In this document: positions 1 to 64,000 of the stretch, in pieces
How the letters are laid out: every line of letters begins with the position of its first letter
Numbering within the stretch: position 1 is the stretch's first letter
DNA from: Opitutia bacterium
Lineage (GTDB): Bacteria; Verrucomicrobiota; Verrucomicrobiia; Opitutales; JABJCN01
Assembly (NCBI GenBank): GCA_038125285.1
Contig: JAYPDO010000001.1
Coordinates: 5,605 to 69,604, forward strand
DNA: 64,000 bases
Direction: 5' to 3'
Position numbers and translations under genes: made by a program
The notes under the pieces: generated by a model
What the model saw: only the letters and a program-made list of their open reading frames with translations
What the model was told of the DNA's origin: nothing
The model's database searches: none

Positions 1-842
1 AGGCCATAGACGCAGCCTTTCAGGAAGTCGAAAAGGCCGGGGAGATCATGAGCTTGTACCATGCGGACAGCCAAGTCAGCCGTTTGAACCGGGATGGGGA
101 ATTGGCATCGCCCCATCCTTGGTTGGTGGAGGCCCTTCGCCTGGCCACCGAGACATCAAAGATGAGCGACGGCGACTTCGACATCACGGTCCAGCCACTG
201 TGGGGCTTGTATTACAAGGCGAAAAAGGAAGGCAGGCTGCCAAATCCGGAGGAGATCCGGGTGGCGAAGGAGAAAGTCGGGTGGCAAAAGGTAGAGGTGG
301 GTGCGGACAGGATTCAACTCCATGGCAAAGGCACGGCCATCACCCTCAACGCCATCGCACAAGGATTTGCGGCGGACAAGGCGGCGACCGCACTGGTACA
401 CCACGGGGTCGAACATGCCTTGGTCGACACCGGTGAGTTTGCAGCGATAGGCAAAAGTGGCAAAGGCCGCCCTTGGAAGGTTGGCATCCAGCATCCCAGG
501 GAGCCGGACGCCTTTGTTGCGGTGGCAAGTTTGGAGGGTTGTTGCCTTTCAACTTCGGGGGACTATGCGACAAAGTTCAGCGACGACCACACCTTCCACC
601 ACATCTTCGAGCCAAGCACAGGGAAATCCCCTCCCGGACTCTCCAGCGTCTCAGTCTGCGCCCCTTCCGCAACGCTGGCCGACGCACTTTCCACGACCCT
701 TTCCGTTTCTGGCGTCAGCCGAGGGTTGGTGATGCTTCGGGAGATGCCGAGAACCGAAGCCCTGTTCGTCCTCAAAAACGGTAAGATCTTCGCCACGAAA
801 AACTTTCCCTGGACGAAAGCCCGTTTTAAGGAGCAAATATAG
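1..842 (+). CDS. apbE: FAD:protein FMN transferase ApbE (5' end outside window)
   Basis: Frame 3 is open from base 3 (AIDAAFQEVEKAGEIMSLYH...). ApbE-like motifs SQVSRLN, DITVQPLWGLY, NAIAQGFAADK, LSTSGDY. Stop at 840-842. Confidence 0.85.
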   Translation, partial: AIDAAFQEVEKAGEIMSLYHADSQVSRLNRDGELASPHPWLVEALRLATETSKMSDGDFDITVQPLWGLYYKAKKEGRLPNPEEIRVAKEKVGWQKVEVGADRIQLHGKGTAITLNAIAQGFAADKAATALVHHGVEHALVDTGEFAAIGKSGKGRPWKVGIQHPREPDAFVAVASLEGCCLSTSGDYATKFSDDHTFHHIFEPSTGKSPPGLSSVSVCAPSATLADALSTTLSVSGVSRGLVMLREMPRTEALFVLKNGKIFATKNFPWTKARFKEQI

Positions 843-866
843 GTCGTATCCTTCCAATAAGACCGA

Positions 867-1284
867 TTATACCAACTCCTTGATATGCCCGTCGGCTTCG
901 CCGCAATGGCTACTTTTTCGGAATGGGTCATCTGGGCGGCGACCCTCTTCACCACCGCAAACGCAAGGGCCGAATCGGGACGCGGCTTCTGCTTGGGCGG
1001 CATTTTCCCCAGGTTGGTCGCTTCCATGACCTCGATCCACTCGTCGGAAGGCTCCGAAACAAACTTCGTCCCCAGCTTCCCACATATCCAGCCCGGCCTT
1101 GGCCGTCTTGGTATCGTGGCACTCCAGGCTGTGTTCCTCAAAAAACGGCCAGACCTTCTTCCCGAAGTCCCCACCGGTCCCTGGGGCAACCTCCCCGGCA
1201 TCCTGGGGTGCCTTGGCAATCGAGTACTGGCCGGATCCGGCGGCAAAAACCAAAAAAAAGAAGAAAACAACGGGCGAAGCTCAT
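867..1284 (-). pseudogene. Broken small secreted cytochrome-c-domain (planctomycete PSCyt-like) gene; needs two frame changes
   Basis: The ATG at 1284 overlaps the upstream stop (ATGA, 1281-1284) and gives MSFARCFLLFF. The frame is lost in an A8/T8 run (1252-1259). The next frame reads VFAAGSGQYSIAKAP...KVWPFFEEHSLECHDTKTAKAGLDMWEAG. A third frame from about 1075 reads KFVSEPSDEWIEVMEATNLGKMPPKQKPRPD, the pattern of PSCyt-type N-domains. The heme motif is degenerate (SLECH, one Cys). Confidence 0.4.
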
Positions 1285-2480
1285 GGTGCGGAGTTCCCTG
1301 TTACAGGAGTTCGTGAATAGGAAGAAGCGCGGCTTTCATTCCCTGTTCCTTGGGCTTTCAGCGCACTTTTGGCAGCTTGGCGGACAAAATCCTTCCGGTC
1401 CCCCGTGGAAAGCTCCCGGAGTTTCAGGAAAGTCCCATTGTCTTCCATGCCCAAACGCCCCAAAGCATCACAAGCCGCACCACGGATATCCGGGTCAGGG
1501 TCGCCAAGTAATTGTCCGAGCATAGCCTCCGTACCGGGGGGATTTGCACCGATCCTCCCAAGGGCGCATAGCGTGGCCAAGCGTAAGTAGTGGTCAGGTT
1601 CCCCAAGCTGGCGAATCAGTTTCGGGACGGCAAGGCTGGCCGGCTTCCCTACTAACCCCAACGCTTCGGACGCAAACCTACGGTTACCCGGGGAACCGGA
1701 CTCCATGGCAACCAGGAGAGCCGGAACTGCAGCCCTTCCTGCTCTCCCCAATGCTTCCGCGCTGGCCATGGCGAGTTGCGGATTCCCCTCGTCCAGGCAT
1801 CGGACCAGGATTGGAATGACGGCATCAGGAAACCCGTCCATCCTGGCAAAGGCTTGGGCGGCTAGGTACCTTCCGGGGAGTCCGGGACGGGCGATGTAAG
1901 CGGCTAGGTGCGGAGCCGCAGGTTTCCCGATGCTGGCCAAGTGACGCACGACACGGCCGGTCACGATCCAATCAGCGGATGCGAGTTCCATAACCAGCCC
2001 GGCAATGTACTTCCCGTCTTCCCGGAATTTCCACAACGCCCAGTTCGCGCTGGCACGGACGATGCCATGCGGATCCTCGAGGCACTTTTCCAGGGGAATG
2101 GCCACCTCCGGCTTGCCCACCCCCAACATCCCGAGGGCTTCGGCGGCAGCGGCACGGACATCGCTGTCGTCGTCGCCGAGCATAAGGACAATCCTCGGGA
2201 CTTCCCCCCTAGCAGACTTCCCCATCTTGCCCAAGGCCAAGACGGCTTGCCAGCGGACATTGTCGTCAAAGTCCCGGAGGGCGGGGAGCAACTCGGGGAT
2301 AGCCGGGCTTCCGATTTTTACAATTTCCTCGATGGCCGCCTCCATCTCCTCGGGGTCATAAATCCGGGCGGCGGCAATGAGGCGGTCAACTTGTTCCTTT
2401 GCATCCGACACCCCATCCGCTGCAAACAGGCAACATGAATTGGCCAAACATGCCAACCCAAGCCAAAGGAGGTTTCGCAT
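1281..2480 (-). CDS. Secreted HEAT-repeat (PBS-lyase HEAT-like) protein
   Basis: Repeated ...D.D..VR..AA.ALG..G... units throughout. Signal peptide MRNLLWLGLACLANSCCLFAADG from the ATG at 2480. An upstream ATG at 2522 would overlap the preceding gene by 26 nt. Confidence 0.8.
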   Translation of the reverse strand: MRNLLWLGLACLANSCCLFAADGVSDAKEQVDRLIAAARIYDPEEMEAAIEEIVKIGSPAIPELLPALRDFDDNVRWQAVLALGKMGKSARGEVPRIVLMLGDDDSDVRAAAAEALGMLGVGKPEVAIPLEKCLEDPHGIVRASANWALWKFREDGKYIAGLVMELASADWIVTGRVVRHLASIGKPAAPHLAAYIARPGLPGRYLAAQAFARMDGFPDAVIPILVRCLDEGNPQLAMASAEALGRAGRAAVPALLVAMESGSPGNRRFASEALGLVGKPASLAVPKLIRQLGEPDHYLRLATLCALGRIGANPPGTEAMLGQLLGDPDPDIRGAACDALGRLGMEDNGTFLKLRELSTGDRKDFVRQAAKSALKAQGTGNESRASSYSRTPVTGNSAP

Positions 2481-2496
2481 CTGCTGTGAGCAAACC

Positions 2497-3936
2497 CTAG
2501 GCGATAAGATCGTCGACAACATGGCCGGACTCCCCTACCCCGGTGAGGCGGTTGTCGAGGCCTTTGAAACGGAAGGTCAGCTTTTTGTCGTCGAGGCCGA
2601 AGAGCTTAAGGAGGGTTGCTTGGAAGTCATTCACGTGGACAGGGTTTTCCGCGACGTGCCATCCAAGGTCGTCAGACTTTCCGTGGGTGTAGCCGGGTTT
2701 GCTTCCGCCGCCGGCCATCCACATGCTGAAGGCGAAGGGGTGGTGGTCGCGGCCGTCATTGCCTTGGGCAAGGGGTGTGCGCCCAAACTCGGTTCCCCAG
2801 ACCACGAGGGTTTCATCCAGCATGCCGCGTTGTTTGAGATCCTTGATCAGGGCGGCCATGCCTTGGTCGACGGCCTTAGCGTTGCTGTTGATATTGCCGG
2901 CGAGCCCGCCGTGGGCATCCCAACCGCCGTGGAAAATGTTGACGAAGCGGACGCCCCGCTCGACCAAGCGGCGGGCGAGCAAGCAGTTCTTGGCAAAGTC
3001 TCCGGGACCATAGGATTCCAGGGTGGCCTGGCTTTCCTTTCCAGTGTCGATCAACTCCGGGGCGGCGGTCTGCATGCGGAAGGCGAGTTCATAGGCGTCG
3101 ATGCGGCTTTGGATCTCGCCGTCATCCTGGATGCCAAGGCGTTCTTTGTTCAGGTCGGCCAGGGCGTCGAGGGAGGAGCGCTGGACTTGGGTGGTAAGGC
3201 CGGCCGGATTGTTCAAATTGAGGACGGGTTCGCCCTGGTTACGGAAGAGAACTCCACCGTAGCTAGAGGGCAAAAAGCCGTTGGTGTAGAGGGTCGCACC
3301 GCCCCGGGCCGCCCCCCCGGCGGTGAGGACGACATAGCCGGGCAAGTTCTCGGACTCGCTCCCTAAGCCGTAAGTGACCCAGGAACCGATGCTCGGGCGG
3401 CCAAATTGTTGCATCCCGCAACACATGGCAAGTTGGCCGGGATGGTGGTTGAACGCCTCCGTCTTCATGGAGTGGATCATGCAGATGTCGTCGGCGCAGG
3501 AGGAAAGGTGCGGCAAGGCGTCGGAGAACCACATCCCTGATTGGCCGTACTGCTTGAACTCGCGTTTGGAGGCCAGCACCTTGGCGTTTTTGTTGATGAA
3601 GGCAAAACGGACGCCTTCGGTAAGGGAGTCGGGCAAAGTTTCTCCGTTGTGCTCCACCAACTTGGGTTTGTAGTTGAAAAGTTCGAACTGGCTCGGTGCC
3701 CCGGCGAGGTACACGAAGATACATGCTTTGGCCGGGGCTTTCTTGAAGTGTGGGTCTTTCGGGGCGAGCGGATCCGTACGCGAAGACTTGGCGGCAGAAA
3801 GGTCGTTGGAGAGAAGGGAGGATAGGGCGATGCCCCCAAGTCCGCTGGCGCTGGTCGTGAGGAATTGGCGGCGGGAGGCGAGCATTTGGATCTGGTGGTA
3901 GGTAAGTTTCATGGCAATTCGGGTTCTAAAAATCAT
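2497..3936 (-). CDS. DUF1501 family protein (sulfatase/phosphatase-like fold) with Tat-type signal
   Basis: SRRQFLTTSASGLGGIAL twin-arginine motif. Typical DUF1501 blocks (GGWDHG-like GGWDAHG, FGRTP, GRDHH). The start ATG overlaps the upstream stop as ATGA (3933-3936). Confidence 0.9.
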   Translation of the reverse strand: MIFRTRIAMKLTYHQIQMLASRRQFLTTSASGLGGIALSSLLSNDLSAAKSSRTDPLAPKDPHFKKAPAKACIFVYLAGAPSQFELFNYKPKLVEHNGETLPDSLTEGVRFAFINKNAKVLASKREFKQYGQSGMWFSDALPHLSSCADDICMIHSMKTEAFNHHPGQLAMCCGMQQFGRPSIGSWVTYGLGSESENLPGYVVLTAGGAARGGATLYTNGFLPSSYGGVLFRNQGEPVLNLNNPAGLTTQVQRSSLDALADLNKERLGIQDDGEIQSRIDAYELAFRMQTAAPELIDTGKESQATLESYGPGDFAKNCLLARRLVERGVRFVNIFHGGWDAHGGLAGNINSNAKAVDQGMAALIKDLKQRGMLDETLVVWGTEFGRTPLAQGNDGRDHHPFAFSMWMAGGGSKPGYTHGKSDDLGWHVAENPVHVNDFQATLLKLFGLDDKKLTFRFKGLDNRLTGVGESGHVVDDLIA

Positions 3937-6900
3937 TCGCGGGTGATCACTTCGTCGAGGTTAAGGACGGTACGGCAGGCGACGATCCAGGCTGCGGCTT
4001 TCGCGGGATCGACGCCCCCGATACCATCCTTGAGAAGTTCTTTCGCCCCGGCGTCATCCTTGGCGTACATGCCGGAAACTTGGTCCAGTAACATCAATAC
4101 GCGCTTGCGCTCGAAGTCCGATGGAGGGCGGGCGACGACCCGGCGAAAGAGTTCCTCCAACCGTTCGGCATCTTCTGCCCCAGCATTTCCCAACAAGGCC
4201 TTGGCCATTTCGCGGGCGGCTTCCACGAATATGGTACTGTTCAACAACGTGAGTGCCTGGAGAGGGGTGTTCGAACGTTCCCGGCGGGTGCAGGAAAGGA
4301 TGGCCTCGGGGCGGTCGAAGGTCATTAGCATGGGTAGCATTAAATTGCGCTGGAGATGGATGTACATCCCGCGCCGGAGAAGGTCGTCCCCTTTGTCCGG
4401 GGTCCATTTGTTGATGAACTGGACACGGGTGACACTATCGGGCAAGGGTGGGCGGAAACTGGGTCCGCCAATTTGTGGGTTGAGCAGGCCCGCGGAAGCC
4501 AGGAATTGGTCGCGCACCAGTTCAGCCTGGAGCCGGAATCGGTTTTGGCGGGCGAGGAGGCGGTTTTCCGGGTCTTTCGAATTGAGTTCCCCCGAGGATT
4601 GGGAGGCCTGTTGGTAGGTATCGGACAAGACGATGAGTTTGATGAGTTTTTTGCGGCTCCAACCGAGGCGTTGGAACTCTGTAGCCAACCAGTCAAGGAG
4701 TTCCGGGTGGGAAGGCGGCTCGCCTTGGGTTCCAAAGTCGTCCGGCGTCCGGACAAGGCCTTGGCCAAAGAGTTCCGCCCAGATTTGGTTCACCGCTACG
4801 CGGGAAGTGAGGGGGTTGTCCGGAGAGACAATCCAGCGCGCCAGGTCCAAACGGTCGGCAGGGTCTCCACGCACTTTCAGCCCAGGCAAGAAGGTGGGTG
4901 TCCCCGACTCGACGGAGGATCCCTTGTCCCGGAAATTGCCCCGGAGGTGGACCTGGGTTTTGCGCGAACCACCCTCGGCCATCACATGGAGCAACGCCTC
5001 GGGCTTCTTCGGTTTCTTTTTCAAGTGGTCGTCGAGGGCTTTCTTGAGCTTCTGTCCTTCCAGGTCTTGAGTCAGGTAGAAATCATACAGTTTCCTCGCC
5101 TCCCCTTCCTCCCTTTCCTTGGATGAGAGGATCTTGAGGATATCGGCGTCCAAGCCTTCGGCAGTACCTTGGGCGGGATTGGGGTCGTCCGTCACCTCGA
5201 CTTTGAAGCTGACTTCCGGGGCCTTCGCTTTCCATTGCAACCGGATGGTGAGTTGCGCGCCATCAGGACCCCATTCCGGTTTGGCAAACTGCTTGCCCGC
5301 CGGAACTTCCACAGGCAGGTACTCGAACTGGAAGGCATAATCCCGAGAAGGGATGCTCTTGAACTTGGCCACTTCCAGTTTGTCGCCTTCTTTAGGTTTC
5401 TTACCCATCGGGTAATAGATCGTGTCCCCTTTGCCGCCGACAAACGTCGGCCCGCCGTTACCCCAGTGGGCAAAGACGTCACCGCGCACAACTTCCCATT
5501 GGGCTCCAAGGTCGAATTCCCTCTCCCCCTTTGTCCCGTCTGATGTGAATTGCTTCATCTGGACAACGTCGAGCTTCTCCCCGTCCGGACGCAGGAGGAA
5601 TACGGTAAAGGTGCTGCCATTGCCAGCATTGGTGAAGACCTTAATTTTCCCGACTGTCCCCCGACCTGGAACCGGGGAACCATAGTACACATTCAACAGG
5701 GCGGTCGCGCCGTCCTGGGAACCTGTTTTCAAACTGTTACCCAGCCAACCACCCTCTGTAGGGGGAAGGCCGGTAGTGAGGACCAGGGAGTTGTCCGGGT
5801 CAGACCAGGAGAGTTTCCAACCTTCGTCCGTATTTGGATCCAGGATTCCGGGGGCAACCGCACTTTCCAACCAAAGCGAGCCATTGGCACTGGCCGACTT
5901 TGCTTCGGCTTCCAGAAAACGGACGGTTGCGTCCTCCCTGGCCTTCCCTTCCGGTTTGATTCGCAGGGCAGTCATTTTCCCAGGAGGAGCCTTCCCGGTG
6001 AGTTCGAGGATATTGTCCCCTGCCTGGGTGGTCCGCACGGACTCCAACGGCTTCCAACGGTCTTGCAAAAGCTGCAACTGCCGGGCTTCCCACACCTTCT
6101 GCCTTTCGACGATTTTCGGGCGCTCCGCTTCCAGCTTAGCCTCCAGTTCGGAAGCCTTCTTTTCATGTTCGGCAAGTGCCTCTTCGTACATTGCCATGTC
6201 GGCCGGGGGCGCATCGGTTTTCAAGTCCTTCTCGTTGGTGCTGTTGAAAAAGGAGAACAACTGGTAGTACTCGCGTTGGGAAAGCGGGTCGTATTTGTGT
6301 GAATGGCATTCAGCGCAACCAACCGTCAACCCCATCCAGACGGAGAAGGTGGTGTTGGTGCGGTCGATGACGGCCTTGACGCGGAACTCCTCAGCATCGA
6401 CCCCGCCCTCGCGGTTGGTCAGGGTATTGCGGTGGAAACCGGTGCCTTGCTGCACGAGTTCAGTCGCCCCGGGAAGGAGGTCGCCCGCAAGTTGCTGGAC
6501 GGTGAATTCGTCGAACGGCAGGTCGCGGTTAATGGCGTCGATGACCCAGTCGCGCCACCTCCACGCATGGGGGCGCGGGGTGTCTTTTTCATAGCCGTCG
6601 CTGTCAGCATAGCGGGCACTGTCGAGCCAGGACATCGCCCATTTTTCACCGAAGTGCGGGGAGGCCAGAAGTTGGTCGGCCATCCGTCCGAATGCCTCCG
6701 GGGAATTGTCCGCCTCAAAGGCCTTCTGGATTTCGGGGGAAGGCGGTAGGCCGGTCAAGTCGAGGGATAGCCTGCGGAGCAATGTGTTGCGGTCGGCTTT
6801 CGGGGAAGGCGCCAGCTTTTCAGCAGCCAACCGGAAGCGGACAAACTTGTCGATTGGGTGGTCTTCGGGACGGTCTGGCAAAGCCGGCGAAGACACCGGC

Positions 6901-7322
6901 AGGAAGGACCAAAAGTCGGGGACTTCCTCCACATCGTCCACCCCGTCCGGCCAGACGGCACCTTGGGCAATCCACTTCTTGAGGACATCGATTTGGGCTG
7001 CCGTCAAATGCTTGCCCTTAGGTGGCATGATGTCGTCCTTGTCGTCCGTCTCCACCCGGTAGACCAACTCGCTTTCCCCCGGCTTCTCCAGGTCGATGAC
7101 CTTCCCCGAATCGCCGCCATGGAAGACGAGTTTCTTCACGTCCAGCCGCAAGCCCCCTTCCCGCTTCTCCGCCCCGTGGCACTTCACGCAGTGGTCGTGC
7201 AAAATCGGCCGGACATCGCGGATGTAGTCAATGGCGGCGGGCTCATTGGACCAGGCTTCCGTGGAACCCAGGAACAACAGGGCAAGGGTGAGTGTGCAGG
7301 TAAGCGGGGAAAGGTTTCTCAT
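3933..7322 (-). CDS. PSCyt1 / DUF1549 (PSCyt2) / DUF1553 (PSD1) protein with a large internal insert
   Basis: Signal peptide MRNLSPLTCTLTLALLFLGSTEAWS from the ATG at 7322. CVKCHGAEKREGGLRLD heme-type motif (about 7176-7190). DUF1549 block LLRRLSLDLTGLPP. GCAECHSHKYDP. DUF1553 C-terminal blocks. The track ORF extends to 7373, but that N-terminus lacks a signal peptide. Confidence 0.9.
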   Translation of the reverse strand: MRNLSPLTCTLTLALLFLGSTEAWSNEPAAIDYIRDVRPILHDHCVKCHGAEKREGGLRLDVKKLVFHGGDSGKVIDLEKPGESELVYRVETDDKDDIMPPKGKHLTAAQIDVLKKWIAQGAVWPDGVDDVEEVPDFWSFLPVSSPALPDRPEDHPIDKFVRFRLAAEKLAPSPKADRNTLLRRLSLDLTGLPPSPEIQKAFEADNSPEAFGRMADQLLASPHFGEKWAMSWLDSARYADSDGYEKDTPRPHAWRWRDWVIDAINRDLPFDEFTVQQLAGDLLPGATELVQQGTGFHRNTLTNREGGVDAEEFRVKAVIDRTNTTFSVWMGLTVGCAECHSHKYDPLSQREYYQLFSFFNSTNEKDLKTDAPPADMAMYEEALAEHEKKASELEAKLEAERPKIVERQKVWEARQLQLLQDRWKPLESVRTTQAGDNILELTGKAPPGKMTALRIKPEGKAREDATVRFLEAEAKSASANGSLWLESAVAPGILDPNTDEGWKLSWSDPDNSLVLTTGLPPTEGGWLGNSLKTGSQDGATALLNVYYGSPVPGRGTVGKIKVFTNAGNGSTFTVFLLRPDGEKLDVVQMKQFTSDGTKGEREFDLGAQWEVVRGDVFAHWGNGGPTFVGGKGDTIYYPMGKKPKEGDKLEVAKFKSIPSRDYAFQFEYLPVEVPAGKQFAKPEWGPDGAQLTIRLQWKAKAPEVSFKVEVTDDPNPAQGTAEGLDADILKILSSKEREEGEARKLYDFYLTQDLEGQKLKKALDDHLKKKPKKPEALLHVMAEGGSRKTQVHLRGNFRDKGSSVESGTPTFLPGLKVRGDPADRLDLARWIVSPDNPLTSRVAVNQIWAELFGQGLVRTPDDFGTQGEPPSHPELLDWLATEFQRLGWSRKKLIKLIVLSDTYQQASQSSGELNSKDPENRLLARQNRFRLQAELVRDQFLASAGLLNPQIGGPSFRPPLPDSVTRVQFINKWTPDKGDDLLRRGMYIHLQRNLMLPMLMTFDRPEAILSCTRRERSNTPLQALTLLNSTIFVEAAREMAKALLGNAGAEDAERLEELFRRVVARPPSDFERKRVLMLLDQVSGMYAKDDAGAKELLKDGIGGVDPAKAAAWIVACRTVLNLDEVITRE

Positions 7323-7348
7323 TGCGATATTAAGACTGCAGGTTCCAC

Positions 7349-8347
7349 TCACTTGGGTTTCTGCACCACGCAAACCGGGTCGTCCGGGACAGGTTTGCCG
7401 ACTTCCCCGACAGGATGCGTGTAGAGATAGCGCCAGACGTCATGCCACCTTTCCCCACGGACGACAATGGAGTGGGCCTTCTTTGCATCACCGCCGACAT
7501 CGAAGTCGGTGACGAGGCGGCGGGAGTTGCCGTAGGGCGGGCGGGACTTTTCGACGTTCACGAGCGGACCGAACTTTGCCAGCCCGAGCATTTGCCAGGA
7601 ACGGCAATAATGGTTGCCCGTCCAGCCGCTGTCGAGGATGTGGGTGAAGCCGAAATAGCGGTTTTCGGGGGTGGCCGAAGGAAGGGCTTGCCAGGACTCC
7701 AACTGGTCACGCGGGCCAGACAATGAAACGACCCGGGCGACTTTCTGGTGCTTGGCAAAACGGGCGGCGGTAGTCGAACCATGGGAAATGCCGGAGAGGA
7801 TAACTTTTTCCCAAAGCAAATCCTTGCCGTCCTTGGACAGGAATTGCCCCCATTTTCCCTCCGGGTTTTCCTTGGCCAACCACTTGACCAGCTGGACGGA
7901 ACGGGCGGCAAGGCCATCAGGCTTCGGGATGTTGACCAGCGGGCTATGGTCTTCCCCAGTGGACGCCTCCAGGCGGATGTTGCCGAGGCATTCGCCTGTG
8001 TCATGGGTCTCTTTGGGAACGGTGGAAAACCAACGGTTTGCATAGTGGGGCTGGATGTAGTGAAGCCCGAGGCCGGAGAGGTATCCGGCCAGCTCCTTGT
8101 TGTGCCCCATTAACCAGATGACAAGTTGCCCACGTGAGGGCGCACTGGTGTCCACCACTGCGTACTGGAGGTCCTGGGCTTTTCCTTTTGCATCCTTGAA
8201 AGTGAAACCAATTTCCGGATGTTCCTTGGCCTGGGGGTTAATCTCGCTGGCACGGACAGACAGCTCTTTTTGCCCGCCAAAAGCAAAGGTTCCCAGGGAC
8301 AACAGGGCAAGGGTGAGGTTACAGGTTAGACGGGAGAGTTTTTTCAT
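7349..8347 (-). CDS. Secreted hypothetical protein, possible alpha/beta-fold hydrolase
   Basis: Signal peptide MKKLSRLTCNLTLALLSLGTFAFG. GxSxG-like GISHG within VILSGISHGSTTAARFA. No closer family recognised. Confidence 0.65.
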   Translation of the reverse strand: MKKLSRLTCNLTLALLSLGTFAFGGQKELSVRASEINPQAKEHPEIGFTFKDAKGKAQDLQYAVVDTSAPSRGQLVIWLMGHNKELAGYLSGLGLHYIQPHYANRWFSTVPKETHDTGECLGNIRLEASTGEDHSPLVNIPKPDGLAARSVQLVKWLAKENPEGKWGQFLSKDGKDLLWEKVILSGISHGSTTAARFAKHQKVARVVSLSGPRDQLESWQALPSATPENRYFGFTHILDSGWTGNHYCRSWQMLGLAKFGPLVNVEKSRPPYGNSRRLVTDFDVGGDAKKAHSIVVRGERWHDVWRYLYTHPVGEVGKPVPDDPVCVVQKPK

Positions 8348-8380
8348 TCCGTGCAGTTAATAGCCCGGGGCTAAGGGATG

Positions 8381-8394
8381 CTAGAATTTTCTAG
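8381..8394. promoter_or_regulatory. Perfect 14-bp palindrome CTAGAATTTTCTAG in a divergent promoter region
   Basis: Read directly from the sequence. It lies between the minus-strand operon start (8347) and the plus-strand lipoprotein gene (8511). Confidence 0.25.
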
Positions 8395-8510
8395 AGAAGA
8401 GCAAGCAGAGGTTGGAGTGCTTGCCAGTAGAGCAATTCTGTAGTCCGTACTCCTCCGCTGCCTCTATTTCATCAGTTTCCTCCTTTTCAAAATCTCATCA
8501 TTAGGATTGC

Positions 8511-11500
8511 ATGGGACGCGACTGGAACAGTCTGCTGAACCCACCCAAATTCGACGTACCCATATTGAAAATAGAAACCTATCCAATTCGACGTACAATC
8601 CAGCCCGGCCTCCTCGCCTTATTGGGTGTGCTCCTGTCTGCGTGCGGTGACGAGGGGAAAAGCAAACCGGAAGTAGTCGCGGTAGAATCTTCCAATGTGG
8701 CCAAAGTCCCCACTCGCCCGGCGGAAAGTCCGTTTGTCCATCCTGGCCTGTTGTCCACAAAGGCGGATTTGGAGAGGATGGCGGCGAAGGTCGCCGCTGG
8801 CGAGGAACCCTGGATAGGGAGCTGGGACATCCTGGTTCGGAACACGGACGGCTTCCTCCGCCACAACCCGGAAGCCACGCCGACCGTCTACGTGGATTCG
8901 GACAAAGGGAGCAACTTCATCCGCTTGGCCAGGGATGCGGCGCGGGGCTACCAACTCGCGTTGCGGTACCATGGCTCGGGGGACAAGAGGTTCGCGGACA
9001 AGGCGGTGCAAATCTACAATGCCTGGGCAACCACCCACGGCCCGGCAGGGAAAGACCCGGAACCGGACGGCAATTCGGAGGGCTGGTACGGCAATACGAA
9101 TGCGGGGCTCCGGCAAGGCTTGTATGGATACCAATTTGCCTGCGGGGCGGAGTTGTTGCGGGAGTACGAAGGTTGGGACAGGAAGGATTTCAAACGGTTC
9201 CAAGCCTACATGCTGGACGAGTTTTACACGGGCAACAAATGGTTCCTTGAAGCCCGTTACGGGACTGTTCCCACCCACTACTGGGCCAACTGGGTTCATG
9301 CCAACCAGGCCTCCATGATGGCCATCGGGGTGCTTTGTGACGACCGGGCAATTTTTTCCAAAGCCGTGGATTATTTCCACAACGGCCCGGGGAACGAGAA
9401 CATCCGGCAGGCCGTCCAGTTCGTCCATCCGGATGGCCTCGGGCAATGGCAGGAAAGCGGCCGGGACCAGGGGCATTCTTTGATGGGGCCGCAGCTTCTC
9501 GGGACGGTTTGTGAAATTGCATGGAACCAAGGCGTCGACCTCTACGGGGCACAGGACAACCGTTTCTTCGCCGGGGTGGAATACATCTCGAAATACAATG
9601 TCGGGCATGAGGTCCCGTGGACGACCTACGTCTACGTCCACAAACATCCGGGCAAAGAGTTGTTCTGGGTACAAACCAATGTGAATGGCGGAGGCCGGGG
9701 CATCCTCCGGCCAGGTTGGGACCTCGTCTACAACCACTACGTCAACCGCAAGGGGATGGCCGCACCCTGGACAGAAAAGTATGCCCGGCGGAACAGGCCG
9801 GAAGGCGGAGGGTTCAACTTTGGCGGCACCAGCGGTGGGTTTGACGGGCTTGGCTTCACGACCTTGACCCACAGCCTCGAACCGATTGCCAAAGGCGCGC
9901 CTCCAGGTACGCCGAGGGTGGTGGTACAAGGCAGGCAAATAGCCCTTTCCTGGACAGGTTCGGCACATGCGGAAAGCTATGATGTGAAGCGCGCAACCCA
10001 AAGCGGAGGCCCTTACACAACTATTGCCACAACAGGCCGGATGCTCCTTTCCTACATCGACCCGGGCCTGACCGCTGGCACGACCTACTCCTACGTGGTT
10101 TCTGCCAACAATCCGGATGGCACGGTGGCAGACAGCAAGGAAGCCAAGGCCACTGCGGACGGGAAGCTCCACGGGAAGGTTATCGGCACAGAGGGTTCCT
10201 ACAAAAATTCCGGGGCAAGCATCACCACCCTCTTCGACGGCTCTTTCGATAACTATTTCGACCCGCCGACAACCAACGCTTGGGCAGGCATCGACATCGG
10301 GGAAGGCGTCACCGCCAAGGTTACGAAGGTCAAATACGCCCCCCGCAAATACTTCGGCGGACGGATGGTCGGCGGCACCTTCCAAGGCTCCAATACTGCG
10401 GACTTCAGCGAAGGCGTGAGCGACCTGTGCACCATTGCCAACGGGCCACCGGACGGAGTCCTCACCTCCCAGGTTGTCCAGTCAAACACCCCCTTCCGCT
10501 ATCTTCGTTACATCCAAACCACCGGAGAACGCTGGTGCAACGTGGCGGAAATCGAGTTCTATGGTGAAGTCCATGGCCAAGTCGCCCCACAAGCCCCCGC
10601 AGCTCCGGTCGCAGCCCCTGATGAGTCGAAGGTGGATTTGTCCTGGAAATCCGTCCCCAGGGCAACTCGCTACAACATCAAACGCGCAACTTCCCCAGAC
10701 GGGCCGTTCACCCTCATTGCCAATACGGCCGGAACCTCTTTCCGTGACGACGGACTCGCCCCCGGCTCCTACCACTACGTAGTCAGCTCCCTGAACGATG
10801 CAGGCGAATCCCAGGACTCCAAGGTCGCGGGCGGGCAACTCATTGGGAACATAAAGCTGGACGGGGCATCCTTTACCGCAAACGCCCACAGCACCTACTG
10901 GGGGGCGGACACCGAAGGCCCGGCCAAAGCCTTCGACGGGGACAGGAACACCCAGTGGTACAGCGGGGATGGCCATGCCTCTGGATGGCTGCAAGTCCAC
11001 CTCGGTGCTGGCAAGGACGCGACCGTTGCCCGCTACTCCCTCACTAGCTCCAAAGATGTTCCCGGACGCGATCCGAAGGACTGGGAACTGCATGGTTCGA
11101 CTGACGGGAAAAACTGGACGCCCCTGGATAACCGCAAGGACGAAACTTTCGGACGGCGCGGCGAAACCAAAACTTATCCTGTCAGCCGACCCGGTTCATA
11201 CCGCCACTACGGGCTCAACATCCGCTCCAACCAAAGCGGCAACCCCAAGGATGGCATCCAGTTGGCGGAACTCGAGTTCCTGGGGCACAGCAGCACACAA
11301 CCGGTGACCCCCATGAAGACAAAGGAAGTCATTCGGACACAACGGGAAATCACCAGGGCGGAACTGGAGGACAAAGTTGCCGGATACTGGCTCGGCCAAA
11401 TCATCGGCAACTACTTCGGCTTCCCCTTCGAGCTGCTTTACATCGAAGAACCCGTCCCGGTCACGGTCGACAAGTTCTTCACCCAGCGCAACAACGGGAA

Positions 11501-12503
11501 CATCAAAATCAACACCGATTGGCGGGGCAACATGGACCAGCAGGTACGCGATTACCATGGTGCCCCCTCCGACGACGACCACGACCTGGAGTTCCTCACC
11601 CTCCACGGGGTCGAAATGTACGGGCTGGACATCACCTATGAAGAGATTGCCCCCATGCTGGACAAGCATGTCACGCGCATGGTCTGGGTATCCACGGAAC
11701 GCGCGGTCAAAGCCATCCGCAAAGGCGCGATGCCCCCGGCAACCGGGACCATGCAAAACAACCCCTGGTGGCACGACCTGATGGCCTCCATCTCCACCGA
11801 AATCTGGGGTTCCTTTTATCCCGGCATGACTGGCGAAGCCGCCGCCGGGGCGGAATGGTTCGGGCGCATCACAAATGACGATTACGCCCTGTACCTGGCC
11901 AAGTTTTACGCCGCCATGATTAGCGCCGCCTATTTCGAATCCGATTACGACCAACTCCTCCGGCTCGGCATGGCACAAATCCCGCAGGACAACATCTTGT
12001 ACCAAGGCATCCTGGACGTCCAAAAGTGGTGTACGGAAAACCCCGATTGGCGGGTCACCCGGAAGCTGATTTACGAAAAGTACTACAAGAAGGACAAACC
12101 GAAGGACCTGTCCTCCATCGTCGACGCCTTGCCCAACGGCCTCATGGGAATCATGGCCTTGATTTACGCGAAGGGCGATTTTAAGGAAACCTTGTCCATT
12201 GCAACCACTGCCGGGCTCGACAGCGACAACCAACCCGCAACCCTCGGTGCACTCATCGGGGTCGTCAACGGGGCGAAAAACTTGCCGGAAGACTACAAGA
12301 TGATCCACACCGAAAACGCGGCGGAACCCTTCTACGGGACCTACGCCAACCACACCCGCGAAGGCTTACCCGAAAAGACAAAAATCAGCGACATCGTCAC
12401 CCGCATCGCCAATGTGGCCGAAAAGGCCATCCTGGCCAACGGCGGCAAGAAGGTCACTAACGCCAAAGGTGAAACAGCCTACCTCATCCAAGCCGACTTC
12501 TGA
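8511..12503 (+). CDS. Multidomain lipoprotein: alginate-lyase-like domain + FN3 + F5/8-type-C (discoidin/CBM32-like) + FN3 + F5/8-type-C + ADP-ribosylglycohydrolase-family domain
   Basis: Lipobox LLSAC. HPGLLSTKADLERMAAKVAAGEEPW and RDAARGYQLALRYHGSGDKRFADKAVQIYNAW (about 8720-9880). FN3-like SWTGSAHAESYDVKRATQSGGPYTTIA (about 9900-10160) and SWKSVPRATRYNIKRATSPDGPF (about 10590-10830). Discoidin-like FDG...W...IEFYG and FDGDRNTQW...LAELEFLG (about 10170-10565 and 10850-11285). ARH-like GFPFE, SDDDHDLEF, AGLDSDNQPATLGALIGV (about 11340-12500). Confidence 0.9.
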   Translation: MGRDWNSLLNPPKFDVPILKIETYPIRRTIQPGLLALLGVLLSACGDEGKSKPEVVAVESSNVAKVPTRPAESPFVHPGLLSTKADLERMAAKVAAGEEPWIGSWDILVRNTDGFLRHNPEATPTVYVDSDKGSNFIRLARDAARGYQLALRYHGSGDKRFADKAVQIYNAWATTHGPAGKDPEPDGNSEGWYGNTNAGLRQGLYGYQFACGAELLREYEGWDRKDFKRFQAYMLDEFYTGNKWFLEARYGTVPTHYWANWVHANQASMMAIGVLCDDRAIFSKAVDYFHNGPGNENIRQAVQFVHPDGLGQWQESGRDQGHSLMGPQLLGTVCEIAWNQGVDLYGAQDNRFFAGVEYISKYNVGHEVPWTTYVYVHKHPGKELFWVQTNVNGGGRGILRPGWDLVYNHYVNRKGMAAPWTEKYARRNRPEGGGFNFGGTSGGFDGLGFTTLTHSLEPIAKGAPPGTPRVVVQGRQIALSWTGSAHAESYDVKRATQSGGPYTTIATTGRMLLSYIDPGLTAGTTYSYVVSANNPDGTVADSKEAKATADGKLHGKVIGTEGSYKNSGASITTLFDGSFDNYFDPPTTNAWAGIDIGEGVTAKVTKVKYAPRKYFGGRMVGGTFQGSNTADFSEGVSDLCTIANGPPDGVLTSQVVQSNTPFRYLRYIQTTGERWCNVAEIEFYGEVHGQVAPQAPAAPVAAPDESKVDLSWKSVPRATRYNIKRATSPDGPFTLIANTAGTSFRDDGLAPGSYHYVVSSLNDAGESQDSKVAGGQLIGNIKLDGASFTANAHSTYWGADTEGPAKAFDGDRNTQWYSGDGHASGWLQVHLGAGKDATVARYSLTSSKDVPGRDPKDWELHGSTDGKNWTPLDNRKDETFGRRGETKTYPVSRPGSYRHYGLNIRSNQSGNPKDGIQLAELEFLGHSSTQPVTPMKTKEVIRTQREITRAELEDKVAGYWLGQIIGNYFGFPFELLYIEEPVPVTVDKFFTQRNNGNIKINTDWRGNMDQQVRDYHGAPSDDDHDLEFLTLHGVEMYGLDITYEEIAPMLDKHVTRMVWVSTERAVKAIRKGAMPPATGTMQNNPWWHDLMASISTEIWGSFYPGMTGEAAAGAEWFGRITNDDYALYLAKFYAAMISAAYFESDYDQLLRLGMAQIPQDNILYQGILDVQKWCTENPDWRVTRKLIYEKYYKKDKPKDLSSIVDALPNGLMGIMALIYAKGDFKETLSIATTAGLDSDNQPATLGALIGVVNGAKNLPEDYKMIHTENAAEPFYGTYANHTREGLPEKTKISDIVTRIANVAEKAILANGGKKVTNAKGETAYLIQADF

Positions 12504-12505
12504 TT

Positions 12506-12831
12506 TATACTACCCCTCCTCATAATTCCAGAGAATACATCTGTTTTCGGAGCCTGTATTCTTGAAATATCCAACATCCATGGATGAAGCAGGCCTTCAG
12601 CCTGCATATGATTCGCATGCCAAGTCCCAGGACGCTGCCCTGGGCTACGGTGAGTAAGCCCCTTGGGCTTGAGGATATGCCGGTGCGATGCAGGTTTTCA
12701 TCGCAACCATTTGAGCCTGAAGGGCTCGTTCATCGTAGCCTGGGGCAGCGCCCCAGGTTGTATAAGATTATTAATTGCAGGCTGAAAGTCTGCTTCACCC
12801 AAACTCCGAAATTATGAGGTGGGGCAGTATA
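12506..12831. repeat. MITE-like nested imperfect palindrome (no coding capacity recognised)
   Basis: Outer inverted repeat 12506-12527 / 12810-12831 matches 20 of 22 positions. Inner inverted repeat 12586-12606 / 12776-12796 matches 19 of 21. Further internal pairings (cccaggacgctgccctgggctacg vs cgtagcctggggcagcgccccagg). An 8-bp hairpin sits at 12532-12562. The element starts 3 nt after the stop of the upstream gene. Confidence 0.6.
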
Positions 12832-12879
12832 GTACGCTGGAATCCCAGTTTCAGAAGATAGCCGACACCCCCCCCAAGA

Positions 12880-12901
12880 CAAAGTTTAGCAAAGTTTGAC
12901 A
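12880..12901 (+). promoter_or_regulatory. Direct repeat CAAAGTTT x2 overlapping a TTGACA hexamer upstream of parD
   Basis: CAAAGTTT at 12880-12887 and 12890-12897. TTGACA at 12896-12901, about 30 nt upstream of the parD ATG. The layout fits a toxin-antitoxin auto-operator and promoter, which is inference only. Confidence 0.3.
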
Positions 12902-12929
12902 TACATTGGGGCAAGTACAGTTTAAGGTG

Positions 12930-13172
12930 ATGAACATTTCCCTCACTCCTGAATTAGAACGGTCCGTCAAACAAAAGGTGGAATCCGGGCTGTACAACAA
13001 TGCAAGCGAAGTGATCCGGGAAGCATTACGGATCGTCCAAAAGCAGGAACAGGAGAACGATTGGCTAAGACGGGAGGCGGCGATTGGGTTTGCCCAACTT
13101 GAGGCTAGAGAAGTCACTCGGATCAAGTCCAAGGAAGAATTCAAGGATCTGGTCCGAGGGCTTGAAGGGTAA
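12930..13172 (+). CDS. parD: Type II antitoxin, ParD/CC2985 family
   Basis: MNISLTPELERSVKQKVESGLYNNASEVIREALRIVQKQE is the canonical ParD N-terminal ribbon-helix-helix signature. The ATG is at 12930. Confidence 0.85.
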   Translation: MNISLTPELERSVKQKVESGLYNNASEVIREALRIVQKQEQENDWLRREAAIGFAQLEAREVTRIKSKEEFKDLVRGLEG

Positions 13173-13180
13173 CCAATTGC

Positions 13181-13516
13181 ATGGATTTGGAATTTACCGA
13201 AGCCGCCTTGGGGGACTTACGGTCCATCCGGGCATACACCCTTGAAACCTGGGGTGAAAACCAGGAGGAACAATACCTGGAGGAGATGTGGGCAAGGTTC
13301 GAAGAAATCCAGGGGAACCCAGGTCGATGGCGTTCCAGCCCGCAATTCTCACGGAATTTCGTCGCGAGACGCAGCGAACGGCTCCAGGACAAGTCCCGGG
13401 AAATGGAAGACGCCGGGCTGGGTGAGTACACCCTGCTCAAGGATGACATGAGCGGGGCGAAGTCATGGTGCTGTGCAGCAAGTAGTAGCAGGAATTCCGT
13501 GAGAAATGCGGGCTAG
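13181..13516 (+). CDS. parE: ParE/RelE-family toxin, C-terminal half divergent and running into foreign sequence
   Basis: The N-terminal half FTEAALGDLRSIRAYTLETWGENQEEQYLEEMWARFEEI is typical ParE. The C-terminal half aligns only positionally (EDAGLGEYTLLKDDM against the usual ..DG.IEILRVLHGRMD). A 20-aa tail follows before the TAG. Confidence 0.6.
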   Translation: MDLEFTEAALGDLRSIRAYTLETWGENQEEQYLEEMWARFEEIQGNPGRWRSSPQFSRNFVARRSERLQDKSREMEDAGLGEYTLLKDDMSGAKSWCCAASSSRNSVRNAG

Positions 13517-13519
13517 GGT

Positions 13520-13800
13520 ATGGACGAAAGCCGGGTCATCCTAGGGGACGGGAATCACGGGCTGCCGGGAAAGGCTCCGTTCGACCGCATCATCGCCACC
13601 GCAGCCCCGGATCTGGTTTCCCAAGTCTTGTTCGAACACCTGAGGCAGGGAGGCTGGATGGTCATCCCGGTAGGAATGCCACACAGTAAGCAAGTTTGAA
13701 GGTCATCAAAAAAGGATTGGATGGTAGCCATTTGGAAAAAACCGTCGCCGCCGTAGTATTCGTGCCCTTCAACAGCTGCTCCGACCGCACCTCCCGATAG
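13520..13800 (+). pseudogene. pcm: Protein-L-isoaspartate O-methyltransferase, 5'-truncated and frameshifted remnant
   Basis: VILGDGNHGLPGKAPFDRIIATAAPDLVSQVLFEHLRQGGWMVIPVG matches the Pcm C-terminal half. The frame breaks at the T-run 13695-13697 (stop 13697-13699). The +1 frame continues LKVIKKGLDGSHLEKTVAAVVFVPF to the stop at 13798-13800. No N-terminal SAM-binding half is present. Confidence 0.7.
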
Positions 13801-13803
13801 CCC

Positions 13804-14580
13804 TCACTCCACGATGAACCAAGGGTTGAGCAGGTTTTCCTTGTTATACCGGAGTGGTTTGCGGGTTTCGGGGTTGAGGATCTGGCGTCCTGTTTCCAGG
13901 GCAATTGCGTGGGCTGCTGCGGTATCCCATTCCATGGTCGGTGCAAAACGGGGATAAACGTCGGCCTCGCCTTCCGCCACGAGACAGATTTTCAAGGAAC
14001 TCCCCGATGAGAGCAGGTCGATTTCCTTGCCTAGTGACTTGAGGCTTTCAACAAATTCCTCTGTTTCCGGGGACATGTGGGAGCGGCTGGCCACCACGCG
14101 GACTTTGGCGAGCCCGGAATAATGTTCGCCCCCGCCCAGGGGCTGGGTTCCTCCTTCGGGGCTGGTTTTCACTGCGCCCTGCCCTTTGGAGGCATAGTAA
14201 AGCTTGTCTTTCGCCGGCTGATACACCACTCCAAGCGAAGGAACCCCATCCTCGACCAAGGCGATGTTCACAGTGAACTCCCCGTTCTTTTTTATAAATT
14301 CCTTGGTGCCGTCCAAAGGGTCGACCAACCAAAACTGCCGCCATCCCTTCCGGTCGGTGTAGGGTAGATTGAGGATTTCCTCGGAGATGATGGGGATGGC
14401 CGGATAAGTTTCCTTAAGCCCCGCGACGATGATGTCATTGGCCTTTTTGTCAGCTTCGGTCAGGGGTGATTTGTCCACCTTCTCCTCTACGGTAAACTCC
14501 CGTTGGTAGATTTCCATGATAGCCTCACCGGCCTGGAGGACGATTTCAATGATTCTGGAGGGTTCGGGTTGTAGTTCCAT
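13804..14580 (-). CDS. cysQ: 3'(2'),5'-bisphosphate nucleotidase CysQ (inositol monophosphatase family)
   Basis: WLVDPLDGTKEFIKKNGEFTVNIALVEDG, GVVYQP and WDTAAAHA motifs. The preferred start is MELQPEPSRIIEIVLQAGEAIMEIY (ATG at 14580). The track start at 14622 is the alternative. Confidence 0.85.
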   Translation of the reverse strand: MELQPEPSRIIEIVLQAGEAIMEIYQREFTVEEKVDKSPLTEADKKANDIIVAGLKETYPAIPIISEEILNLPYTDRKGWRQFWLVDPLDGTKEFIKKNGEFTVNIALVEDGVPSLGVVYQPAKDKLYYASKGQGAVKTSPEGGTQPLGGGEHYSGLAKVRVVASRSHMSPETEEFVESLKSLGKEIDLLSSGSSLKICLVAEGEADVYPRFAPTMEWDTAAAHAIALETGRQILNPETRKPLRYNKENLLNPWFIVE

Positions 14581-14643
14581 CCTGCCGAACGAAACATCCC
14601 CCAATAGGATCGCAAGCCCCAATCCGTCCTAACCCTTGCCCAA

Positions 14644-14681
14644 TAAAAAAAGTAAGGCACGTCCGGAGAGGGACGTGCCTT
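14644..14681 (-). terminator. Rho-independent terminator on the minus strand with no upstream minus-strand CDS
   Basis: Perfect 11-bp stem aaggcacgtcc / ggacgtgcctt (14654-14664 / 14671-14681) with a 6-nt loop. On the minus strand it is followed by AC-T7-ATTG. On the plus strand no T-run follows. Confidence 0.7.
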
Positions 14682-15095
14682 GACTTTGGGGAAAAAGGTC
14701 GCCGGGGTAAACGAACCTTCAGTACTTCTGGGGTTTACTGAGTGTCAGAGGTGCCTGACAGGATGGGCAACAATTGGGGTTGGGGGGTGTTTGGGGGGGT
14801 GTCGCCCATAGTCAGTCCGTTACAGAGTTGGGGGGTGTTGTTGTGTATTGTTGTCTGACTGGCTCTGTTGCCTAGGGTAGGTTTCTTCGCAAAGTGGCGC
14901 GTTCACAAACTCCACTTAATCATGCACACCCCACTGGCCATGGAAACACCAAGTTATTACAAGTTATTCACATTCAGGGTGCGGGAGGATCCCTGTAACC
15001 CGGCCCAGAGGAGGAAAAACACCCCGTTCACAGTAGCGTGGAAAATGGGTTCTAAGGAACCCTGTTCATACCACTGCAAAAAAAGGTTGAAAGTC

Positions 15096-15104
15096 GGGGG
15101 GGGG
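15096..15104. repeat. G9 homopolymer
   Basis: Nine consecutive G residues at 15096-15104, 22 nt upstream of the panD ATG at 15127. Confidence 0.9.
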
Positions 15105-15126
15105 TAATATTTTGGGACGGCTGAAG

Positions 15127-15462
15127 ATGTTGGTCACATTATTAAAATCAAAAATCCTGCGCGCCAAGGTCACGGACTCCAACCTCCACTACGAGGGTAG
15201 CCTTGGCATTGACAGCGCTTGGATGGAAGAGGTGGGTTTGTTCCCCTATGAAAAGATACTGGTGGGGAATATCAACACGGGCGACCGTTTTGAAACCTAT
15301 GCCATCCCGAGGGATGCCGGAAGCAGCGCCATCGAACTCAACGGTGCTGCAGCCAGGCTTGGGGAAAAGGGCGACTTGCTTGTGATCCTTGCCTTTGCCC
15401 AAGCGGAGGCTTCGGAGGCTTCGGGCTGGAAGCCCAAAGTCCTGGTGATGAAAGGCAACTGA
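15127..15462 (+). CDS. panD: Aspartate 1-decarboxylase
   Basis: [29 protein letters not shown] contains the G-S self-processing site. The track start at 15112 is TTG; the ATG at 15127 matches the usual PanD N-terminus. Confidence 0.9.
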
Positions 15463-15521
15463 CCCCCTTCCATACCAAATCCCCTTTTCAAAAAATAATA
15501 GTAGAATTTTCCCTGATAGAA

Positions 15522-16601
15522 ATGAGTTACAAATTGTACATCCCAGGCCCGATCGATGTGTCGGCCGACACCTACAAGGCGATGACCACCCCCGTGGTCG
15601 GGCACCGAAGTGCAGACTTTGTGGAGCTCTACAACGCCATCCAACCCGGCTTGCAAAAGCTTTTTGGCACCAAGGATCCCGTCTTCATCAGTACCAGTAG
15701 TGCCTGGGGGGTGATGGAAGGCTCTTTGCGGAACGTTACCGCCAAAAAAGTGCTCAACTGCATGTGCGGTGCATTTTCCGACAAGTGGCTCGATGTTGCC
15801 CGCCGTTGTGGGAAAGAGGCCGGAGGGCTCCAAGTTGAATGGGGGAAGCACATCGACCCGGAAGACCTTCGCAAGGCATTGTCCTCCGGGGAGTATGATT
15901 CCATAACCCTGGTTCATAACGAAACTTCCACAGGGGTCATGAACCCCTTACCCGAAATCATGGCAGTGCTGAGGGAATTCCCTGATGTCATTTCCATCGT
16001 GGATACGGTCAGCTCCTGCTCTGCCGTACCCATCCCGAAGGACGAACTAGGGATCGACATCATGCTTACCGGCTCCCAAAAAGCGATCGCACTCCCCCCA
16101 GGTCTGGCACTATTCTCCGTCAGCCAGCGCGCCCTCGACCGGGCAGCCAAAGTGGAAGGCCGCGGCTACTATTTCGATTTCCACGAATTCCTCAACAACC
16201 ACGAGAAAGGCATGACTCCGAGCACACCGGTCATCCCACACATTTACGGCCTAAGCCACCAACTCGGCGTCTTTGAAGCGGAAGGCTTGGAAAATCGTTT
16301 TGCCCGCCACGAGGCGCTCAATAACATGGTGCGCAACTGGGTGAAAAAGAACGGCTTCGAACTCTTGCCTGAGGAGCAATACGCCGCCAAAAGCCTGAGC
16401 TGTGTGAAAAATACCCGGGGTCTTGACATTCCTTCACTCAACCGTCTTTTGAAAGAACGCCACAATTGTGTGATCGACGGGGGTTACGGCCAGCTCAAAG
16501 GCAAGACTTTCCGGATTTCAAACATGGGCAACGAAACAAAGGAGACCATTGGCGAGCTACTCGGCAACCTCGACTCCCTGGTCAAAGAACTCCTTGGCTG
16601 A
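15522..16601 (+). CDS. Class V aminotransferase (alanine-glyoxylate / serine-pyruvate type)
   Basis: YIPGPIDVS, VHNETSTGV and TGSQKAIALPPGLA (PLP-lysine region) motifs. Confidence 0.85.
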   Translation: MSYKLYIPGPIDVSADTYKAMTTPVVGHRSADFVELYNAIQPGLQKLFGTKDPVFISTSSAWGVMEGSLRNVTAKKVLNCMCGAFSDKWLDVARRCGKEAGGLQVEWGKHIDPEDLRKALSSGEYDSITLVHNETSTGVMNPLPEIMAVLREFPDVISIVDTVSSCSAVPIPKDELGIDIMLTGSQKAIALPPGLALFSVSQRALDRAAKVEGRGYYFDFHEFLNNHEKGMTPSTPVIPHIYGLSHQLGVFEAEGLENRFARHEALNNMVRNWVKKNGFELLPEEQYAAKSLSCVKNTRGLDIPSLNRLLKERHNCVIDGGYGQLKGKTFRISNMGNETKETIGELLGNLDSLVKELLG

Positions 16602-16652
16602 CCCAACCTTACACCTATACTAAACTCCCCGGCCCCCCTGCAAAACCAACTT

Positions 16653-19151
16653 ATGAAAAAACTGATCATCGCCGAGAAACCGAGCGTAGCCGCAGACCTT
16701 TGCCGCGCCCTAGGGGGCAAAAATTCCGGGTTCACCAAACATGGAAAAGGAAAAGAGGATTACTTTGAAGGCGATGACTTGGTCATCTGTTCGGCCGTTG
16801 GCCACTTGGTGGAGTTGTACATGCCCGAGGACATCGATCGGAAGTTGAAATTCTGGAAACCCGAGACCCTCCCTATCCTCCCTGAAGAATTCCAACTCAA
16901 GGTCATCCCCAAGACCAAGTCCCGTTTCACCCTCCTCGAATCCCTGCTTAAACGCCCTGACGTCAGCGAGGTCTATAATGCTTGCGACGCCGGACGGGAA
17001 GGCGAACTCATCTTCACCTACATCTACGACCTGGCCAAATGTAATAAGCCGATCCGACGGATGTGGATGCTCTCCATGACCCCTGGGGCAATCCGTGACG
17101 CCTACAACAAACCCCGCTCCGGGGACGAGATGGTCCCGCTCCAGCACGCCGCCCGCTGCCGCTCGGAGGCTGACTGGCTGATCGGCATCAACGGCACCCG
17201 CGCCATCACCCTCCAGATGGGAGGACTGAGGAAGATGACCACTGTCGGCCGCGTCCAGACCCCCACCCTCACCCTCGTCGTCAACCGCGAAAACGAGATC
17301 AATAATTTCAAACCCCAGGAGTACGCCCGGATCAGTGCGGTAATCCGCATCCAATCTGGTGAATACGAAGGTTGGTACCAACGCCCGGATTTCAAAAAAG
17401 CCGAGGATGATAAGCACGACCGCCCTGACCGAATCTGGGACTTGGCAGGAGCAAAGGCCATCGCCTCCCAAATCCGAGCCGGCTCGCCAGCGCAAATCAA
17501 GGAAAGCAAGAAGCGCACACCCCAGACCGCCCCTCGCCTCTACGACCTCACCAGCCTCCAGCGCGAGGCCAACACCCGCTTCGGATATTCCGCAAGCCGC
17601 ACCCTCCAGTACGCCCAGGCCCTTTACGAAAAACACAAGGCCATCACCTATCCGCGAACCGAATCCCGCGCACTTCCAGAGGATTACCCATCCACCTGCG
17701 TCAAAACCCTCGAATCCATCGAAGGCCCCTTGGCCGAGCATGCGAAGCACGTCCTAGAAAAGGACTGGGTCGCACCCTCCAACAAGCGGATCTTCAACAA
17801 CAAGCAAGTCAGCGACCACTTTGCGATTGTCCCCACCCAGCTCCACCCAAAAAAACTCACGGAACAGGAACAAAAGATCTACGGGATGATCGTGGCCCGG
17901 TTCATCGCCGCCTTTTATCCCCCCGCCCAATTCGACGTCACTACCCGGCTCTCAATAATCGAAGGGCATACCTTCAAAACGGAAGGCAAAGTCCTCGTGG
18001 AACCCTCCTGGCTCGCCGTTTACGGCAAGACCCAGGACAACAAGGAAAACCTCGTCCCCCTTTCCCCTGCTGACGGCCAACCCCCGAATGGCACGACCGT
18101 CTCAGTCCAACAGATTGACGAAGTTACAAAACCGCCTCCAAGGTACAACGAAGCCACGCTCCTGTCCGCCATGGAAGGCGCGGGGAAACTCGTCGAGGAC
18201 GAGGACATGGCCGAAGCCATGAAAGAAAAAGGCCTCGGGACCCCGGCGACCCGGGCGGCCACCATCGAACACCTCATCAAAGAAGCCTACATCCGCCGGG
18301 AAGGACGCGAAATCCACCCCTGCGACAAAGCGCACGACCTGATCAAGTTCCTCGACAACGTAAAAGTCGATGGCCTCACCAGCCCCGACATGACCGGAGA
18401 ATGGGAACACAAGCTCCTCCAAATGGAGCGCGGCGAACTCTCCAGGGCCGAGTTCATGCTAGGGATCAAAAAATTCACCCAAAGCATTGTGGACCGGGTT
18501 AATGCGTTTGACGAATCCAGCCAAGCCACCCCGACCGACATCCCCTCCCCTACTGACGGCAAGCCGATCCTCGAAACCCTAACCCTCTACATTTCCGGCG
18601 ACCGCAAGCTCAAGATCAACAAGACCATGGGCAACCGTCGCCTGGAAAAAGATGAAGTCCGGGATCTCCTCGACAAAGGGGTCATCGGCCCGCTCGAAGG
18701 TTTTGTATCCAAGGCGGGAAAGCCCTTCACGGCCTGCCTGCGCCTCGATTTGGAGAGTTTCCGGGTCAAGTTCGAATTCAACGAGAACAAAAACCAGGAT
18801 CAGTCCGACGAAGAAGTCGATCCCCGCCAATTTGAAGCAGTCGGGGAATGCCCTTCCTGCAAAAAGAAAATCTATGAAACCCCGACCGCCTGGGTATGCC
18901 CGGATTGCACCTGCACAGGCACGTCCCCATTTAAAAGATTCAGTCGTACTGTCCTAACCAACACCGTCACACGTGACCAATACCTCAAGCTCCTCCACGG
19001 GGCGAAATCCGACCTGATCGAGGGGTTCAAATCCAGGAAAACCGGTCGCAACTTCGCCGCCCGCCTCTTCATCAAGGGCAACAAGCTCTCCTTCGAGTTT
19101 GAAAATAACAACTTAAAGGCGCCAAGGAAACAGGCCGCGAAGAAATCTTAG
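16653..19151 (+). CDS. topB: DNA topoisomerase III (type IA)
   Basis: Toprim start MKKLIIAEKPSVA. DAGREGE. Active-site region ITYPRTESRAL. C-terminal Cys-rich ribbon CPSCKKKIYETPTAWVCPDC and topoisomerase C-terminal repeats. Confidence 0.9.
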   Translation: MKKLIIAEKPSVAADLCRALGGKNSGFTKHGKGKEDYFEGDDLVICSAVGHLVELYMPEDIDRKLKFWKPETLPILPEEFQLKVIPKTKSRFTLLESLLKRPDVSEVYNACDAGREGELIFTYIYDLAKCNKPIRRMWMLSMTPGAIRDAYNKPRSGDEMVPLQHAARCRSEADWLIGINGTRAITLQMGGLRKMTTVGRVQTPTLTLVVNRENEINNFKPQEYARISAVIRIQSGEYEGWYQRPDFKKAEDDKHDRPDRIWDLAGAKAIASQIRAGSPAQIKESKKRTPQTAPRLYDLTSLQREANTRFGYSASRTLQYAQALYEKHKAITYPRTESRALPEDYPSTCVKTLESIEGPLAEHAKHVLEKDWVAPSNKRIFNNKQVSDHFAIVPTQLHPKKLTEQEQKIYGMIVARFIAAFYPPAQFDVTTRLSIIEGHTFKTEGKVLVEPSWLAVYGKTQDNKENLVPLSPADGQPPNGTTVSVQQIDEVTKPPPRYNEATLLSAMEGAGKLVEDEDMAEAMKEKGLGTPATRAATIEHLIKEAYIRREGREIHPCDKAHDLIKFLDNVKVDGLTSPDMTGEWEHKLLQMERGELSRAEFMLGIKKFTQSIVDRVNAFDESSQATPTDIPSPTDGKPILETLTLYISGDRKLKINKTMGNRRLEKDEVRDLLDKGVIGPLEGFVSKAGKPFTACLRLDLESFRVKFEFNENKNQDQSDEEVDPRQFEAVGECPSCKKKIYETPTAWVCPDCTCTGTSPFKRFSRTVLTNTVTRDQYLKLLHGAKSDLIEGFKSRKTGRNFAARLFIKGNKLSFEFENNNLKAPRKQAAKKS

Positions 19152-19157
19152 CAGTAC

Positions 19158-19871
19158 ATGTCCAGGAACGCACTCATCATCGGCGGTGGCACGGGCATGG
19201 GTGAGGCCATCGCCCTCTCCTTTGACAAAGAAGGTTGGAAAACGGCCATAGCCGGACGACGCCAAGAAAAGTTGGACACAGTCGCGGCCAAGGCGCCCGG
19301 AATCCTCACCCATACCGTTGATGTCGGGGATCGCGGCCAAGTGGAGTCCCTGTTCGCATGGTTTGTCAAGGAAGTTGGCCCACTCGACATAATGGTCAAT
19401 TGCGCTGGTATCAACGTGGCCAAACGTACCATGGAAAACCTTTCCCCCGCAGACTGGGACAACCTGTTACGAATCAACGCCACGGGAGCATACGACTGCA
19501 TGCGCTGCGCCCTGGAGGACATGCGCCCCCGCCAGGATGGCATCATCATCAACATCTCCTCCGTAGCAGGCAAACGCGCTGCCCTCCTTGGCGGGGTGGC
19601 CTACAACGCCTCCAAGTTTGCCATGACCGCCTTAGGCACAACCGTCTCGGAAGAGGTCAAGGACCTAGGCATCCGCGTCACCAACATCTACCCCGGCGAG
19701 GTCAACACCCCCATACTGAACAACCGCCCGATCCCGCCGCCCGAGGAGCACCGTCAAAGCATCCTCCAGGCCGAAGATGTGGCACAAGCTGTCCTCATGG
19801 TAGCCAAACTCCCCCCACGCGCCCACATCCCCGAGCTCGTCATCAAGCCCACCAAGCAAGGCTACGTTTAG
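19158..19871 (+). CDS. SDR-family oxidoreductase
   Basis: IIGGGTGMGEA glycine motif, NISS and YNASK catalytic motif. Confidence 0.85.
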   Translation: MSRNALIIGGGTGMGEAIALSFDKEGWKTAIAGRRQEKLDTVAAKAPGILTHTVDVGDRGQVESLFAWFVKEVGPLDIMVNCAGINVAKRTMENLSPADWDNLLRINATGAYDCMRCALEDMRPRQDGIIINISSVAGKRAALLGGVAYNASKFAMTALGTTVSEEVKDLGIRVTNIYPGEVNTPILNNRPIPPPEEHRQSILQAEDVAQAVLMVAKLPPRAHIPELVIKPTKQGYV

Positions 19872-19926
19872 AGTAATTCGCCATTTCAAATTCTCCCAAC
19901 CCTTAACTCTCAAAATCGTAACACCA

Positions 19927-20235
19927 ATGGCCGGCGTCGGAAAACTTCTCAAACAAGCCCAGAAAATGCAGCGCAAGATGGAGCAAGCCCAGGAAAAGCT
20001 TGCCCAGCAAGAAATAGACGTCTCTTGCGGGGGCGGAGCCGTAGCGGTCAAAATAAATGGCCAAGGGGACTTCCTTTCCCTCAAACTCGACCCTGAATTC
20101 CTCAAGGAAGATGCCGAATTGGTTGAAGAAACCCTTTTGGAAGCCATCAAGGAAGCAGCGGCCAAAGCCAAGGAAACCAACGAAGAGGCAATGCAGGAAA
20201 TCCAAGCAGGCATGGGGATTCCCGGCCTGATGTGA
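19927..20235 (+). CDS. ybaB: Nucleoid-associated protein YbaB/EbfC
   Basis: KLLKQAQKMQRKMEQAQEKLAQQEIDVSCGGGAVAVKINGQGD is typical of YbaB. Confidence 0.9.
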   Translation: MAGVGKLLKQAQKMQRKMEQAQEKLAQQEIDVSCGGGAVAVKINGQGDFLSLKLDPEFLKEDAELVEETLLEAIKEAAAKAKETNEEAMQEIQAGMGIPGLM

Positions 20236-21007
20236 TTGTTTTCCTGGGGTATTCGGGGGCATGGCCTGCACCGATTGCCCAGGCATGGGATGACAGCCCT
20301 GGCTGATATTTCCAAAATCAATGGTTGTAAACTAGCAGCATGGGCGAAGTCACCCCCGTGAAAACTTTCCAATTCCCAGGGGTAAGGCGTATCGTTCAGC
20401 CAAATTTTAATTGGCTGGAGCACAAAGGCTTCCTGCCGTCATAAGTACCTGGCACCTGACCCCATGCTCCCTGGAAGGAAGCTATATCGGCGAATCAGCC
20501 TTGGTAGAGGCATCAGGGTAAACGGAGGGCATATCTGATACCAAACGCCGTTCGCAAAAAAACCCGAAGGCTGGAAAAACTCCGGGACAAAAAGATCCAC
20601 CGCCGCAGGCTCCGTGTCGAACATGGGTCCATGGGCAAAATCACAACCCATGGGCGGTGGATGGCACGACTCCTCCATCAGCATCGTATATTTCTAAAAC
20701 ATCGGCAAATGGGTCTACCACGATCTCCCCCGATGGGTCTGATTCGAAGCCACCTCCGACCTCGACCTCTGGCGCAGTATGGAAGGCAAAGGCTGGCACT
20801 GCACTGCCACACAAATCTATCCCTACCTACACTGCCATAACAACTCCGCCTGGGTTTACCTCCTGCGCAACCAAAACGGCAAAAACCACTTCTAAATCGC
20901 CACCACCGGCAAAATTGAGTAACCTCGCGCTACCCGTCTCTCCCTTCCTCTTTTTCTACCTTTCCAAACTTGCCCCCCTCCCCATCCTGAGCATTTTCAC
21001 GCGCTAG

Positions 21008-21604
21008 ATGACACCCGCATTCGAAGACCTGATCAAAGCCCTCAAGCCCCTCCCCGGGTTGGGTGCGCGTTCGGCAGAAAAAATCGCCCTCCACCTCCTG
21101 GTAGAAAAACCGGCTCGCCTCCCCAAGCTCATCAATGCCCTCCAGGAGGCCGGACGCCATATCCGCCGTTGCGGCCTATGCGGGAACCTCGCCGAACATG
21201 AAAAATGCAACATCTGCTCGGACCACACACGCAACCAGGACTCCATCTGCGTTGTCGAACAAGTCCCAGACCTCGTCGCCTTCGAACGTTCCGGCACCTA
21301 CAGGGGGCTCTACCACGTCCTCCACGGCAAACTCTCCCCCGTAAATGGCATTGGCCCGGACGAACTAAACCTCTCGCTCCTTGCCAAACGCTGCATCGAC
21401 CACCCTCCCTACGAAATCATCCTAGCCCTCTCCAACGACATCGAAGGCGAAGCCACCTGCCACTACATCCAACAGCACACCCTCGCCGGTTCCCCCGCCC
21501 AAATCTCCCGCATCGGCTTCGGCATCCCCAGCGGCAGCGGCGTAACTTATGCTGATCCAATTACCCTCCGTAGTGCGTTAAAAGCCCGCACCAGCTACAC
21601 CTAA
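21008..21604 (+). CDS. recR: Recombination protein RecR
   Basis: LIKALKPLPGLGARSAEKIALHLL helix-hairpin-helix. CGLCGNLAEHEKCNIC zinc finger. Toprim VVEQVPDLVAFERSGTYRGLYHVLHG. Confidence 0.95.
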   Translation: MTPAFEDLIKALKPLPGLGARSAEKIALHLLVEKPARLPKLINALQEAGRHIRRCGLCGNLAEHEKCNICSDHTRNQDSICVVEQVPDLVAFERSGTYRGLYHVLHGKLSPVNGIGPDELNLSLLAKRCIDHPPYEIILALSNDIEGEATCHYIQQHTLAGSPAQISRIGFGIPSGSGVTYADPITLRSALKARTSYT

Positions 21605-21605
21605 G

Positions 21606-21626
21606 CTGACCACTGACCACTGACAT
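21606..21626 (+). repeat. Tandem heptanucleotide repeat (CTGACCA CTGACCA CTGACAT) in the hemH leader
   Basis: Read directly from the sequence. It ends 10 nt before the hemH ATG at 21637. Confidence 0.7.
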
Positions 21627-21636
21627 CCAACCTCCA

Positions 21637-22701
21637 ATGAAACAAGGCGTCCTCCTCCTCAACCTTGGCTCCCCAGAAGCCCTCTCCGTTCCCGCCATAC
21701 GCGAATACCTCGACGAATTCCTCATGGACGGCCGCGTCATCGACCTCCCACACTGGAGCCGCCGCCTCCTCGTCTCCTACATGCTCGGCCCAAAAAAACG
21801 CCCCCAGGTCAAGATCGAGGAGTACGGCCGCATCTGGACGGACGAAGGCTCCCCCCTCCTCGCCACCAGCCGCCACGTCCAGGAGAAAATCCAAAAGTCG
21901 TTCGATTTCCCCATCGACCTCGCCATGATGTACGCCAAGCCTGACATCGCCAGCGCGCTGGATCGCCTCCAACAAGCCGGGGTCACCGACCTCTTCATCA
22001 TGCCTCTCTACCCCCAATATGCGATGTCCAGCTACGAAACCGTAGTGGTCAAGACCATGGGGCTCATTAAAGGTCTTGGCTCCCCATTCACTGTCTCCCT
22101 CCTTCCCCCCTTCTTCGCGGACGACGACTACATTACGGCCCTTGTCGACGCCTCCAAGCCATTCCTTGAAAAGGACTTCGACCACCTCCTCTTTACCTTC
22201 CACGGCATCCCCGAGCGTCACCTCCGCAAAAGCGACCCCTCCCATGAGCACTGCATGGTAACAAAGGACTGCTGCGCCACCTGTCACCCTGCCCACTCCA
22301 CGTGCTACCGACACCAATGCCTCCGCACCGCTGACGAATTTGTCCGCAAAGCCGGCATCCCGGAAGAAAAATGCAGCGTCGCCTTCCAATCCCGCCTCGG
22401 CAAGGATCCCTGGCTCGAACCCTACACCAACCAAGTCCTCCGCGCATACGGCAAACGCGGCTACAAAAAACTCCTCATGATCTCCCCAGCCTTCGTATCC
22501 GACTGCCTAGAAACTCTCGAAGAAATCGGTATGGGGGGCAAAGAGGAATACCAGCATGCCGGCGGCCGGGACTTCGAACTCATCCCGTGTCTTAATGAAC
22601 ACCCCTCCTGGATTCAATTCCTTGAAGGACGCATCCGCAAATGGTCCGAAGGCGAAAACGGCATCCACTCCATCGGCAAATTGGCACAAATCAGTTCATA
22701 A
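21637..22701 (+). CDS. hemH: Ferrochelatase
   Basis: GVLLLNLGSPE, MPLYPQYAMSSYET, FHGIPERH and SPAFVSDCLETLEEI motifs. Confidence 0.9.
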   Translation: MKQGVLLLNLGSPEALSVPAIREYLDEFLMDGRVIDLPHWSRRLLVSYMLGPKKRPQVKIEEYGRIWTDEGSPLLATSRHVQEKIQKSFDFPIDLAMMYAKPDIASALDRLQQAGVTDLFIMPLYPQYAMSSYETVVVKTMGLIKGLGSPFTVSLLPPFFADDDYITALVDASKPFLEKDFDHLLFTFHGIPERHLRKSDPSHEHCMVTKDCCATCHPAHSTCYRHQCLRTADEFVRKAGIPEEKCSVAFQSRLGKDPWLEPYTNQVLRAYGKRGYKKLLMISPAFVSDCLETLEEIGMGGKEEYQHAGGRDFELIPCLNEHPSWIQFLEGRIRKWSEGENGIHSIGKLAQISS

Positions 22702-22721
22702 ACCCTGTTCCCTGCTACCCC

Positions 22722-23609
22722 ATGTCCCTCGCAGAAATCCCAACCGCAGCACCACAAGACCCCCGCGCATGGCTCTGGGTCGCCACCTTGGTGTACGCGT
22801 CCGGGTTTGGCATCGGGATCTTTTTCGCCAGAAAAGGCAAAGGCATCCCAGGCATGGGCTTCCTCGGCTTTGTCCTAGTCGGCTTCGCAATCCAAACCCG
22901 CGGCCTCTACTTTCGTGGCATGGACACCCACGCCTGCCCGCTAGGAAACGGCATGGAGCAACTCCAGTTCATCGCCTGGTCCTTTGTCGTAACCTACTTG
23001 CTCATACGTTTCATTTTCAAACTCCATCTCCTGGGTCTCTTCACCACCGGGCTTGCCACCGCTCTTTGCGCCGTCTCCCTACTTGCCAGCGGGTTGGATA
23101 CCCACTACTGGCAAGACCCCGCCTACAACCGCCTTTTCAACAGCCCATGGATCGAGCTCCATGCCGCTGTCGCCGTATTCAGTTACGGTATCTTCGCACT
23201 GCTGGCCATGGTTGCCATCATGTACCTGGTCCAGCATCAAGCCCTCCGCAGGAAAGAGACTTCCCCCTTCCTACGCTACCTCCCCTCCATCCAGCAACTC
23301 GAACAATCCGCCGAAAAACTCCTCCTAATGGGCGTCCTCTTCCTGACCTTCTCTGTAGTTGTGGGCGCAATCCATTTCTCCCGTGACCCGGCGGGCGTCA
23401 CCCCGGCCAAGCTCTGGGTCACCATAGGGGTCTGGGTAGCATACCTCGCCATGTTTTTCCTACACAGGACTGGCCGCCTCTACGCCAAACGCTTTTCCCA
23501 GATCTCCATCGCCGCGTTTGCCTTCGCCCTGGTCTCCATGGTCACAGTAAACAAGGGGATTAAAGATACCAGTGACCCCGGGAAGAAAGCTCCCGCCCAA
23601 CATGAGTAG
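22722..23609 (+). CDS. Cytochrome c assembly family membrane protein (CcsA/HemX-like)
   Basis: Polytopic membrane protein. W-rich and H-containing region WIELHAAVAVFSYGIFALLAMVAIMYLVQH. It sits directly before hemA with an 8-nt overlap, as with hemX-type genes. ATG at 22722. Confidence 0.7.
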   Translation: MSLAEIPTAAPQDPRAWLWVATLVYASGFGIGIFFARKGKGIPGMGFLGFVLVGFAIQTRGLYFRGMDTHACPLGNGMEQLQFIAWSFVVTYLLIRFIFKLHLLGLFTTGLATALCAVSLLASGLDTHYWQDPAYNRLFNSPWIELHAAVAVFSYGIFALLAMVAIMYLVQHQALRRKETSPFLRYLPSIQQLEQSAEKLLLMGVLFLTFSVVVGAIHFSRDPAGVTPAKLWVTIGVWVAYLAMFFLHRTGRLYAKRFSQISIAAFAFALVSMVTVNKGIKDTSDPGKKAPAQHE

Positions 23610-24660
23610 GAACCTCGACGCACTCTTCGTCCAAGGGGTATCCCACCACCGTACCCCGTTGGCAGTAAGGGAAAAGTTCGCTCTCGACCAGGACGGCGCC
23701 AAATCCCTCCTGCTTGACCTCCATAATTTCCCAGGCATGCAGGAATGCATGGTTCTCAACACATGCAACCGCCTCGAAATCTACGGCTTGGCAGATACAC
23801 CCGAAGTCGCCAACGGCGTTAGCAACTATTTCTGCGAGCGCAACCAAATCGACCCCGGCCTTTTCAACCGGCACGCCTACAAGCAGTCCAACATGGACGT
23901 CCTCAAACACGTCATCGAAGTCTCCTCCGGCCTCGATTCCCAAATGGTTGGCGAGACGGACATCTTCAAGCAAATGAAGGAAGCCTACGACTACGCCCGC
24001 AACGCCGGGACCACCGGCATGGTCCTCAACCGCATGTTCGAGCGCAGTTTCCATGCTGCTAAGAAGGCACGCTCCCACACCGCCATCTCCAAAGGCCAGA
24101 TCAGCATCGGCAATGTGACCGTCAACCTCGCCGAACGCATCTTCGGCAAACTTCAGGGCAGCCGCGTCCTCCTTGTCGGCAGCGGGGAAGTCGCCGAGCA
24201 AACAGCCAAGGCCCTCTACAGCCGCGGGGTCGAGGACATCACCGTCACCAGCCGCACCTACGAAAACGCTCTACAAGTCGCCAAAAGCTTCGGGGGCGCC
24301 GTCATCGACTTGGCTGACTTCCATAAACACCTCTTCCACTTCGACATCATCCTCTGCTCCACCTCTTCCCCCGACATCCAAATCCAAGGCTCGGAGATCC
24401 AAAACGCCCTCCAAAAGCGCCGGGGCAAGCCCATGTTCCTCGTCGATGTCGCCATGCCTCGGGACGTCGCCCCGGAAGTGGAGCAGCTCGACAACGCTTT
24501 TGTCTACAACCTCGACGATATCTCACGCATGGCCAACGAAAACCTGGAGCAACGCAAAAGCGAAATTGCCCACGCCCGCCAAATCCTAGCCCGCCAAGCC
24601 TGGTGGCTCTGGCTCGAACTCCGCCGCCGTTCCGTGTTACCTCCCGGGCACAACCATTGA
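23602..24660 (+). CDS. hemA: Glutamyl-tRNA reductase
   Basis: GVSHHRTPLAVREKFAL, LNTCNRLEIYG (catalytic Cys), GETDIFKQMK and LLVGSGEVAEQTAKAL NADPH motif. Confidence 0.9.
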   Translation: MSRNLDALFVQGVSHHRTPLAVREKFALDQDGAKSLLLDLHNFPGMQECMVLNTCNRLEIYGLADTPEVANGVSNYFCERNQIDPGLFNRHAYKQSNMDVLKHVIEVSSGLDSQMVGETDIFKQMKEAYDYARNAGTTGMVLNRMFERSFHAAKKARSHTAISKGQISIGNVTVNLAERIFGKLQGSRVLLVGSGEVAEQTAKALYSRGVEDITVTSRTYENALQVAKSFGGAVIDLADFHKHLFHFDIILCSTSSPDIQIQGSEIQNALQKRRGKPMFLVDVAMPRDVAPEVEQLDNAFVYNLDDISRMANENLEQRKSEIAHARQILARQAWWLWLELRRRSVLPPGHNH

Positions 24661-25029
24661 TTTTCCTAACCCGCATGGACGTTACGAAACTCAAGTAACT
24701 CTTCCGGCAAATGGCCAACCAAGGAGTCCTGCGCCGTACCGAATCCACAGGCAAAACCGAAGCACTCCTCATGAAAACTGCCTTGCGAGCGACTGGGAAA
24801 ATAGAAGAAGCCGATGACTTCGCCGGCCAGACCCAACGCAGCCATTGCATCCTTGCCCGTCATTTTGGGTGATGGGACAGCTCAACGTCGGGAAATCCAG
24901 TGACGTGGCAAACTTCCTCAGCGAAAGAGGAAAAAGAGCCTCGTCCCCCGTGGCGACGGCAGTGCTACCAGTACAAACCGCTTCTTCTGGCCACCGTAAT
25001 ACTGGAAGGAAGGCGAAAAGTGGGAAAAC

Positions 25030-25451
25030 ATGGAACGCCTACTCGCCAGTTTCCAAGGGAGCAAACTCGAACGCCTCGATGCCTCCGAAAAAGAAGCCGC
25101 TCTTACCGTCAAAACCCTTCGCTGGCAACAAGTCTAAGGAAGCTATTACCAATACTCCGGTTCCCGCAACAATGCCCTCCAAATCCCGGATATCCTGCTC
25201 CCATTTTGGCATTGGGCGTAAGAAGAGTTCAATCCCACATTGGACGGCCTACTGCTGAATTGGTACGAAGACAAACTCGGCCACTACATCTGCAAACACC
25301 GCGATGGCACCAAAGGGCTTAGGAAAGATACAAGTGGACAATGCTAATCAAATTCGAACCCGGCAAAGCCTTTGGAAAGCCGGAGCCCCTCTACCGCTTT
25401 CAGCAATGCAGCCTGCTGCTTCGAAAGGTTGGCCTAACCTTCCAGCTTGAG
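25030..25451 (+). pseudogene. alkB: AlkB-like 2OG/Fe(II) dioxygenase remnant (two in-frame TAA stops, one frameshift, apparent internal deletion)
   Basis: One frame reads MERLL...TLRWQQV*GSYYQYSGSRNNALQIPDILLPFWHWA*EEFNPTLDGLLLNWYEDKLGHYICKHRDGTKGL (stops at 25135-25137 and 25219-25221). This matches the AlkB blocks Y.YSG and LLN.Y..G..I..H.D. After 25345 the similarity moves to another frame (LIKFEPG...CSLLLRKVGLTFQ). Confidence 0.45.
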
Positions 25452-25498
25452 ATTTTTCTAAATCCGCAAGAAAAGCGGGAAGCTTATTCCACTTTCTT

Positions 25499-27616
25499 AT
25501 GGAACTCCAAAAAACCCTCCAGGACAACTTCGGCCTCGACGGCTTCCGACATCCCCAGGAAGAGATCATTCGTGGGATCCTGGACGGGAAGGATACCTTG
25601 GTCATCATGCCCACAGGCAAAGGCAAGTCCCTTTGCTACCAATTGCCATCGATCCTGCTCCCTGGAGTCACAATCGTCATTTCGCCACTCATCGCCCTGA
25701 TGAAGGACCAGGTCGACGCACTGGAAGCCAAAGGCATCCCGGCTTCCTGCATCAACAGTTCCATCTCCCAACAAGAACAATATGCTGAACTCGACCGCAT
25801 CCGAGTCGGCGAAGTAAAGATTGTCTACATCGCACCGGAACGATTCCGCAACAAAGGTTTCTTGCGGGCTCTAGACGGCATGAACGTCTCCCTCATGGCC
25901 ATTGACGAAGCCCACTGCCTCTCCCAATGGGGGCATGATTTCAGGCCTGATTACCTGAGACTCGGCAAAGCCGTGGAGATACTCGGCCGCCCCACCGTCG
26001 CCGCATTGACAGCGACAGCCACTCCCGATGTCCGCCAGGACATCCTGGACACCTTGAAACTCCGCGACCCGGCCCTTCACATTTCAGGGTTCGCCCGCCC
26101 CAATCTCGCCTTCAATGTCCGCTCCGTCAGCAACATGGAAGCCAAGTACGGCCACATCGAGGAACTCATCCAAAAGCACCAAAACGGCATCGTCTACTGC
26201 GCCACCCGCAAGAGTGTCGAACGGGTTTCCGACCGGCTCCATGCCGCCCAAATCGACCACATTACCTACCACGGCGGCCTCTCACCCGAAGAGCGCGACA
26301 CCATGCAAAACCGCTTCATCCAAAGGGAGGTCAACATCGCCGTCGCCACCAATGCCTTCGGCATGGGAATCGACAGGCCGGACATCCGCTTCGTCGCCCA
26401 CTTCGAAATCCCCGGCAGCATCGAAGCCTACTATCAGGAAGCTGGCCGCGCAGGACGGGACGGACAGCCCAGCACATGCGAACTCCTCTTCAACTACGCG
26501 GACAAAGGCGTGCAGGAACGTTTCGTAGAAGGCAGCAACCCGCCCATCGAGGTCATCCAAGCGGTTTACCAACTCCTCCGGCAAAAGCAGGACAACAACC
26601 ACGAAGTCCACATGTCCGCCGACGAGATCCGCGACCACCTCGGCCCCGGCACCAACCCCATGGCCATCCACACCGCCATCAGCGTCCTCATGCGCAACCA
26701 TGCCATCGACCGCTTTGACATCCCCGGCCAACGCCGCAGAGGCACCCGCCTCCTGCAACCAGACCTGCTCCCCTCGCAACTCCCCATCGATACCGCCGCC
26801 CTCGCCGAGAAAGCCCAACGCGACCACGCCAAGCTGAACTCCATGCTCAAGTTCGCCTACTCGCGGGGTTGTCACCAACAATGGGTCCTCGACTACTTTG
26901 GCGACCCGGAGGCCAAAGCCTGCGGCGAGTGCAACGGCTGTACCAACAACCCCATCGGCGACTACCGAGAACCCGCCAACGACGAAGAGCGCGACACCGT
27001 CCGCAAAGCCCTCAGCGGCGTCTGCCGCATGTCCCGAAAAGATTGGGAAGGCAATTACGAACCCATCTTCGGACCCAAACGCATCATCCAAATGCTCGTC
27101 GGCGACCCCAATGCCGACTCCGACCGCTTCCAAGCCTCCTCCCTTTCTACCTTCGGCCTGCTCAAAGCCCAAGGCGAAACTTACGTCCGCGCCCTCTTCA
27201 ATGCCATGGAAGAAGAAGGCCTCCTCGCCTACGAAAAGAAAGAAAACTTCACACTTCTCGCCATCACCCAAGCCGGCCTGGACGCCATGCGCGGCTTCAC
27301 CACCTTCCGTCTCTCCTGGCCCCAACCAAAGGTGACAAAAAAGAAGGCGACCTTAGCCAAGCCCGCCCTCGACCACTCCGCCCCCAACCTCAACATCGAC
27401 GGCGACATCCTCGAACAACTCAAAAAGAAACGTGCCCAACTCGCCGCCATCCAGGGCAACATCCCCCCCTTCCGCATCTTCTCCAACGCCGTCCTCCAAG
27501 ACCTCGCCGCCATCCGCCCCCAAACCCCAGAAGAAGCCATGGAAATCAACGGCATCGGCGAAGTCAAAGCCCGCAAACTCTTCCCCCACTTCAAGGAGAT
27601 TTTGGCCAAAGGATAG
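25499..27616 (+). CDS. recQ: ATP-dependent DNA helicase RecQ
   Basis: FGLDGFRHPQEEII, MPTGKGKSLCYQLP, DEAHCLSQWGHDFRPDY, ATNAFGMGIDRPDIRFV and YYQEAGRAGRDG motifs, plus a C-terminal HRDC domain. Confidence 0.95.
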   Translation: MELQKTLQDNFGLDGFRHPQEEIIRGILDGKDTLVIMPTGKGKSLCYQLPSILLPGVTIVISPLIALMKDQVDALEAKGIPASCINSSISQQEQYAELDRIRVGEVKIVYIAPERFRNKGFLRALDGMNVSLMAIDEAHCLSQWGHDFRPDYLRLGKAVEILGRPTVAALTATATPDVRQDILDTLKLRDPALHISGFARPNLAFNVRSVSNMEAKYGHIEELIQKHQNGIVYCATRKSVERVSDRLHAAQIDHITYHGGLSPEERDTMQNRFIQREVNIAVATNAFGMGIDRPDIRFVAHFEIPGSIEAYYQEAGRAGRDGQPSTCELLFNYADKGVQERFVEGSNPPIEVIQAVYQLLRQKQDNNHEVHMSADEIRDHLGPGTNPMAIHTAISVLMRNHAIDRFDIPGQRRRGTRLLQPDLLPSQLPIDTAALAEKAQRDHAKLNSMLKFAYSRGCHQQWVLDYFGDPEAKACGECNGCTNNPIGDYREPANDEERDTVRKALSGVCRMSRKDWEGNYEPIFGPKRIIQMLVGDPNADSDRFQASSLSTFGLLKAQGETYVRALFNAMEEEGLLAYEKKENFTLLAITQAGLDAMRGFTTFRLSWPQPKVTKKKATLAKPALDHSAPNLNIDGDILEQLKKKRAQLAAIQGNIPPFRIFSNAVLQDLAAIRPQTPEEAMEINGIGEVKARKLFPHFKEILAKG

Positions 27617-27764
27617 AAGTGGGGACGTAATTGACCGCATTGACTGGAGGGACGACACTTCCTCATGAATGAAGTCAATAAGGTCAAAGCACCCTCAGGG
27701 CAAACAGGGAAGGGCAAGCCCAACAGGTTCAAACGCTGCGTTGGTAGCAGTAAAATAGCAGCCC

Positions 27765-29312
27765 TCAGTAAAATAAATTCCGGTCCAAGCTGCGGTATTG
27801 GATGGCTTCGAGGAGATGGGCGGTGCCGATAGTTTGGCTGCCGTCGAGGTCGGCGATGGTTCGGGCGACTTTGAGGATGCGGTCGTAGGCGCGGGCGGAG
27901 AGGGAGAGGTCTTCCATAGCGCGCTGGAGCATGTCGCCTTCCGCTTTGCCGATTTGGCAATTTTGCTGGATCTGGCGGTGTTGCATCCGGGCGTTGCAGG
28001 TGGTCGGGGTGCCTTGGAAACGGGTGGTTTGGATGGCACGGGCGTTGGAGACGCGGTCGCGGATGGAGGAAGAGGTTTCGCCGGGCCGGGTGGAGCGAAG
28101 TTCGTCAATGCCGAGGGACGGGACTTCGATGTGGAGGTCGATCCGGTCCAACAAGGGCCCGCTGATTTTGGAGCGGTAGCGTTGGACTTGTTGGACGCTG
28201 CAACGGCATTCGTGGCGGGGGTCGCCGAGGTAGCCGCAAGGACAGGGGTTCATTGCAGCGACAAGCATGAAAGAGCAAGGCAATGTGACTTTTCCAGCGC
28301 TCCTGGAGATGGTGACTTCTCCGTCTTCGAGGGGTTGGCGTAGGACTTCGAGTGCGGAACGTTTGAACTCTGGGAGTTCGTCCAGGAAGAGGACGCCGTT
28401 GTGGGCAAGGGAGATTTCCCCTGGGCCCGGGATGGAGCCGCCACCAAGGAGGCCGACGTCGCTAATCGTGTGGTGCGGGGACCGGAAGGGGCGTTCAAAG
28501 GCGAGGCCGTCGCCTTTGAGGGTCATCCCGGCGGAGGAATGGATGCTGAGGATTTCCAGGAATTCGTCCCGGATCGGGGTGGGCATGATGGAGGGGATAC
28601 GTTTGGCAACCATGGACTTCCCTGCCCCAGGCGGCCCGATCATCAGGAGGTTGTGCCCGCCGGCAACGGCGACTTCCAAGGCACGGCGCAAAGGTTCCTG
28701 GCCTTTCACATCGGAGAAATCCAGCCCGGCGTAGGCCTCCAGGCAAATTGCCTCGGGCTCTGTCGCCTTCATCCTGGGCAATTCGGCATCCGGTTCTGTA
28801 AAAAACCGGAAGACGGCATCCAGGGACTTTGCCACGTAGATTTCCAAGCCCTCGCCGACCAAGGCGGCTTCCTTGGCGGTGACTTCGGGAAGGATGACGC
28901 CCTTCTTGCCTTCCTTTGCGGCAAGGCGGGCCAACATCAACCCGCCCTTTACCCCCCGCACTTCGGAAGACAAGGCCAGCTCCCCGGCCACCAAGTAATC
29001 TTGGGGTTCACGGGGCAAGTCCGCCCTCCCGACCATGGCCAGGGCGGCTCCCAATGCGATGGGCAGGTCGAAGCTCGGGCCTTCCTTGCGAAGGTTCCCT
29101 GGGGCGAGGTTGATGGTCGTGCGGGTGTAGGGCATCTGGAGCCCGGAGTTGGACAGGGCGGAGAACACGCGGTCACGGGATTCTTTCACCGCCGCATCCG
29201 GCAACCCCACCATCACGAATCCCAAGTCACCGATTTCGCCAGTGTTGACCTCGACTTCCACAGGCAACGCCTCCACCCCCAGCAACGTCCCTGAAAACAA
29301 ACGGGTAAACAT
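27765..29312 (-). CDS. comM: YifB/ComM family Mg-chelatase-like AAA+ ATPase
   Basis: [23 protein letters not shown] start (ATG at 29312). GPPGAGKSM Walker [12 protein letters not shown] Walker B. C-terminal [18 protein letters not shown]. Confidence 0.9.
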
Positions 29313-29419
29313 GATCAGAATTCCAAAACTCGCCCGCACCTTCGGAAAGTGCCTTGGTTGTGGCAAAGGAAAAATTGACTCAAAATTCACGGCTACCATG
29401 GTTCAGCTCCCAACCAAAC

Positions 29420-29989
29420 ATGAAACTTGGCCTGACAGGCGGCATCGGCTGCGGTAAATCGGAAGCACTCCGGATCTTCGGGGAAGCCGGTTGGAGGACA
29501 CTGTCCACAGACTCCATCGCCCGGGATTTGTTGGATAGGAACCAAGGGGTTCGATCAGCGGTAATGGAGGAATTCGGTACACTGGAACGAAAGGAAATCG
29601 CGGTACAGGCCTTCCGCGAAAAAGGGAAAAAAGCGGTGCTCGAAGGCATCCTCCACCCAAGGATCAACCGACATTGGAGAGATGCTCTGGAAAAAGCACC
29701 TGAAGACAACTGGGTGGTGGAAATTCCCTTGCTGGTCGAAAAAAGGCTTGAAACCCACTTCGATTTGGTAGTTTGTGTAATCAGTTCCCCTGGGATCCAG
29801 CTCCAACGCCTCGTGCAACGGGGAATGGCCCGGGAAGACGCCTTGGCTCGAATGGCCAACCAGGCACCCCTCCCTGAAAAAATTGAAAAATCGGACATCG
29901 TCCTGACCAACAACGGTTCAATCAGTTTTCTGGAAGCCCAAATCCGCAAGTTATGCCAGGGTTTTGGTATTCCGCCTTTACCTCGCTGA
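29420..29989 (+). CDS. coaE: Dephospho-CoA kinase
   Basis: MKLGLTGGIGCGKS P-loop start (ATG at 29420). IPLLVEKRLE. Confidence 0.9.
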   Translation: MKLGLTGGIGCGKSEALRIFGEAGWRTLSTDSIARDLLDRNQGVRSAVMEEFGTLERKEIAVQAFREKGKKAVLEGILHPRINRHWRDALEKAPEDNWVVEIPLLVEKRLETHFDLVVCVISSPGIQLQRLVQRGMAREDALARMANQAPLPEKIEKSDIVLTNNGSISFLEAQIRKLCQGFGIPPLPR

Positions 29990-30067
29990 TCCAACTCTCC
30001 CTCATCCCACTAACCCACGGCTGCCAGAGCCAGCAAATCTTTCTTCCCCCCAACCAGCCATCCCCGC

Positions 30068-31834
30068 ATGAGAAACCAAGATGATGATACGCCCGGCAAC
30101 AACGCCGACCCAAAGGACGAAGAATCCCCCAGCCACAAAGGGCAAGCAGTCATGAATTTCGACCCGGAAGATGTCCCTGACAACCCGATGCCCGATAAAT
30201 CCGCACGGGAAGACGACGAAGCGACTGAAAGGCCGAAAGCCCAGGATGAAAGTGGTGAAGCTGGTGAAGAGCCAGCCGAAGGTCAAAATAAGAACCGTCG
30301 CCGGAGGAAAAAGAAACCCGGGAATACAAACCCGCAACATGGCAACCATCAAAACCAAGGCGGCAACCAACAAGGTCAGGGCAAAAACAAAAAAAATAAC
30401 CGCCGCCCCTCCCGAGGTGATAAAAAACGCAACAAGTCCCAAGCCTTCTTCGCACGTTACCAGAACCAGGATAGCGACCCGGTTTACAACGCCGCCCTGG
30501 AATGGGAACCGGCCGAGAGCCTGGAAGCATTGGGCAACCTTATCACTGAAGTCTCCGACGAGAAAAAGGAACCCGTCAGCCTGGACCACCTCTACGGGCT
30601 TGACCTGGAATCCCTCATCGAAGCGGCACAAAAACTGGAACTCGAACTCCAGGCCTCCCAATCCCGCATCCAGATAATCAAGTCCTTGTTGGATCACTTT
30701 TTCGCTGACAAATCCCCGATCTTCGCGACCGGGATCCTTGAGCCGTTGGAAGACGGCAACGGCCTGCTCACCTACCAGAAGGACAGTTACCGCCTCCGAT
30801 CCCTGAACATCTTTGTCCCCAAAGCACTTGTCGACCGCTACGGCCTCCAGCATGGCCATGAGGTCTACTGCCAAGTCCATGGAGCCCTTCCGGAGGACTC
30901 TACCCCGATCGCCATAAAGGTCATCAACGTCATGGGGATGGATCCAGACGAAGTCGCGCACCTCCCGGCCTTCACGGACCTTGTCCCCTACTACCCGACC
31001 CAGCGGATCCTCATGGAGACCAAAAACGATGTCGATTGGGACAACCTCTCCATGCGGATCGTCGACCTAATCACCCCGGTAGGTTTTGGCCAACGCGGGC
31101 TGATCGTGGCTCCTCCCCGCACCGGGAAGACCGTCCTGATGCAAGGTATGGCCAGGGCGATCCAAGTCAATTACCCGGAAGCCCACCTGATCATCCTGCT
31201 GGTGGACGAACGCCCAGAAGAAGTCACGGACTTCCGCCGCCAAGTCACTGGGGAAGTCATCGCTTCCACCTTCGACGAGTCCCCAGAAAGCCACGTGCAC
31301 GCTGCCGAAATGGTCATCGAAAAATCCCGCAGGATGGTGGAAGCCGGAAGGGATGTGATCATCGTCCTGGACTCTATTACTCGCCTGGCCCGAGCCTACA
31401 ACACCGTGGTTCCCAGCAGTGGCAAGATCCTCACCGGAGGAGTGGAGGCCAACGCCCTTCAACTCCCCAAACGCTTCTTCGGCTCCGCCCGCAATATCGA
31501 GGATGGCGGCAGCCTCACCATCCTCGGCACCGCCCTTGTGGAAACCGGAAGCAAGATGGACGAAGTCATCTTCGAGGAGTTCAAAGGGACAGGAAACCAG
31601 GAACTCCACCTTGACAGGGGCTTGGTAGACAGGCGAATCTTTCCAGCCCTCAACATGGAAAAAAGCGGCACCCGGAAAGAAGAACTCCTCTACCACCCCG
31701 AAGAAATGCAAAAGATACACCTCCTTCGACGGGGCATGAAAGGCCAACCCACCCTTGATGCCATGGAGACCCTCATCAACCGGGTCAAAAAGACCAATAC
31801 CAACGCGGAGTTCCTGATGTCCATCAGCCGCTAA
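30068..31834 (+). CDS. rho: Transcription termination factor Rho with a roughly 170-aa low-complexity N-terminal extension
   Basis: Core motifs [38 protein letters not shown] and [15 protein letters not shown]. The N-terminus is rich in D/E, then R/K, then N/Q/G. Confidence 0.95.
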
Positions 31835-31877
31835 ACCCGACCACCCCCAATCGACAAACCTGGCTCCGGACCGCGCC

Positions 31878-33614
31878 ATGCATTTCACCTCCCCGGAAAC
31901 AGCCCTACAGTCAGTCCTCATGCACGGCCTGATTCCGGAGAACCACGTCGAACACATCCGCGAGAAGGTCGAAAGTGCGGGGGATTACTTGGACACGGAC
32001 ATGGGTGTCATCCAGGAACTCATCAATGAGAATACCCTGACCTGCGACCAAATCCGTGACTGCCTGGCCGAGGACTTCCACATGGACATCGTGGACCTCG
32101 ACGACGTTGAAATCTACCCGGAACTCCTCGACGCCCTCCGCCACCAAGACGAAACCACACACGAGTCACTCGCCCAACGCTACCATGCCTTCCCGGTCTA
32201 CATGGAGGACAACACCCTCTACATCGCCCTTGCAGACCCTACCAACATTGACGCCACGGACGACATTGGCCAGTACCTGGGCGTTGAAATCATCACTTAC
32301 CTCGCCAGTGCTGACCAACTCCGGGACTTCATCAACCGCTCCTACTCCTCGACTGGGGGCGAAAGTAGCCACACCCCGAATTTCGAGCAAACTACCCATG
32401 AGCTGGACAACCTCGACGTCAACCTGGACGACCTCGGGGAAGAGGACGCCGGCCCGATCGTCAAATACGTGCAAGGCCTGATCTCCGACTCTGTCCGCGG
32501 CCGGGCATCCGACATCCACCTCGAACCCATGGAGACCCGTTTCCGCGTCCGCCTCCGTGTGGACGGCGTCCTCCAAGAAATCGAAAACCCACCCAAGCGC
32601 CTCCAACCCGCCATCATCTCCCGCCTCAAGATCCAGGCAGGGGTAAGCATCGCTGAAAAACGCATCCCGCAGGACGGCCGGATCCAGACGGCTGTGGACG
32701 GAAAGCCCATCGACCTCCGGGTCAGCACTGTGCCCACCAATTTCGGCGAATCCATCGTCATGCGGATCCTGGACAAGGAGAGCCTCTCCATCGGCCTCCC
32801 CCAGCTCGGCTTCTTCTCCGACGACCAATCCACCTTCGAACGCATGATCAACATGCCAGACGGGATCTTCCTGGTCACCGGCCCCACCGGTTCCGGCAAA
32901 TCCACCACCTTGTACTCCGCCCTCAACGTCATCAACAAGCCCGACCGTAAGATCATTACCTGCGAAGACCCGGTCGAGTACCAGCTCAAGGGTATCAACC
33001 AAGTCCAGGTCCAACGGGAAGTCGGGATGACCTTCGGCGCCGCCCTCCGCGCCATGCTCCGCCAGGCACCCAACATTATCATGGTCGGGGAAATCCGGGA
33101 CAAGGAGACGGCGGAAATCTCCGTCAACGCCTCCCTGACCGGCCACATGGTCTTCAGCACCCTCCACACCAACGACGCCCCAAGTGCCGTCAGCCGGTTG
33201 GTGGACATCGGCCTCAAGCCCTACCTCGTCTCCGCATCCCTCCGCGGTGCCCTCGCCCAACGCCTGGTCCGGCGGATCTGCGACAATTGCAAGGAACCCT
33301 ACGACCCCGAGCCGTCCGAACTCAACTCCCTCGGGATCATGCGGGAACAAGCCTCCGAGGCCAACTTCATGCGTGGGCGCGGCTGCAAACGATGCCTCGG
33401 GACAGGTTTCAAAGGCCGGATGGGCATCTTTGAAATCTTCCTCGTGGATGACGAAATCGAACAAATGATCTACGAAAACGCCACCGTCGTCGACCTCCGG
33501 GACAAGGCCCGCGAGCTTGGCATGCGAACCCTCCGGGAAGACGGCGTCCGCAAAGTCCTCGCCGGACAGACCACCATCAGCGAGGTACTCCGCTCCACCG
33601 TAGTGAACCACTAG
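31878..33614 (+). CDS. GspE/PilB-family secretion ATPase (copy 1)
   Basis: N-terminal T2SSE_N/MshEN-like domain. [15 protein letters not shown] Walker A. MVGEIRD. STLHTND. Four-Cys motif CDNC...CKRC. Confidence 0.9.
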
Positions 33615-33699
33615 CAAGACAGAGGCCAGCGATATGATTTGCAGAGGTCAGAACTACTGTAACCACGAGCTAGGAAAAAAGAACCAATAAAACGCCCGA

Positions 33700-35388
33700 A
33701 TGTTCAAAGAGCACGACCAGACAGTCCTCGACATCCTGTACCAATGCGGTGCGGTGGACCTGGCTGCGCTCAAGCCCTACTTGGACGAGCGTGACCTGGC
33801 CGAGACGTCCGTCATCGACGTAGTCTTGCAAAACAACTTCCTTTCCCGAACCGACTTCTTCCAGTACATGGCCAACTACCTCGGCTATGACTACCTAGGA
33901 GACATGCCTGAGGAAATCGAGCAGTCCGTCATCTCCATGATCGAGCCGGAAGAGGCTCGCAGGTTGGGGGTAATCCCCATCGAGTTCGACGGCCAAACCC
34001 TCACCATCGTCCCCAAGGACCCCTTCAACTTCTCCATTTTCGACGAACTCCATTTCCAGCTCGACCTCCACATCGAAGTCAAGGTCACGGATCCCGACAT
34101 CGTCGATTCCGTGATGGACGAACTCTACGGCGAAGAAGAAAGCTACGACGACTTCCTGGCCAACATCGACTCCGACCTCCTGGACGGCCTGGACGAAGGC
34201 AGCGGCTCCGCCGACCTCGCTTCCCATGCCAACGAGAGCGCGGTCGTCCGCTTCGTCAACTTGGTGCTTGCCCAGGCCGTCCGAGACAAAGCCTCCGACA
34301 TCCACTTTGAGCCCTTCGAGGACGAATTCAAAATCCGCTACCGGATCGACGGTGCCCTCTACGAAATGGCCCCCCCGCCATTGACGCTAGCCATCCCCGT
34401 CATCTCCAGGATCAAAGTCCTTTCAGAGCTGAACATAGCAGAACGCCGCGTCCCGCAGGACGGCCGGATCAAGATCACCATTGAAGGCAGCCCCGTCGAC
34501 CTCCGGGTCAGCACCCTTCCCACCACCTTCGGGGAAAGCGTGGTCTGCCGGGTACTTGACCAGTCCGCAGTCAACCTGGACCTGGAAAAGCTCAGCATGC
34601 CCGCCAACATTATCAAAGGTGTTCGGGAGGCTGTCGACCGTCCAAACGGGATTTTCATCGTCACAGGCCCAACCGGCTCCGGTAAGACGACCACCCTCTA
34701 CGCCGCCCTCAAGGAGGTGAACAAGATCGGGACCAAGATCCTCACCGCAGAAGACCCGGTCGAGTATGAGATCGAAGGCATCGTCCAAGTCCCCGTGAAC
34801 CACGCCGTGGGCATGGACTTCGCAAAAGTCCTCCGTGCCTTCCTCCGTCAGGATCCGGACAAGATTATGGTGGGGGAAATCCGGGACCTGGAGACCGCCC
34901 AAATCGCCGTGCAGGCCTCCCTGACCGGCCACGTCGTCCTCAGCACCCTCCATACAAACGATGCCGCCGGGGCAGTAACCCGTCTCATCGACATGGGGCT
35001 GGAACCCTTCCTCATCGCAGCCTCCTTGGAAACCGTCCTTGCCCAGCGCCTAGTCCGGCGCGTTTGCAAAAACTGCAAGACCGCCTTCACGCCGGACAAA
35101 GACATGCTCGACCTCCTTCAGATCAACCCGACCGACATTGCGGGCAAAAGCTTTTACTACGGTAAAGGGTGCCGGGAATGCGCCAAGACCGGCTACAAAG
35201 GACGGCTCGGCCTCTATGAAATGATCAACGTTACTGATGCCATCCGCTTGCTCATCACCGACCGCGCCCCCACCATGGTAATCAAGAACAAAGCTATGGA
35301 ACAAGGCATGCGGACCATCCGCGAAGACGGCCTGCGAGCCATCCTCAACGGCGACACCACCGTCGAGGAAGTGCTGAAGTACACATAA
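33700..35388 (+). CDS. GspE/PilB-family secretion ATPase (copy 2)
   Basis: Same architecture as copy 1: [33 protein letters not shown]...CREC. It is clearly diverged from copy 1. Confidence 0.9.
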
Positions 35389-35546
35389 GCCCTATCTGCT
35401 GATAATTTTTTACTATTCCCTATGCTCCCAAAGCCTCTTTTACACCATTGCAGGTACTGAAGAAATTGCAATTGGAGGGGCGAGTTTGCGAGTCCGTGAA
35501 AGGGTATAACTGTTCGCAGGCTGTTATATCGCCTAACTGAAGCGTT

Positions 35547-36911
35547 TCACCCCAAGATCCCGTGGACAAGCTCCCCGGCCACATCGGTCAGGCGGAAGTA
35601 GCGGCCTTGGTAGCGGAAGGTCAGGCGTTTGTGGTCGATCCCAAGGAGATGGAGCATGGTGGCATGGAGGTCGTGCACGGAGACCGGGTTTTGCTCGGTA
35701 TTGTAGCCCAGTTCGTCCGTCGTGCCAAAGGTAATGCCTGGCCGGATACCGCCCCCTGCGATCCAAAGGGAGAAGGCTTTCATGTGGTGGTCCCGTCCTG
35801 AACCTTGGGCCATTGGGGTGCGGCCAAATTCCCCTGCCCAGACGATGAGGGTGTCGTCGAGCATGCCGCGTTGTTTCAGATCCTGGACAAGTGCGGCGGA
35901 GCCCTGGTCGATGTGTTGGACGGTGGCCGGAAGGCCTTTCTCAATGCCCCCATGGTGATCCCATCCCCGGTGGTAAAGTTGGATGAACCGCACCCCGCGC
36001 TCGGCAAGTCTCCGAGCGAGAAGGCAATTTCCGGCAAAGGTCCCGTCCGCCCCTTTGGTGCCGTAGAGATCGAGGATGTGCTTGGGCTCGTTGGAAACAT
36101 CCATGAGGCCCGGGACGCTCATCTGCATGCGGAAGGCGAGTTCATACTGGCTGATGCGGGTGTCGATTTCAGGGTCGGGGACTTGCTTTCCCCTGAGGTG
36201 GTTCAGCGCGCTAGCCGTGTCTACGATGTCCCTTTGGTTGGCGACACTGACACCTTTTGGGTTCCGTACATAGAGGACGGGATCCCCGGTGGAGTTGAAA
36301 TGGACGCCTTGGTATTGCCCGGGCAGGAAACCGCTGTGCCATTGCCGGGAGGCGATGGGTTGGTTTTGGCCTCCGCCTGTGGAAGTCATGACGACAAAGC
36401 CTGGCAAATCCTGGGATGGGGAACCCAGGCCATAGAGGAGCCAACTCCCCATGGACGGACGGCCGCTAATGGTGGTCCCGGTGTTCAGGAACGTGTGGGC
36501 GGGATCGTGGTTGATTGCGCCAGTGTGCATAGAGCGGATGATGCAGAGGTCGTCCGCGACCTTGGGGATGAAGCGGAAGACGGTACTCATTTCCTGCCCG
36601 CTGGCTCCATGTTTTTTGAAGTCGAAGTAAGGGGCGCGGCAGGTCAGTGTTTTTCCCTGGAGCTGGGCGATCGGTTGGCCTTTGGTAAAGGATTCCGGCA
36701 TCGGCTGGCCATCGAGTTCCTTCAGCTTCGGTTTATTGTCGAAGGTCTCAAGGTGGGATGGGCCGCCGGCCATGTAGAGGAAGATGACCCGCTTGGCTTT
36801 GGCAATGAAGTGCTGCTGGGAAGGATGCGTATCCCCTGCTTGGAGGAGGTTGCCAAGTGCAATGCCGCCTAACCCGGCGGCAGTCTGGTGGAGGAAAGTC
36901 TGTCGGAGCAT
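35547..36911 (-). CDS. DUF1501 family protein
   Basis: The same conserved blocks as 2497-3936 (HRGWDHHG, FGRTP, GRDHH). N-terminus MLRQTFLHQTAAGLGG. The start is 2 nt after the upstream stop. Confidence 0.9.
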   Translation of the reverse strand: MLRQTFLHQTAAGLGGIALGNLLQAGDTHPSQQHFIAKAKRVIFLYMAGGPSHLETFDNKPKLKELDGQPMPESFTKGQPIAQLQGKTLTCRAPYFDFKKHGASGQEMSTVFRFIPKVADDLCIIRSMHTGAINHDPAHTFLNTGTTISGRPSMGSWLLYGLGSPSQDLPGFVVMTSTGGGQNQPIASRQWHSGFLPGQYQGVHFNSTGDPVLYVRNPKGVSVANQRDIVDTASALNHLRGKQVPDPEIDTRISQYELAFRMQMSVPGLMDVSNEPKHILDLYGTKGADGTFAGNCLLARRLAERGVRFIQLYHRGWDHHGGIEKGLPATVQHIDQGSAALVQDLKQRGMLDDTLIVWAGEFGRTPMAQGSGRDHHMKAFSLWIAGGGIRPGITFGTTDELGYNTEQNPVSVHDLHATMLHLLGIDHKRLTFRYQGRYFRLTDVAGELVHGILG

Positions 36912-36913
36912 GG

Positions 36914-39166
36914 TCAGTCCCGGGTAATGGTTTCGTGGAGGTTGAGGATGGTGCGGGCAACAGAGGTCCAGGCGGCAAGTTCCACAGGATCGAGCTTGGG
37001 ATCCGATTTGGACTCACCATTGGCCAGCAGTTCCTGGGCCGCTTTGGTATCGGATGAGAAGGCGGAATGGTGCTTTGCAAGGAGGCTAAGGAGGATATGG
37101 GTTTCCTCGTCAGAAGGTTCTCGGGAAAGTGCGAGCCGATACGCTTCAGCCAAACGCCCACTTGCGTCCATTTCGCCTAACATAAGCAAACGTGAAGCAA
37201 ATGCTTTTGCGGCTTCTACAAACGTAGGGTCGTTGAGGAGAACCAGCGCCTGGAGGGGGGTATTGGAAATAGGCCGGTTGGCCACACATTCCTCCCTGCT
37301 CGGAGCGTCGAAGGCCTGGAGGCTCGGGTGCCAGAAGCTCCTGCGCCAGAGGGTGTAGACCCCGCGACGATACAATTCCTCACCGTGGTCCTGGTCATAA
37401 CGCCCGGTGTTGTAGAGCCGGAACCAGTAGTTCGCCGGTTGGTAGGGCTTGACACTCCGGCCCCCGATTTTCGAGGAAAGCAGGCCACTGATAGCCAGGG
37501 CGTTGTCACGCACAAGTTCGGCTTCGAGCCGGAAAGCGGTTTGCTTTTCGAAAAGCTCGCCGGATGAAGGATGGGCGGAAGAGCGTTGGTAGGCCTCGGT
37601 CATCACGATTTGGCGGACAAGGCGTTTGATGTCCCAACCATTCTCCATGAAGTCGACCGCAAGCCAGTCCAAGAGTTCGGGGTGGGTAGGCCAGTCCCCT
37701 TGTGCACCAAAGTCGTCCAAGTTCCGTGACAAGCCCTTTCCGAAATACAGTTTCCAGACTCGGTTGACGAAGACCCGCGCAGTCAGTGGATTTTTGTCAG
37801 AAGCAATCCATTTGGCCAGATCAAGGCGTGTGGCACGCTCTTCGCCCGTGTCAATCTTCCCGAAGTAAGCCGGGATGGCTGGAAGTCGCTCCTCGCCGCT
37901 GTCGTCCAACCAATTCCCACGGGGCAGGACGCGGATCACCCTGGGTGCTGCCCGCATGGTTACAAGAGTCTGGGGCCAAGTTTTGGTGTCCGACACCTTT
38001 TTCAATGCCTCCTCCAGCGTCTTCTTTTCTTCGGGATCCGAGGCGTTGGCCAACTCCCCTTCCAGCCTAGCCTTTTCCGCGAGAATTTGTTCCGTCGGCA
38101 TAGGCGTATGGGCAGGATATCCTACCCCACTCTCCTTAATATCTGCGAAGAAGGCGGCCATGGAATAGAAGTCCTCCATGGAGAAAGGATCGTATTTATG
38201 GTCGTGGCATTCAGCGCATCCCATCGTCGTTCCCAGGAAAATGGCGGCGGTGTTTCGAACCCTGTCCGCCGCATATTTAGCTATATATTCCTTGGCCTGT
38301 GCCCCTCCCTCACTGGTGGTCTGGATCATCCGGTTCAGCCCGGAAGCGACCAAGTATTGGTTCGGCGCAGGTTTGTCCCACTTCAAAAGATCCCCGGCCA
38401 ACTGCTCCACGATGAACCGATCGTATGGCATGTTATCGTTGAATGCCCCAATGATGTAATCGCGGTACATCCAACATTCACGGAGCCGATCCTTATGGTA
38501 ACCAACAGAGTCGGCATAGCGCACCAAGTCCAGCCACATGATGGCAAGGCGCTCGCCAAAATGAGGGGATGCCAGGAGCCCGTCGACAATCCTGGAATAG
38601 GCCTCACGGGAAGGGGCATTGACGAACTTACGGACAACTTCCGGCCCAGGCGGAAGGCCCGTGATGTCCAGATGGAGACGACGTACCAAGGTGTGGGGAT
38701 CAGCCTGGGGAGCAAACTCCGCCCCATCCGCCTGGATCCGCCGGTTCAAGAAACGGTCGGTATCGGTTATCCCCAGAATGTCCGGCACCGGTGGTTTTAC
38801 GGGGGGGATCCAAGCCCAATGGCCTTCCCACCCGGCTCCCTCCCGTATCCATTGCCGGACAAGTTCCCGCTCCTTTGCGGAAAGCGGCTTACCCGAATCT
38901 GGCGGGGGCATGGTCTCCTCGGGGTCTTTGTGGGTAATACGGAGGTACAATTCACTTTTCCCTTCCTGCCCGGGGATTAGTGCTTTGGCCAGCCCCCCTT
39001 CTGTATCCAGCCTCAAATTGGCTTTTCGCTTGTTCTCATCCGGCCCATGGCAAACGAAACACTTGTCCGAAAGGATGGGCCGGATATCCCGGTTGAAGCG
39101 CACTGGCCCGGCAACTGCCTGGAGTCCGATGGATGCTGAAAGTAGGAATGTTACAGGAAATTTCAT
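36914..39166 (-). CDS. PSCyt1 / DUF1549 / DUF1553 protein (compact version)
   Basis: Signal peptide MKFPVTFLLSASIGLQAVAG from the ATG at 39166. CFVCHGPDENKRKANLRLD. LVRRLHLDITGLPP. GCAECHDHKYDP. DUF1553 C-terminal blocks. Confidence 0.9.
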   Translation of the reverse strand: MKFPVTFLLSASIGLQAVAGPVRFNRDIRPILSDKCFVCHGPDENKRKANLRLDTEGGLAKALIPGQEGKSELYLRITHKDPEETMPPPDSGKPLSAKERELVRQWIREGAGWEGHWAWIPPVKPPVPDILGITDTDRFLNRRIQADGAEFAPQADPHTLVRRLHLDITGLPPGPEVVRKFVNAPSREAYSRIVDGLLASPHFGERLAIMWLDLVRYADSVGYHKDRLRECWMYRDYIIGAFNDNMPYDRFIVEQLAGDLLKWDKPAPNQYLVASGLNRMIQTTSEGGAQAKEYIAKYAADRVRNTAAIFLGTTMGCAECHDHKYDPFSMEDFYSMAAFFADIKESGVGYPAHTPMPTEQILAEKARLEGELANASDPEEKKTLEEALKKVSDTKTWPQTLVTMRAAPRVIRVLPRGNWLDDSGEERLPAIPAYFGKIDTGEERATRLDLAKWIASDKNPLTARVFVNRVWKLYFGKGLSRNLDDFGAQGDWPTHPELLDWLAVDFMENGWDIKRLVRQIVMTEAYQRSSAHPSSGELFEKQTAFRLEAELVRDNALAISGLLSSKIGGRSVKPYQPANYWFRLYNTGRYDQDHGEELYRRGVYTLWRRSFWHPSLQAFDAPSREECVANRPISNTPLQALVLLNDPTFVEAAKAFASRLLMLGEMDASGRLAEAYRLALSREPSDEETHILLSLLAKHHSAFSSDTKAAQELLANGESKSDPKLDPVELAAWTSVARTILNLHETITRD

Positions 39167-39357
39167 AGGTCGGGAACCGGTGTGTAAGAGGACGGCAATG
39201 CATGCTTTGCCAACAAAATTTTTCTGAGTGCCATTGAAATGCGCCCATTCGGTTGGATTGCGCTTGCCTTGCAAAGGCAATCCTGGATAGCTACCAGGAC
39301 TTACCCCGGACACACTCCCTATACCCGAACAATCATTTCCCTAAACTGCGCAAAACC

Positions 39358-40683
39358 ATGGCGAAGTTCCGCTACACTGCGATCGACACAGAAGGCAACC
39401 AAAAGACCGGCAGGGTCACGGCAGGGAGCCCGGAGGAAGCACAGGAGAAGTTGGAATCCAACGGCTTCTTTGTGCAGGAATTGGAAGAAGAAACCAAAGG
39501 CGGGGCAAATGGGCCGGCTCCCGGCAGGGCAAAAAAACGGGGCCAAAACTTCACGGACGTAGGGGACGACTACGCAAAGGAGCAAAAGGACAGGAAAAAG
39601 AAGAAGAAAAAAATAGGAGGGAAGGTCACCAAAGCCGAGCTGACCTCCTTCACCCGCCAAGTCGCCATCCTCTTGAAAGCAGGCCTCCCCTTGTTGCGGA
39701 GCCTGGAAGTCATGATTCGGCAGCAGCGCAACCCTGCGTTCAAGGACGTGATCGAGGGGTTGGCCGACTATGTCCGCTCGGGGAATTCCTTTTCGGACGG
39801 CCTTGAGACCAACCCCAAACTCTTCGACAACCTCTACACCAACATGGTCCGGGCAGGGGAGGCCGGAGGCGTGCTGGAGACGGTACTGGACCGCTTGGCC
39901 GGGTTCATGGAAAAGGCGGAAAAGACCCGCAAGAAGGTAAAATCCGCCATGACCTATCCCGCCGTCGTTGTCTCTGTGGCGGTATTGGTGGTGACCATCC
40001 TGATGGTCTTCGTCGTCCCCCAATTCGAACAAATTTTCAAGGACATGGGCAACGGTGCTAAAATGCCGACCCTCACCCAAATCGTAATCAACATCAGCAA
40101 TTTCATGGGGGCTTTGTTCACCAACCCCATCGTCTTCCTACTGACGGCCGCAGCCATTACCGGGTTATGGTATGCCTTCAAGATGTTTGCCAACAGCGAC
40201 ATCGGCAAAAAGCTCCTCCACAAACTTTACATGAAGCTCCCTGCCCTCGGCCCCATGATCGAAATGATCAATATGGGGCGGTTCACCAGGACCTTCGGGA
40301 CCCTGATGGAGAGCGGCGTGCCCATCCTCCAGGCCATGACCATCAGTACGGACATCATCGACAATGTCCACTATGTGGCCTCCCTCCGCAAAGTCCACGA
40401 CAGCGTCCGGGACGGGGAGTCCGTGACCGCACCAATGCAGCGAGACCCGATTTTCCCGGTGATGCTGGCCAGCATGGTCGAAGTCGGGGAAGAGACGGGG
40501 CAACTTCCCGAGATGCTCAACCAGATCGCGGACGGGTATGACGAAGAGCTGGACAACGCCGTAGGTGCCCTCACCTCCATCATCGAACCCGTCCTCATCG
40601 TGTTCCTGGCCGTGGTCGTCGGTTTCATAGTCATCGCCCTGTTCCTGCCTATCATCGGCATCATGCAAAACATGGGGACGTAA
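39358..40683 (+). CDS. GspF/PilC-family platform protein
   Basis: MAKFRYTAIDTEGNQKTGRV start (ATG at 39358). Duplicated T2SSF domains (FTRQVAILLKAGLPLLRSLE and FTRTFGTLMESGVPILQAM). Three or more transmembrane segments. A Lys-rich linker follows the N-domain. Confidence 0.9.
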   Translation: MAKFRYTAIDTEGNQKTGRVTAGSPEEAQEKLESNGFFVQELEEETKGGANGPAPGRAKKRGQNFTDVGDDYAKEQKDRKKKKKKIGGKVTKAELTSFTRQVAILLKAGLPLLRSLEVMIRQQRNPAFKDVIEGLADYVRSGNSFSDGLETNPKLFDNLYTNMVRAGEAGGVLETVLDRLAGFMEKAEKTRKKVKSAMTYPAVVVSVAVLVVTILMVFVVPQFEQIFKDMGNGAKMPTLTQIVINISNFMGALFTNPIVFLLTAAAITGLWYAFKMFANSDIGKKLLHKLYMKLPALGPMIEMINMGRFTRTFGTLMESGVPILQAMTISTDIIDNVHYVASLRKVHDSVRDGESVTAPMQRDPIFPVMLASMVEVGEETGQLPEMLNQIADGYDEELDNAVGALTSIIEPVLIVFLAVVVGFIVIALFLPIIGIMQNMGT

Positions 40684-40742
40684 ACCCCAAACAAACAGGG
40701 GAAAGCGGAAGAGATATTCAATTATTGTTGCGCACACGCACT

Positions 40743-40763
40743 GAACCCAAAACCCAAGTACCC
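40743..40763 (+). repeat. Tandem heptads GAACCCA AAACCCA AGTACCC in a 5' leader
   Basis: Read directly from the sequence. It ends 2 nt before the ATG at 40766. Confidence 0.6.
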
Positions 40764-40765
40764 AC

Positions 40766-42229
40766 ATGCACTCCACCTCACGTAGAAAACTCCTCAAGAC
40801 CGGTCTCGCCGCCGGTGCCGGCATCTCCATCACCACCCAATTCCAATCCACATGGGCCGGCGTCCAAGGTGCGAATTCCGACATCCGGGTCGGCGTCATC
40901 GGGTGCGGCGGAAAAGGCTCCGCCCACGCCCGCCACCTGCTGAGCCTCAAGGACAAAATGGGTGTCCGCGTCACCGCCGTGTGCGACCCCGACACCGTGG
41001 CCATCGAACGCCAACAAAAGACCTTCGCCGACTCCAAGACCAAGCTCAACACCTACACGGACGTCCGCAAGTTCCTCGAACTCAAGGAGCTGGACGCCGT
41101 CGTCATCGCTACCCCGAACCACTGGCACACCCTGGCGGCCATCTGGGCACTCCAGGCCGGCAAGCACGTTTACGTGGAAAAGCCCGTTTCCCACAATATC
41201 TGGGAAGGCGGCCAGCTCGTCAAAGCCTCGGAAAAATACAACAAGCAAATCGTCCAACACGGTATGCAACGCCGCTCCGCGGAAGGCTGGCACCAAATCA
41301 TGGATTGGATCAAGGACGAGCCCCTGGGCAAAATGCGCTACTCCCACGGCTTCTGCTACAAACCCCGCAAAAGCATCGGCTTGGTAGACGGCCCCCAGCA
41401 AGCCCCGGAAACCGTGGACTACGAACTTTGGAGCGGACCGCGCGGGAAGCTCCCGATCATGCGCCAACGCTTCCACTACGACTGGCACTGGCAATGGCCC
41501 TATGGAAATGGTGACATCGGCAACCAAGGCCCCCACCAGCTAGACGTCGCGCGCTGGGCGCTCGGCCAGAACTCGCTCCCCTCCCATGTCCTTAGCGTAG
41601 GTTGCCGCCTGGGCTATAAGGACAACGGCGACTCCGCTAATACCCAGATCGCATTTTTCGATTACAAGCCCTGCCCCCTCATCTTCGAAGTCCGCGGTTT
41701 GCCGCGAAAAGGCCTCGATTGGGACCAAAGCATGGACAGTTACAAAGGCATCCGAATCGGGAACGTCATTCACTTCGAAGGTGGCTACATCGCAGAAAGT
41801 GCAGCCTACGACAAGGACGGCAAACGCCTTAAGAAATTCGACGACGTCAGCGGCAACGGCCACATGGAGAACTACATCAAGTCGATCCGCGAAGGCAAAC
41901 AGCTCGACACTTCTCGCGTGCACCACGGCCACTGGTCAGCCGCACTCGGCCACATGGCCAACTCCTCTTATCGGCTAGGCAAGGAAGCCAGCCCGGACCA
42001 GATCAAGGAAGCCATCGGGGACAACGCCGACTTCCAAGACTCCTTCGCCCGCATGGCCGCCCACTTGGACGCTAACGGGGTCGACATCACCAAGGAAAAA
42101 GTCGCCCTGGGCATGGCCATGAACCTGGATCCAAAGACGGAAAAATTCGTCGGGGCTGGTGCATGCGAAGCCAATGACGTGGAACGCGGCAAATACGTAG
42201 CACCCTTCGTGGTACCGGAGAAAGTGTAA
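40766..42229 (+). CDS. Gfo/Idh/MocA-family oxidoreductase with Tat signal
   Basis: SRRKLLKTGLAAGAG twin-arginine signal. IRVGVIGCGGKGSAH Rossmann motif. ATPNHWH. EKP. Confidence 0.85.
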   Translation: MHSTSRRKLLKTGLAAGAGISITTQFQSTWAGVQGANSDIRVGVIGCGGKGSAHARHLLSLKDKMGVRVTAVCDPDTVAIERQQKTFADSKTKLNTYTDVRKFLELKELDAVVIATPNHWHTLAAIWALQAGKHVYVEKPVSHNIWEGGQLVKASEKYNKQIVQHGMQRRSAEGWHQIMDWIKDEPLGKMRYSHGFCYKPRKSIGLVDGPQQAPETVDYELWSGPRGKLPIMRQRFHYDWHWQWPYGNGDIGNQGPHQLDVARWALGQNSLPSHVLSVGCRLGYKDNGDSANTQIAFFDYKPCPLIFEVRGLPRKGLDWDQSMDSYKGIRIGNVIHFEGGYIAESAAYDKDGKRLKKFDDVSGNGHMENYIKSIREGKQLDTSRVHHGHWSAALGHMANSSYRLGKEASPDQIKEAIGDNADFQDSFARMAAHLDANGVDITKEKVALGMAMNLDPKTEKFVGAGACEANDVERGKYVAPFVVPEKV

Positions 42230-42256
42230 GCCTCCCCTCGCAGTAACTTACTGAAC

Positions 42257-42298
42257 AAGTCCTATAGGGCAAATGCGTCCTATAGGACTTATGTTTTT
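42257..42298 (+). terminator. Rho-independent terminator after the oxidoreductase gene
   Basis: 12-bp stem aagtcctatagg / cctataggactt (42257-42268 / 42279-42290) followed by ATGTTTTT. Confidence 0.65.
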
Positions 42299-42303
42299 GG
42301 ACA

Positions 42304-42666
42304 TCAGAACCCGTTGTCCAGGTTCTGATAAAGTTTGTCGACCGCTAATTGGTCCAACCCGAGCATCCCGGAGAAGTGGGTGATCCATTGCTTCTCGTTT
42401 TCATGGAGTTCGCCGTCGGCCAAACAAAGGCGCATCATGTCCTCCATGTTCTGGATTTGCTGGGAATAGGTGCCCACGACCTTGCAGTCATACCCCTCTT
42501 CGGCAAAAAGGGCGTAAGCCGTGTCCAGGTCGTCGATATTCGCGCCGAGCCTGGCCAGAACCTTGTTCAAGACCATGTCCTCCTGGGGGCAAAGGTGCCC
42601 GTCCGCATAGACGATGGCCAACAGGTTTGCCAAATAGTAGTGCAGCGGACCGGGATCAGTGTCCAA
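42304..42666 (-). CDS. TerB-like (tellurite-resistance TerB / DjlA-N fold) domain protein; only a TTG start is available
   Basis: Two ADG....E repeats (VYADGHLCPQED and LADGELHENEKQ). No ATG start. It is in the same frame as the upstream ORF 42727-43035, separated by one TAG. Confidence 0.5.
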   Translation of the reverse strand: MDTDPGPLHYYLANLLAIVYADGHLCPQEDMVLNKVLARLGANIDDLDTAYALFAEEGYDCKVVGTYSQQIQNMEDMMRLCLADGELHENEKQWITHFSGMLGLDQLAVDKLYQNLDNGF

Positions 42667-42726
42667 CAGCTCGGACTCAGGGATAAGGATGCTCGCGTCG
42701 TCCAGGAAACAAGCCCTGCTGAAGAG

Positions 42727-43035
42727 CTAGTCGAAATGGTTATATTTAATATGCACATGAACCTTGTCCCCGCGGGAAAGTTTGGCCACTTCCTGGTTCC
42801 TCGCCTTGGGGAACATGATCTCGGCCTCCGCACCCGAAGCGTCGTTCATATGCCCTTGGATACAACGCCCGCCCTTGTACTCTTCAGGGATATTGTAGCA
42901 TAGCGTCCAGGAGACCCGGATAATTTGGAAATCCATTGAATAGGCCTCCGTGCCGAGGTTTTCCTCCAGGAAGTTCTCCTGTTCGGAGGTGATCTTGGCT
43001 GCATTGATGCCCTTGAGGGCTTCTGCGGGGTTCAT
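42727..43035 (-). CDS. Hypothetical protein (102 aa), possibly the N-terminal part of an interrupted 243-codon gene
   Basis: ATG at 43035, 29 nt after the upstream permease stop. No family recognised. It ends at a TAG (42727-42729) in frame with 42304-42666. Confidence 0.45.
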   Translation of the reverse strand: MNPAEALKGINAAKITSEQENFLEENLGTEAYSMDFQIIRVSWTLCYNIPEEYKGGRCIQGHMNDASGAEAEIMFPKARNQEVAKLSRGDKVHVHIKYNHFD

Positions 43036-43063
43036 GGGCAGTTTTTGGGGAATGGGGTTCGTA

Positions 43064-43915
43064 TCAAATCACATCGGCGAACGTCCTCTCCGTCTTCCTG
43101 AAGTACCAAGTGCCAAGGAGCAGGAAACAGAACGCGCTGGCCATCGAAATATAAAGGGAAGGCAGGTACAAGGAAGTATGCCCCTGGTTGAACATCCAAC
43201 GGAAACCGTTGATGACCCCGACCATTGGGTTCAAGGAAACCAACATCTTCACCTCCTCCTTCCATTCGGGGCTGATCTTGTCCGAAACGTCAATGTCGCC
43301 TAGGTCCCAGAGGATCGGCGATGCGTAGAGCCCGATCTGAACAACGAACGGCACGATGTAGCGGAAGTCCCGGAAACGAACGTTCAAGGCTGTAAACAAA
43401 AGCCCGGGACCCAACGCGGCCAGGAAAGCCAGGAGGGTAAAGGCCGGGAGGTACAAAATCCTGTAGGTGGGGGCGAATTGGTAGATCGCCATCAAACCCG
43501 CAAGGAGGCATAGCGAAATCGCAAAGTCTACCAGGCTGGTGATCACCGAACTTGCCGGGACGACCAAGCGCGGGAAATACACCTTGGAAACCAAGTTTGC
43601 ATTGACCACCAAACTGTTGCTCGCTTCCGCCAAGGCCGTCGCAAAAAAAAGCCAGGGCATTTGGGCGACAAAGATGAAGATCGGCGCAGGCACATCCCCG
43701 CTCGTCTCGAAGCGCATGAAGTAAGTCCTAACCAATACAAAGACTGCCATCATCAGCAAAGGCCGGACAACCGCCCAGGCCACACCGATGACCGTCTGCT
43801 TGTAGCGCACCAGGATATCACGCCATGCGAGGAAATAGAAAAGCTCGCGGTAGCGCCATACGTCGAACCAATACTGCTTCTCGGTGTTGCCTGCCTCAAT
43901 GACGATCCTGGACAT
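43064..43915 (-). CDS. ABC-2 type transporter permease (Wzm/TagG/KpsM-like)
   Basis: YRELFYFLAWRDILVRYKQTVIGVAWAVVRPLL signature and six predicted transmembrane segments. Confidence 0.85.
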   Translation of the reverse strand: MSRIVIEAGNTEKQYWFDVWRYRELFYFLAWRDILVRYKQTVIGVAWAVVRPLLMMAVFVLVRTYFMRFETSGDVPAPIFIFVAQMPWLFFATALAEASNSLVVNANLVSKVYFPRLVVPASSVITSLVDFAISLCLLAGLMAIYQFAPTYRILYLPAFTLLAFLAALGPGLLFTALNVRFRDFRYIVPFVVQIGLYASPILWDLGDIDVSDKISPEWKEEVKMLVSLNPMVGVINGFRWMFNQGHTSLYLPSLYISMASAFCFLLLGTWYFRKTERTFADVI

Positions 43916-44003
43916 ATGGGGGCGTAGCGTTACGGCCTACGCCCAATGTGGCAACCATCATTTGAATAGCAAGTCAACAACCCGCAAACTCCTAACCCGA
44001 ACC

Positions 44004-45179
44004 TCACTCGGCCACGCGGTAGAACCGTTGGACGCGCTTGGTGATGGAGCAAAGGCATTCGTAAGGGATGGAATGGGCACGGGAGGCAAAATCGGTTAGG
44101 GAAATTTCTTCCCCATGGTCCTGGCCAATGAAGGTGGCGGTTTGGCCGGGTGCGGGATTGGGGAGTTGGGAGGCATCGACGATGGTTTGGTCCATGGTGA
44201 CGCGGCCGAGGATGGGGAGGCGGTGGCCGTCGACTAGAACTTCCCCGCAGTTGCTGAGCGCCAGGGGGATGCCGTCTCCATAGCCTCCGGTGAGTACGGC
44301 GACGATGGTGTCCTTTTCCAGGATGTGGGTACGGCCATAGCTGATCCCTGTCCCGGCGGGGAGTTTTTTGACGAGACCTACTTTGGTGTAGAAACTCAGG
44401 ACCGGCTCGACCTGAACATTGGCGAGGATGGATTCCGGATTGGGGGGAACCCCGTATTGGAGGAGGCCGACGCGAACTGCGTTTACCGGGGAATTGCCGC
44501 CGATGGATTCCAGCGAACTGCTGCTGTCGGCATGGATCAGGAGAGGTTCCCCATCGTGTTTCTGCCGGAATGTCTCAGTAGAACAAAGGAAAAGCTCCCG
44601 TTGGGCTTCAGTAAATTCGGGATCCCCGGTGGAATCGGCAAAGTGGGTATAGAGCCCTTCGATTTGTAGATGGGGTAGGCTGCGGCAAGTAACCAGGAGT
44701 GATTCCGCCTCGGAATGCCAAACCCCCGCACGCCCCATCCCAGTGTCAATCTTGATGTGGACGGGAAGTTGGGTACGGTGCCATTTGGCGAAGTCATTGA
44801 ACCGGAGGGCTTCTTCCAAAGTGGAGATGGTGGCGATCAGGTCGTAATCCAGTAGGGCGTCTTCTTCGCCTGGCAGGATCGGACTGAGGACAAGGATGGG
44901 CCATCCGCTGCCGATCTCCCGGATTTGTGCGCCTTCCAAGACATTGGCCACAGCAAAGATCTCGGCACCGCATTGGATCAACCGTGAAACGACCGGATGG
45001 ATGCCGTGCCCATAGGCATCAGCCTTGACCACTGCCACATACCGGATGCCCTGAGGCAACCCGGCTTTGATACGGCGGAGGTTTCGCTCCAGGGCGGCAA
45101 GGTCGATATCGGCCCAACAACGTGCCTGTGGAAGGGGGGGCATTTGGGGTGGAGAGTAAGGAGTGGAGGGAGGTAACAA
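44004..45179 (-). CDS. alr: Alanine racemase
   Basis: AVVKADAYGHG PLP-lysine motif. C-terminal GYGDG and VTMDQ. The alternative start MPPLPQARCWADIDL is at 45143. Confidence 0.9.
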   Translation of the reverse strand: MLPPSTPYSPPQMPPLPQARCWADIDLAALERNLRRIKAGLPQGIRYVAVVKADAYGHGIHPVVSRLIQCGAEIFAVANVLEGAQIREIGSGWPILVLSPILPGEEDALLDYDLIATISTLEEALRFNDFAKWHRTQLPVHIKIDTGMGRAGVWHSEAESLLVTCRSLPHLQIEGLYTHFADSTGDPEFTEAQRELFLCSTETFRQKHDGEPLLIHADSSSSLESIGGNSPVNAVRVGLLQYGVPPNPESILANVQVEPVLSFYTKVGLVKKLPAGTGISYGRTHILEKDTIVAVLTGGYGDGIPLALSNCGEVLVDGHRLPILGRVTMDQTIVDASQLPNPAPGQTATFIGQDHGEEISLTDFASRAHSIPYECLCSITKRVQRFYRVAE

Positions 45180-45193
45180 CTAACCGCTAATTG

Positions 45194-45856
45194 CTAACAG
45201 CTAGCCGCTTTCGAGTGCCGTTGGGGAACCCATTTTTTGAAAGTCGGTACGATTTCGGGGAAAACGGTTGGCTTTTCAACGGTTTGGAATAGGCCAGGGA
45301 TCTGGAGGATTTCGGTAAGTGCCGGGAGGTACGGGGAAAGGGGTTGGCTGGAAATTGGGGGCGATGTTGCGAATTTGCGTTGGGGTAGATGGTAAAGGTT
45401 GCCTTCAAGTTTGGAGACTTCGTCATCACTTAGGGTGTTCATGGTGGAGATATTGCCGTTTTCGTGGGCGACCTGGTACCAAGTGTCTTTCCGGTGTTGG
45501 GCGAGGAGTGTGAAAGCGGGCGGGGCATCCGGGCAAAGACCATGGAGGGCGGCGTAGGCCGGGAGGGTATGCGCTGCTTGGAGGCGGAGGCCTGGGTAGG
45601 CCGTTTTCCATGTGGAGATGGCCATGCAGGCGATGCGAAGGCCTAGGGAGGATCCGGGGCCGCAAATGTAGTGTAGGGACTGGATGTCGGGGAAACGGAT
45701 CCCGGTTTCCAGTAGCATGCTTGCTAGTTCGTCGAAAAGGAAAGCGAGGGCGTTGGCTTCAGCGCAACGCAGGGCGAGGATCCTGTCCTCGCGAACCAAA
45801 GCAATGTTGGTGTCTTGAGTGCTGGTGTCCAGCCAGAGTGTGGTTTTGAGAGGCAT
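45194..45856 (-). CDS. tsaB: tRNA t6A biosynthesis protein TsaB (YeaZ)
   Basis: LWLDTSTQDTNIALV and ICGPGSSLGLRIACMAISTW (GPGSFTGLRIG-type motif). Confidence 0.8.
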   Translation of the reverse strand: MPLKTTLWLDTSTQDTNIALVREDRILALRCAEANALAFLFDELASMLLETGIRFPDIQSLHYICGPGSSLGLRIACMAISTWKTAYPGLRLQAAHTLPAYAALHGLCPDAPPAFTLLAQHRKDTWYQVAHENGNISTMNTLSDDEVSKLEGNLYHLPQRKFATSPPISSQPLSPYLPALTEILQIPGLFQTVEKPTVFPEIVPTFKKWVPQRHSKAASC

Positions 45857-45880
45857 CCGGAGTCCCCTTACCGGGCAAGG

Positions 45881-47392
45881 TCAATCGTACTGACGGCGGA
45901 GGTTGGTTGGGAGGATACCAAGTTCCTCCCGGTATTTTGCCACGGTACGGCGGGCGATCGTGATGTCCTCCTTGGAGAGCATGTTGGCAATCGCTTGGTC
46001 GCTGAGGGGCTTGACGGGGTTTTCCCCTTCGATGATCTTGCCGATCCGGTCCTTGACGCTGCGGCTGGACACTGCGTCGCCGTCCGTCTCCTTGGCATAG
46101 CCTGCAGTAAAGAAATATTTGAATGGAAAGGTGCCGTGGGGGGTTTCGAGGTATTTGTTGGCGATGGCGCGGCTGACGGTGGTCTCATGGACTTCTAGGA
46201 TTTCCGCCACTTGGTTCATGGTCAGCGGCTTGAGCCCACGGATGCCTTCTTCAAAAAAAGTTTTCTGGAAATTGAGGATTTCCCGGGATATGCGCTCAAT
46301 GGTTTGCTGGCGCTGCTCGATGCTGTTCATGAGGAACTTGCCGGAGTTCATACGCTCCTTGATGAATTCCTTTTCCTTGCGGTTGAGATGGCCTTTGGCG
46401 ATGAGTTGCTTGATGGCAGGGTTGATGCGGAGACGGGGGATGTAGTCGTTGTTGACGATGATCACCCACTCCGTACCGCTCCATTCGATGGTGGCGTCCG
46501 GCGAGATCGTGCTGTTGGTGTCAGCCCGGAAACGGCCTCCGGGATTTGGGTCGAGTTCGGCGATATGCCCGATGACGTGCTGCACTTCCTCCTTGGAGAG
46601 GTTGAGCTTGCGGGCGAGTTCGGGGATCCGGCGGCGTAGGAGGAGGTCGAGCCATCGGTCGATCATCTCGTAGGCAGGGGAGTCCTTTTCCCCACGAAGT
46701 TCGAGCTGGAAAAGGAGGCACTCCCGGATGTCCATGCTGCCGATTCCGGGAGGGTCGAAATTGCGGAGGAGGTCGCGGGCATTTTCCAGTGTGGCCAGGG
46801 GGATGTTCGAGAGAAGGGAAATGTCCGCCAGGGTACTGGTCAGGAACCCTCGGTCGTCCAAACTTCCGATTAGGTACTTTATGGCGTCCAACTCTTCCGG
46901 CGTGCAGTCGGAATACTCGGCCTGCTCCATGATGTGCTCCTGGAGGGAAGTCTCGGAGACGAGGGAGTCAAAGAAGTGCTGGCGTTTCTTCTCGGCTTCG
47001 TCGGAGTACTCGGAGGTCTGGCTTTCCTGGCGGTAGTAGTCGTGCCATTCTTCCTCCAATTGGGAGTAGATCTCAAAGTCTTCGTGGAAATTGAGGTCCT
47101 CAGCCTCGGAGCCATCCCGGTAATCGGGGATTTCCGTGGGAGGATTGGCATCATGGGAGCGGTCGGGTTCAGCTGGATCCGGGTCTTCGTCGGTCCCGTA
47201 GAGCCGGTCCTCCAGGCTGATGCCTTCCATAGGAAGCTCTTCCAGGGTCGGGTTGCTCTCCAGTTCCTGCAGGATGGCCGAACGCAAGTCCATGGTCGCC
47301 GCCTGGAGGATCTTCAACGACTGGCGTAACTGGGGCGCAAGAACCAGGTTCTGGACCTGCTTTTGCTGTTGGTGGAGACCTTGGGTTGCCAT
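45881..47392 (-). CDS. rpoN: RNA polymerase sigma-54
   Basis: N-terminal Gln-rich LAPQLRQSLKILQ and C-terminal RpoN box ARRTVAKYRE. Confidence 0.95.
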   Translation of the reverse strand: MATQGLHQQQKQVQNLVLAPQLRQSLKILQAATMDLRSAILQELESNPTLEELPMEGISLEDRLYGTDEDPDPAEPDRSHDANPPTEIPDYRDGSEAEDLNFHEDFEIYSQLEEEWHDYYRQESQTSEYSDEAEKKRQHFFDSLVSETSLQEHIMEQAEYSDCTPEELDAIKYLIGSLDDRGFLTSTLADISLLSNIPLATLENARDLLRNFDPPGIGSMDIRECLLFQLELRGEKDSPAYEMIDRWLDLLLRRRIPELARKLNLSKEEVQHVIGHIAELDPNPGGRFRADTNSTISPDATIEWSGTEWVIIVNNDYIPRLRINPAIKQLIAKGHLNRKEKEFIKERMNSGKFLMNSIEQRQQTIERISREILNFQKTFFEEGIRGLKPLTMNQVAEILEVHETTVSRAIANKYLETPHGTFPFKYFFTAGYAKETDGDAVSSRSVKDRIGKIIEGENPVKPLSDQAIANMLSKEDITIARRTVAKYREELGILPTNLRRQYD

Positions 47393-47436
47393 GGTTGGCA
47401 GAAGGGGTAGAGGATGCCCCGGCAGGAACGTAATGC

Positions 47437-48378
47437 TTAGGATTGGACTTGAGCTTCCAGCTCGGTCAGGTAAGCGGCGAGCTTTTCGTTAGTGGGCCCG
47501 TATCCGTCGCTGTAAATGTACTTTTCCAGGGCTTCGAGCATCTCGTTGGCAGTTTGGAAACGGTCACCCCGGTCCTTGGTCAGGGCACGGTAGAGAATCG
47601 TATTGAGCTTGTTGTCGATATCCTCGCGTATTTGGCGGAAATCCGGGGTTTCCATGCTAAGGATGTTCTGGCGCGTTAGTCGGGGATCCTCGTCTTCGTA
47701 AATGTTATAATGAAGGAGGAGTTCTGCCAGGACTATACCGCAGGCGAAAAGGTCGGCCCGGGCGTCGGTGACTTCACGGTTGGCCTGTTCCGGGGAAAGG
47801 TAGGCATCTTTCCCGACGACGGTATGGCCTTCTTCGTTGTACATGAGGTCGAAGGCTTTGGCGATGCCGAAGTCCGTCAGTTTCACATCCCCTTCCCTGG
47901 CGATCATGATATTGCGGGGGCCAACGTCACGATGGACAATGCCGAGGTGCGTCCCGTCACGGCCACGTTTCTGGTGGGCATAGGACAAGCCACGGCAAAC
48001 GCGGGAGACGATAAAGACGGCCAAGTCCACTGGAATGTAAGTGCTCACATCCGTGTGCATGGTGATGAACTCCTCCAGGTTGATGCCGTTGATGAACTCC
48101 ATGGTCATGTAATACTGGTTGTTCATCAGGCCCAGGTGGTAGGTCTGCACGATGTTGGTGTGGATCAAGTCGGCCACAAGCTTAGCTTCACCGACGAAAT
48201 TGTCCTGGAATTGCTGGATCGAGGAGTATTCCTCTCGGATAAGTTTCAGGGCAATGACTTTACGGAAGCCGCCCGTGCCGTTTTGGAGGGCTTCGTAAAC
48301 AACGCCCATGCCCCCTTCGGCGATTTTGGAGACCAGTTCGATCTGGCAGCTTGCATCAAAAGAATAATTACTTTGCAC
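47437..48378 (-). CDS. Ser/Thr protein kinase (kinase domain only)
   Basis: [12 protein letters not shown] glycine loop, [18 protein letters not shown] catalytic loop, TDFGIAK and YLSPEQ. Confidence 0.9.
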
Positions 48379-48499
48379 AGCGAGTCAGGACACGGAGCGA
48401 GGTCAAAAACTCAAGCCCCAAATGGATATTGCACGAATCTTGCTAGGGGGAAAACCCTGGCTTGCCAACCCGCCCCCTTTCTGTTCAGTTGAGGAGATC

Positions 48500-48817
48500 A
48501 TGATCAACCTGACACCAAGTGCGGCGGAGAAAATCTTGGCTCTCCAAAAGGAAAACGGGGCGGAAGGCCAGTTCATGCGCCTTAGCGTTGAGCCGGGAGG
48601 CTGTTCCGGGATGGAATACGCGATGGGTTTTGGCGAAAAAACAGAGGAGGACGAGATGGTCGAATCCAACGGGGTACAATTAGTGGTCGACCCGGTGAGC
48701 CTGACTTACCTTGAGGACGTGGAAGTCGATTTCGACGACGGGCTCCATGGGAAGGGTTTTGAAATCCGCAACCCGAATGCGCAAAATACTTGCGGCTGCG
48801 GGCGCTCTTTCAACTGA
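48500..48817 (+). CDS. Fe-S cluster insertion protein (IscA/ErpA/HesB family)
   Basis: MINLTPSAAEKI, GGCSGMEY and a C-terminal CGCGRSF. GAGGAG lies 4 nt upstream of the ATG at 48500. Confidence 0.9.
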   Translation: MINLTPSAAEKILALQKENGAEGQFMRLSVEPGGCSGMEYAMGFGEKTEEDEMVESNGVQLVVDPVSLTYLEDVEVDFDDGLHGKGFEIRNPNAQNTCGCGRSFN

Positions 48818-48827
48818 AAAGCCCTCC

Positions 48828-49367
48828 TTGCCTGCACCTCCCGTTCCCCAGGTTGTGGAAATTTGGGATACCCTTACCGACAAGGTTCCTGGGCATTGGT
48901 TGCACACAGGTGCGGTCATCGCACTACTACTACTATATGTGCTTTACAGGATCCTGAAATTAGGGGCTGGCAGTTACCCCTACGTCGCCAAAGAAGCCCT
49001 CTTCACCCATGCCGAGCAAAAGTTTCTTCGCGCCCTGGAGGAAGCCGTCGGGGATGACTACATGATCTTTGGACAAGTAAGATTGTGCGACGTGATCCAA
49101 GTCCAACGGGGGCTGGACAGCAAATCCTGGGGACGTGCGTTTGCAAAAATCAAGGCCAAGCACCTGGACTTTGTCATCTGCGACCCTGACGACCTATCCA
49201 TCCTCTGTGCAATCGAACTCGATGATTCCACCCATGAACGGAAAGACCGGAAAAAAAGGGACCACTTCCTCAACCATGCAATGGCCAAAGCAGGCGTCCC
49301 CTTGCACAGGTTCCCTACCGCCCAGCACTACGACCCAGACGACATCCGGAAAGCCATCGACGGCTGA
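48828..49367 (+). CDS. DUF2726-domain (endonuclease-like) membrane-anchored protein
   Basis: One transmembrane helix (AVIALLLLYVLYRIL), then FTHAEQKFLRALEEAVGDDYMIFGQVRLCDV, KHLDFVICDPDDLSILCAIELDDSTH. There is no ATG after the iscA stop, so the start is TTG at 48828 or GTG at 48855 (uncertain). Confidence 0.7.
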   Translation: MPAPPVPQVVEIWDTLTDKVPGHWLHTGAVIALLLLYVLYRILKLGAGSYPYVAKEALFTHAEQKFLRALEEAVGDDYMIFGQVRLCDVIQVQRGLDSKSWGRAFAKIKAKHLDFVICDPDDLSILCAIELDDSTHERKDRKKRDHFLNHAMAKAGVPLHRFPTAQHYDPDDIRKAIDG

Positions 49368-50756
49368 TCAAGCCTTTGCACCAGCCCAAAGCCCGGCGAG
49401 GTCGCCGCCGGTCAAATTCTGGAACGGAGCAAGGCCAAACTCCGGAAGCACGGCCAGCAAATGGTCGAAGATATCCGCCTGGATCCCCTCGTAAGCTACC
49501 CACCCCGTGTCATTACTGAACACATAGATCTCGATCCCGATCCCTTCCGGCCCAGGGGCAAGCTGGCGGACAAGGAAGGTCATCCCCTCCTTATGGATCT
49601 TTGCGTTCGCCTGCAAATAAGCCACACAGTATGCCCGGAACGTACCCAAATTAGTCAACCTACGGCCATTGGCCAGCACGGCCATGTCACAATTCTGATC
49701 CTTGTTGTGGGCGTCAACCTCGGCCAACTTCTTCTCCAAGTGAGATTTCAGTACTTCGAAGGACTTGAACTTTTCTAGCATCTCCCCGTCCACAAACCTC
49801 ACAGTCCTGACATCCAAATGCAACGCCCGCTTAATCCGCCGGCCGCCGGACTCGGACATCCCCCTCCAGTTTTTGAATGAGTTCGAAGCCAGCTCGTGGG
49901 TAGGGATGGATGAGATGGTCTTATCCCAGTTTTGCACACGCACAACGTTCAAGCTCACATCCAGCACCTCCCCGTCTACCCCGAATTTCCCCATCTCGAT
50001 CCAGTCCCCCTTCTGTACCATGTTGTTCAATGACAGCTGGAAACCCGCCACCAAACCCAACAAACTATCTCGGAAGACGAGCATCAACACTGCCGTCATC
50101 GCCCCAAGCCCGGACAAGATCGCCACAGGGCTCTTCCCAAAACAGAACGCCACGATGTAGACCAACCCCACGAAGTTTACCACCAACTTCAAAGCCTGCA
50201 TAATCCCCCGTACCGGCAACTTGCGGGACAATGCCCTTCCCTCCACACTACGCCCTACCGCGCTCAACACCCCGTCGAAAACCAACAGAACGATCACCAC
50301 CAAATACACACTGACAAACAACTCCAGCACCCCCAGGAACCAACTCCCCGGTAGCAGCGGCATACCCTCGGGGCCAATCAATTGACCGAAAAAAGGCTCT
50401 GCCAAATGATCCACCACCAAAGCCGGCACAATATGGGAAAACCTGAAAAAGACATTGTGGTCCACCAATACATCGTCCCACTTGAAACGCGTCTTCCTTA
50501 CCACTCCCCGGACAGCCTTCAACACCCAGACCCGGGCAATCCACGCCCCCAGCAACGAGAGCAACACCATCAAAAGGATCCCGATCCCATGGTACAAGAA
50601 CTCGGGCGAAACGACAGGAACCTCCGTCCCGTTTACCTCCGTGGTAGGGATTTCCAAATCCTCCAAGTACAAAAACAACTTCGCGAACATATCCAACCAA
50701 AACAAGGAACACTCTGGCTCCCGCAACACCAAAGTCATCCCCCACGAGGAAAACAC
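49368..50756 (-). CDS. Mechanosensitive ion channel (MscS family)
   Basis: FRDSLLGLVAGFQLSLNNMVQKGDWIEM...GEVLDVSLNVVRVQNWDKTISSIPT core. Several N-terminal transmembrane segments. The start is uncertain (alternative MFAKLF at 50690). Confidence 0.85.
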   Translation of the reverse strand: MFSSWGMTLVLREPECSLFWLDMFAKLFLYLEDLEIPTTEVNGTEVPVVSPEFLYHGIGILLMVLLSLLGAWIARVWVLKAVRGVVRKTRFKWDDVLVDHNVFFRFSHIVPALVVDHLAEPFFGQLIGPEGMPLLPGSWFLGVLELFVSVYLVVIVLLVFDGVLSAVGRSVEGRALSRKLPVRGIMQALKLVVNFVGLVYIVAFCFGKSPVAILSGLGAMTAVLMLVFRDSLLGLVAGFQLSLNNMVQKGDWIEMGKFGVDGEVLDVSLNVVRVQNWDKTISSIPTHELASNSFKNWRGMSESGGRRIKRALHLDVRTVRFVDGEMLEKFKSFEVLKSHLEKKLAEVDAHNKDQNCDMAVLANGRRLTNLGTFRAYCVAYLQANAKIHKEGMTFLVRQLAPGPEGIGIEIYVFSNDTGWVAYEGIQADIFDHLLAVLPEFGLAPFQNLTGGDLAGLWAGAKA

Positions 50757-50795
50757 TTGTCGACCAAAAAAGGAAAGTTACAACCCAAACCCCCC

Positions 50796-52913
50796 ATGAA
50801 GAAAATCCTCCTCACCACCACCTCTTTCCAGGACACCCCGGGGGAACACCACCGAGTCCTAGAAAGCGCAGGTTTTGAAATTGTCCGCGAACGCGGCCCC
50901 CTCCCCGAATCCCGCATGCTGGAACTCGCCGGGGACTTCGACGCCTTCCTCTGTGGCGATGATGCCATCACCAAAGCAGTCATCGACAAATCCCTCCCCA
51001 AGCTCCAAGTCATCTCCAAATACGGCATCGGGCTGGATAAGATCGACGTCGCCTACGCCACCTCCAAACAAATCCCCATCACCTTCTGCCCCGGCGTCAA
51101 CCACACTACCGTAGCCGAGCATACCTTCGCCCTCCTCCTCGCCCTCGTCCGCAACCTGCTCGACTCCGCTAACGCCACCCGCCAGGGCAACTGGAAACGC
51201 ATCACCGGCAACGAAATCCTCGGCAAGACCATTTCCATCGTCGGCCTCGGCCGCATCGGCAAGGAAGTCGCCATCCGCGCCAACGCCTTTGGCCTCGCCG
51301 TCCTAGGCTACGATATTTACTGGGACGCCGGCTTCGCTGCAAAGCACAACGTCCGCCGCATTGAAAGCCTACCGGAAATCCTCGCTGCCGGGGACATCGT
51401 CTCCCTCCACACTAACCTTTCCCACGATACGAGGGAAATGATCAACGCCCGCTCCCTTGCTCAAATGAAGGACGGCGTCCTCATCCTCAACTGTGCCCGG
51501 GGCGAACTCGTCGATACCACCGCAATGGTCGAAGCGCTCAACTCCGGCAAAGTCGGCGGCTACGGGACGGATGTCCTCGACCAGGAGCCCCCGCCTGCCA
51601 ATCACCCGCTCCTCCATACCCCCAACACCATCGTCACCCCGCACATTGGCTCCCGGACTTACGAATCCGTCGTCAGACAAGCCACCATGGCGGCCAACAA
51701 CCTCATCCTCGCCCTCGACGGCAAACAACCCCTCGCCCAAGCCAACGACGCCCCGCTCCCCGGCGGGCTCGCATCCAAATCCGCACCCTCCGCACCCTCA
51801 ATTTCCACAGCGCCCAAGATGAACCAAGAACGCTACTACATCGTCCCCACGGAGACCCACAACTCCCTCGTCCACGCCGCCTACATCCACCGGGGCTACA
51901 CCCAGTCGGAAGCCGAATACGCAACCCGCTTCGCAGCCCTCGCGGCCGAACACGGCATCCGCACCCACAACGCCCTCAAGGCTCTCCACCTCGACCACCT
52001 TTTCGGCTCCGCAAAAGGCGGCTGCGTTCCTAACGTTGATATCAAAAAGCAACCCTCCCGCTTCGCCGCCAGCCAAGCATGGGACGCCAACAAAAAGCTC
52101 GGCCAGGCCGTAGCCTACGAAGCCATGGACACCTGCATGGAGCTGGCCGACAAATATGGCATCGCCCAAGTCGCGGTCGACAACACCTTCCACTACCTCT
52201 GGGGCGGCGGCTACGCACTCTACGCCTCCCAAAAAGGCTACATCGCCTACACCAACTGCACCTCGACTCTTGCGGAAGTCGTCCCATTCGGCGGCAAGAC
52301 CCCGACCCTCGGCACCAACCCACACACCTGGGCATTCCCGACCAAGTCCGCCATCGGCCACGATATCCTCATCGACTGGGCCACCTCCGTAGTCGCCATG
52401 GGCCGCGTCCAGCAGTTCAAAAGGGAAAACAAGGAACTTCCCCCCAATGCCGCAGTCGATGCCGACGGCAACCCTACCACCGACCCCAACAAGGTCAACG
52501 CCCTCCTACCCTTCGGCGCCCACAAAGGTTACGGTCTGAGCCTCATCAACGAGATCATGGGCGGCTACATCGGCGGTTCCCTCCCCACCATCCGTGGCCA
52601 CCACAAAAACGACGACGAGAAGCAAACTACCGCCTTCTATTTCCAAGTCATCCACCCCGACGCCCTCCCCGGTGGCACCTTTGCAAAAGGCCGTAACCAA
52701 GCTGAAAACGTCAAGGCCGTCATCCAGGACATCCTTGGCCCTGGCAATGAAAAGTGCCTCCTCCCCGGCCAGATCGAAGCTGAGTTCGCCACCCGCACCG
52801 CCAAGACCAATGGCCTCCTCTTCACAGAAAAAGAAATCTGGGCCTTCAACGAAATCGCCGAAGAATGCGGCCAGCCCAAGTGGAACCTCGTCTCCTTCCA
52901 AACCGAATCCTAA
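50796..52913 (+). CDS. Fusion protein: D-isomer-specific 2-hydroxyacid dehydrogenase (N) + Ldh_2-family (malate/L-lactate/ureidoglycolate/2,3-diketogulonate-type) dehydrogenase (C)
   Basis: N-domain: IVGLGRIGKEVA, NCARGELVD, DVLDQEP, VTPHIGS. A P/S/A-rich linker lies at about 51740-51815. C-domain from MNQERYY (51819): HYLWGGGY, LGTNPHTWAFP, IDWATSVVAMGRV, DADGNPTTDP, LLPFGAHKGYGLSL. There is no stop between the domains. The track ORF start at 50382 is antisense to mscS and was rejected. Confidence 0.85.
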   Translation: MKKILLTTTSFQDTPGEHHRVLESAGFEIVRERGPLPESRMLELAGDFDAFLCGDDAITKAVIDKSLPKLQVISKYGIGLDKIDVAYATSKQIPITFCPGVNHTTVAEHTFALLLALVRNLLDSANATRQGNWKRITGNEILGKTISIVGLGRIGKEVAIRANAFGLAVLGYDIYWDAGFAAKHNVRRIESLPEILAAGDIVSLHTNLSHDTREMINARSLAQMKDGVLILNCARGELVDTTAMVEALNSGKVGGYGTDVLDQEPPPANHPLLHTPNTIVTPHIGSRTYESVVRQATMAANNLILALDGKQPLAQANDAPLPGGLASKSAPSAPSISTAPKMNQERYYIVPTETHNSLVHAAYIHRGYTQSEAEYATRFAALAAEHGIRTHNALKALHLDHLFGSAKGGCVPNVDIKKQPSRFAASQAWDANKKLGQAVAYEAMDTCMELADKYGIAQVAVDNTFHYLWGGGYALYASQKGYIAYTNCTSTLAEVVPFGGKTPTLGTNPHTWAFPTKSAIGHDILIDWATSVVAMGRVQQFKRENKELPPNAAVDADGNPTTDPNKVNALLPFGAHKGYGLSLINEIMGGYIGGSLPTIRGHHKNDDEKQTTAFYFQVIHPDALPGGTFAKGRNQAENVKAVIQDILGPGNEKCLLPGQIEAEFATRTAKTNGLLFTEKEIWAFNEIAEECGQPKWNLVSFQTES

Positions 52914-52950
52914 TCCTAATCCGCTGAACTGCCATCCGACATTTGCTAAA

Positions 52951-53026
52951 CCGCAGATTTCGCAGATTTACGCAGATGATTTTTGAGACTCCGAAACGAA
53001 TCTGAGCCAATCTGCGTAATCTGCGG
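52951..53026. repeat. Short repeat cluster: 3 direct CGCAGAT units, then 2 inverted ATCTGCG units
   Basis: CGCAGAT at 52952, 52961 and 52971. ATCTGCG at 53010 and 53019. The arms can pair as an imperfect long hairpin. It lies between the fusion dehydrogenase and uxaE. Confidence 0.6.
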
Positions 53027-53046
53027 ACAAAACAGATAAGAAGAAA

Positions 53047-54288
53047 ATGATCTTAGAAAAGTACACCCTGGGTACTGGCGACCGCTTTGCCCACCAAGCC
53101 AAAGCCCAGCTCCAAGCCTGTGTAAACCTCTTCCAAAACGAAGGCATCGAAGTGGTCCCGGTCTGGAACAAATCCAACAGGGAGCACTCCTTCATCGGCT
53201 CCGAGCCACAGTCCGTTTACGACGCAGCCAAGCAAGCCGTAGCCGACCTCGGTTGGGACAAGGGCTGGCACGTCGATGCCGACCACATCAACCTCTCCAC
53301 GGTCGACAAATACATCGCCTCCTCCGACTTCTTCACCATCGACGTCGCCGACTCCATCGGCAAAGCGCCGGAAACGGGGGCAATCGACGCTTTCTTGGAC
53401 CTCCATCCCGGGCTGGTAGGCGAAATCGTCATTGACGGGATTTCCCAACCATTCACGACCACCCGCGACTCCGTGGCTGCAGTTGCCGGGAAGTACCTCG
53501 CCGCAGTCAAGGAAGCCGGGGAAATTTACCGCCACATTAAAACCCAGAAAGCAGACTTCATCGCCGAAGTCTCCATGGACGAGACGGACAACCCGCAGAC
53601 CCCTCCGGAATTGCTCATTATCCTCGCCGCCCTTTCAGACGAAGGCATCCCTCTCCAGACCATCGCCCCGAAGTTTACAGGCCGCTTCAACAAAGGGGTC
53701 GATTACGTGGGGAACCTCACCCAGTTCGAGAGGGAATTCAACGACGACCTCGCCGTCATCTCCTACGCCATCAGAGCCTACAAACTCCCCGAAGACCTAA
53801 AGCTCAGCGTACACTCCGGAAGCGACAAATTCTCCATCTACCCCATTATCGGCAAAGCCCTCCGCCGCACAGGTGCGGGCATCCACCTCAAAACCGCTGG
53901 CACCACCTGGCTGGAAGAACTCATCGGACTCGCCGAAGCCGGGGGCGAAGGCCTCGTCCTGGCCAAGGACATTTACAAAGCCGCCCACGCACAAAGCGAA
54001 GCCCTCTGCGGCCCCTACGCCACCGTCATTGACATCGACCCAGGCCAACTCCCCTCCCCGGCCACTGTCGATGCCTGGAGTAGCGACAATTACATGAATG
54101 CACTTCGCCACATCCCCGGCCATGCGGAATACAACCAACACTTCCGCCAACTCCTCCACGTCGCCTTCAAACTCGCCGCCAAAGAAGGCGACCGCTACGC
54201 CAACCTCCTCAAGAAACACGAGGCCGTAGTCGCCAAAAACGTAACCGAGAATCTCTACGAACGCCACCTCAAAAGAATCTTCGCCTGA
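53047..54288 (+). CDS. uxaE: Tagaturonate/fructuronate epimerase family protein (UxaE-like)
   Basis: N-terminus LGTGDRFAHQAKAQLQA...VPVWNKSNREH and DADHINLSTVDKYI...FFTIDVAD match my recollection of the UxaE family. Context with uxaC and kdgK supports the call. Confidence 0.7.
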   Translation: MILEKYTLGTGDRFAHQAKAQLQACVNLFQNEGIEVVPVWNKSNREHSFIGSEPQSVYDAAKQAVADLGWDKGWHVDADHINLSTVDKYIASSDFFTIDVADSIGKAPETGAIDAFLDLHPGLVGEIVIDGISQPFTTTRDSVAAVAGKYLAAVKEAGEIYRHIKTQKADFIAEVSMDETDNPQTPPELLIILAALSDEGIPLQTIAPKFTGRFNKGVDYVGNLTQFEREFNDDLAVISYAIRAYKLPEDLKLSVHSGSDKFSIYPIIGKALRRTGAGIHLKTAGTTWLEELIGLAEAGGEGLVLAKDIYKAAHAQSEALCGPYATVIDIDPGQLPSPATVDAWSSDNYMNALRHIPGHAEYNQHFRQLLHVAFKLAAKEGDRYANLLKKHEAVVAKNVTENLYERHLKRIFA

Positions 54289-54353
54289 CGGCGGTTCTTG
54301 GATCTTCTATAATAGTTCATGGTTAGAACTAGTCGACGATCCCAAGAACCCAT

Positions 54354-54381
54354 CAAACAAAGAACCAAGAACAAAGAACCT
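54354..54381 (+). repeat. Tandem heptads (CAAACAA) AGAACCA AGAACAA AGAACCT in the kdgK leader
   Basis: Read directly from the sequence. It ends 5 nt before the ATG at 54387. The 16-mer ACAAAGAACCAAGAAC (54357-54372) recurs exactly at 56449-56464. Confidence 0.7.
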
Positions 54382-54386
54382 TTTTC

Positions 54387-55484
54387 ATGAGCCTCGAAAT
54401 CCGCCCTACCGACCACTGCCAATACGACTGCCTCTCCCTCGGGGAAGTCATGCTACGCCTCGACCCTGGTGAAGGACGGGTACGCACTGCCCGACAGTTC
54501 CAAGCATGGGAAGGGGGCGGCGAGTACAACGTCACCCGTGGCCTGCGCCGTTGCTTTGGACTCCGCACTGCAGTAGTCACCGCTTTCGCCGACAATGATG
54601 TCGGCCAACTCATCGAAGACTTCATCCTCCAGGGCGGTGTCGATACCCGTTTCATCCAGTGGAAAAAGTATGACGGCATCGGCCGTGAAGTCCGCAACGG
54701 GCTCAACTTTACTGAGCACGGCTTCGGCATCCGTGGCGCAGTCGGCGTGCCCGACCGGGGCAACACCGCAGCCTCCCAAATGAAGCCCGGCGACATCGAC
54801 TGGGATCATATTTTTGGTGAACTCGGAGTCCGTTGGTTCCACACAGGCGGCATCTTCGCCGCCCTCTCAGAAACCACCGCTGCACTGACCGAGGAAGCCG
54901 TTGCCTGCGCAAGGAAACACGGAACCATTGTCTCCTATGACCTCAACTACCGCCCCTCCCTCTGGAAGTCCATCGGCGGCCATGCGAAAGCCCAGCAAGT
55001 CAACCGCAACATCGCCAAGAATGTGGACGTCATGATTGGCAATGAAGAAGACTTCACCGCCTGCCTCGGCTTCGAAGTCGAAGGCTTGGACGAGAACATC
55101 TCCGCCATCGAAGTCGCCAACTTCAAAAACATGATCAACAAGGCGGTGAAAGAGTTCCCAAACTTCAAAGCCACCGCCACCACCCTCCGCACCGTCAAGA
55201 CCGCCACCATCAACGACTGGGGCGCCATCTGCTGGTCCGGAGGCGAGTTCCACGAAGCCACTTACCGTGAAAACCTCGAAATCATGGACCGCGTAGGCGG
55301 CGGCGACAGCTTCGCCTCCGGCCTTATTTACGGCTTCCTTAAATTCAACGACCCTGCCAAAGCCGTCGAATATGGTGCTGCCCACGGAGCCCTCGCCATG
55401 ACCACCCCAGGCGATACCTCCATGGCCACCTGTGCCGAAGTCGAAAAACTCATCGGCGGAGGTGGAGCCCGCGTGGTAAGGTAA
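54387..55484 (+). CDS. kdgK: PfkB-family sugar kinase, 2-dehydro-3-deoxygluconokinase-like
   Basis: LSLGEVMLRLDP, GGGEYNV and a C-terminal DRVGGGDSFASGLIYG motif. Confidence 0.8.
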   Translation: MSLEIRPTDHCQYDCLSLGEVMLRLDPGEGRVRTARQFQAWEGGGEYNVTRGLRRCFGLRTAVVTAFADNDVGQLIEDFILQGGVDTRFIQWKKYDGIGREVRNGLNFTEHGFGIRGAVGVPDRGNTAASQMKPGDIDWDHIFGELGVRWFHTGGIFAALSETTAALTEEAVACARKHGTIVSYDLNYRPSLWKSIGGHAKAQQVNRNIAKNVDVMIGNEEDFTACLGFEVEGLDENISAIEVANFKNMINKAVKEFPNFKATATTLRTVKTATINDWGAICWSGGEFHEATYRENLEIMDRVGGGDSFASGLIYGFLKFNDPAKAVEYGAAHGALAMTTPGDTSMATCAEVEKLIGGGGARVVR

Positions 55485-55509
55485 GAAAGACAAACCACAC
55501 AAAGAAGCA

Positions 55510-56388
55510 ATGCATAGCACAACAAATCCCGCTCTCCCCGCCGGGTCACTAACCCGATTGCCACCAATTGGAAGGCCAATCTTGGCGGCATTGCTCTGTT
55601 TGGCCATCTTTTCACAATCTGCCAATGCAGACAAGGATGCGCCAGAATTGAAAGTACTCTTCCAAGAGTACGAAGAGGCACAGGCCAAATTTTCCAAGAC
55701 CAAGGACTATGGGCAACCCTACAGGGATTCCATTGAAACTGCGCAGAAACTGCTATCCGCTTTGATAAATTATTGGATGTCCCAACCGGAGGATTCCGAA
55801 GGGGAGTCTTTTGCTGCTAAAGAAATCAAAGCCGTTTTCAAAGTGCTGGCGGGCAGCCCGCTAACTGAAAAGCACAACCTGGGAAAATCCTTTATTGCCC
55901 GGGCGGTCTGGCCTTTGCTCGCCAATAGCGAAATCAAGCCCGGCAAGGCCAAGTTTCTGGAAGGGCTGGTCAAGCCGCAAATGGGAGTCCGCATGAATGA
56001 CCAGGCAGCGAAACGGGGAAAACCGACGGAACCCCTGGGCTGGGATGTGCAAGCGGCCTATGTCTTGGCCTTGGTTCGTAGCGACAACGAAAAGCAAGCC
56101 AGTGAGGAAATCTCCATCCTCCACAAGAAGGTTACCATCAACCATGGCCGGAACCCCGATGGGAAGCTTGATTTTGGGGCGGATGCGGGAAAAGGCCGCT
56201 ACCGGGACTACAAGGACTTCCTCCAACTTTGCGAAGCTCTGCACGCCTTGCAGGCTTCCATTTCCAAGGATTTTGAAACTGCTCATGAACACATCGCTAT
56301 TGCCCAGGGAATCAAGAAGGAGCTTTCCCCTGAGGCGGACACGCTGGCCAAAGAAGCCATCAAGAGGGCAAAACTAGAAAAAGAATGA
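55510..56388 (+). CDS. Secreted all-alpha hypothetical protein
   Basis: Signal peptide ILAALLCLAIFSQSANA. Lys/Glu-rich and helical-looking. No family recognised. Confidence 0.6.
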   Translation: MHSTTNPALPAGSLTRLPPIGRPILAALLCLAIFSQSANADKDAPELKVLFQEYEEAQAKFSKTKDYGQPYRDSIETAQKLLSALINYWMSQPEDSEGESFAAKEIKAVFKVLAGSPLTEKHNLGKSFIARAVWPLLANSEIKPGKAKFLEGLVKPQMGVRMNDQAAKRGKPTEPLGWDVQAAYVLALVRSDNEKQASEEISILHKKVTINHGRNPDGKLDFGADAGKGRYRDYKDFLQLCEALHALQASISKDFETAHEHIAIAQGIKKELSPEADTLAKEAIKRAKLEKE

Positions 56389-56438
56389 CCCCTTCCAACA
56401 CCCACTCCCCCACAAGCCTACAACAATTTCCCAAACCT

Positions 56439-56466
56439 AGAACCAAGCACAAAGAACCAAGAACCT
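56439..56466 (+). repeat. Tandem heptads AGAACCA AGCACAA AGAACCA AGAACCT in the SDR gene leader
   Basis: Read directly from the sequence. It ends 2 nt before the ATG at 56469. Confidence 0.7.
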
Positions 56467-56468
56467 GA

Positions 56469-57248
56469 ATGGACTACCTCGACAACCTCTTCTCCCTTGA
56501 AGGCAAGACCGCCGTCGTCACTGGCGGTACTGGCGAACTCTGCGGCGCCATGGCCGAAGGCCTGGCAGGTGCAGGTGCGACAGTCATCCTCGTAGGCCGG
56601 AACGAAAAGAAGGCGGAAGCTCGGATGAAGGTCATCCGCGATTCTGGCGGCATAGTCCATTTCGAGTCCTGCGACGTTGGCAACAAGGAGTCCCTCCAGG
56701 GTCTGCTCGACCGTTGTGTGGCCAAAACCGATGGAATCGACATACTGGTCAACGGCGCCGGGGTCAACTCTCCCACCCCATTCTTGGAAATCCCTGAAGA
56801 CGAACTCGACCACATCATGAATGTCAACTTCAAGGCCGTCTTCCTCGCCTGCCAGATTTTTGGGAAGTATTTCCTGGGGCGAGGTAAGCCCGCCAGCATC
56901 ATCAACCTTGGATCCATCTCCGGCCTAAACCCCCTTTCCCGCGTATTCTCCTACAGTGCTTCCAAGGGTGCCCTCCACAACCTGACCAAAAACCTCGCCC
57001 GCGAGTGGGCGACCCAAAAGATCCGCGTCAACACCCTCGTCCCCGGCTTCTTCCCGGCCGAGCAAAATCGCAAGGTCCTTACCATGGACCGGGTAGAGTC
57101 CATCATGGGGCACACCCCGATGAAGCGCTTCGGCGAGTCCCATGAACTGATCGGCGCGACCCTCCTCCTCGCCTCCGACAAAGCCGGCGCATTCATCACC
57201 GGCCACGAAATGATAGTGGACGGCGGTTACTCGGCCATGACGATATAA
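56469..57248 (+). CDS. SDR-family oxidoreductase (KduD / gluconate-5-dehydrogenase-like)
   Basis: [31 protein letters not shown] and YSASKGAL. Located in the hexuronate cluster. Confidence 0.85.
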
Positions 57249-57249
57249 A

Positions 57250-58668
57250 ATGAGCTTCATCCACGACGATTTCCTCCTCCAGTCCAAGGCGGCGAAGCAG
57301 CTGTACCACAACCACGCGGCGGGCCAACCGATCATCGACTTCCATAGCCACCTCCCGCCGGAGGATGTCGCGAATGACAAGAAGTTCGAAAACCTTTACG
57401 AAATCTGGCTTGCCGGGGACCATTACAAGTGGCGCGCCATGCGGGCGGCCGGAATGCCCGAGGAGCTTTGCACGGGGGACGCCGACCCTTTCGACAAATA
57501 CATGGCCTGGGCGAAGACCGTCCCCATGACGATCCGCAACCCTCTTTACCATTGGACCCACCTGGAGCTAAAACGTTATTTTGGGATAGACGAACTCCTT
57601 TCCGGAGCCACGGCCAAGCGCATTTGGGACCAAGCCAACGAACAACTGGCCAGCCCGGAGTTCTCCACTCGCAGCATCCTGAAGCGCTTCAAAGTCGAAG
57701 TCGCCTGCACAACTGACGACCCGGCCGAGAACCTACCCCACCACGAGAAGATCTCAGGCGAGGGAGTGGCGACCAAAATCTACCCGACCTACCGGCCGGA
57801 CAAAGCCTTCGCCACCCAGGATTTGGAAGCCTTCAATATCTGGTTGGACAAACTTGCGGCCACTGCCCACAAACCTATCAACTGCCTCAAGGATCTGCTG
57901 GACGCCCTTAAAAAGCGCCATGATGACTTCCATGCCCTCGGCGGTCGCCTTTCCGACCACGGCCTCCCCCACTGCTTCCCGCCGAAAGGCCGGCCCAAGA
58001 GCGATTTGGACGCCCTTGAAGCCATCTTTGCCAAGGCCCGGCTCGGGGAAAAGCTCAACGGGCAACAACAGGAAGACTTCGCCGCCTACATCCTTCTCTA
58101 TTCCGCTGTCCTGGATGCTGAAAAGGGATGGACCAAGCAGCTCCACCTCGGCCCGATCCGCAATAACCGCTCCACCTTATTCAACCAAGCCGGCCCGGAT
58201 GCCGGGGGCGACTCCATGAACGACGAACGCCAAGTCGAACCGCTTGCCCGCTTCCTCGACGCACTGGACTCCCAAGGCCAGCTCCCAAAGACCATCGTCT
58301 ACAACATGAACCCCAAGGACAGCATGGCACTGGCCACCATGATCGGGAATTTCCAAGGCCCGCCCACCGCGGGAAAGCTCCAGTATGGTTCCGGATGGTG
58401 GTACCTGGATACCAAACAAGGCATGCAAGACCAGCTCAACATCCTCTCGTCCACCGGGTTACTCTCCACATTCGTCGGCATGCTCACCGACAGCCGTTCC
58501 TTCCTCTCCTTCACCCGCCACGAGTATTTCCGCCGCATCCTCTGCAACCTCATCGGGCAAGATATTGAGAACGGGGAAATCCCCGATGACCAGGAACTGA
58601 CCGGTAACCTTATCGAGGGCATCTGCTATAAAAATGCGCGGAATTACTTCGGATTCGCAATCAACTAA
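57250..58668 (+). CDS. uxaC: Glucuronate isomerase
   Basis: DDFLLQSKAAKQLYHNHAAGQPIIDFHSHL, GDHYKWRAMRAAG and NPLYHWTHLELKRYFGI. Confidence 0.95.
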   Translation: MSFIHDDFLLQSKAAKQLYHNHAAGQPIIDFHSHLPPEDVANDKKFENLYEIWLAGDHYKWRAMRAAGMPEELCTGDADPFDKYMAWAKTVPMTIRNPLYHWTHLELKRYFGIDELLSGATAKRIWDQANEQLASPEFSTRSILKRFKVEVACTTDDPAENLPHHEKISGEGVATKIYPTYRPDKAFATQDLEAFNIWLDKLAATAHKPINCLKDLLDALKKRHDDFHALGGRLSDHGLPHCFPPKGRPKSDLDALEAIFAKARLGEKLNGQQQEDFAAYILLYSAVLDAEKGWTKQLHLGPIRNNRSTLFNQAGPDAGGDSMNDERQVEPLARFLDALDSQGQLPKTIVYNMNPKDSMALATMIGNFQGPPTAGKLQYGSGWWYLDTKQGMQDQLNILSSTGLLSTFVGMLTDSRSFLSFTRHEYFRRILCNLIGQDIENGEIPDDQELTGNLIEGICYKNARNYFGFAIN

Positions 58669-58691
58669 CATAATTTAACGCCACAATAACC

Positions 58692-60245
58692 ATGGAATAC
58701 CTTATCGGCATCGACGTCGGCACTTCCTCAACCAAAGCCCTCCTGATCGACCCATCCGGCAAAATCTGCAAAGTTTCTGTTCCGGAATACGATTTCCATA
58801 CCCCGAAGCCCCTGTGGGCAGAATCGGATCCCGCAGACTGGTGGGAGGCCGCCCAAAAGGCGATCAAGGCCTTGGTCGAAGGCATAAACCCAAGCGACAT
58901 CGCGGGGATTGGCCTGACCGGGCAGATGCACGGCTTGGTCTGCTTGGACAATGCTGGCGACGTACTCCGCCCCTGCATCATGTGGAATGACCAACGGACT
59001 GCCCAGCAGTGCCTGGAGATGACCACCCGCTTAGGCGGCGAGGAAGATGTGATCGCGCTGACCGGCAACCCCATCCTACCCGGATTCACCGCCCCGAAGT
59101 TACGCTGGATCCAGGAGAACGAACCAGAAGTCTATTCCAAGATCGCCAAGATCCTGCTGCCCAAGGACTACATCCGCTTCAAGCTCAGCGGGGAATTTTT
59201 CACCGATGTTTCGGACGCATCCGGCACCAGCCTGCTCGACGTCCAGCAGCGCCATTGGTCGCGCTACATCATGAGCGAGTTCGGCTGGCCGGAAGCCTGG
59301 CTGCCCACTGTCACCGAATCCCCGGAAGCCTCGACCAAACTTTCCTCCGAAGCAGCAAGGTTGCTCGGCCTCCCCGCAGGCATCCCGATCATTGCCGGAG
59401 GCGGGGACCAAGCCGCCCAGGCCGTCGGTTGCGGAATTGTCACTGAAGGCACGCTGTCCACCACCCTCGGGACCTCCGGCGTCGTCTTTGCCCACTCCGA
59501 TGAGTACCGCGTAGAAACCAAAGGCCGCCTCCATGCCTTCTGCCACGCCGTCCCGGGCAAGTGGCACCTCATGGGGGTCATGCTTTCTGCAGCGGGATCC
59601 TTCCAGTGGTACCGCAACCAACTTTGCCAACACGAGATCGACCAAGAAAAGGCTGGTGGCGAAGACGCCTATGACCAACTCACCGCTGCAGCAGCTAAGG
59701 TACCAGTCGGCTCGGAAGGGCTCGTATTCCTCCCCTACCTAAGTGGCGAGCGCACCCCCTATCCCGACCCCAATGCACGGGGCAGCTTCATCGGCCTGAG
59801 CCTACGCCATACCAAAGCCCACATGACCCGCTCCGTCCTGGAGGGAGTGTCCTACGGCCTCAACGATTCCCTGGAGCTAATGCGCAGCATGGGCATCCAC
59901 CCGGAAAACATGGTTCTCTCCGGGGGCGGGGCAAAATCCCCCCTTTGGCGGCAAATGTTGGCCGACGTGTTCAATACGCGTTGCTCCCTGGTCAACTCCA
60001 CAGAGGGCGCGGCATACGGCGCGGCCTTGTTGGCAGGAGTCGGCTCGAAAGTTTTCAACACCGTGGAGCAAGCCTGTGAAAAGACCATCCAGACCACCGA
60101 CTCAGTGGAACCAGGCGACGATGCCCCCTTCTACGCCGACTTCTTTCCCCGGTACCGGAACCTCTACCCCGCCCTGCGCCTCGAGTTCGAGCAAATGGCT
60201 GATACCCTGCAAGCCCACTCGAAAGGCAGCTTCTTCACAGTTTGA
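58692..60245 (+). CDS. xylB: FGGY-family carbohydrate kinase, xylulokinase-like
   Basis: IGIDVGTSSTKALL, LWAESDPADWW, GLTGQMHGLV, RPCIMWNDQR, GGGDQAAQAVG and SGGGAKSPLWRQMLADV. Confidence 0.9.
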   Translation: MEYLIGIDVGTSSTKALLIDPSGKICKVSVPEYDFHTPKPLWAESDPADWWEAAQKAIKALVEGINPSDIAGIGLTGQMHGLVCLDNAGDVLRPCIMWNDQRTAQQCLEMTTRLGGEEDVIALTGNPILPGFTAPKLRWIQENEPEVYSKIAKILLPKDYIRFKLSGEFFTDVSDASGTSLLDVQQRHWSRYIMSEFGWPEAWLPTVTESPEASTKLSSEAARLLGLPAGIPIIAGGGDQAAQAVGCGIVTEGTLSTTLGTSGVVFAHSDEYRVETKGRLHAFCHAVPGKWHLMGVMLSAAGSFQWYRNQLCQHEIDQEKAGGEDAYDQLTAAAAKVPVGSEGLVFLPYLSGERTPYPDPNARGSFIGLSLRHTKAHMTRSVLEGVSYGLNDSLELMRSMGIHPENMVLSGGGAKSPLWRQMLADVFNTRCSLVNSTEGAAYGAALLAGVGSKVFNTVEQACEKTIQTTDSVEPGDDAPFYADFFPRYRNLYPALRLEFEQMADTLQAHSKGSFFTV

Positions 60246-60280
60246 CCCAAGCAAAAGCCCAATCTACCCTTCCCGATCCA

Positions 60281-61297
60281 ATGAAAACCCAATTTGACCC
60301 GTCACTCACTACCCATGATTCCGAGCACAGGACATGGATTCTGGGTCTGGCCTTCGTGGGTATCGTGATGGTTATGGGACTATCCGTAGTCCCGTTTGCA
60401 TCCCAAAAAAACAACCAGCAGGCCGCCAAACCGGAGCAAGCCCTGACCGCACAGGATGCCGGCCCGCCTGAGCATGGACAACCCTCCTTGCTTCCAACTG
60501 AAGAAACCAAGGAGGAAGTCCAAGCCCCGAAAAGCCTGCCCCCCGCCCAACCCGTTGCCGAGGTAGAAGACCACGTGCCGGGATTAGTCCAAGGCCCGGC
60601 ATTGTCAGAGATATTCCCAATCCCAGGAACAACTGGACAGGAACCAGACCTCACCATTGACGCCTTGGTGAAAGAAGCGGATGAAGAGCCTTCTAAGGAT
60701 CCGGAGATAGTGCCTTTGCCGTTCCCCCTCCCTTCCGAGGATAAACCAACGACAGAAGCCAATAGGCCCACCATCCTGGAAAAGCCTGAAATTGCAACCT
60801 TGCCGACGGATGCAGAAACAGAAAAGGAGGACAATGCAACGCCTCCACAACCGTCCTTACCTGCCCCAGAACTTCCAGAGCCCCCTGCCCTGACCTTATT
60901 GCCCTTGGTGCCGACGGTTCCCTTCACCCCGGTTCCGGTTGCCAAAATCCAGGCGAATGAAGAGCCCCTTCCCCCGGTTGAAGAAACACAGCCCGAAGTT
61001 GCTTCACCGGCACCTGCCCCACCTCCTTCCCCGGTTGCCCCTGATGTAAGGGAAAAGCCAGAACAACCGGCTCCCCCCAGGGTTACAATCGAACTCCCCA
61101 AACCCAAGCCCGACAGCTACTTCAACAACTCGTTGGTGCAGAAATACCGCATAAAAAACCCGACCGACGAAATTTCCAACCGCTCCCTCACAAAACAAAT
61201 GGGCGACTACTACAAAAGGACTGGGACATTCTTGAAATACGCTGACAAGTTCCCGGATTGGGCGCAGCAATACAACCAGATCCAAAATGAGGAGTAG
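60281..61297 (+). CDS. Membrane-anchored Pro/Glu-rich hypothetical protein
   Basis: One transmembrane helix (WILGLAFVGIVMVMGLSVVPF), a long P/E/A-rich low-complexity region, and an ordered-looking C-terminal region of about 70 aa (KPDSYFNNSLVQKYRIKNPTDEI...). The ATG at 60281 is preferred over the TTG at 60242. Confidence 0.6.
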   Translation: MKTQFDPSLTTHDSEHRTWILGLAFVGIVMVMGLSVVPFASQKNNQQAAKPEQALTAQDAGPPEHGQPSLLPTEETKEEVQAPKSLPPAQPVAEVEDHVPGLVQGPALSEIFPIPGTTGQEPDLTIDALVKEADEEPSKDPEIVPLPFPLPSEDKPTTEANRPTILEKPEIATLPTDAETEKEDNATPPQPSLPAPELPEPPALTLLPLVPTVPFTPVPVAKIQANEEPLPPVEETQPEVASPAPAPPPSPVAPDVREKPEQPAPPRVTIELPKPKPDSYFNNSLVQKYRIKNPTDEISNRSLTKQMGDYYKRTGTFLKYADKFPDWAQQYNQIQNEE

Positions 61298-61997
61298 CCT
61301 TGCGGCACTGGTGGTCGCCCTGCTCTTCCCTACCCTGGGGGGCGCAACTTTTTCCATCGTTGCCTTTGACCCCGAATCTGGGGACATAGGCGTCGCCGTG
61401 CAAAGCAAGTTCTTCGGGGTCGGGAGCGTTGTCCCCTATGCAGCGGCGGACATTGGGGCGGTGGCCACCCAAGCACTGGCCAACCCGAGGTTCGGCCCGG
61501 TCGGGCTCCAACTCCTCCAAGCTGGGCAATCCCCTTCCCAAGCCCGGCAATTCTTCGAGGAGCAGGATCCGGGGATTGCCCAACGGCAATTCCTCATTAT
61601 CGACTCGGAAGGGACTACGACCGCCTTTACCGGGGCAAAGTGCCACGACTACGCTGGACACAGGGAAGGAAGGCATTACGCGGTAGCGGGGAACCTGCTT
61701 GCTGGGGAAGCCGTGACCAAAGCCATGGCAACCGCATTTGAAGAAGCCCGGTGCAAGGGGAAAGGCGAATTGGCGGAATGGCTTGTCGCAGCCCTCCAAG
61801 GCGGGCAGGACGCGGGTGGGGACAAACGGGGGAAGCAATCCGCTGCCTTGCTCGTCGTCCGTAAAAACGGTGGTTATGCAGGGCTGACGGACCGGTATGT
61901 GGACATCCGCACGGAAGATCATCCGGAACCAATCAAGGAATTGGCCCGCCTCCTGGCCAAGCACCGGGAGTTCTACCCGCAACGCAAGCAGGAGTAG
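61287..61997 (+). CDS. DUF1028-family (Ntn-hydrolase fold) protein
   Basis: A signal peptide is followed by TFSIVAFDPESGDIGVAVQSKF (the N-terminal nucleophile Thr context), then GNLLAGEAV and GGDKRGKQSAALLV. Confidence 0.85.
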   Translation: MRSSLAALVVALLFPTLGGATFSIVAFDPESGDIGVAVQSKFFGVGSVVPYAAADIGAVATQALANPRFGPVGLQLLQAGQSPSQARQFFEEQDPGIAQRQFLIIDSEGTTTAFTGAKCHDYAGHREGRHYAVAGNLLAGEAVTKAMATAFEEARCKGKGELAEWLVAALQGGQDAGGDKRGKQSAALLVVRKNGGYAGLTDRYVDIRTEDHPEPIKELARLLAKHREFYPQRKQE

Positions 61998-62010
61998 CCC
62001 CCCGCTTGGG

Positions 62011-63189
62011 TTACAAAACAGCATCTCTGGCAAATCCGGCCAACCATGCCGCCGGGGAACGCTCCGACGGGCTACCCAGGATCTCCCGTAACCTGGCGGA
62101 ATCTTCCCGTGCCCGGTCGATCCGGCGGGCGGTTTGGCAAAGTTCGAGTTCGCCTGCCAAGGCCTGGGGTGTGGCGGCATGCTGGATATACTCCGGGTAC
62201 ATTGGCTTGCCCAACAGGAGGTTGGCAATCCCGATGAAAGGGATTTGCACCAAAGCACGGGCCATCCAGTAAGTTCCCTGGTTTGCCCGGTATGCGATTG
62301 CCCCAGGGATCCCGGCAAGTGCACAGGTCAAGGACATCGTACCGGAACTGGTCAGCAGAGCCCGGGCAGCAATCCCCTCTGCGGCAGGGAAGAAGTCAAC
62401 AGGCAACCCGCCAGGCACCAACCCCTTTAGGATCCCGAGCATCGCCTCGTTCGGGTACAAGGTTGCGGCCCGGGTTCCGGGATGCGCTTCCAGGTATTTG
62501 GAGAAGCCCTCCAGGATCGCAGGGTAAATGCGGCCGACCGCTCCTTTCCGGCTTCCAGGCAATAACAGCACCGGGCCTTCCGGGTCATAACGGAGCACGT
62601 TGGAGAATCCCTCTTCAAGGAAGGGATGCCCGACAAATTCGACCGGCAATCCAGTGTCCGCAAAGACCTCCGCCTCAAAAGGGAAAATCACGGCCAGGGA
62701 GTCCAACCAACGCGCCATTTCATAACGCCTGTGCCCCTTCCACGCCCACACCTGGGGGGCAATGTAGTAGACAACCTTCATCTGCCCCCCGCCCTTCGTG
62801 GAAATCCCACGGAAGTAAAGCTCCTTGGCGATCCGAAGGTTCAGGCCGGGATAGTCCACCAAGCACACCACCCCGGGCCGGTATTCTTCGATCCAGGCAA
62901 GGATCAGCCGGAAGAGCCTTTTGAAAAACGACCAGGACTTGAGGACTTCCACAAACCCGACGACCGAGCTATGGGTCATATCGTACATAAGCTGCGCTCC
63001 GGCTGCCTCCATCCCCGTTCCCCCGAAGGCAGCGCCCCGCAGGCCCGGGTCCGAGGCCACAAACCCCCGGATCATCCGCCCCGCCTGCTCATCCCCGGAG
63101 TGTTCCCCGGCAATTACCAATACGTCCGCCTTCCCGCCCTTTGGTGGGGGGAATTCCGATAGTTCCAAATCCTTGTCCATGTGGATCAT
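62011..63189 (-). CDS. lpxB: Lipid-A-disaccharide synthase
   Basis: VLVIAGEHSGDEQAGRMI, YYIAPQVWAWKGHR, LLPGSR and TSSGTMSLTCALAGIP. Confidence 0.9.
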   Translation of the reverse strand: MIHMDKDLELSEFPPPKGGKADVLVIAGEHSGDEQAGRMIRGFVASDPGLRGAAFGGTGMEAAGAQLMYDMTHSSVVGFVEVLKSWSFFKRLFRLILAWIEEYRPGVVCLVDYPGLNLRIAKELYFRGISTKGGGQMKVVYYIAPQVWAWKGHRRYEMARWLDSLAVIFPFEAEVFADTGLPVEFVGHPFLEEGFSNVLRYDPEGPVLLLPGSRKGAVGRIYPAILEGFSKYLEAHPGTRAATLYPNEAMLGILKGLVPGGLPVDFFPAAEGIAARALLTSSGTMSLTCALAGIPGAIAYRANQGTYWMARALVQIPFIGIANLLLGKPMYPEYIQHAATPQALAGELELCQTARRIDRAREDSARLREILGSPSERSPAAWLAGFARDAVL

Positions 63190-63296
63190 TTTGTCCCGGC
63201 AAACCTTTGAACTTGCCGTCCCCCTGACAATCTTGCAAGACCTCTGGCTTGCTTGTCACAAATAAACCCTGATCTCCCCTTCCCTATCCCTAGCCA

Positions 63297-63950
63297 ATGG
63301 CGACGACCACAATCGAAAACTACGTAAAGGAAATCTTCCTCGTCGAAAATGACAACCCTGATTTCCCAGTCCCTATGGGGAAAGTAGCCAAAGCCCTAAG
63401 GGTCGTCCCCGGCACCGCCACCACCATGGTCAAGTCTATGCAGAGGGAAAATCTCCTGGACTACGAACCACGGGTCGGAGTTAATCTCACCAAGAAAGGC
63501 AGGGAATTGGCCATCCGCATGATCCGGCGGCACCGCCTAATCGAGGTCTTCCTCGTTGAAGTACTCAAGTTGGACTGGGGTGAAATCCACAAGGATGCCG
63601 AGGAGCTGGAGCACGTCGTCTCCGACCGTATCCTGGCCAAGATCGACGAGCTTTGCAACTACCCGGAGTACGATCCCCATGGCGACCCCATCCCCAGGCC
63701 GGACGGCACTTACGATCAAGTCCAGCACAAGAGCCTGATGGACTGCCCAATGGAGAAGGACCTGTCCATCCAGCGCATCCGCGACCAGGAAAAGGACTTC
63801 CTGAAATTCGCCATGGACAATGGCTTCACCCCGCGCGCGAAAATCAAGGTATTGCGACGTTGCGACATTGCCGGGGCCGTGACGATCGAGAACGGAAACG
63901 GCCAGATGTCCCTCGGCACCAAAGTGGCGGAAAAGATTTGGGTCGCCTAG
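63297..63950 (+). CDS. DtxR/MntR-family metal-dependent transcriptional regulator with a C-terminal FeoA/SH3-like domain
   Basis: IENYVKEIF, VVPGTATTMVKSM, IRRHRLIEVFLVEVLKLDWGEIHKDAEELEHVVS and DPHGDPIP. Confidence 0.9.
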   Translation: MATTTIENYVKEIFLVENDNPDFPVPMGKVAKALRVVPGTATTMVKSMQRENLLDYEPRVGVNLTKKGRELAIRMIRRHRLIEVFLVEVLKLDWGEIHKDAEELEHVVSDRILAKIDELCNYPEYDPHGDPIPRPDGTYDQVQHKSLMDCPMEKDLSIQRIRDQEKDFLKFAMDNGFTPRAKIKVLRRCDIAGAVTIENGNGQMSLGTKVAEKIWVA

Positions 63951-64000
63951 CCAGCCCGCCCGGCAAACATGGATCCAGGCAACCTCCACAAATTGTTCAC

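Follow-up and report, generated by a model that had tools for sequence, protein, structure and literature searches.

A conserved, C-rich candidate sRNA divergent from panD in Opitutales-type Verrucomicrobia

In phyla other than the Verrucomicrobiota, intergenic sRNAs that are conserved and carry C-rich motifs are well known. The genes for the sigma-E-dependent MicA and RybB and for the GacA-dependent RsmY and RsmZ are each transcribed away from a neighbour that stays the same, and their promoters are strongly conserved. The members of the Opitutales are mostly uncultured aquatic bacteria, and a full-text literature search returned no paper linking an sRNA to Opitutales or Opitutae. The RsaE/RoxS RNAs of the Firmicutes (RF01820) are stand-alone transcripts of ~100 nt, made up of two hairpins and an intrinsic terminator, with several CCCC-type motifs in loops or single strands. 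Their promoter region is highly conserved, and that of RoxS is under a two-component system. The C-rich motifs bind G-rich and Shine-Dalgarno sequences (PMC6158497). Terminator-type riboswitches and attenuators are another relevant arrangement, in which a structured RNA and a strong terminator precede a gene on the same strand. Here we compare these systems with an element in the window, by which we mean the whole 64-kb stretch of DNA that was analysed, and conclude that it looks like a previously undescribed sRNA family of a familiar kind.

The element lies in the spacer at positions 14581-15126, between cysQ on the minus strand (Pfam Inositol_P match, 2.7e-53) and panD on the plus strand (Pfam Asp_decarbox match, 3.2e-38). 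No convincing ORF occurs in this interval, so the gene-free spacer described in an earlier note, made from the letters of the window, is borne out. The cysQ start is most likely the ATG at 14580, and panD most likely begins with the ATG at 15127, giving a 111-aa product; this ATG is likelier than the TTG at 15112 because homologs are 111 aa long and begin MLVTLLKSK. Promoter-like signals proximal to panD can be seen at 15087-15113, apart from the conserved block. The same note had placed the nearest minus-strand coding sequence more than 13 kb away. This is about right, in that the first Pfam-matching minus-strand ORF rightward of the spacer is found at 27765-29399 (Mg_chelatase/ComM-like), but a 252-aa minus-strand ORF at 19665-20423, which has no Pfam match, is possibly a gene as well.

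Relatives of the spacer were found by two routes. CysQ proteins at 81% identity led to the contigs L082-L084, where the order topA-aminotransferase-panD, spacer, cysQ is the same as in the window. PanD homologs with the source labels Opitutales or Opitutae led to four further contig groups, all with 457-603 nt of gene-free DNA before panD. The window, L082-L084, L092-L099 and L102 are referred to as the near lineages, and L104-L123 as the far group. With the core of the window as query, nhmmer matched relatives at E-values of 1e-16 to 1e-64 (1e-16 to 1e-32 in L092-L099 and L102), always on the strand opposite panD. In the alignment of the window with the cysQ-route relatives, the minus-strand stretch from AATGTGAATAACTT to the U-run of a terminator is ~95% identical, far above the flanks of the spacer, and conservation ends at that U-run.

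This conservation was set against four-fold degenerate sites in the flanking panD and aminotransferase genes. The RNA block is 87% identical between the window and either L082 or L084, compared with 44-55% for the four-fold sites; the corresponding values are 72% and 25-40% for L092, and 69% and 30-33% for L098. The noncoding block is thus at least as conserved as the neighbouring coding DNA taken as a whole, and it is under purifying selection. What the far group shares with the window is limited to a 22-nt upstream motif, GAAACCUACCC, a terminator and the richness in C: the 22-nt motif and GAAACCTACCC are identical, and a different C-rich body with its own terminator then follows. Coraliomargarita-type panD loci have a 160-nt spacer in which the element is absent. 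Two broader scans gave no further members. In the metagenome scan, the 18-mer AAGAAACCTACCCTAGGC had two matches, L090 (inside an ORF) and L091, neither of which is the element by nhmmer; the invariant 22-mer had two matches among viral contigs, both in unrelated AT-rich phage DNA and one of them within the 3' end of a methyltransferase ORF. So far the element has been found only in Opitutales-type Verrucomicrobia.

The proposed transcription unit occupies 14645-14935 on the minus strand, a placement that draws on the nhmmer matches in relatives, the sequence identity, the folding scores and the negative Rfam searches. The predicted RNA would have its 5' end between ~14935 and 14911 and its 3' end in the U-run at 14651-14645, for a length of ~265-290 nt. 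Measured against dinucleotide shuffles, the folding z-score of the minus strand is -3.9 for 14645-14935, and that of the plus strand is only -1.3 for 14645-14912. The RNA strand scores -4.3 in L082, -5.2 in L092 and -6.9 in L104. H3, HA, H6 (helices described below) and both terminator types contain G-U pairs, for which the plus strand would have A-C mismatches. The conserved block thus has strand-specific structure, on the minus strand, and the assignment of the RNA to that strand in the earlier note was correct. The unit also extends beyond what that note had described, reaching well upstream of its hairpins, to ~14912-14935, with the upstream motif at 14972-14951.

A terminator scan recovered the minus-strand intrinsic terminator (14645-14681), with the 11-bp stem and T7 run that had been read by eye. 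The stem, 14681-14654, includes seven G-C pairs and a loop of 6, and is followed by AC and U7 at 14653-14645; in the scan, the tail after the stem reads ACUUUUUUU. In relatives, 99% of the terminator cells are paired, compared with 29-57% when the partners are slid. Across lineages one pair has changed on both sides (G-C to A-U), and the innermost pair appears as C-G, U-G or U-A. Every lineage examined has a Rho-independent terminator at the end of the RNA. Directly 5' of the stem lies the tract UUUCCCCAAAGU (14683-14694, minus strand), invariant in all near lineages, of which the AAAGU can pair with the ACUUU after the terminator stem.

Upstream of this tract, a series of minus-strand helices is conserved to varying degrees. 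The helix HA (AGUCAG/CUGACU, 14810-14860) closes a large loop and is kept in the near lineages, with 5 bp (GUCAG/CUGAY) present in all of them and a G-C to G-U change in L092, L098 and L099. Its loop contains the CA-rich tract ACAACAAUACACAACAACA (14854-14836), invariant within the near group; the window lineage has the first of its AACACCCCCCAA motifs there too. The hairpin H3 (14763-14809) is the 10-bp stem that the earlier note had singled out as having a G-U pair on the minus strand and an A-C mismatch on the plus strand, and in the window it does, with arms at 14809-14800 and 14772-14763 around a 27-nt C-rich loop (CCCCCCCAAACACCCCCCAACCCCAAU). Relatives keep the H3 stem but not its letters: GGGCGACA/UGUUGCCC of the window corresponds to GAGCAGC/GCUGCUC in L098 and L099, with changes on both sides at two positions, and the loop stays C/U-rich in relatives (CACCUC in L092, AACCUC in L098). 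The two other hairpins of that description are present in the window, but neither is strongly conserved. The one at 14744-14759 (GUCAG-GCACCU-CUGAC) is confined to the window lineage, being broken in L082 and L084 where CUGCC replaces CUGAC, although the embedded ACCUC/ACCUA motif is kept. The one at 14720-14740, H5 (CAGUA/UACUG, loop AACCCCAGAAG), has a weak stem of 3-5 bp across lineages; UCAGUAAMCCCC is conserved, and the loop reads AACCCCA in the cross-lineage comparison. H6 (14695-14719; AAGGUU/GACCUU, with a conserved ACCCC in the loop) takes the form AAGGUU(A)/(U)AACCUU across lineages, and 93% of its cells are paired in the near lineages, a U-G pair alternating with U-A.

Since H3 and H6 of different lineages were not in register in MAFFT alignments, helices were tabulated by script and pairs were counted on one in-register sub-alignment, which covers H6 and the terminator. 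In this 3' domain 97% of cells pair, compared with 29-57% when partners are slid, and one of the 23 pairs has changed on both sides, which is not above shuffled controls; most pairs are invariant. Altogether, changes on both sides of a pair were seen in H3 (2), the terminator (1-2), an outer 5' helix of L098 and L099 (1) and a hairpin of the far group (1), counts that rest on ~5 independent lineages. With so few such changes and most pairs invariant, the structural case owes more to conservation, stability and strand asymmetry than to covariation. We also considered a long-range helix in which GGGGUGUG (14932-14925) would pair with the first C-rich motif; this helix looks compensatory in the three closest sequences. 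It is absent in L092 and L098 and is therefore not claimed.

An invariant motif lies upstream of the predicted RNA. The motif TGTGAATAACTT-NN-AATAACTT (14951-14972, minus strand) is identical, except at NN, in 20 of 20 distinct spacers from five lineages, and consists of two AATAACTT repeats 10 bp apart. This 22-nt motif occurs once in the 64-kb window, against an expected number of 0. Read on the plus strand, its first repeat includes TTATTCACA, which fits the DnaA-box consensus perfectly, and the motif has the sole match to TTATNCACA (DnaA-box consensus) in the window. Within the RNA, GAAACCUACCC (14875-14885, minus strand) is the sole motif that is invariant in all lineages, the far group included; its distance from the start of the upstream motif is 84-87 nt, and in the far group GAAACCTACCC is found at a fixed spacing of 84-87 nt from that motif.

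Judged from sequence, the upstream motif is presumably the recognition site for a transcription factor or sigma factor of an sRNA promoter, and the sRNA would be transcribed from a promoter of its own, just downstream of it. The 10-bp spacing of the repeats could suit a head-to-tail dimeric activator or an alternative sigma factor. Two placements of the promoter, ~22 nt apart in their predicted start, can be proposed. In model A, TTYYCA-16-(TGTG)CAWKMT, the minus-strand TTTCCA at 14941-14946 would be the -35 element and CATGAT after TGTG at 14919-14924 an extended -10, for a start near 14912. In model B, which is ECF-like (AACTT-N15-TYYCA), the same TTTCCA would serve as an ECF-type -10, for a start near 14934. 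Both candidate elements are conserved in near lineages: the TTTCCA site keeps its position and the consensus TTYYCA, and TGTGCA with the hexamer (A at position 2, T at position 6) is shared by the window, L082, L084, L092, L098 and L099. Both models are weak matches, a consensus promoter scan of the window reports neither, and the match of TTTCCA to the E. coli consensus is weak.

In this arrangement the locus is comparable to MicA, RybB, RsmY and RsmZ. It would likewise be an independent gene with a Rho-independent terminator, in synteny with one neighbour only, and the RNA body is less conserved than the promoter-proximal motif, which is invariant. Those sRNAs differ in having a known regulator (sigma-E or GacA), whereas dependence of the window motif on a sigma factor or activator is putative.

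No RNA family in Rfam 15 accounts for the element. Rfam 15 at gathering score gave no match over the whole 64-kb window, and a search of 14400-15300 at E<=10 gave only noise (models of eukaryotic lncRNAs and miRNAs, for example). The result was equally negative for relatives from four other lineages, seven searched at gathering score and five at E<=5. ARAGORN found no tRNA or tmRNA in the window, and Rfam found no RNase P or SRP RNA there. The author of the earlier note had likewise been unable to match the region to an RNase P, tmRNA, SRP or SAM-riboswitch consensus by eye. 6S RNA (RF00013) was rejected as a candidate identity: the element has no Rfam match, and its folds are a local series of hairpins with a terminator, in which end-to-end pairing is unconserved.

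Base composition is similar in every lineage. The RNA is 29-36% C and 10-19% G throughout, and each molecule has 5-11 runs of three or more C, compared with 0-2 runs of G, the far group included. In the predicted folds these C-runs are located in hairpin loops (H3, H5, H6), in the unpaired tract UUUCCCCAAAGU, in GAAACCUACCC and in ACCUC-type motifs, the last of which resemble the anti-Shine-Dalgarno sequence. We favour the reading, at a probability of roughly 70%, that the block is a stand-alone gene on the minus strand for a trans-acting sRNA of ~265-290 nt, C-rich and G-poor, that pairs through its C-rich motifs. The exposed C-runs would base-pair with target mRNAs at G-rich ribosome-binding regions, and the pairing would block translation, in the manner of RsaE/RoxS. 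Of the two options raised in the earlier note, a stand-alone sRNA is the one supported, by the conservation, the strand-specific structure, the compensatorily kept terminator and the independence from the downstream gene.

The likeness to RsaE/RoxS covers the stand-alone character, the intrinsic terminator, the several CCCC-type motifs in loops and single strands, the highly conserved promoter region and, by analogy, the proposed pairing with G-rich or Shine-Dalgarno regions (PMC6158497). Membership of that family is nevertheless ruled out by model, size, architecture and phylum. The covariance model has no match at E<=10 in the window or at E<=5 in the relatives, and the window RNA, which comes from the Opitutales of the Verrucomicrobiota rather than from Firmicutes, is more than twice as long, with at least five helices and an extra CA-rich loop.

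Since the far group shares so little of the RNA, the C-loops may not be the conserved functional part. The main rival to mRNA pairing is a function in which the C-loops and the CA-rich tract bind protein. The RNA would then act as a decoy, titrating a KH-type or Hfq-like factor, Rho or the ribosome, in the way of CsrB/RsmZ or CrcZ. The 5-11 similar C-runs per molecule in every lineage would suit such a role, as would the invariance of ACAACAAUACACAACAACA, which we take to resemble A-rich or ARN-type protein-binding tracts, and a length of ~270 nt, which exceeds that of typical seed-type sRNAs. We nevertheless consider a decoy unlikely, because no candidate protein partner was identified and the sequence context of the C-motifs differs between lineages.

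A more ambitious proposal, and a decidedly speculative one, is that the element founds a regulatory RNA class specific to the Opitutales. It would be controlled through the DnaA-box-like motif or by an ECF-type sigma factor, and its C-loops would form a multivalent decoy, either as a mimic of the anti-Shine-Dalgarno sequence or by sequestering a C-binding protein or Rho. The RNA could in this way couple a global signal, for instance replication or envelope stress, to translation, with read-through into the downstream gene.

The other option of the earlier note was a cis-acting leader, attenuator or riboswitch governing cysQ through the terminator, and it is contradicted by the relatives. Several features of the window do point that way. 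On the strand of cysQ, the terminator precedes the ATG by 64 nt, and these 64 nt contain no convincing cysQ promoter. A G-run in the 5' region of cysQ, UUGGGGGAUGUU (14593-14604, minus strand), is complementary at 11 of 12 positions to the duplicated AACACCCCCCAA, and the cysQ arrangement is maintained in L082-L084. Elsewhere, however, the element has other 3' neighbours. In L104-L123 it precedes recQ in the same orientation, and in L092-L099 and L102 its neighbour is an epimerase gene in convergent orientation, with the 3' end towards the element; the panD side is constant across all three arrangements. Nor does the element follow cysQ. Among orthologous cysQ upstream regions, where the earlier note had proposed to look for covariation, the element is limited to L082-L084: orthologs at 75% identity or less (70-75%) lie 40 nt behind a Ser/Thr-kinase gene and lack the element, and it was found at none of 80 cysQ loci in GTDB representative genomes (best identity 66%). 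The element thus stays divergent from panD and is autonomous of the gene past its 3' end, which excludes a dedicated cysQ leader or riboswitch.

On reading the sequence and in its MFE and centroid folds, we saw no upstream segment complementary to the 5' arm of the terminator, AAGGCACGUCC, and no antiterminator pairing; Rfam 15 gave no known aptamer family on either strand. Terminator-type riboswitches and attenuators are matched in two of the three arrangements, where a structured RNA and a strong terminator stand 64-65 nt before a gene of the same orientation, but the downstream genes here are unrelated (cysQ, recQ) or absent. We regard control of cysQ in cis as very improbable. The pairing of UUGGGGGAUGUU with AACACCCCCCAA is weaker in L082 and absent in L084, so cysQ is at most a local, lineage-specific target. 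Under the favoured reading of a trans-acting sRNA, cysQ may be such a target in the window lineage or may receive read-through transcription, and some read-through role for the downstream same-strand gene may exist more generally, where that gene begins 64-65 nt past the terminator.

Conservation at the level of DNA would be a different explanation, in which the block is a regulatory region of panD, a DnaA-controlled site or a region resembling a replication origin. The block is found with panD in every case, two of the three arrangements have diverging genes on either side of the spacer, and the invariant motif contains the sole perfect DnaA-box consensus in the window; GAAACCTACCC has 9 nt in common with the Thermotoga maritima DnaA box AAACCTACCACC from the literature. 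Against this, each spacer, in eight lineages or sublineages, has a single conserved DnaA-box-like site (TTATTCACA), which excludes an oriC-like cluster of boxes, neither dnaA nor dnaN is nearby, and the promoter-like signals proximal to panD are located outside the block. The cumulative GC skew is uninformative on replication because it tracks gene orientation in the window. Further, a DNA element would leave the strand-specific folding, the G-U pairs, the compensatory changes and the orientation-specific U-run terminator unexplained, and we give this explanation very little weight.

A small-protein gene can be dismissed almost entirely: the 24-codon Pro-rich sORF at 14809-14735, suggested earlier as a possible leader peptide, is present in the window with its ATG at 14809, and a 6-nt indel that separates the window from L082 leaves its frame intact, but it is rejected in that role because the start is lost in L098 and L099 and an unrelated 16-aa peptide takes its place in L092, while its substitutions are mostly non-synonymous, other parts of the block have frame-shifting indels of 1 and 2 nt (window versus L082), the region forms the covarying hairpin H3, and the alternative 79-codon plus-strand ORF at 14868-15107 has no Pfam match.

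The element is not a new kind of system and will not surprise a specialist. It is, on the other hand, a well-delimited candidate, with an invariant promoter motif, a defined 3' end and an architecture that hints at a mechanism. It could seed the alignment of a new Rfam family, and the 22-nt motif could lead to the regulator that recognises it. For the Verrucomicrobiota, it is possibly a first handle on RNA-based regulation.

Within the proposed C-rich minus-strand sRNA between cysQ and panD, the 5' part offers, in two lineages, a possible partner for hairpin H3 (14763-14809 in the window, 10-bp stem with a C-rich loop). In the relative locus L082, the segment UGGGCAA (about 3663-3675) could compete with the 5' arm of H3 for pairing to its 3' arm, and GGGGCAG in the relative locus L092 (about 2797-2805) could do the same. 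This pairing could represent an alternative conformation of the RNA in these two relatives. No such competing segment for the H3 3' arm was seen in the window or in the relatives L098 and L099.

The invariant 22-mer, the promoter-proximal motif of the sRNA, was also matched in two AT-rich phage contigs from IMG/VR, L134 (7002-7023) and L135 (743-764). The L134 copy overlaps the final codons of a DNA methyltransferase ORF. Both phage copies were judged to be unrelated to the element, an AT-rich pattern matched by chance.

A palindrome, GGGTTC-TAAG-GAACCC, separates the promoter motif of the sRNA from panD at 15047-15062 (2919-2934 in L092, for example), which comparison of the relatives' spacers places in all lineages. 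Its arms covary, reading either GGGTTCC/GGAACCC or GGGTCCC/GGGACCC depending on the lineage. On the sRNA strand it is followed by a T-run in about 5/7 lineages, and the L092 copy was scored as terminator-like in a terminator scan. The palindrome could be the end of a second short minus-strand transcript, an insulator of the sRNA promoter, or an operator.

The genes beyond cysQ differ between the window and its relatives. A plus-strand ORF downstream of cysQ (13181-13516) matches the ParE toxin family (Pfam PF05016, E 2.7e-06), and a small plus-strand ORF upstream of it (12906-13172) is a candidate antitoxin. The place of this pair is held by a PCMT methyltransferase gene in L082-L084, and PCMT is reduced to a 59-aa fragment in L081, a 98% relative, which suggests that a toxin-antitoxin module was inserted at 12906-13516. 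Elsewhere in the window, a 1330-aa ORF (8511-12503) combines alginate-lyase, fibronectin-III, F5/8 type C and ADP-ribosylglycohydrolase domains, an unusual fusion. Across the whole window, coding strands carry C>G and A>T, and GC skew is -0.1 to -0.34 over runs of plus-strand genes and positive over minus-strand genes. Since the skew follows gene orientation, its cumulative form is uninformative on the direction of replication.

A promoter-like arrangement proximal to panD (15078-15127) is found in all lineages and consists of an A7 tract, TTGAAA (15087-15092), a 15-nt spacer and TATTTT (15108-15113). If this putative promoter is used, the panD 5' UTR would be very short; the start is probably the ATG at 15127 rather than the TTG at 15112. 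Inside the spacer, the window lineage alone carries a G9 tract (15096-15104), the same place being occupied by CCAGGGCCGG in L082 and TTGGATTTTGG in L092. Homopolymers placed within promoter spacers are the textbook arrangement for phase variation by strand slippage, and the G9 tract is a candidate for such a switch at panD.

Follow-up and report, generated by a model that had tools for sequence, protein, structure and literature searches.

Why would a bacterium encode two unrelated dehydrogenases in a single polypeptide at the head of a hexuronate gene cluster? The question is raised by an open reading frame (ORF) within a window of 64,000 nucleotides from an Opitutia bacterium, in which a D-isomer-specific 2-hydroxyacid dehydrogenase (2-HADH) is followed in the same frame by a member of the Ldh_2 family. 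A preliminary description of the sequence had proposed a bifunctional oxidoreductase acting on a sugar acid, possibly by a two-step redox epimerization, and had named a lost stop codon as the trivial alternative. The placement of the fusion at the head of the cluster holds, as it is the first gene of a co-directional run that continues with a UxaE-like gene, a PfkB gene, an inserted ORF, and SDR, UxaC, and XylB genes. An MscS-like channel is encoded upstream of the fusion on the other strand. The relevant features, in window coordinates, are as follows:

50796–52913, plus strand: fused ORF composed of 2-HADH, linker, and Ldh_2, 705 residues plus stop
50796–51749, plus strand: D-isomer-specific 2-hydroxyacid dehydrogenase domain, residues 1–318 (Pfam; alignment to PDB 1wwk and 2cuk)
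51750–51818, plus strand: P/S/A-rich linker of 23 residues, residues 319–341
51819–52910, plus strand: Ldh_2-family domain, residues 342–705, starting at the ancestral start Met (Pfam; YiaK alignment)
53047–54288, plus strand: UxaE-family protein, tagaturonate/fructuronate epimerase-like, 413 residues (Pfam PF16257, 189.5 bits)
54387–55484, plus strand: PfkB-family kinase, 2-keto-3-deoxygluconate (KDG) kinase-like, 365 residues (best PDB match 2afb, E 8e-52)
56469–57248, plus strand: SDR oxidoreductase, D-mannonate oxidoreductase/gluconate 5-dehydrogenase-like, 259 residues
57250–58668, plus strand: UxaC, glucuronate/galacturonate isomerase, 472 residues (Pfam PF02614, 630 bits)

The frame is uninterrupted from the ATG at 50796 to the TAA at 52911–52913. 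A longer, TTG-initiated ORF from 50382 was rejected as a mechanical extension, the N-termini of homologues aligning with MKKILLTTTS at 50796. The stop codon found at the linker position in most relatives would fit an artifact, in which a missed stop or indel disguises two ordinary adjacent genes of the source organism, but this is extremely improbable. A 100% identical protein (P0001) and members of its cluster at ≥90% identity, also of 705 residues, come from NCBI, JGI, and ENA assemblies. The nearest relative, at 84% identity (L011), is likewise fused, and its linker differs from that of the window by an in-frame three-codon indel and mixed substitutions. A total of 43 fused proteins with the same domain order were retrieved. 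Both halves are evidently under purifying selection, because synonymous codon differences between the window and this nearest relative exceed non-synonymous ones in the two domains (106/54 and 109/45). As far as these comparisons tell, the window fusion is a real single gene, fixed and selected, rather than a sequencing or assembly error.

Both domains are complete, and the motifs named in the preliminary description are each present. In the N-terminal half, 2-Hacid_dh_C (PF02826) matches residues 111–285 with 193.3 bits (cut-off 25.1) and 2-Hacid_dh (PF00389) matches residues 20–315 with 73.3 bits (cut-off 24.6). The dinucleotide motif GLGRIG occupies residues 150–155, and Asp173, after the strand of this motif, matches the aspartate that NAD-type relatives have there. 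Arg235 (NCARGELVD), Glu264 (DQEP), and His283 (TPHIGS) align with the Arg, Glu, and His of PDB 1wwk and 2cuk and are invariant across 24 orthologues. An N-terminal motif, LLTTTS(Y/F)QDTPG, is also invariant in this domain. Among NCBIfam models, the cut-offs are not reached for the PGDH/SerA equivalog TIGR01327 (247 bits, cut-off 454), the glyoxylate reductase model (206 bits, cut-off 455), or the GhrB equivalog NF011938 (158 bits, cut-off 492). The domain is nearest to SerA and glyoxylate-reductase types, not to GhrB-type 2-ketoaldonate reductases, and the window protein has no ACT or ASB regulatory domain.

The C-terminal half matches Ldh_2 (PF02615) over residues 352–677 and profile positions 3–325 of 333, with 218.5 bits (cut-off 38.8). 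Met342, encoded at 51819 as had been claimed, is the internal methionine; relatives with a separate Ldh_2 gene have their start codon at the same alignment position (MSE[T/K]FY[I/V]VP). In the alignment to YiaK (1s20), His391 corresponds to His44, Lys395 to Arg48, and His466 to His116; as reported for the YiaK and AllD structures, His44 is the catalytic histidine and His116 a second active-site histidine. His391 and His466 are invariant in the 30 sequences aligned, and the catalytic residues are intact in either domain. The carboxylate-binding Arg48 of YiaK is replaced by Lys395, which keeps the positive charge and does not vary in any fused or eukaryote-sourced sequence of the alignment. Further positions of the domain are GTNPH (506–510), Asp527, and His576. 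No PDB relative does better than E 6e-34, and the scores lie below the NCBIfam equivalog cut-offs for L-sulfolactate dehydrogenase (145 bits, cut-off 500), ureidoglycolate dehydrogenase (130, cut-off 356), 3-dehydro-L-gulonate 2-dehydrogenase (YiaK; 125, cut-off 316), and malate/lactate dehydrogenase (118, cut-off 336).

The linker records how the two genes were probably joined. At its position, split relatives have at least one stop codon and ~10–150 nt of spacer, and on this comparison the linker is a former C-terminal tail plus intergenic spacer, now translated, from an ancestral two-gene arrangement. A lost stop codon is therefore upheld as the evolutionary origin of the fusion and contradicted as a sequencing artifact. 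An AlphaFold2 model built from 24 sequences (mean pLDDT 73, pTM 0.47) predicts residues 325–343 to be disordered, with pLDDT <50; the Ldh_2 active-site loops are at low confidence, and the model is unfit for domain–domain geometry or channeling. Stop-codon read-through or recoding was considered and rejected: the same-frame HSP spanning both genes in nearly all 80 loci is a selection artifact, because ranking loci by the best single segment favors adjacent same-frame genes. The spacer stops of split loci are a mixture of TAA, TGA, and TAG, and multiple stops are common.

At least 79 species-level genomes from Verrucomicrobiota and Planctomycetota, and one metagenome-assembled genome labelled Fibrobacteria, carry orthologues of the two halves either as adjacent, co-directional genes or as a fusion, and the pair is common in Opitutaceae of soil, freshwater, and termite gut. 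Carriers in cultivation include Oleiharenicola lentus, Geminisphaera colitermitum TAV2, and Lentimonas. Split genes dominate, with ~75 of the 79 informative species-level genomes of the two phyla carrying two adjacent genes and 4 a fusion. In a neighbor-joining tree of the Ldh_2 domain, drawn without support values, same-order fusions occupy no fewer than four separate positions, which suggests that this order arose several times. The reverse order, Ldh_2 before 2-HADH, is found in a clade from eukaryote catalogues (EukProt, MERC) at ~55% identity per domain. One longer contig of this form (L092) has no visible operon partners, which favors a self-contained two-step reaction. In a sister clade of the Ldh_2 domain (64% identity), the partner, either fused or encoded alongside, is a gluconokinase of the GntK/IdnK type (150 bits, cut-off 114), and an SDR gene lies beside it; the gluconokinase-fused orthologue was found in other Verrucomicrobiota. 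This fusion ties the Ldh_2 subfamily to gluconate.

The two halves each belong to a tight and distinct subfamily, outside which identity falls from ~62% to ~45%. Their 50%-identity clusters are represented by single-domain proteins, and the all-against-all search covered these single-domain representatives only and carries no count of fusion clusters. Standalone copies of each half at orthologue level (60–66% identity) lie in unrelated contexts. No sugar-acid linkage was found around the standalone homologues P0079, P0111, P0076, and P0097, which show only that each half also occurs alone. Judged by the genomes compared, the window fusion is a minority form of a widespread, uncharacterized pair, and the novelty lies in the pair rather than in its fusion. 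A literature search on the 2-HADH/Ldh_2 domain pair, on UxaE with Ldh, and on yjmC found nothing relevant.

The neighbors of the pair, called in the related loci by homology-supported ORF selection, place it in a hexuronate gene context. Its most conserved partner is the PfkB kinase, found in 51 of the 84 loci, in 46 of them no more than 4 kb away, and lying at a median of 67 bp downstream on the same strand. The closest structure to the window kinase, 2afb, is the 2-keto-3-deoxygluconate kinase of T. maritima, and in its kinase half a KDPG-aldolase/kinase fusion model matches the window kinase with 277 bits. Of the 84 loci, 39 have an SDR near the pair, 38 of these within 4 kb; that of the window scores 238.6 bits to NCBIfam PRK08277 (cut-off 281) and 220.5 bits to PRK08213 (cut-off 279). 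UxaC was found by tblastn with the E. coli protein in 21 of 84 loci, UxaE in 10–12, an ExuT-like MFS transporter in 5, and Eda in 3, where it directly follows PfkB (L069 and L075) or stands one gene further, after the SDR (L089). Eda is absent from the window, and the UxaE-like protein there lacks the first ~78 profile positions. An aldo-keto reductase, possibly a uronate reductase, is encoded directly upstream of the fusion in L002 and likewise in several other loci, and in 14 Opitutaceae loci the adjacent, divergently oriented gene encodes a GlcD-like FAD-linked 2-hydroxyacid oxidase.

Compared with the UxaC-UxuB-UxuA-KdgK-KdgA set of the hexuronate isomerase pathway, the window shows an isomerase, an SDR reductase, and a KDG-kinase-like PfkB. 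Dehydratases are scarce in these clusters. By tblastn with the E. coli proteins (E ≤ 1e-5), no UxuA or UxaA homologue occurs in the window or in 83 of the 84 related loci. The exception is a single UxuA directly upstream of the pair (L060), which indicates that the pair does not just stand in for mannonate dehydratase; UxaA occurs in none of the 84. IlvD/Edd-type dehydratases were found in 1 of 84 loci, and GntK is absent from all 84. Two other candidates in the window were set aside. The FGGY kinase at 58692–60245 is a xylulokinase (XylB, 574 bits, cut-off 380) and not a gluconokinase (308 bits, cut-off 649), and the 292-residue ORF between the kinase and the SDR, entertained as a novel dehydratase, does not occur in the closest relative and is atypical in composition.

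We tentatively favor the reading that the fused protein carries out a two-step, NAD-dependent inversion at C2 of a hexuronate-derived aldonate via the 2-keto acid, for example between D-mannonate and D-gluconate. The Ldh_2 domain would oxidize the C2 hydroxyl to the 2-keto acid and the D-specific 2-HADH domain would re-reduce this to the C2 epimer, or the steps would run in reverse, with the NADH from one step consumed in the other. The likeliest substrates would be D-mannonate, 2-dehydro-D-gluconate, and D-gluconate, the D-mannonate being made from glucuronate or galacturonate by UxaC, UxaE, and the SDR. Sequential coupling, substrate, direction, cofactor recycling, and any channeling are what we infer from genes and their context. 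The enzyme may feed the adjacent uxaE, uxaC, and kdgK genes, as the preliminary description had it, or may carry onward the mannonate that they produce. The hexuronate-derived aldonates D-mannonate, L-gulonate, D-altronate, and L-galactonate are all L at C2. Characterized members of the Ldh_2 family act on L-configured 2-hydroxyacids, and we assume by analogy that the present subfamily is L-specific. Two coupled, stereo-complementary redox steps, as the preliminary description had suggested, would fit the conserved pair, the fusions in both orders, and the gluconokinase fusion of the Ldh_2 orthologue. Counted against the inversion are the standalone halves in unrelated contexts, the nearness of the 2-HADH domain to SerA and glyoxylate-reductase types, and the invariant lysine in place of YiaK Arg48. 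Given the KDG-like partner kinase, a conversion of mannonate to gluconate is not obviously its feed, unless there is a gluconate dehydratase or an Edd at work elsewhere.

The two dehydrogenases could also be uncoupled, each oxidizing one stereoisomer to a common 2-keto acid, or one acting as a hydroxypyruvate/glyoxylate reductase and the other as a malate/lactate dehydrogenase, with the fusion a near-neutral stop loss between co-expressed neighbors. The minority status of the fusion (4 of 79 genomes), the single-domain cluster representatives, the standalone copies in unrelated contexts, and the divergent GlcD-like oxidase, which hints at general 2-hydroxyacid metabolism, all lean this way. 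Separate or parallel roles are nevertheless unlikely, given an adjacency kept across two phyla, the apparently several independent same-order fusions together with the reverse-order fusion, the tight association with the genes for the KDG-like kinase, the SDR, and UxaC, and the tight, distinct character of both subfamilies. A different substrate for the same redox inversion, either L-gulonate to L-idonate via 2-keto-L-gulonate or D-fructuronate to 5-keto-D-gluconate via 2,5-diketogluconate, is quite improbable. YiaK, itself an Ldh_2 member, acts on C2 of an L-gulonate derivative. By stereochemical derivation, L-iduronate isomerizes to 5-keto-D-gluconate, which is the C2 epimer of fructuronate, and the fructuronate-level option would, if true, connect L-iduronate and L-idonate to the fructuronate/mannonate/KDG route. 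The fungal glucuronate pathway passes from L-gulonate through 2-keto-L-gulonate to L-idonate with an oxidizing step that has no assigned enzyme there (PMC4870679), the aldo-keto reductase lies directly upstream in several loci, and the SDR scores nearly as well for gluconate 5-dehydrogenase as for mannonate oxidoreductase. However, the cluster has no conserved second dehydrogenase for converting idonate via 5-ketogluconate to gluconate, GntK occurs in 0 of 84 pair loci, and iduronate is not an obvious substrate for the soil, freshwater, and termite-gut Opitutaceae that carry the pair.

A phosphorylated route, in which PfkB acts first on mannonate or 2-ketogluconate, or in which both domains together form a 6-phosphomannonate 2-epimerase, is decidedly unlikely, though it has precedents. 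In its first version, mannonate would be oxidized by Ldh_2 to 2-ketogluconate, phosphorylated by PfkB to 2-keto-6-phosphogluconate, and reduced by 2-HADH to 6-phosphogluconate. KguK belongs to the PfkB family and KguD to the 2-HADH family. In Pseudomonas, these two convert 2-ketogluconate to 6-phosphogluconate (PMC11678583), and L. suebicus has a kinase for mannonate as well as a 6-phosphomannonate 2-epimerase activity (PMC6978723). The most conserved unit in the clusters is 2-HADH, Ldh_2, and PfkB without a dehydratase, the nearest enzymes to the 2-HADH domain are phosphoglycerate dehydrogenases, whose ligand is a phosphorylated D-2-hydroxyacid, and UxaC and the SDR would complete a five-enzyme path from glucuronate to 6-phosphogluconate with no step missing. 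On the other hand, the PfkB kinase most resembles the T. maritima KDG kinase and the kinase halves fused to KDPG aldolase, and it is followed by Eda in the three loci given above. The KguK/KguD-like version would also have the fusion join the first and third of three steps, a less natural arrangement, above all in the eukaryote-sourced form. The gluconokinase-fused Ldh_2 orthologue suggests free gluconate, but that kinase could equally be a mannonate kinase.

Verrucomicrobiota and Planctomycetota rank among the major degraders of polysaccharides rich in uronic acids, and the hexuronate clusters of these phyla are conspicuously without a dehydratase beside the reductase and kinase. As a cofactor-recycling C2 epimerase, the pair would, if this is true, give a function to two widespread, tight subfamilies that lack annotation. 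At present, their members are labelled "phosphoglycerate dehydrogenase" and "Ldh family oxidoreductase". Known 2-HADH and Ldh_2 enzymes likewise reduce or oxidize C2 of hexonates with defined stereochemistry, and operons of a kinase and a 2-HADH for 2-keto-hexonates exist. The window domains differ in falling below every equivalog cut-off of known enzymes, such as those of YiaK and GhrB, and we know of no system that combines the two families.

The closest comparison by net reaction is GntE, a nickel-pincer enzyme of the LarA type that interconverts D-mannonate and D-gluconate by 2-epimerization in T. maritima and C. glutamicum (PMC7583248). In T. maritima, the genomic context of the gene, among hexuronate genes, first led to its being proposed as an epimerase, and its reaction has been argued to let D-mannonate into the pentose phosphate pathway (PMC7583248). 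The net reaction proposed for the pair is alike, with C2 inverted by a hydride shuttle through the 2-keto acid, the role of the pair being hypothetical. GntE has one site with a tethered nickel cofactor, whereas the pair would use dissociable NAD(H) and two sites of opposite stereospecificity. The Pfam scan of the window protein gave the 2-Hacid_dh and Ldh_2 domains and two weak NAD-binding matches below the cut-offs; it gave no LarA domain, and the protein has no homology to GntE. If the proposal is true, the pair would be a second, nickel-independent solution to mannonate/gluconate epimerization.

A further likeness is found in L. suebicus, whose route employs UxaC, UxaE, and fructuronate reductase and then, instead of mannonate dehydratase, a kinase and C2 epimerization; the 6-phosphomannonate 2-epimerase activity has no assigned gene, and the kinase candidates are gluconokinase homologues (PMC6978723). 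That epimerase works on the 6-phosphate, and the window kinase is KDG-kinase-like rather than a gluconokinase homologue. If the proposal is true, the pair would offer a candidate enzyme type for this activity. The route is of biotechnological interest because it leads from galacturonate to ribulose-5-phosphate in a redox-neutral manner. Natural fusions of the pair would be ready-made single-polypeptide constructs for assay. It is possible, but doubtful, that the pair and its fusions are an unrecognized NAD-dependent (6-phospho)mannonate/gluconate 2-epimerase, which would be a non-orthologous replacement of GntE, a candidate type for the Lactobacillus activity, and the mark of a dehydratase-independent branch in the catabolism of hexuronates across Verrucomicrobiota, Planctomycetota, and some marine eukaryotes.

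The logic of two opposed dehydrogenases has a parallel in the racemization of sulfolactate by SlcC, acting on the (S) form, and ComC, acting on the (R) form (Denger and Cook 2010, cited in PMC5695019). There too, two NAD(P) dehydrogenases of opposite stereospecificity work through a 2-oxo acid, and ComC is an Ldh_2 member. SlcC and ComC are separate proteins that act on a C3 sulfonate and draw on another partner family, whereas the pair described here brings 2-HADH and Ldh_2 together, as neighbors or as a fusion, among sugar-acid genes.

The fused dehydrogenase is encoded by a frame that runs without interruption from the ATG at 50796 to the TAA at 52911–52913 of the window, giving a product of 705 amino acids. 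It contains a D-isomer-specific 2-hydroxyacid dehydrogenase (2-HADH) half and an Ldh_2 half. Both are complete, as the preliminary description had proposed, with all three Pfam scores far exceeding the gathering scores:

Pfam domains of the fusion
aa 111–285, + strand: 2-Hacid_dh_C, 193.3 bits
aa 20–315, + strand: 2-Hacid_dh, 73.3 bits
aa 352–677, + strand: Ldh_2, 218.5 bits

The motifs quoted earlier for the 2-HADH half are all present, with GLGRIG at residues 150–155 and R235, E264, and H283 matching the catalytic Arg, Glu, and His of two relatives of solved structure, 1wwk and 2cuk. In the same alignment, D173 falls on the Asp located after the second nucleotide-fold strand of these enzymes. 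An Asp at this position indicates a preference for NAD, not NADP. Against E. coli YiaK, residues H391, K395, and H466 of the Ldh_2 half correspond to His44, Arg48, and His116. This half also contains GTNP and D-x-ATS motifs, and its motif and active-site positions are invariant across 30 aligned homologues. The sole departure among the catalytic positions of the fusion is an invariant replacement of Arg by Lys at the YiaK Arg48 position. Loss of catalytic residues from one domain, a possibility raised earlier, was not seen, and both halves align intact. The K395 codon lies at 51978–51980, the Lys is invariant throughout this Ldh_2 subfamily, and the catalytic His is set within THN instead of the usual SHG motif. 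Lys395 and THN may point to a different substrate, possibly phosphorylated or polyhydroxylated. The two halves are joined by a P/S/A-rich linker (residues 319–341), and residues 325–343 have pLDDT below 50 in an AlphaFold2 model of mean pLDDT 73.

An identical 705-residue protein occurs in a public NCBI assembly, and the cluster at 90% identity or more holds further 705-residue members from JGI and ENA assemblies. Among the genome loci, L011 from an uncultured Opitutales MAG is the closest (84% identity); it is fused too and has an identical downstream gene order.

Codon differences between the window and L011
2-HADH half: 106 synonymous, 54 non-synonymous
Ldh_2 half: 109 synonymous, 45 non-synonymous
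Linker: 6 synonymous, 9 non-synonymous

The excess of synonymous differences indicates purifying selection on both halves, and the linker differs by an in-frame 3-codon indel. The reading frame is maintained across considerable divergence. A sequencing or assembly error, which the same-length proteins in three archives and the diverged, fused L011 exclude for practical purposes, is very improbable.

A pattern scan with one genome per GTDB species yielded 550 relatives, of which the best 80 loci were examined. The whole query aligns by tblastn in a single frame at all 80, the split loci sharing the frame because loci were ranked by their best single segment. Recoding was rejected as the cause of the shared frame, the stop types being mixed and often multiple. 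Among these best 80 of 550, the frame is open throughout only in L011, L016, L032, and L038. The remaining loci, about 75, have at least one stop codon after a conserved PLAQ(A/V)N tail, then a spacer of ~10–150 nt and a separate Ldh_2 gene starting MSE(T/K)FY(I/V)VP. The best matches among 50%-identity representatives are single-domain proteins, P0149 (370 aa, 64% identity) and P0150 (325 aa, 61%), beyond which identity falls to ~43–46%. These matches, the drop in identity, and the split loci show that the two halves are normally encoded by adjacent genes, which settles the orthologue comparison suggested earlier in favor of the split form. Judged by sequence, the two genes of the pair are tight, distinct subfamilies. 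The window linker is the old C-terminal tail and spacer, now translated, with Met342 (nucleotide 51819), the internal Met at which the Ldh_2 domain was said to begin, as the former start codon. The lost stop codon, previously offered as a trivial alternative, thus stands as the evolutionary origin and falls as a trivial one, the fusion being fixed and selected.

Fusion appears to have recurred. About 43 fused proteins with this domain order, at 54–84% identity, came from the first protein search (HAD–LDH tally). In a neighbor-joining tree of the Ldh_2 domain, which lacks support values and is trustworthy for gross pattern only, fused forms occupy at least four places, each adjoined by split relatives: the window with L011, L016 with protein P0006, P0003, and one large planctomycete clade. 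In a further clade of ~11 clusters the order is reversed, with Ldh_2 preceding 2-HADH and each domain ~55% identical to its window counterpart (P0045–P0054, with P0047 from EukProt, and locus L092 805–2952). One member is from EukProt and a related 2-HADH fragment from a marine eukaryote catalogue; other sources are ~2.3-kb transcript-like contigs, and L092, the one longer contig, has sparse genes and no bacterial-type neighbors. The reverse-order sequences are probably eukaryotic in origin. In a sister clade (64% identity), the Ldh_2 domain is either fused to a GntK/IdnK-type gluconokinase (150 bits, cut-off 114) or encoded beside one, next to an SDR or a GFO/MocA and xylose-isomerase-like pair; no 2-HADH was found nearby in the loci examined.

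GntK–Ldh_2 fusions (Verrucomicrobiota)
L010, 8129–9685
L091, 10001–11584
Proteins P0070, P0081, P0135–P0148

One 90%-identity cluster of these contains both fused (527 aa) and separate (162 + 363 aa) calls, so the junction may be polymorphic or variably called.

Neighbors were counted as clustered, homology-supported ORFs at 84 loci with the pair or fusion.

Neighbors of the pair or fusion
365-aa PfkB kinase: 51/84 loci, 46 within 4 kb; median 67 bp downstream, same strand
260-aa SDR: 39/84, 38 within 4 kb
UxaC: 21/84
GlcD-like FAD oxidase: 14/84; divergent, upstream, Opitutaceae
GFO/MocA oxidoreductase: 11/84
UxaE-like: 10/84
LacI-type regulator: 6/84
ExuT-like MFS transporter: 5/84
KDPG aldolase (Eda): 3/84

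The best match to PfkB is 2afb, the KDG kinase of T. maritima (E 8e-52), and the KDPG-aldolase/kinase fusion model gives 277 bits over its kinase half. On subfamily models, the SDR reaches 239 bits for D-mannonate oxidoreductase and 220 for gluconate 5-dehydrogenase, each just below cut-off. Classical hexuronate clusters keep a dehydratase beside the reductase. In tblastn searches of the entire window and every locus with E. coli queries, UxaA had no match, an IlvD/Edd-type dehydratase occurred at L077 alone, and UxuA occurred at one locus of ~87 (L060 8541–9716, 53% identity), immediately upstream of the pair on the same strand. Dehydratases being nearly absent, the conserved unit is isomerase, reductase, kinase, and dehydrogenase pair. 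The UxuA gene of L060 shows that the pair is more than a stand-in for an absent mannonate dehydratase, and the dehydratase and pair routes may coexist, as in Thermotoga.

Several other genes adjoin the unit. The GlcD-like oxidase (FAD_binding_4 and FAD-oxidase_C, ~490 aa), directly upstream of the pair (e.g., L023 8249–9727, − strand), is a third 2-hydroxyacid-type oxidoreductase at the 14 Opitutaceae loci. GFO/IDH/MocA with a xylose-isomerase-like TIM barrel (AP_endonuc_2, the family of KguE in the Pseudomonas 2-ketogluconate operon) recurs upstream of the pair in L014, L015, L017, L020, L081, and L085, and upstream of the GntK–Ldh_2 gene in L091. A 3-keto-disaccharide hydrolase (DUF1080) lies beside them in L014, L015, L017, and L085. 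A 620-aa protein with a weak partial UxaE-family match (29.6 bits) adjoins UxaC in L035 (14145–16013), L052, and L089 and may be distantly related to an epimerase or aldolase-like protein. Two window ORFs have no family match:

55510–56388, + strand: 292 aa, between PfkB and SDR, signal-peptide-like N-terminus, no Pfam or NCBIfam match
60242–61297, + strand: 351 aa, proline/glutamate-rich, low GC3 (0.57)

The former (GC 0.52, GC3 0.59, against ~0.59 and ~0.75 in neighbors) is missing from L011, where the kinase–SDR gap is 77 bp, and appears to be an operon insertion specific to this lineage. The latter resembles L011 at its ends only; it may encode a membrane-anchored or secreted protein of low conservation, or may not be a gene.

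Characterized Ldh_2 enzymes named in NCBIfam use L-configured 2-hydroxyacids (L-sulfolactate, (S)-ureidoglycolate, L-malate/L-lactate, and C2 of 3-dehydro-L-gulonate), and 2-HADH enzymes are D-specific. By Fischer-projection derivation, the four aldonates that arise on reduction of hexuronate-derived keto-uronates (D-mannonate, L-gulonate, D-altronate, and L-galactonate) are all L at C2, and the corresponding epimers at C2 (D-gluconate, L-idonate, D-allonate, and L-talonate) are D. The stoichiometric, often covalent pairing of presumed L- and D-specific NAD dehydrogenases suggests a redox epimerase that would act via the 2-keto acid with internal cofactor recycling. Gluconate would be one end, as suggested by the sister-clade gluconokinase fusion, and mannonate the other, as suggested by UxaC, UxaE, and the mannonate-oxidoreductase-like SDR. 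The best explanation, though it falls somewhat short of probable, is that C2 of a sugar acid derived from hexuronate is inverted in two steps, with mannonate/gluconate as the leading substrate pair. The tightest partner of the pair, a KDG-kinase-like enzyme, fits mannonate/gluconate poorly. Eda lies in the same gene run as this PfkB in three loci, directly after it in two and after the SDR in the third. Passage from free gluconate to KDG kinase requires a dehydratase, which would have to be encoded elsewhere.

That the two dehydrogenases are not sequentially coupled has a low but appreciable probability: each half also stands alone in unrelated contexts and fusion is rare, but adjacency of the pair is conserved across two phyla and fusions are known in both domain orders. 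A phosphorylated route, rather improbable, would have PfkB act on mannonate or 2-ketogluconate with a 2-HADH half like KguD of the kgu pathway (PMC11678583), or make the pair a 6-phosphomannonate epimerase. The same chemistry on another substrate is distinctly unlikely. It could convert L-gulonate to L-idonate, as in a fungal pathway (PMC4870679) and in keeping with the upstream aldo-keto reductase gene of some loci. It could instead turn fructuronate into 5-ketogluconate, a reaction that would connect L-iduronate with the pathway.

Each half is unambiguous in its own Pfam family but, on profile scores, within no characterized subfamily, every NCBIfam equivalog being far below cut-off and the best solved structures distant (E 6e-34 to 1.8e-54). 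Neither the two families nor the kind of chemistry is new, and the uncharacterized elements are the combination, context, and probable role. No paper on the pair or fusion was found in a literature search with much subscription literature outside its coverage. The fusion is a modest event, stop-codon loss in a gene pair, valuable as a Rosetta stone pointing to the pair. There are precedents for the proposed reaction. GntE of T. maritima, a LarA-type nickel-pincer enzyme first proposed from genomic context, converts D-mannonate to D-gluconate (PMC7583248) and has no homology to the fusion. In L. suebicus, a kinase together with a 6-phosphomannonate 2-epimerase that has no assigned gene takes mannonate to 6-phosphogluconate (PMC6978723). 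Sulfolactate, according to Denger and Cook (2010) as cited in PMC5695019, is racemized by two opposed dehydrogenases, one of which is the Ldh_2 member ComC.
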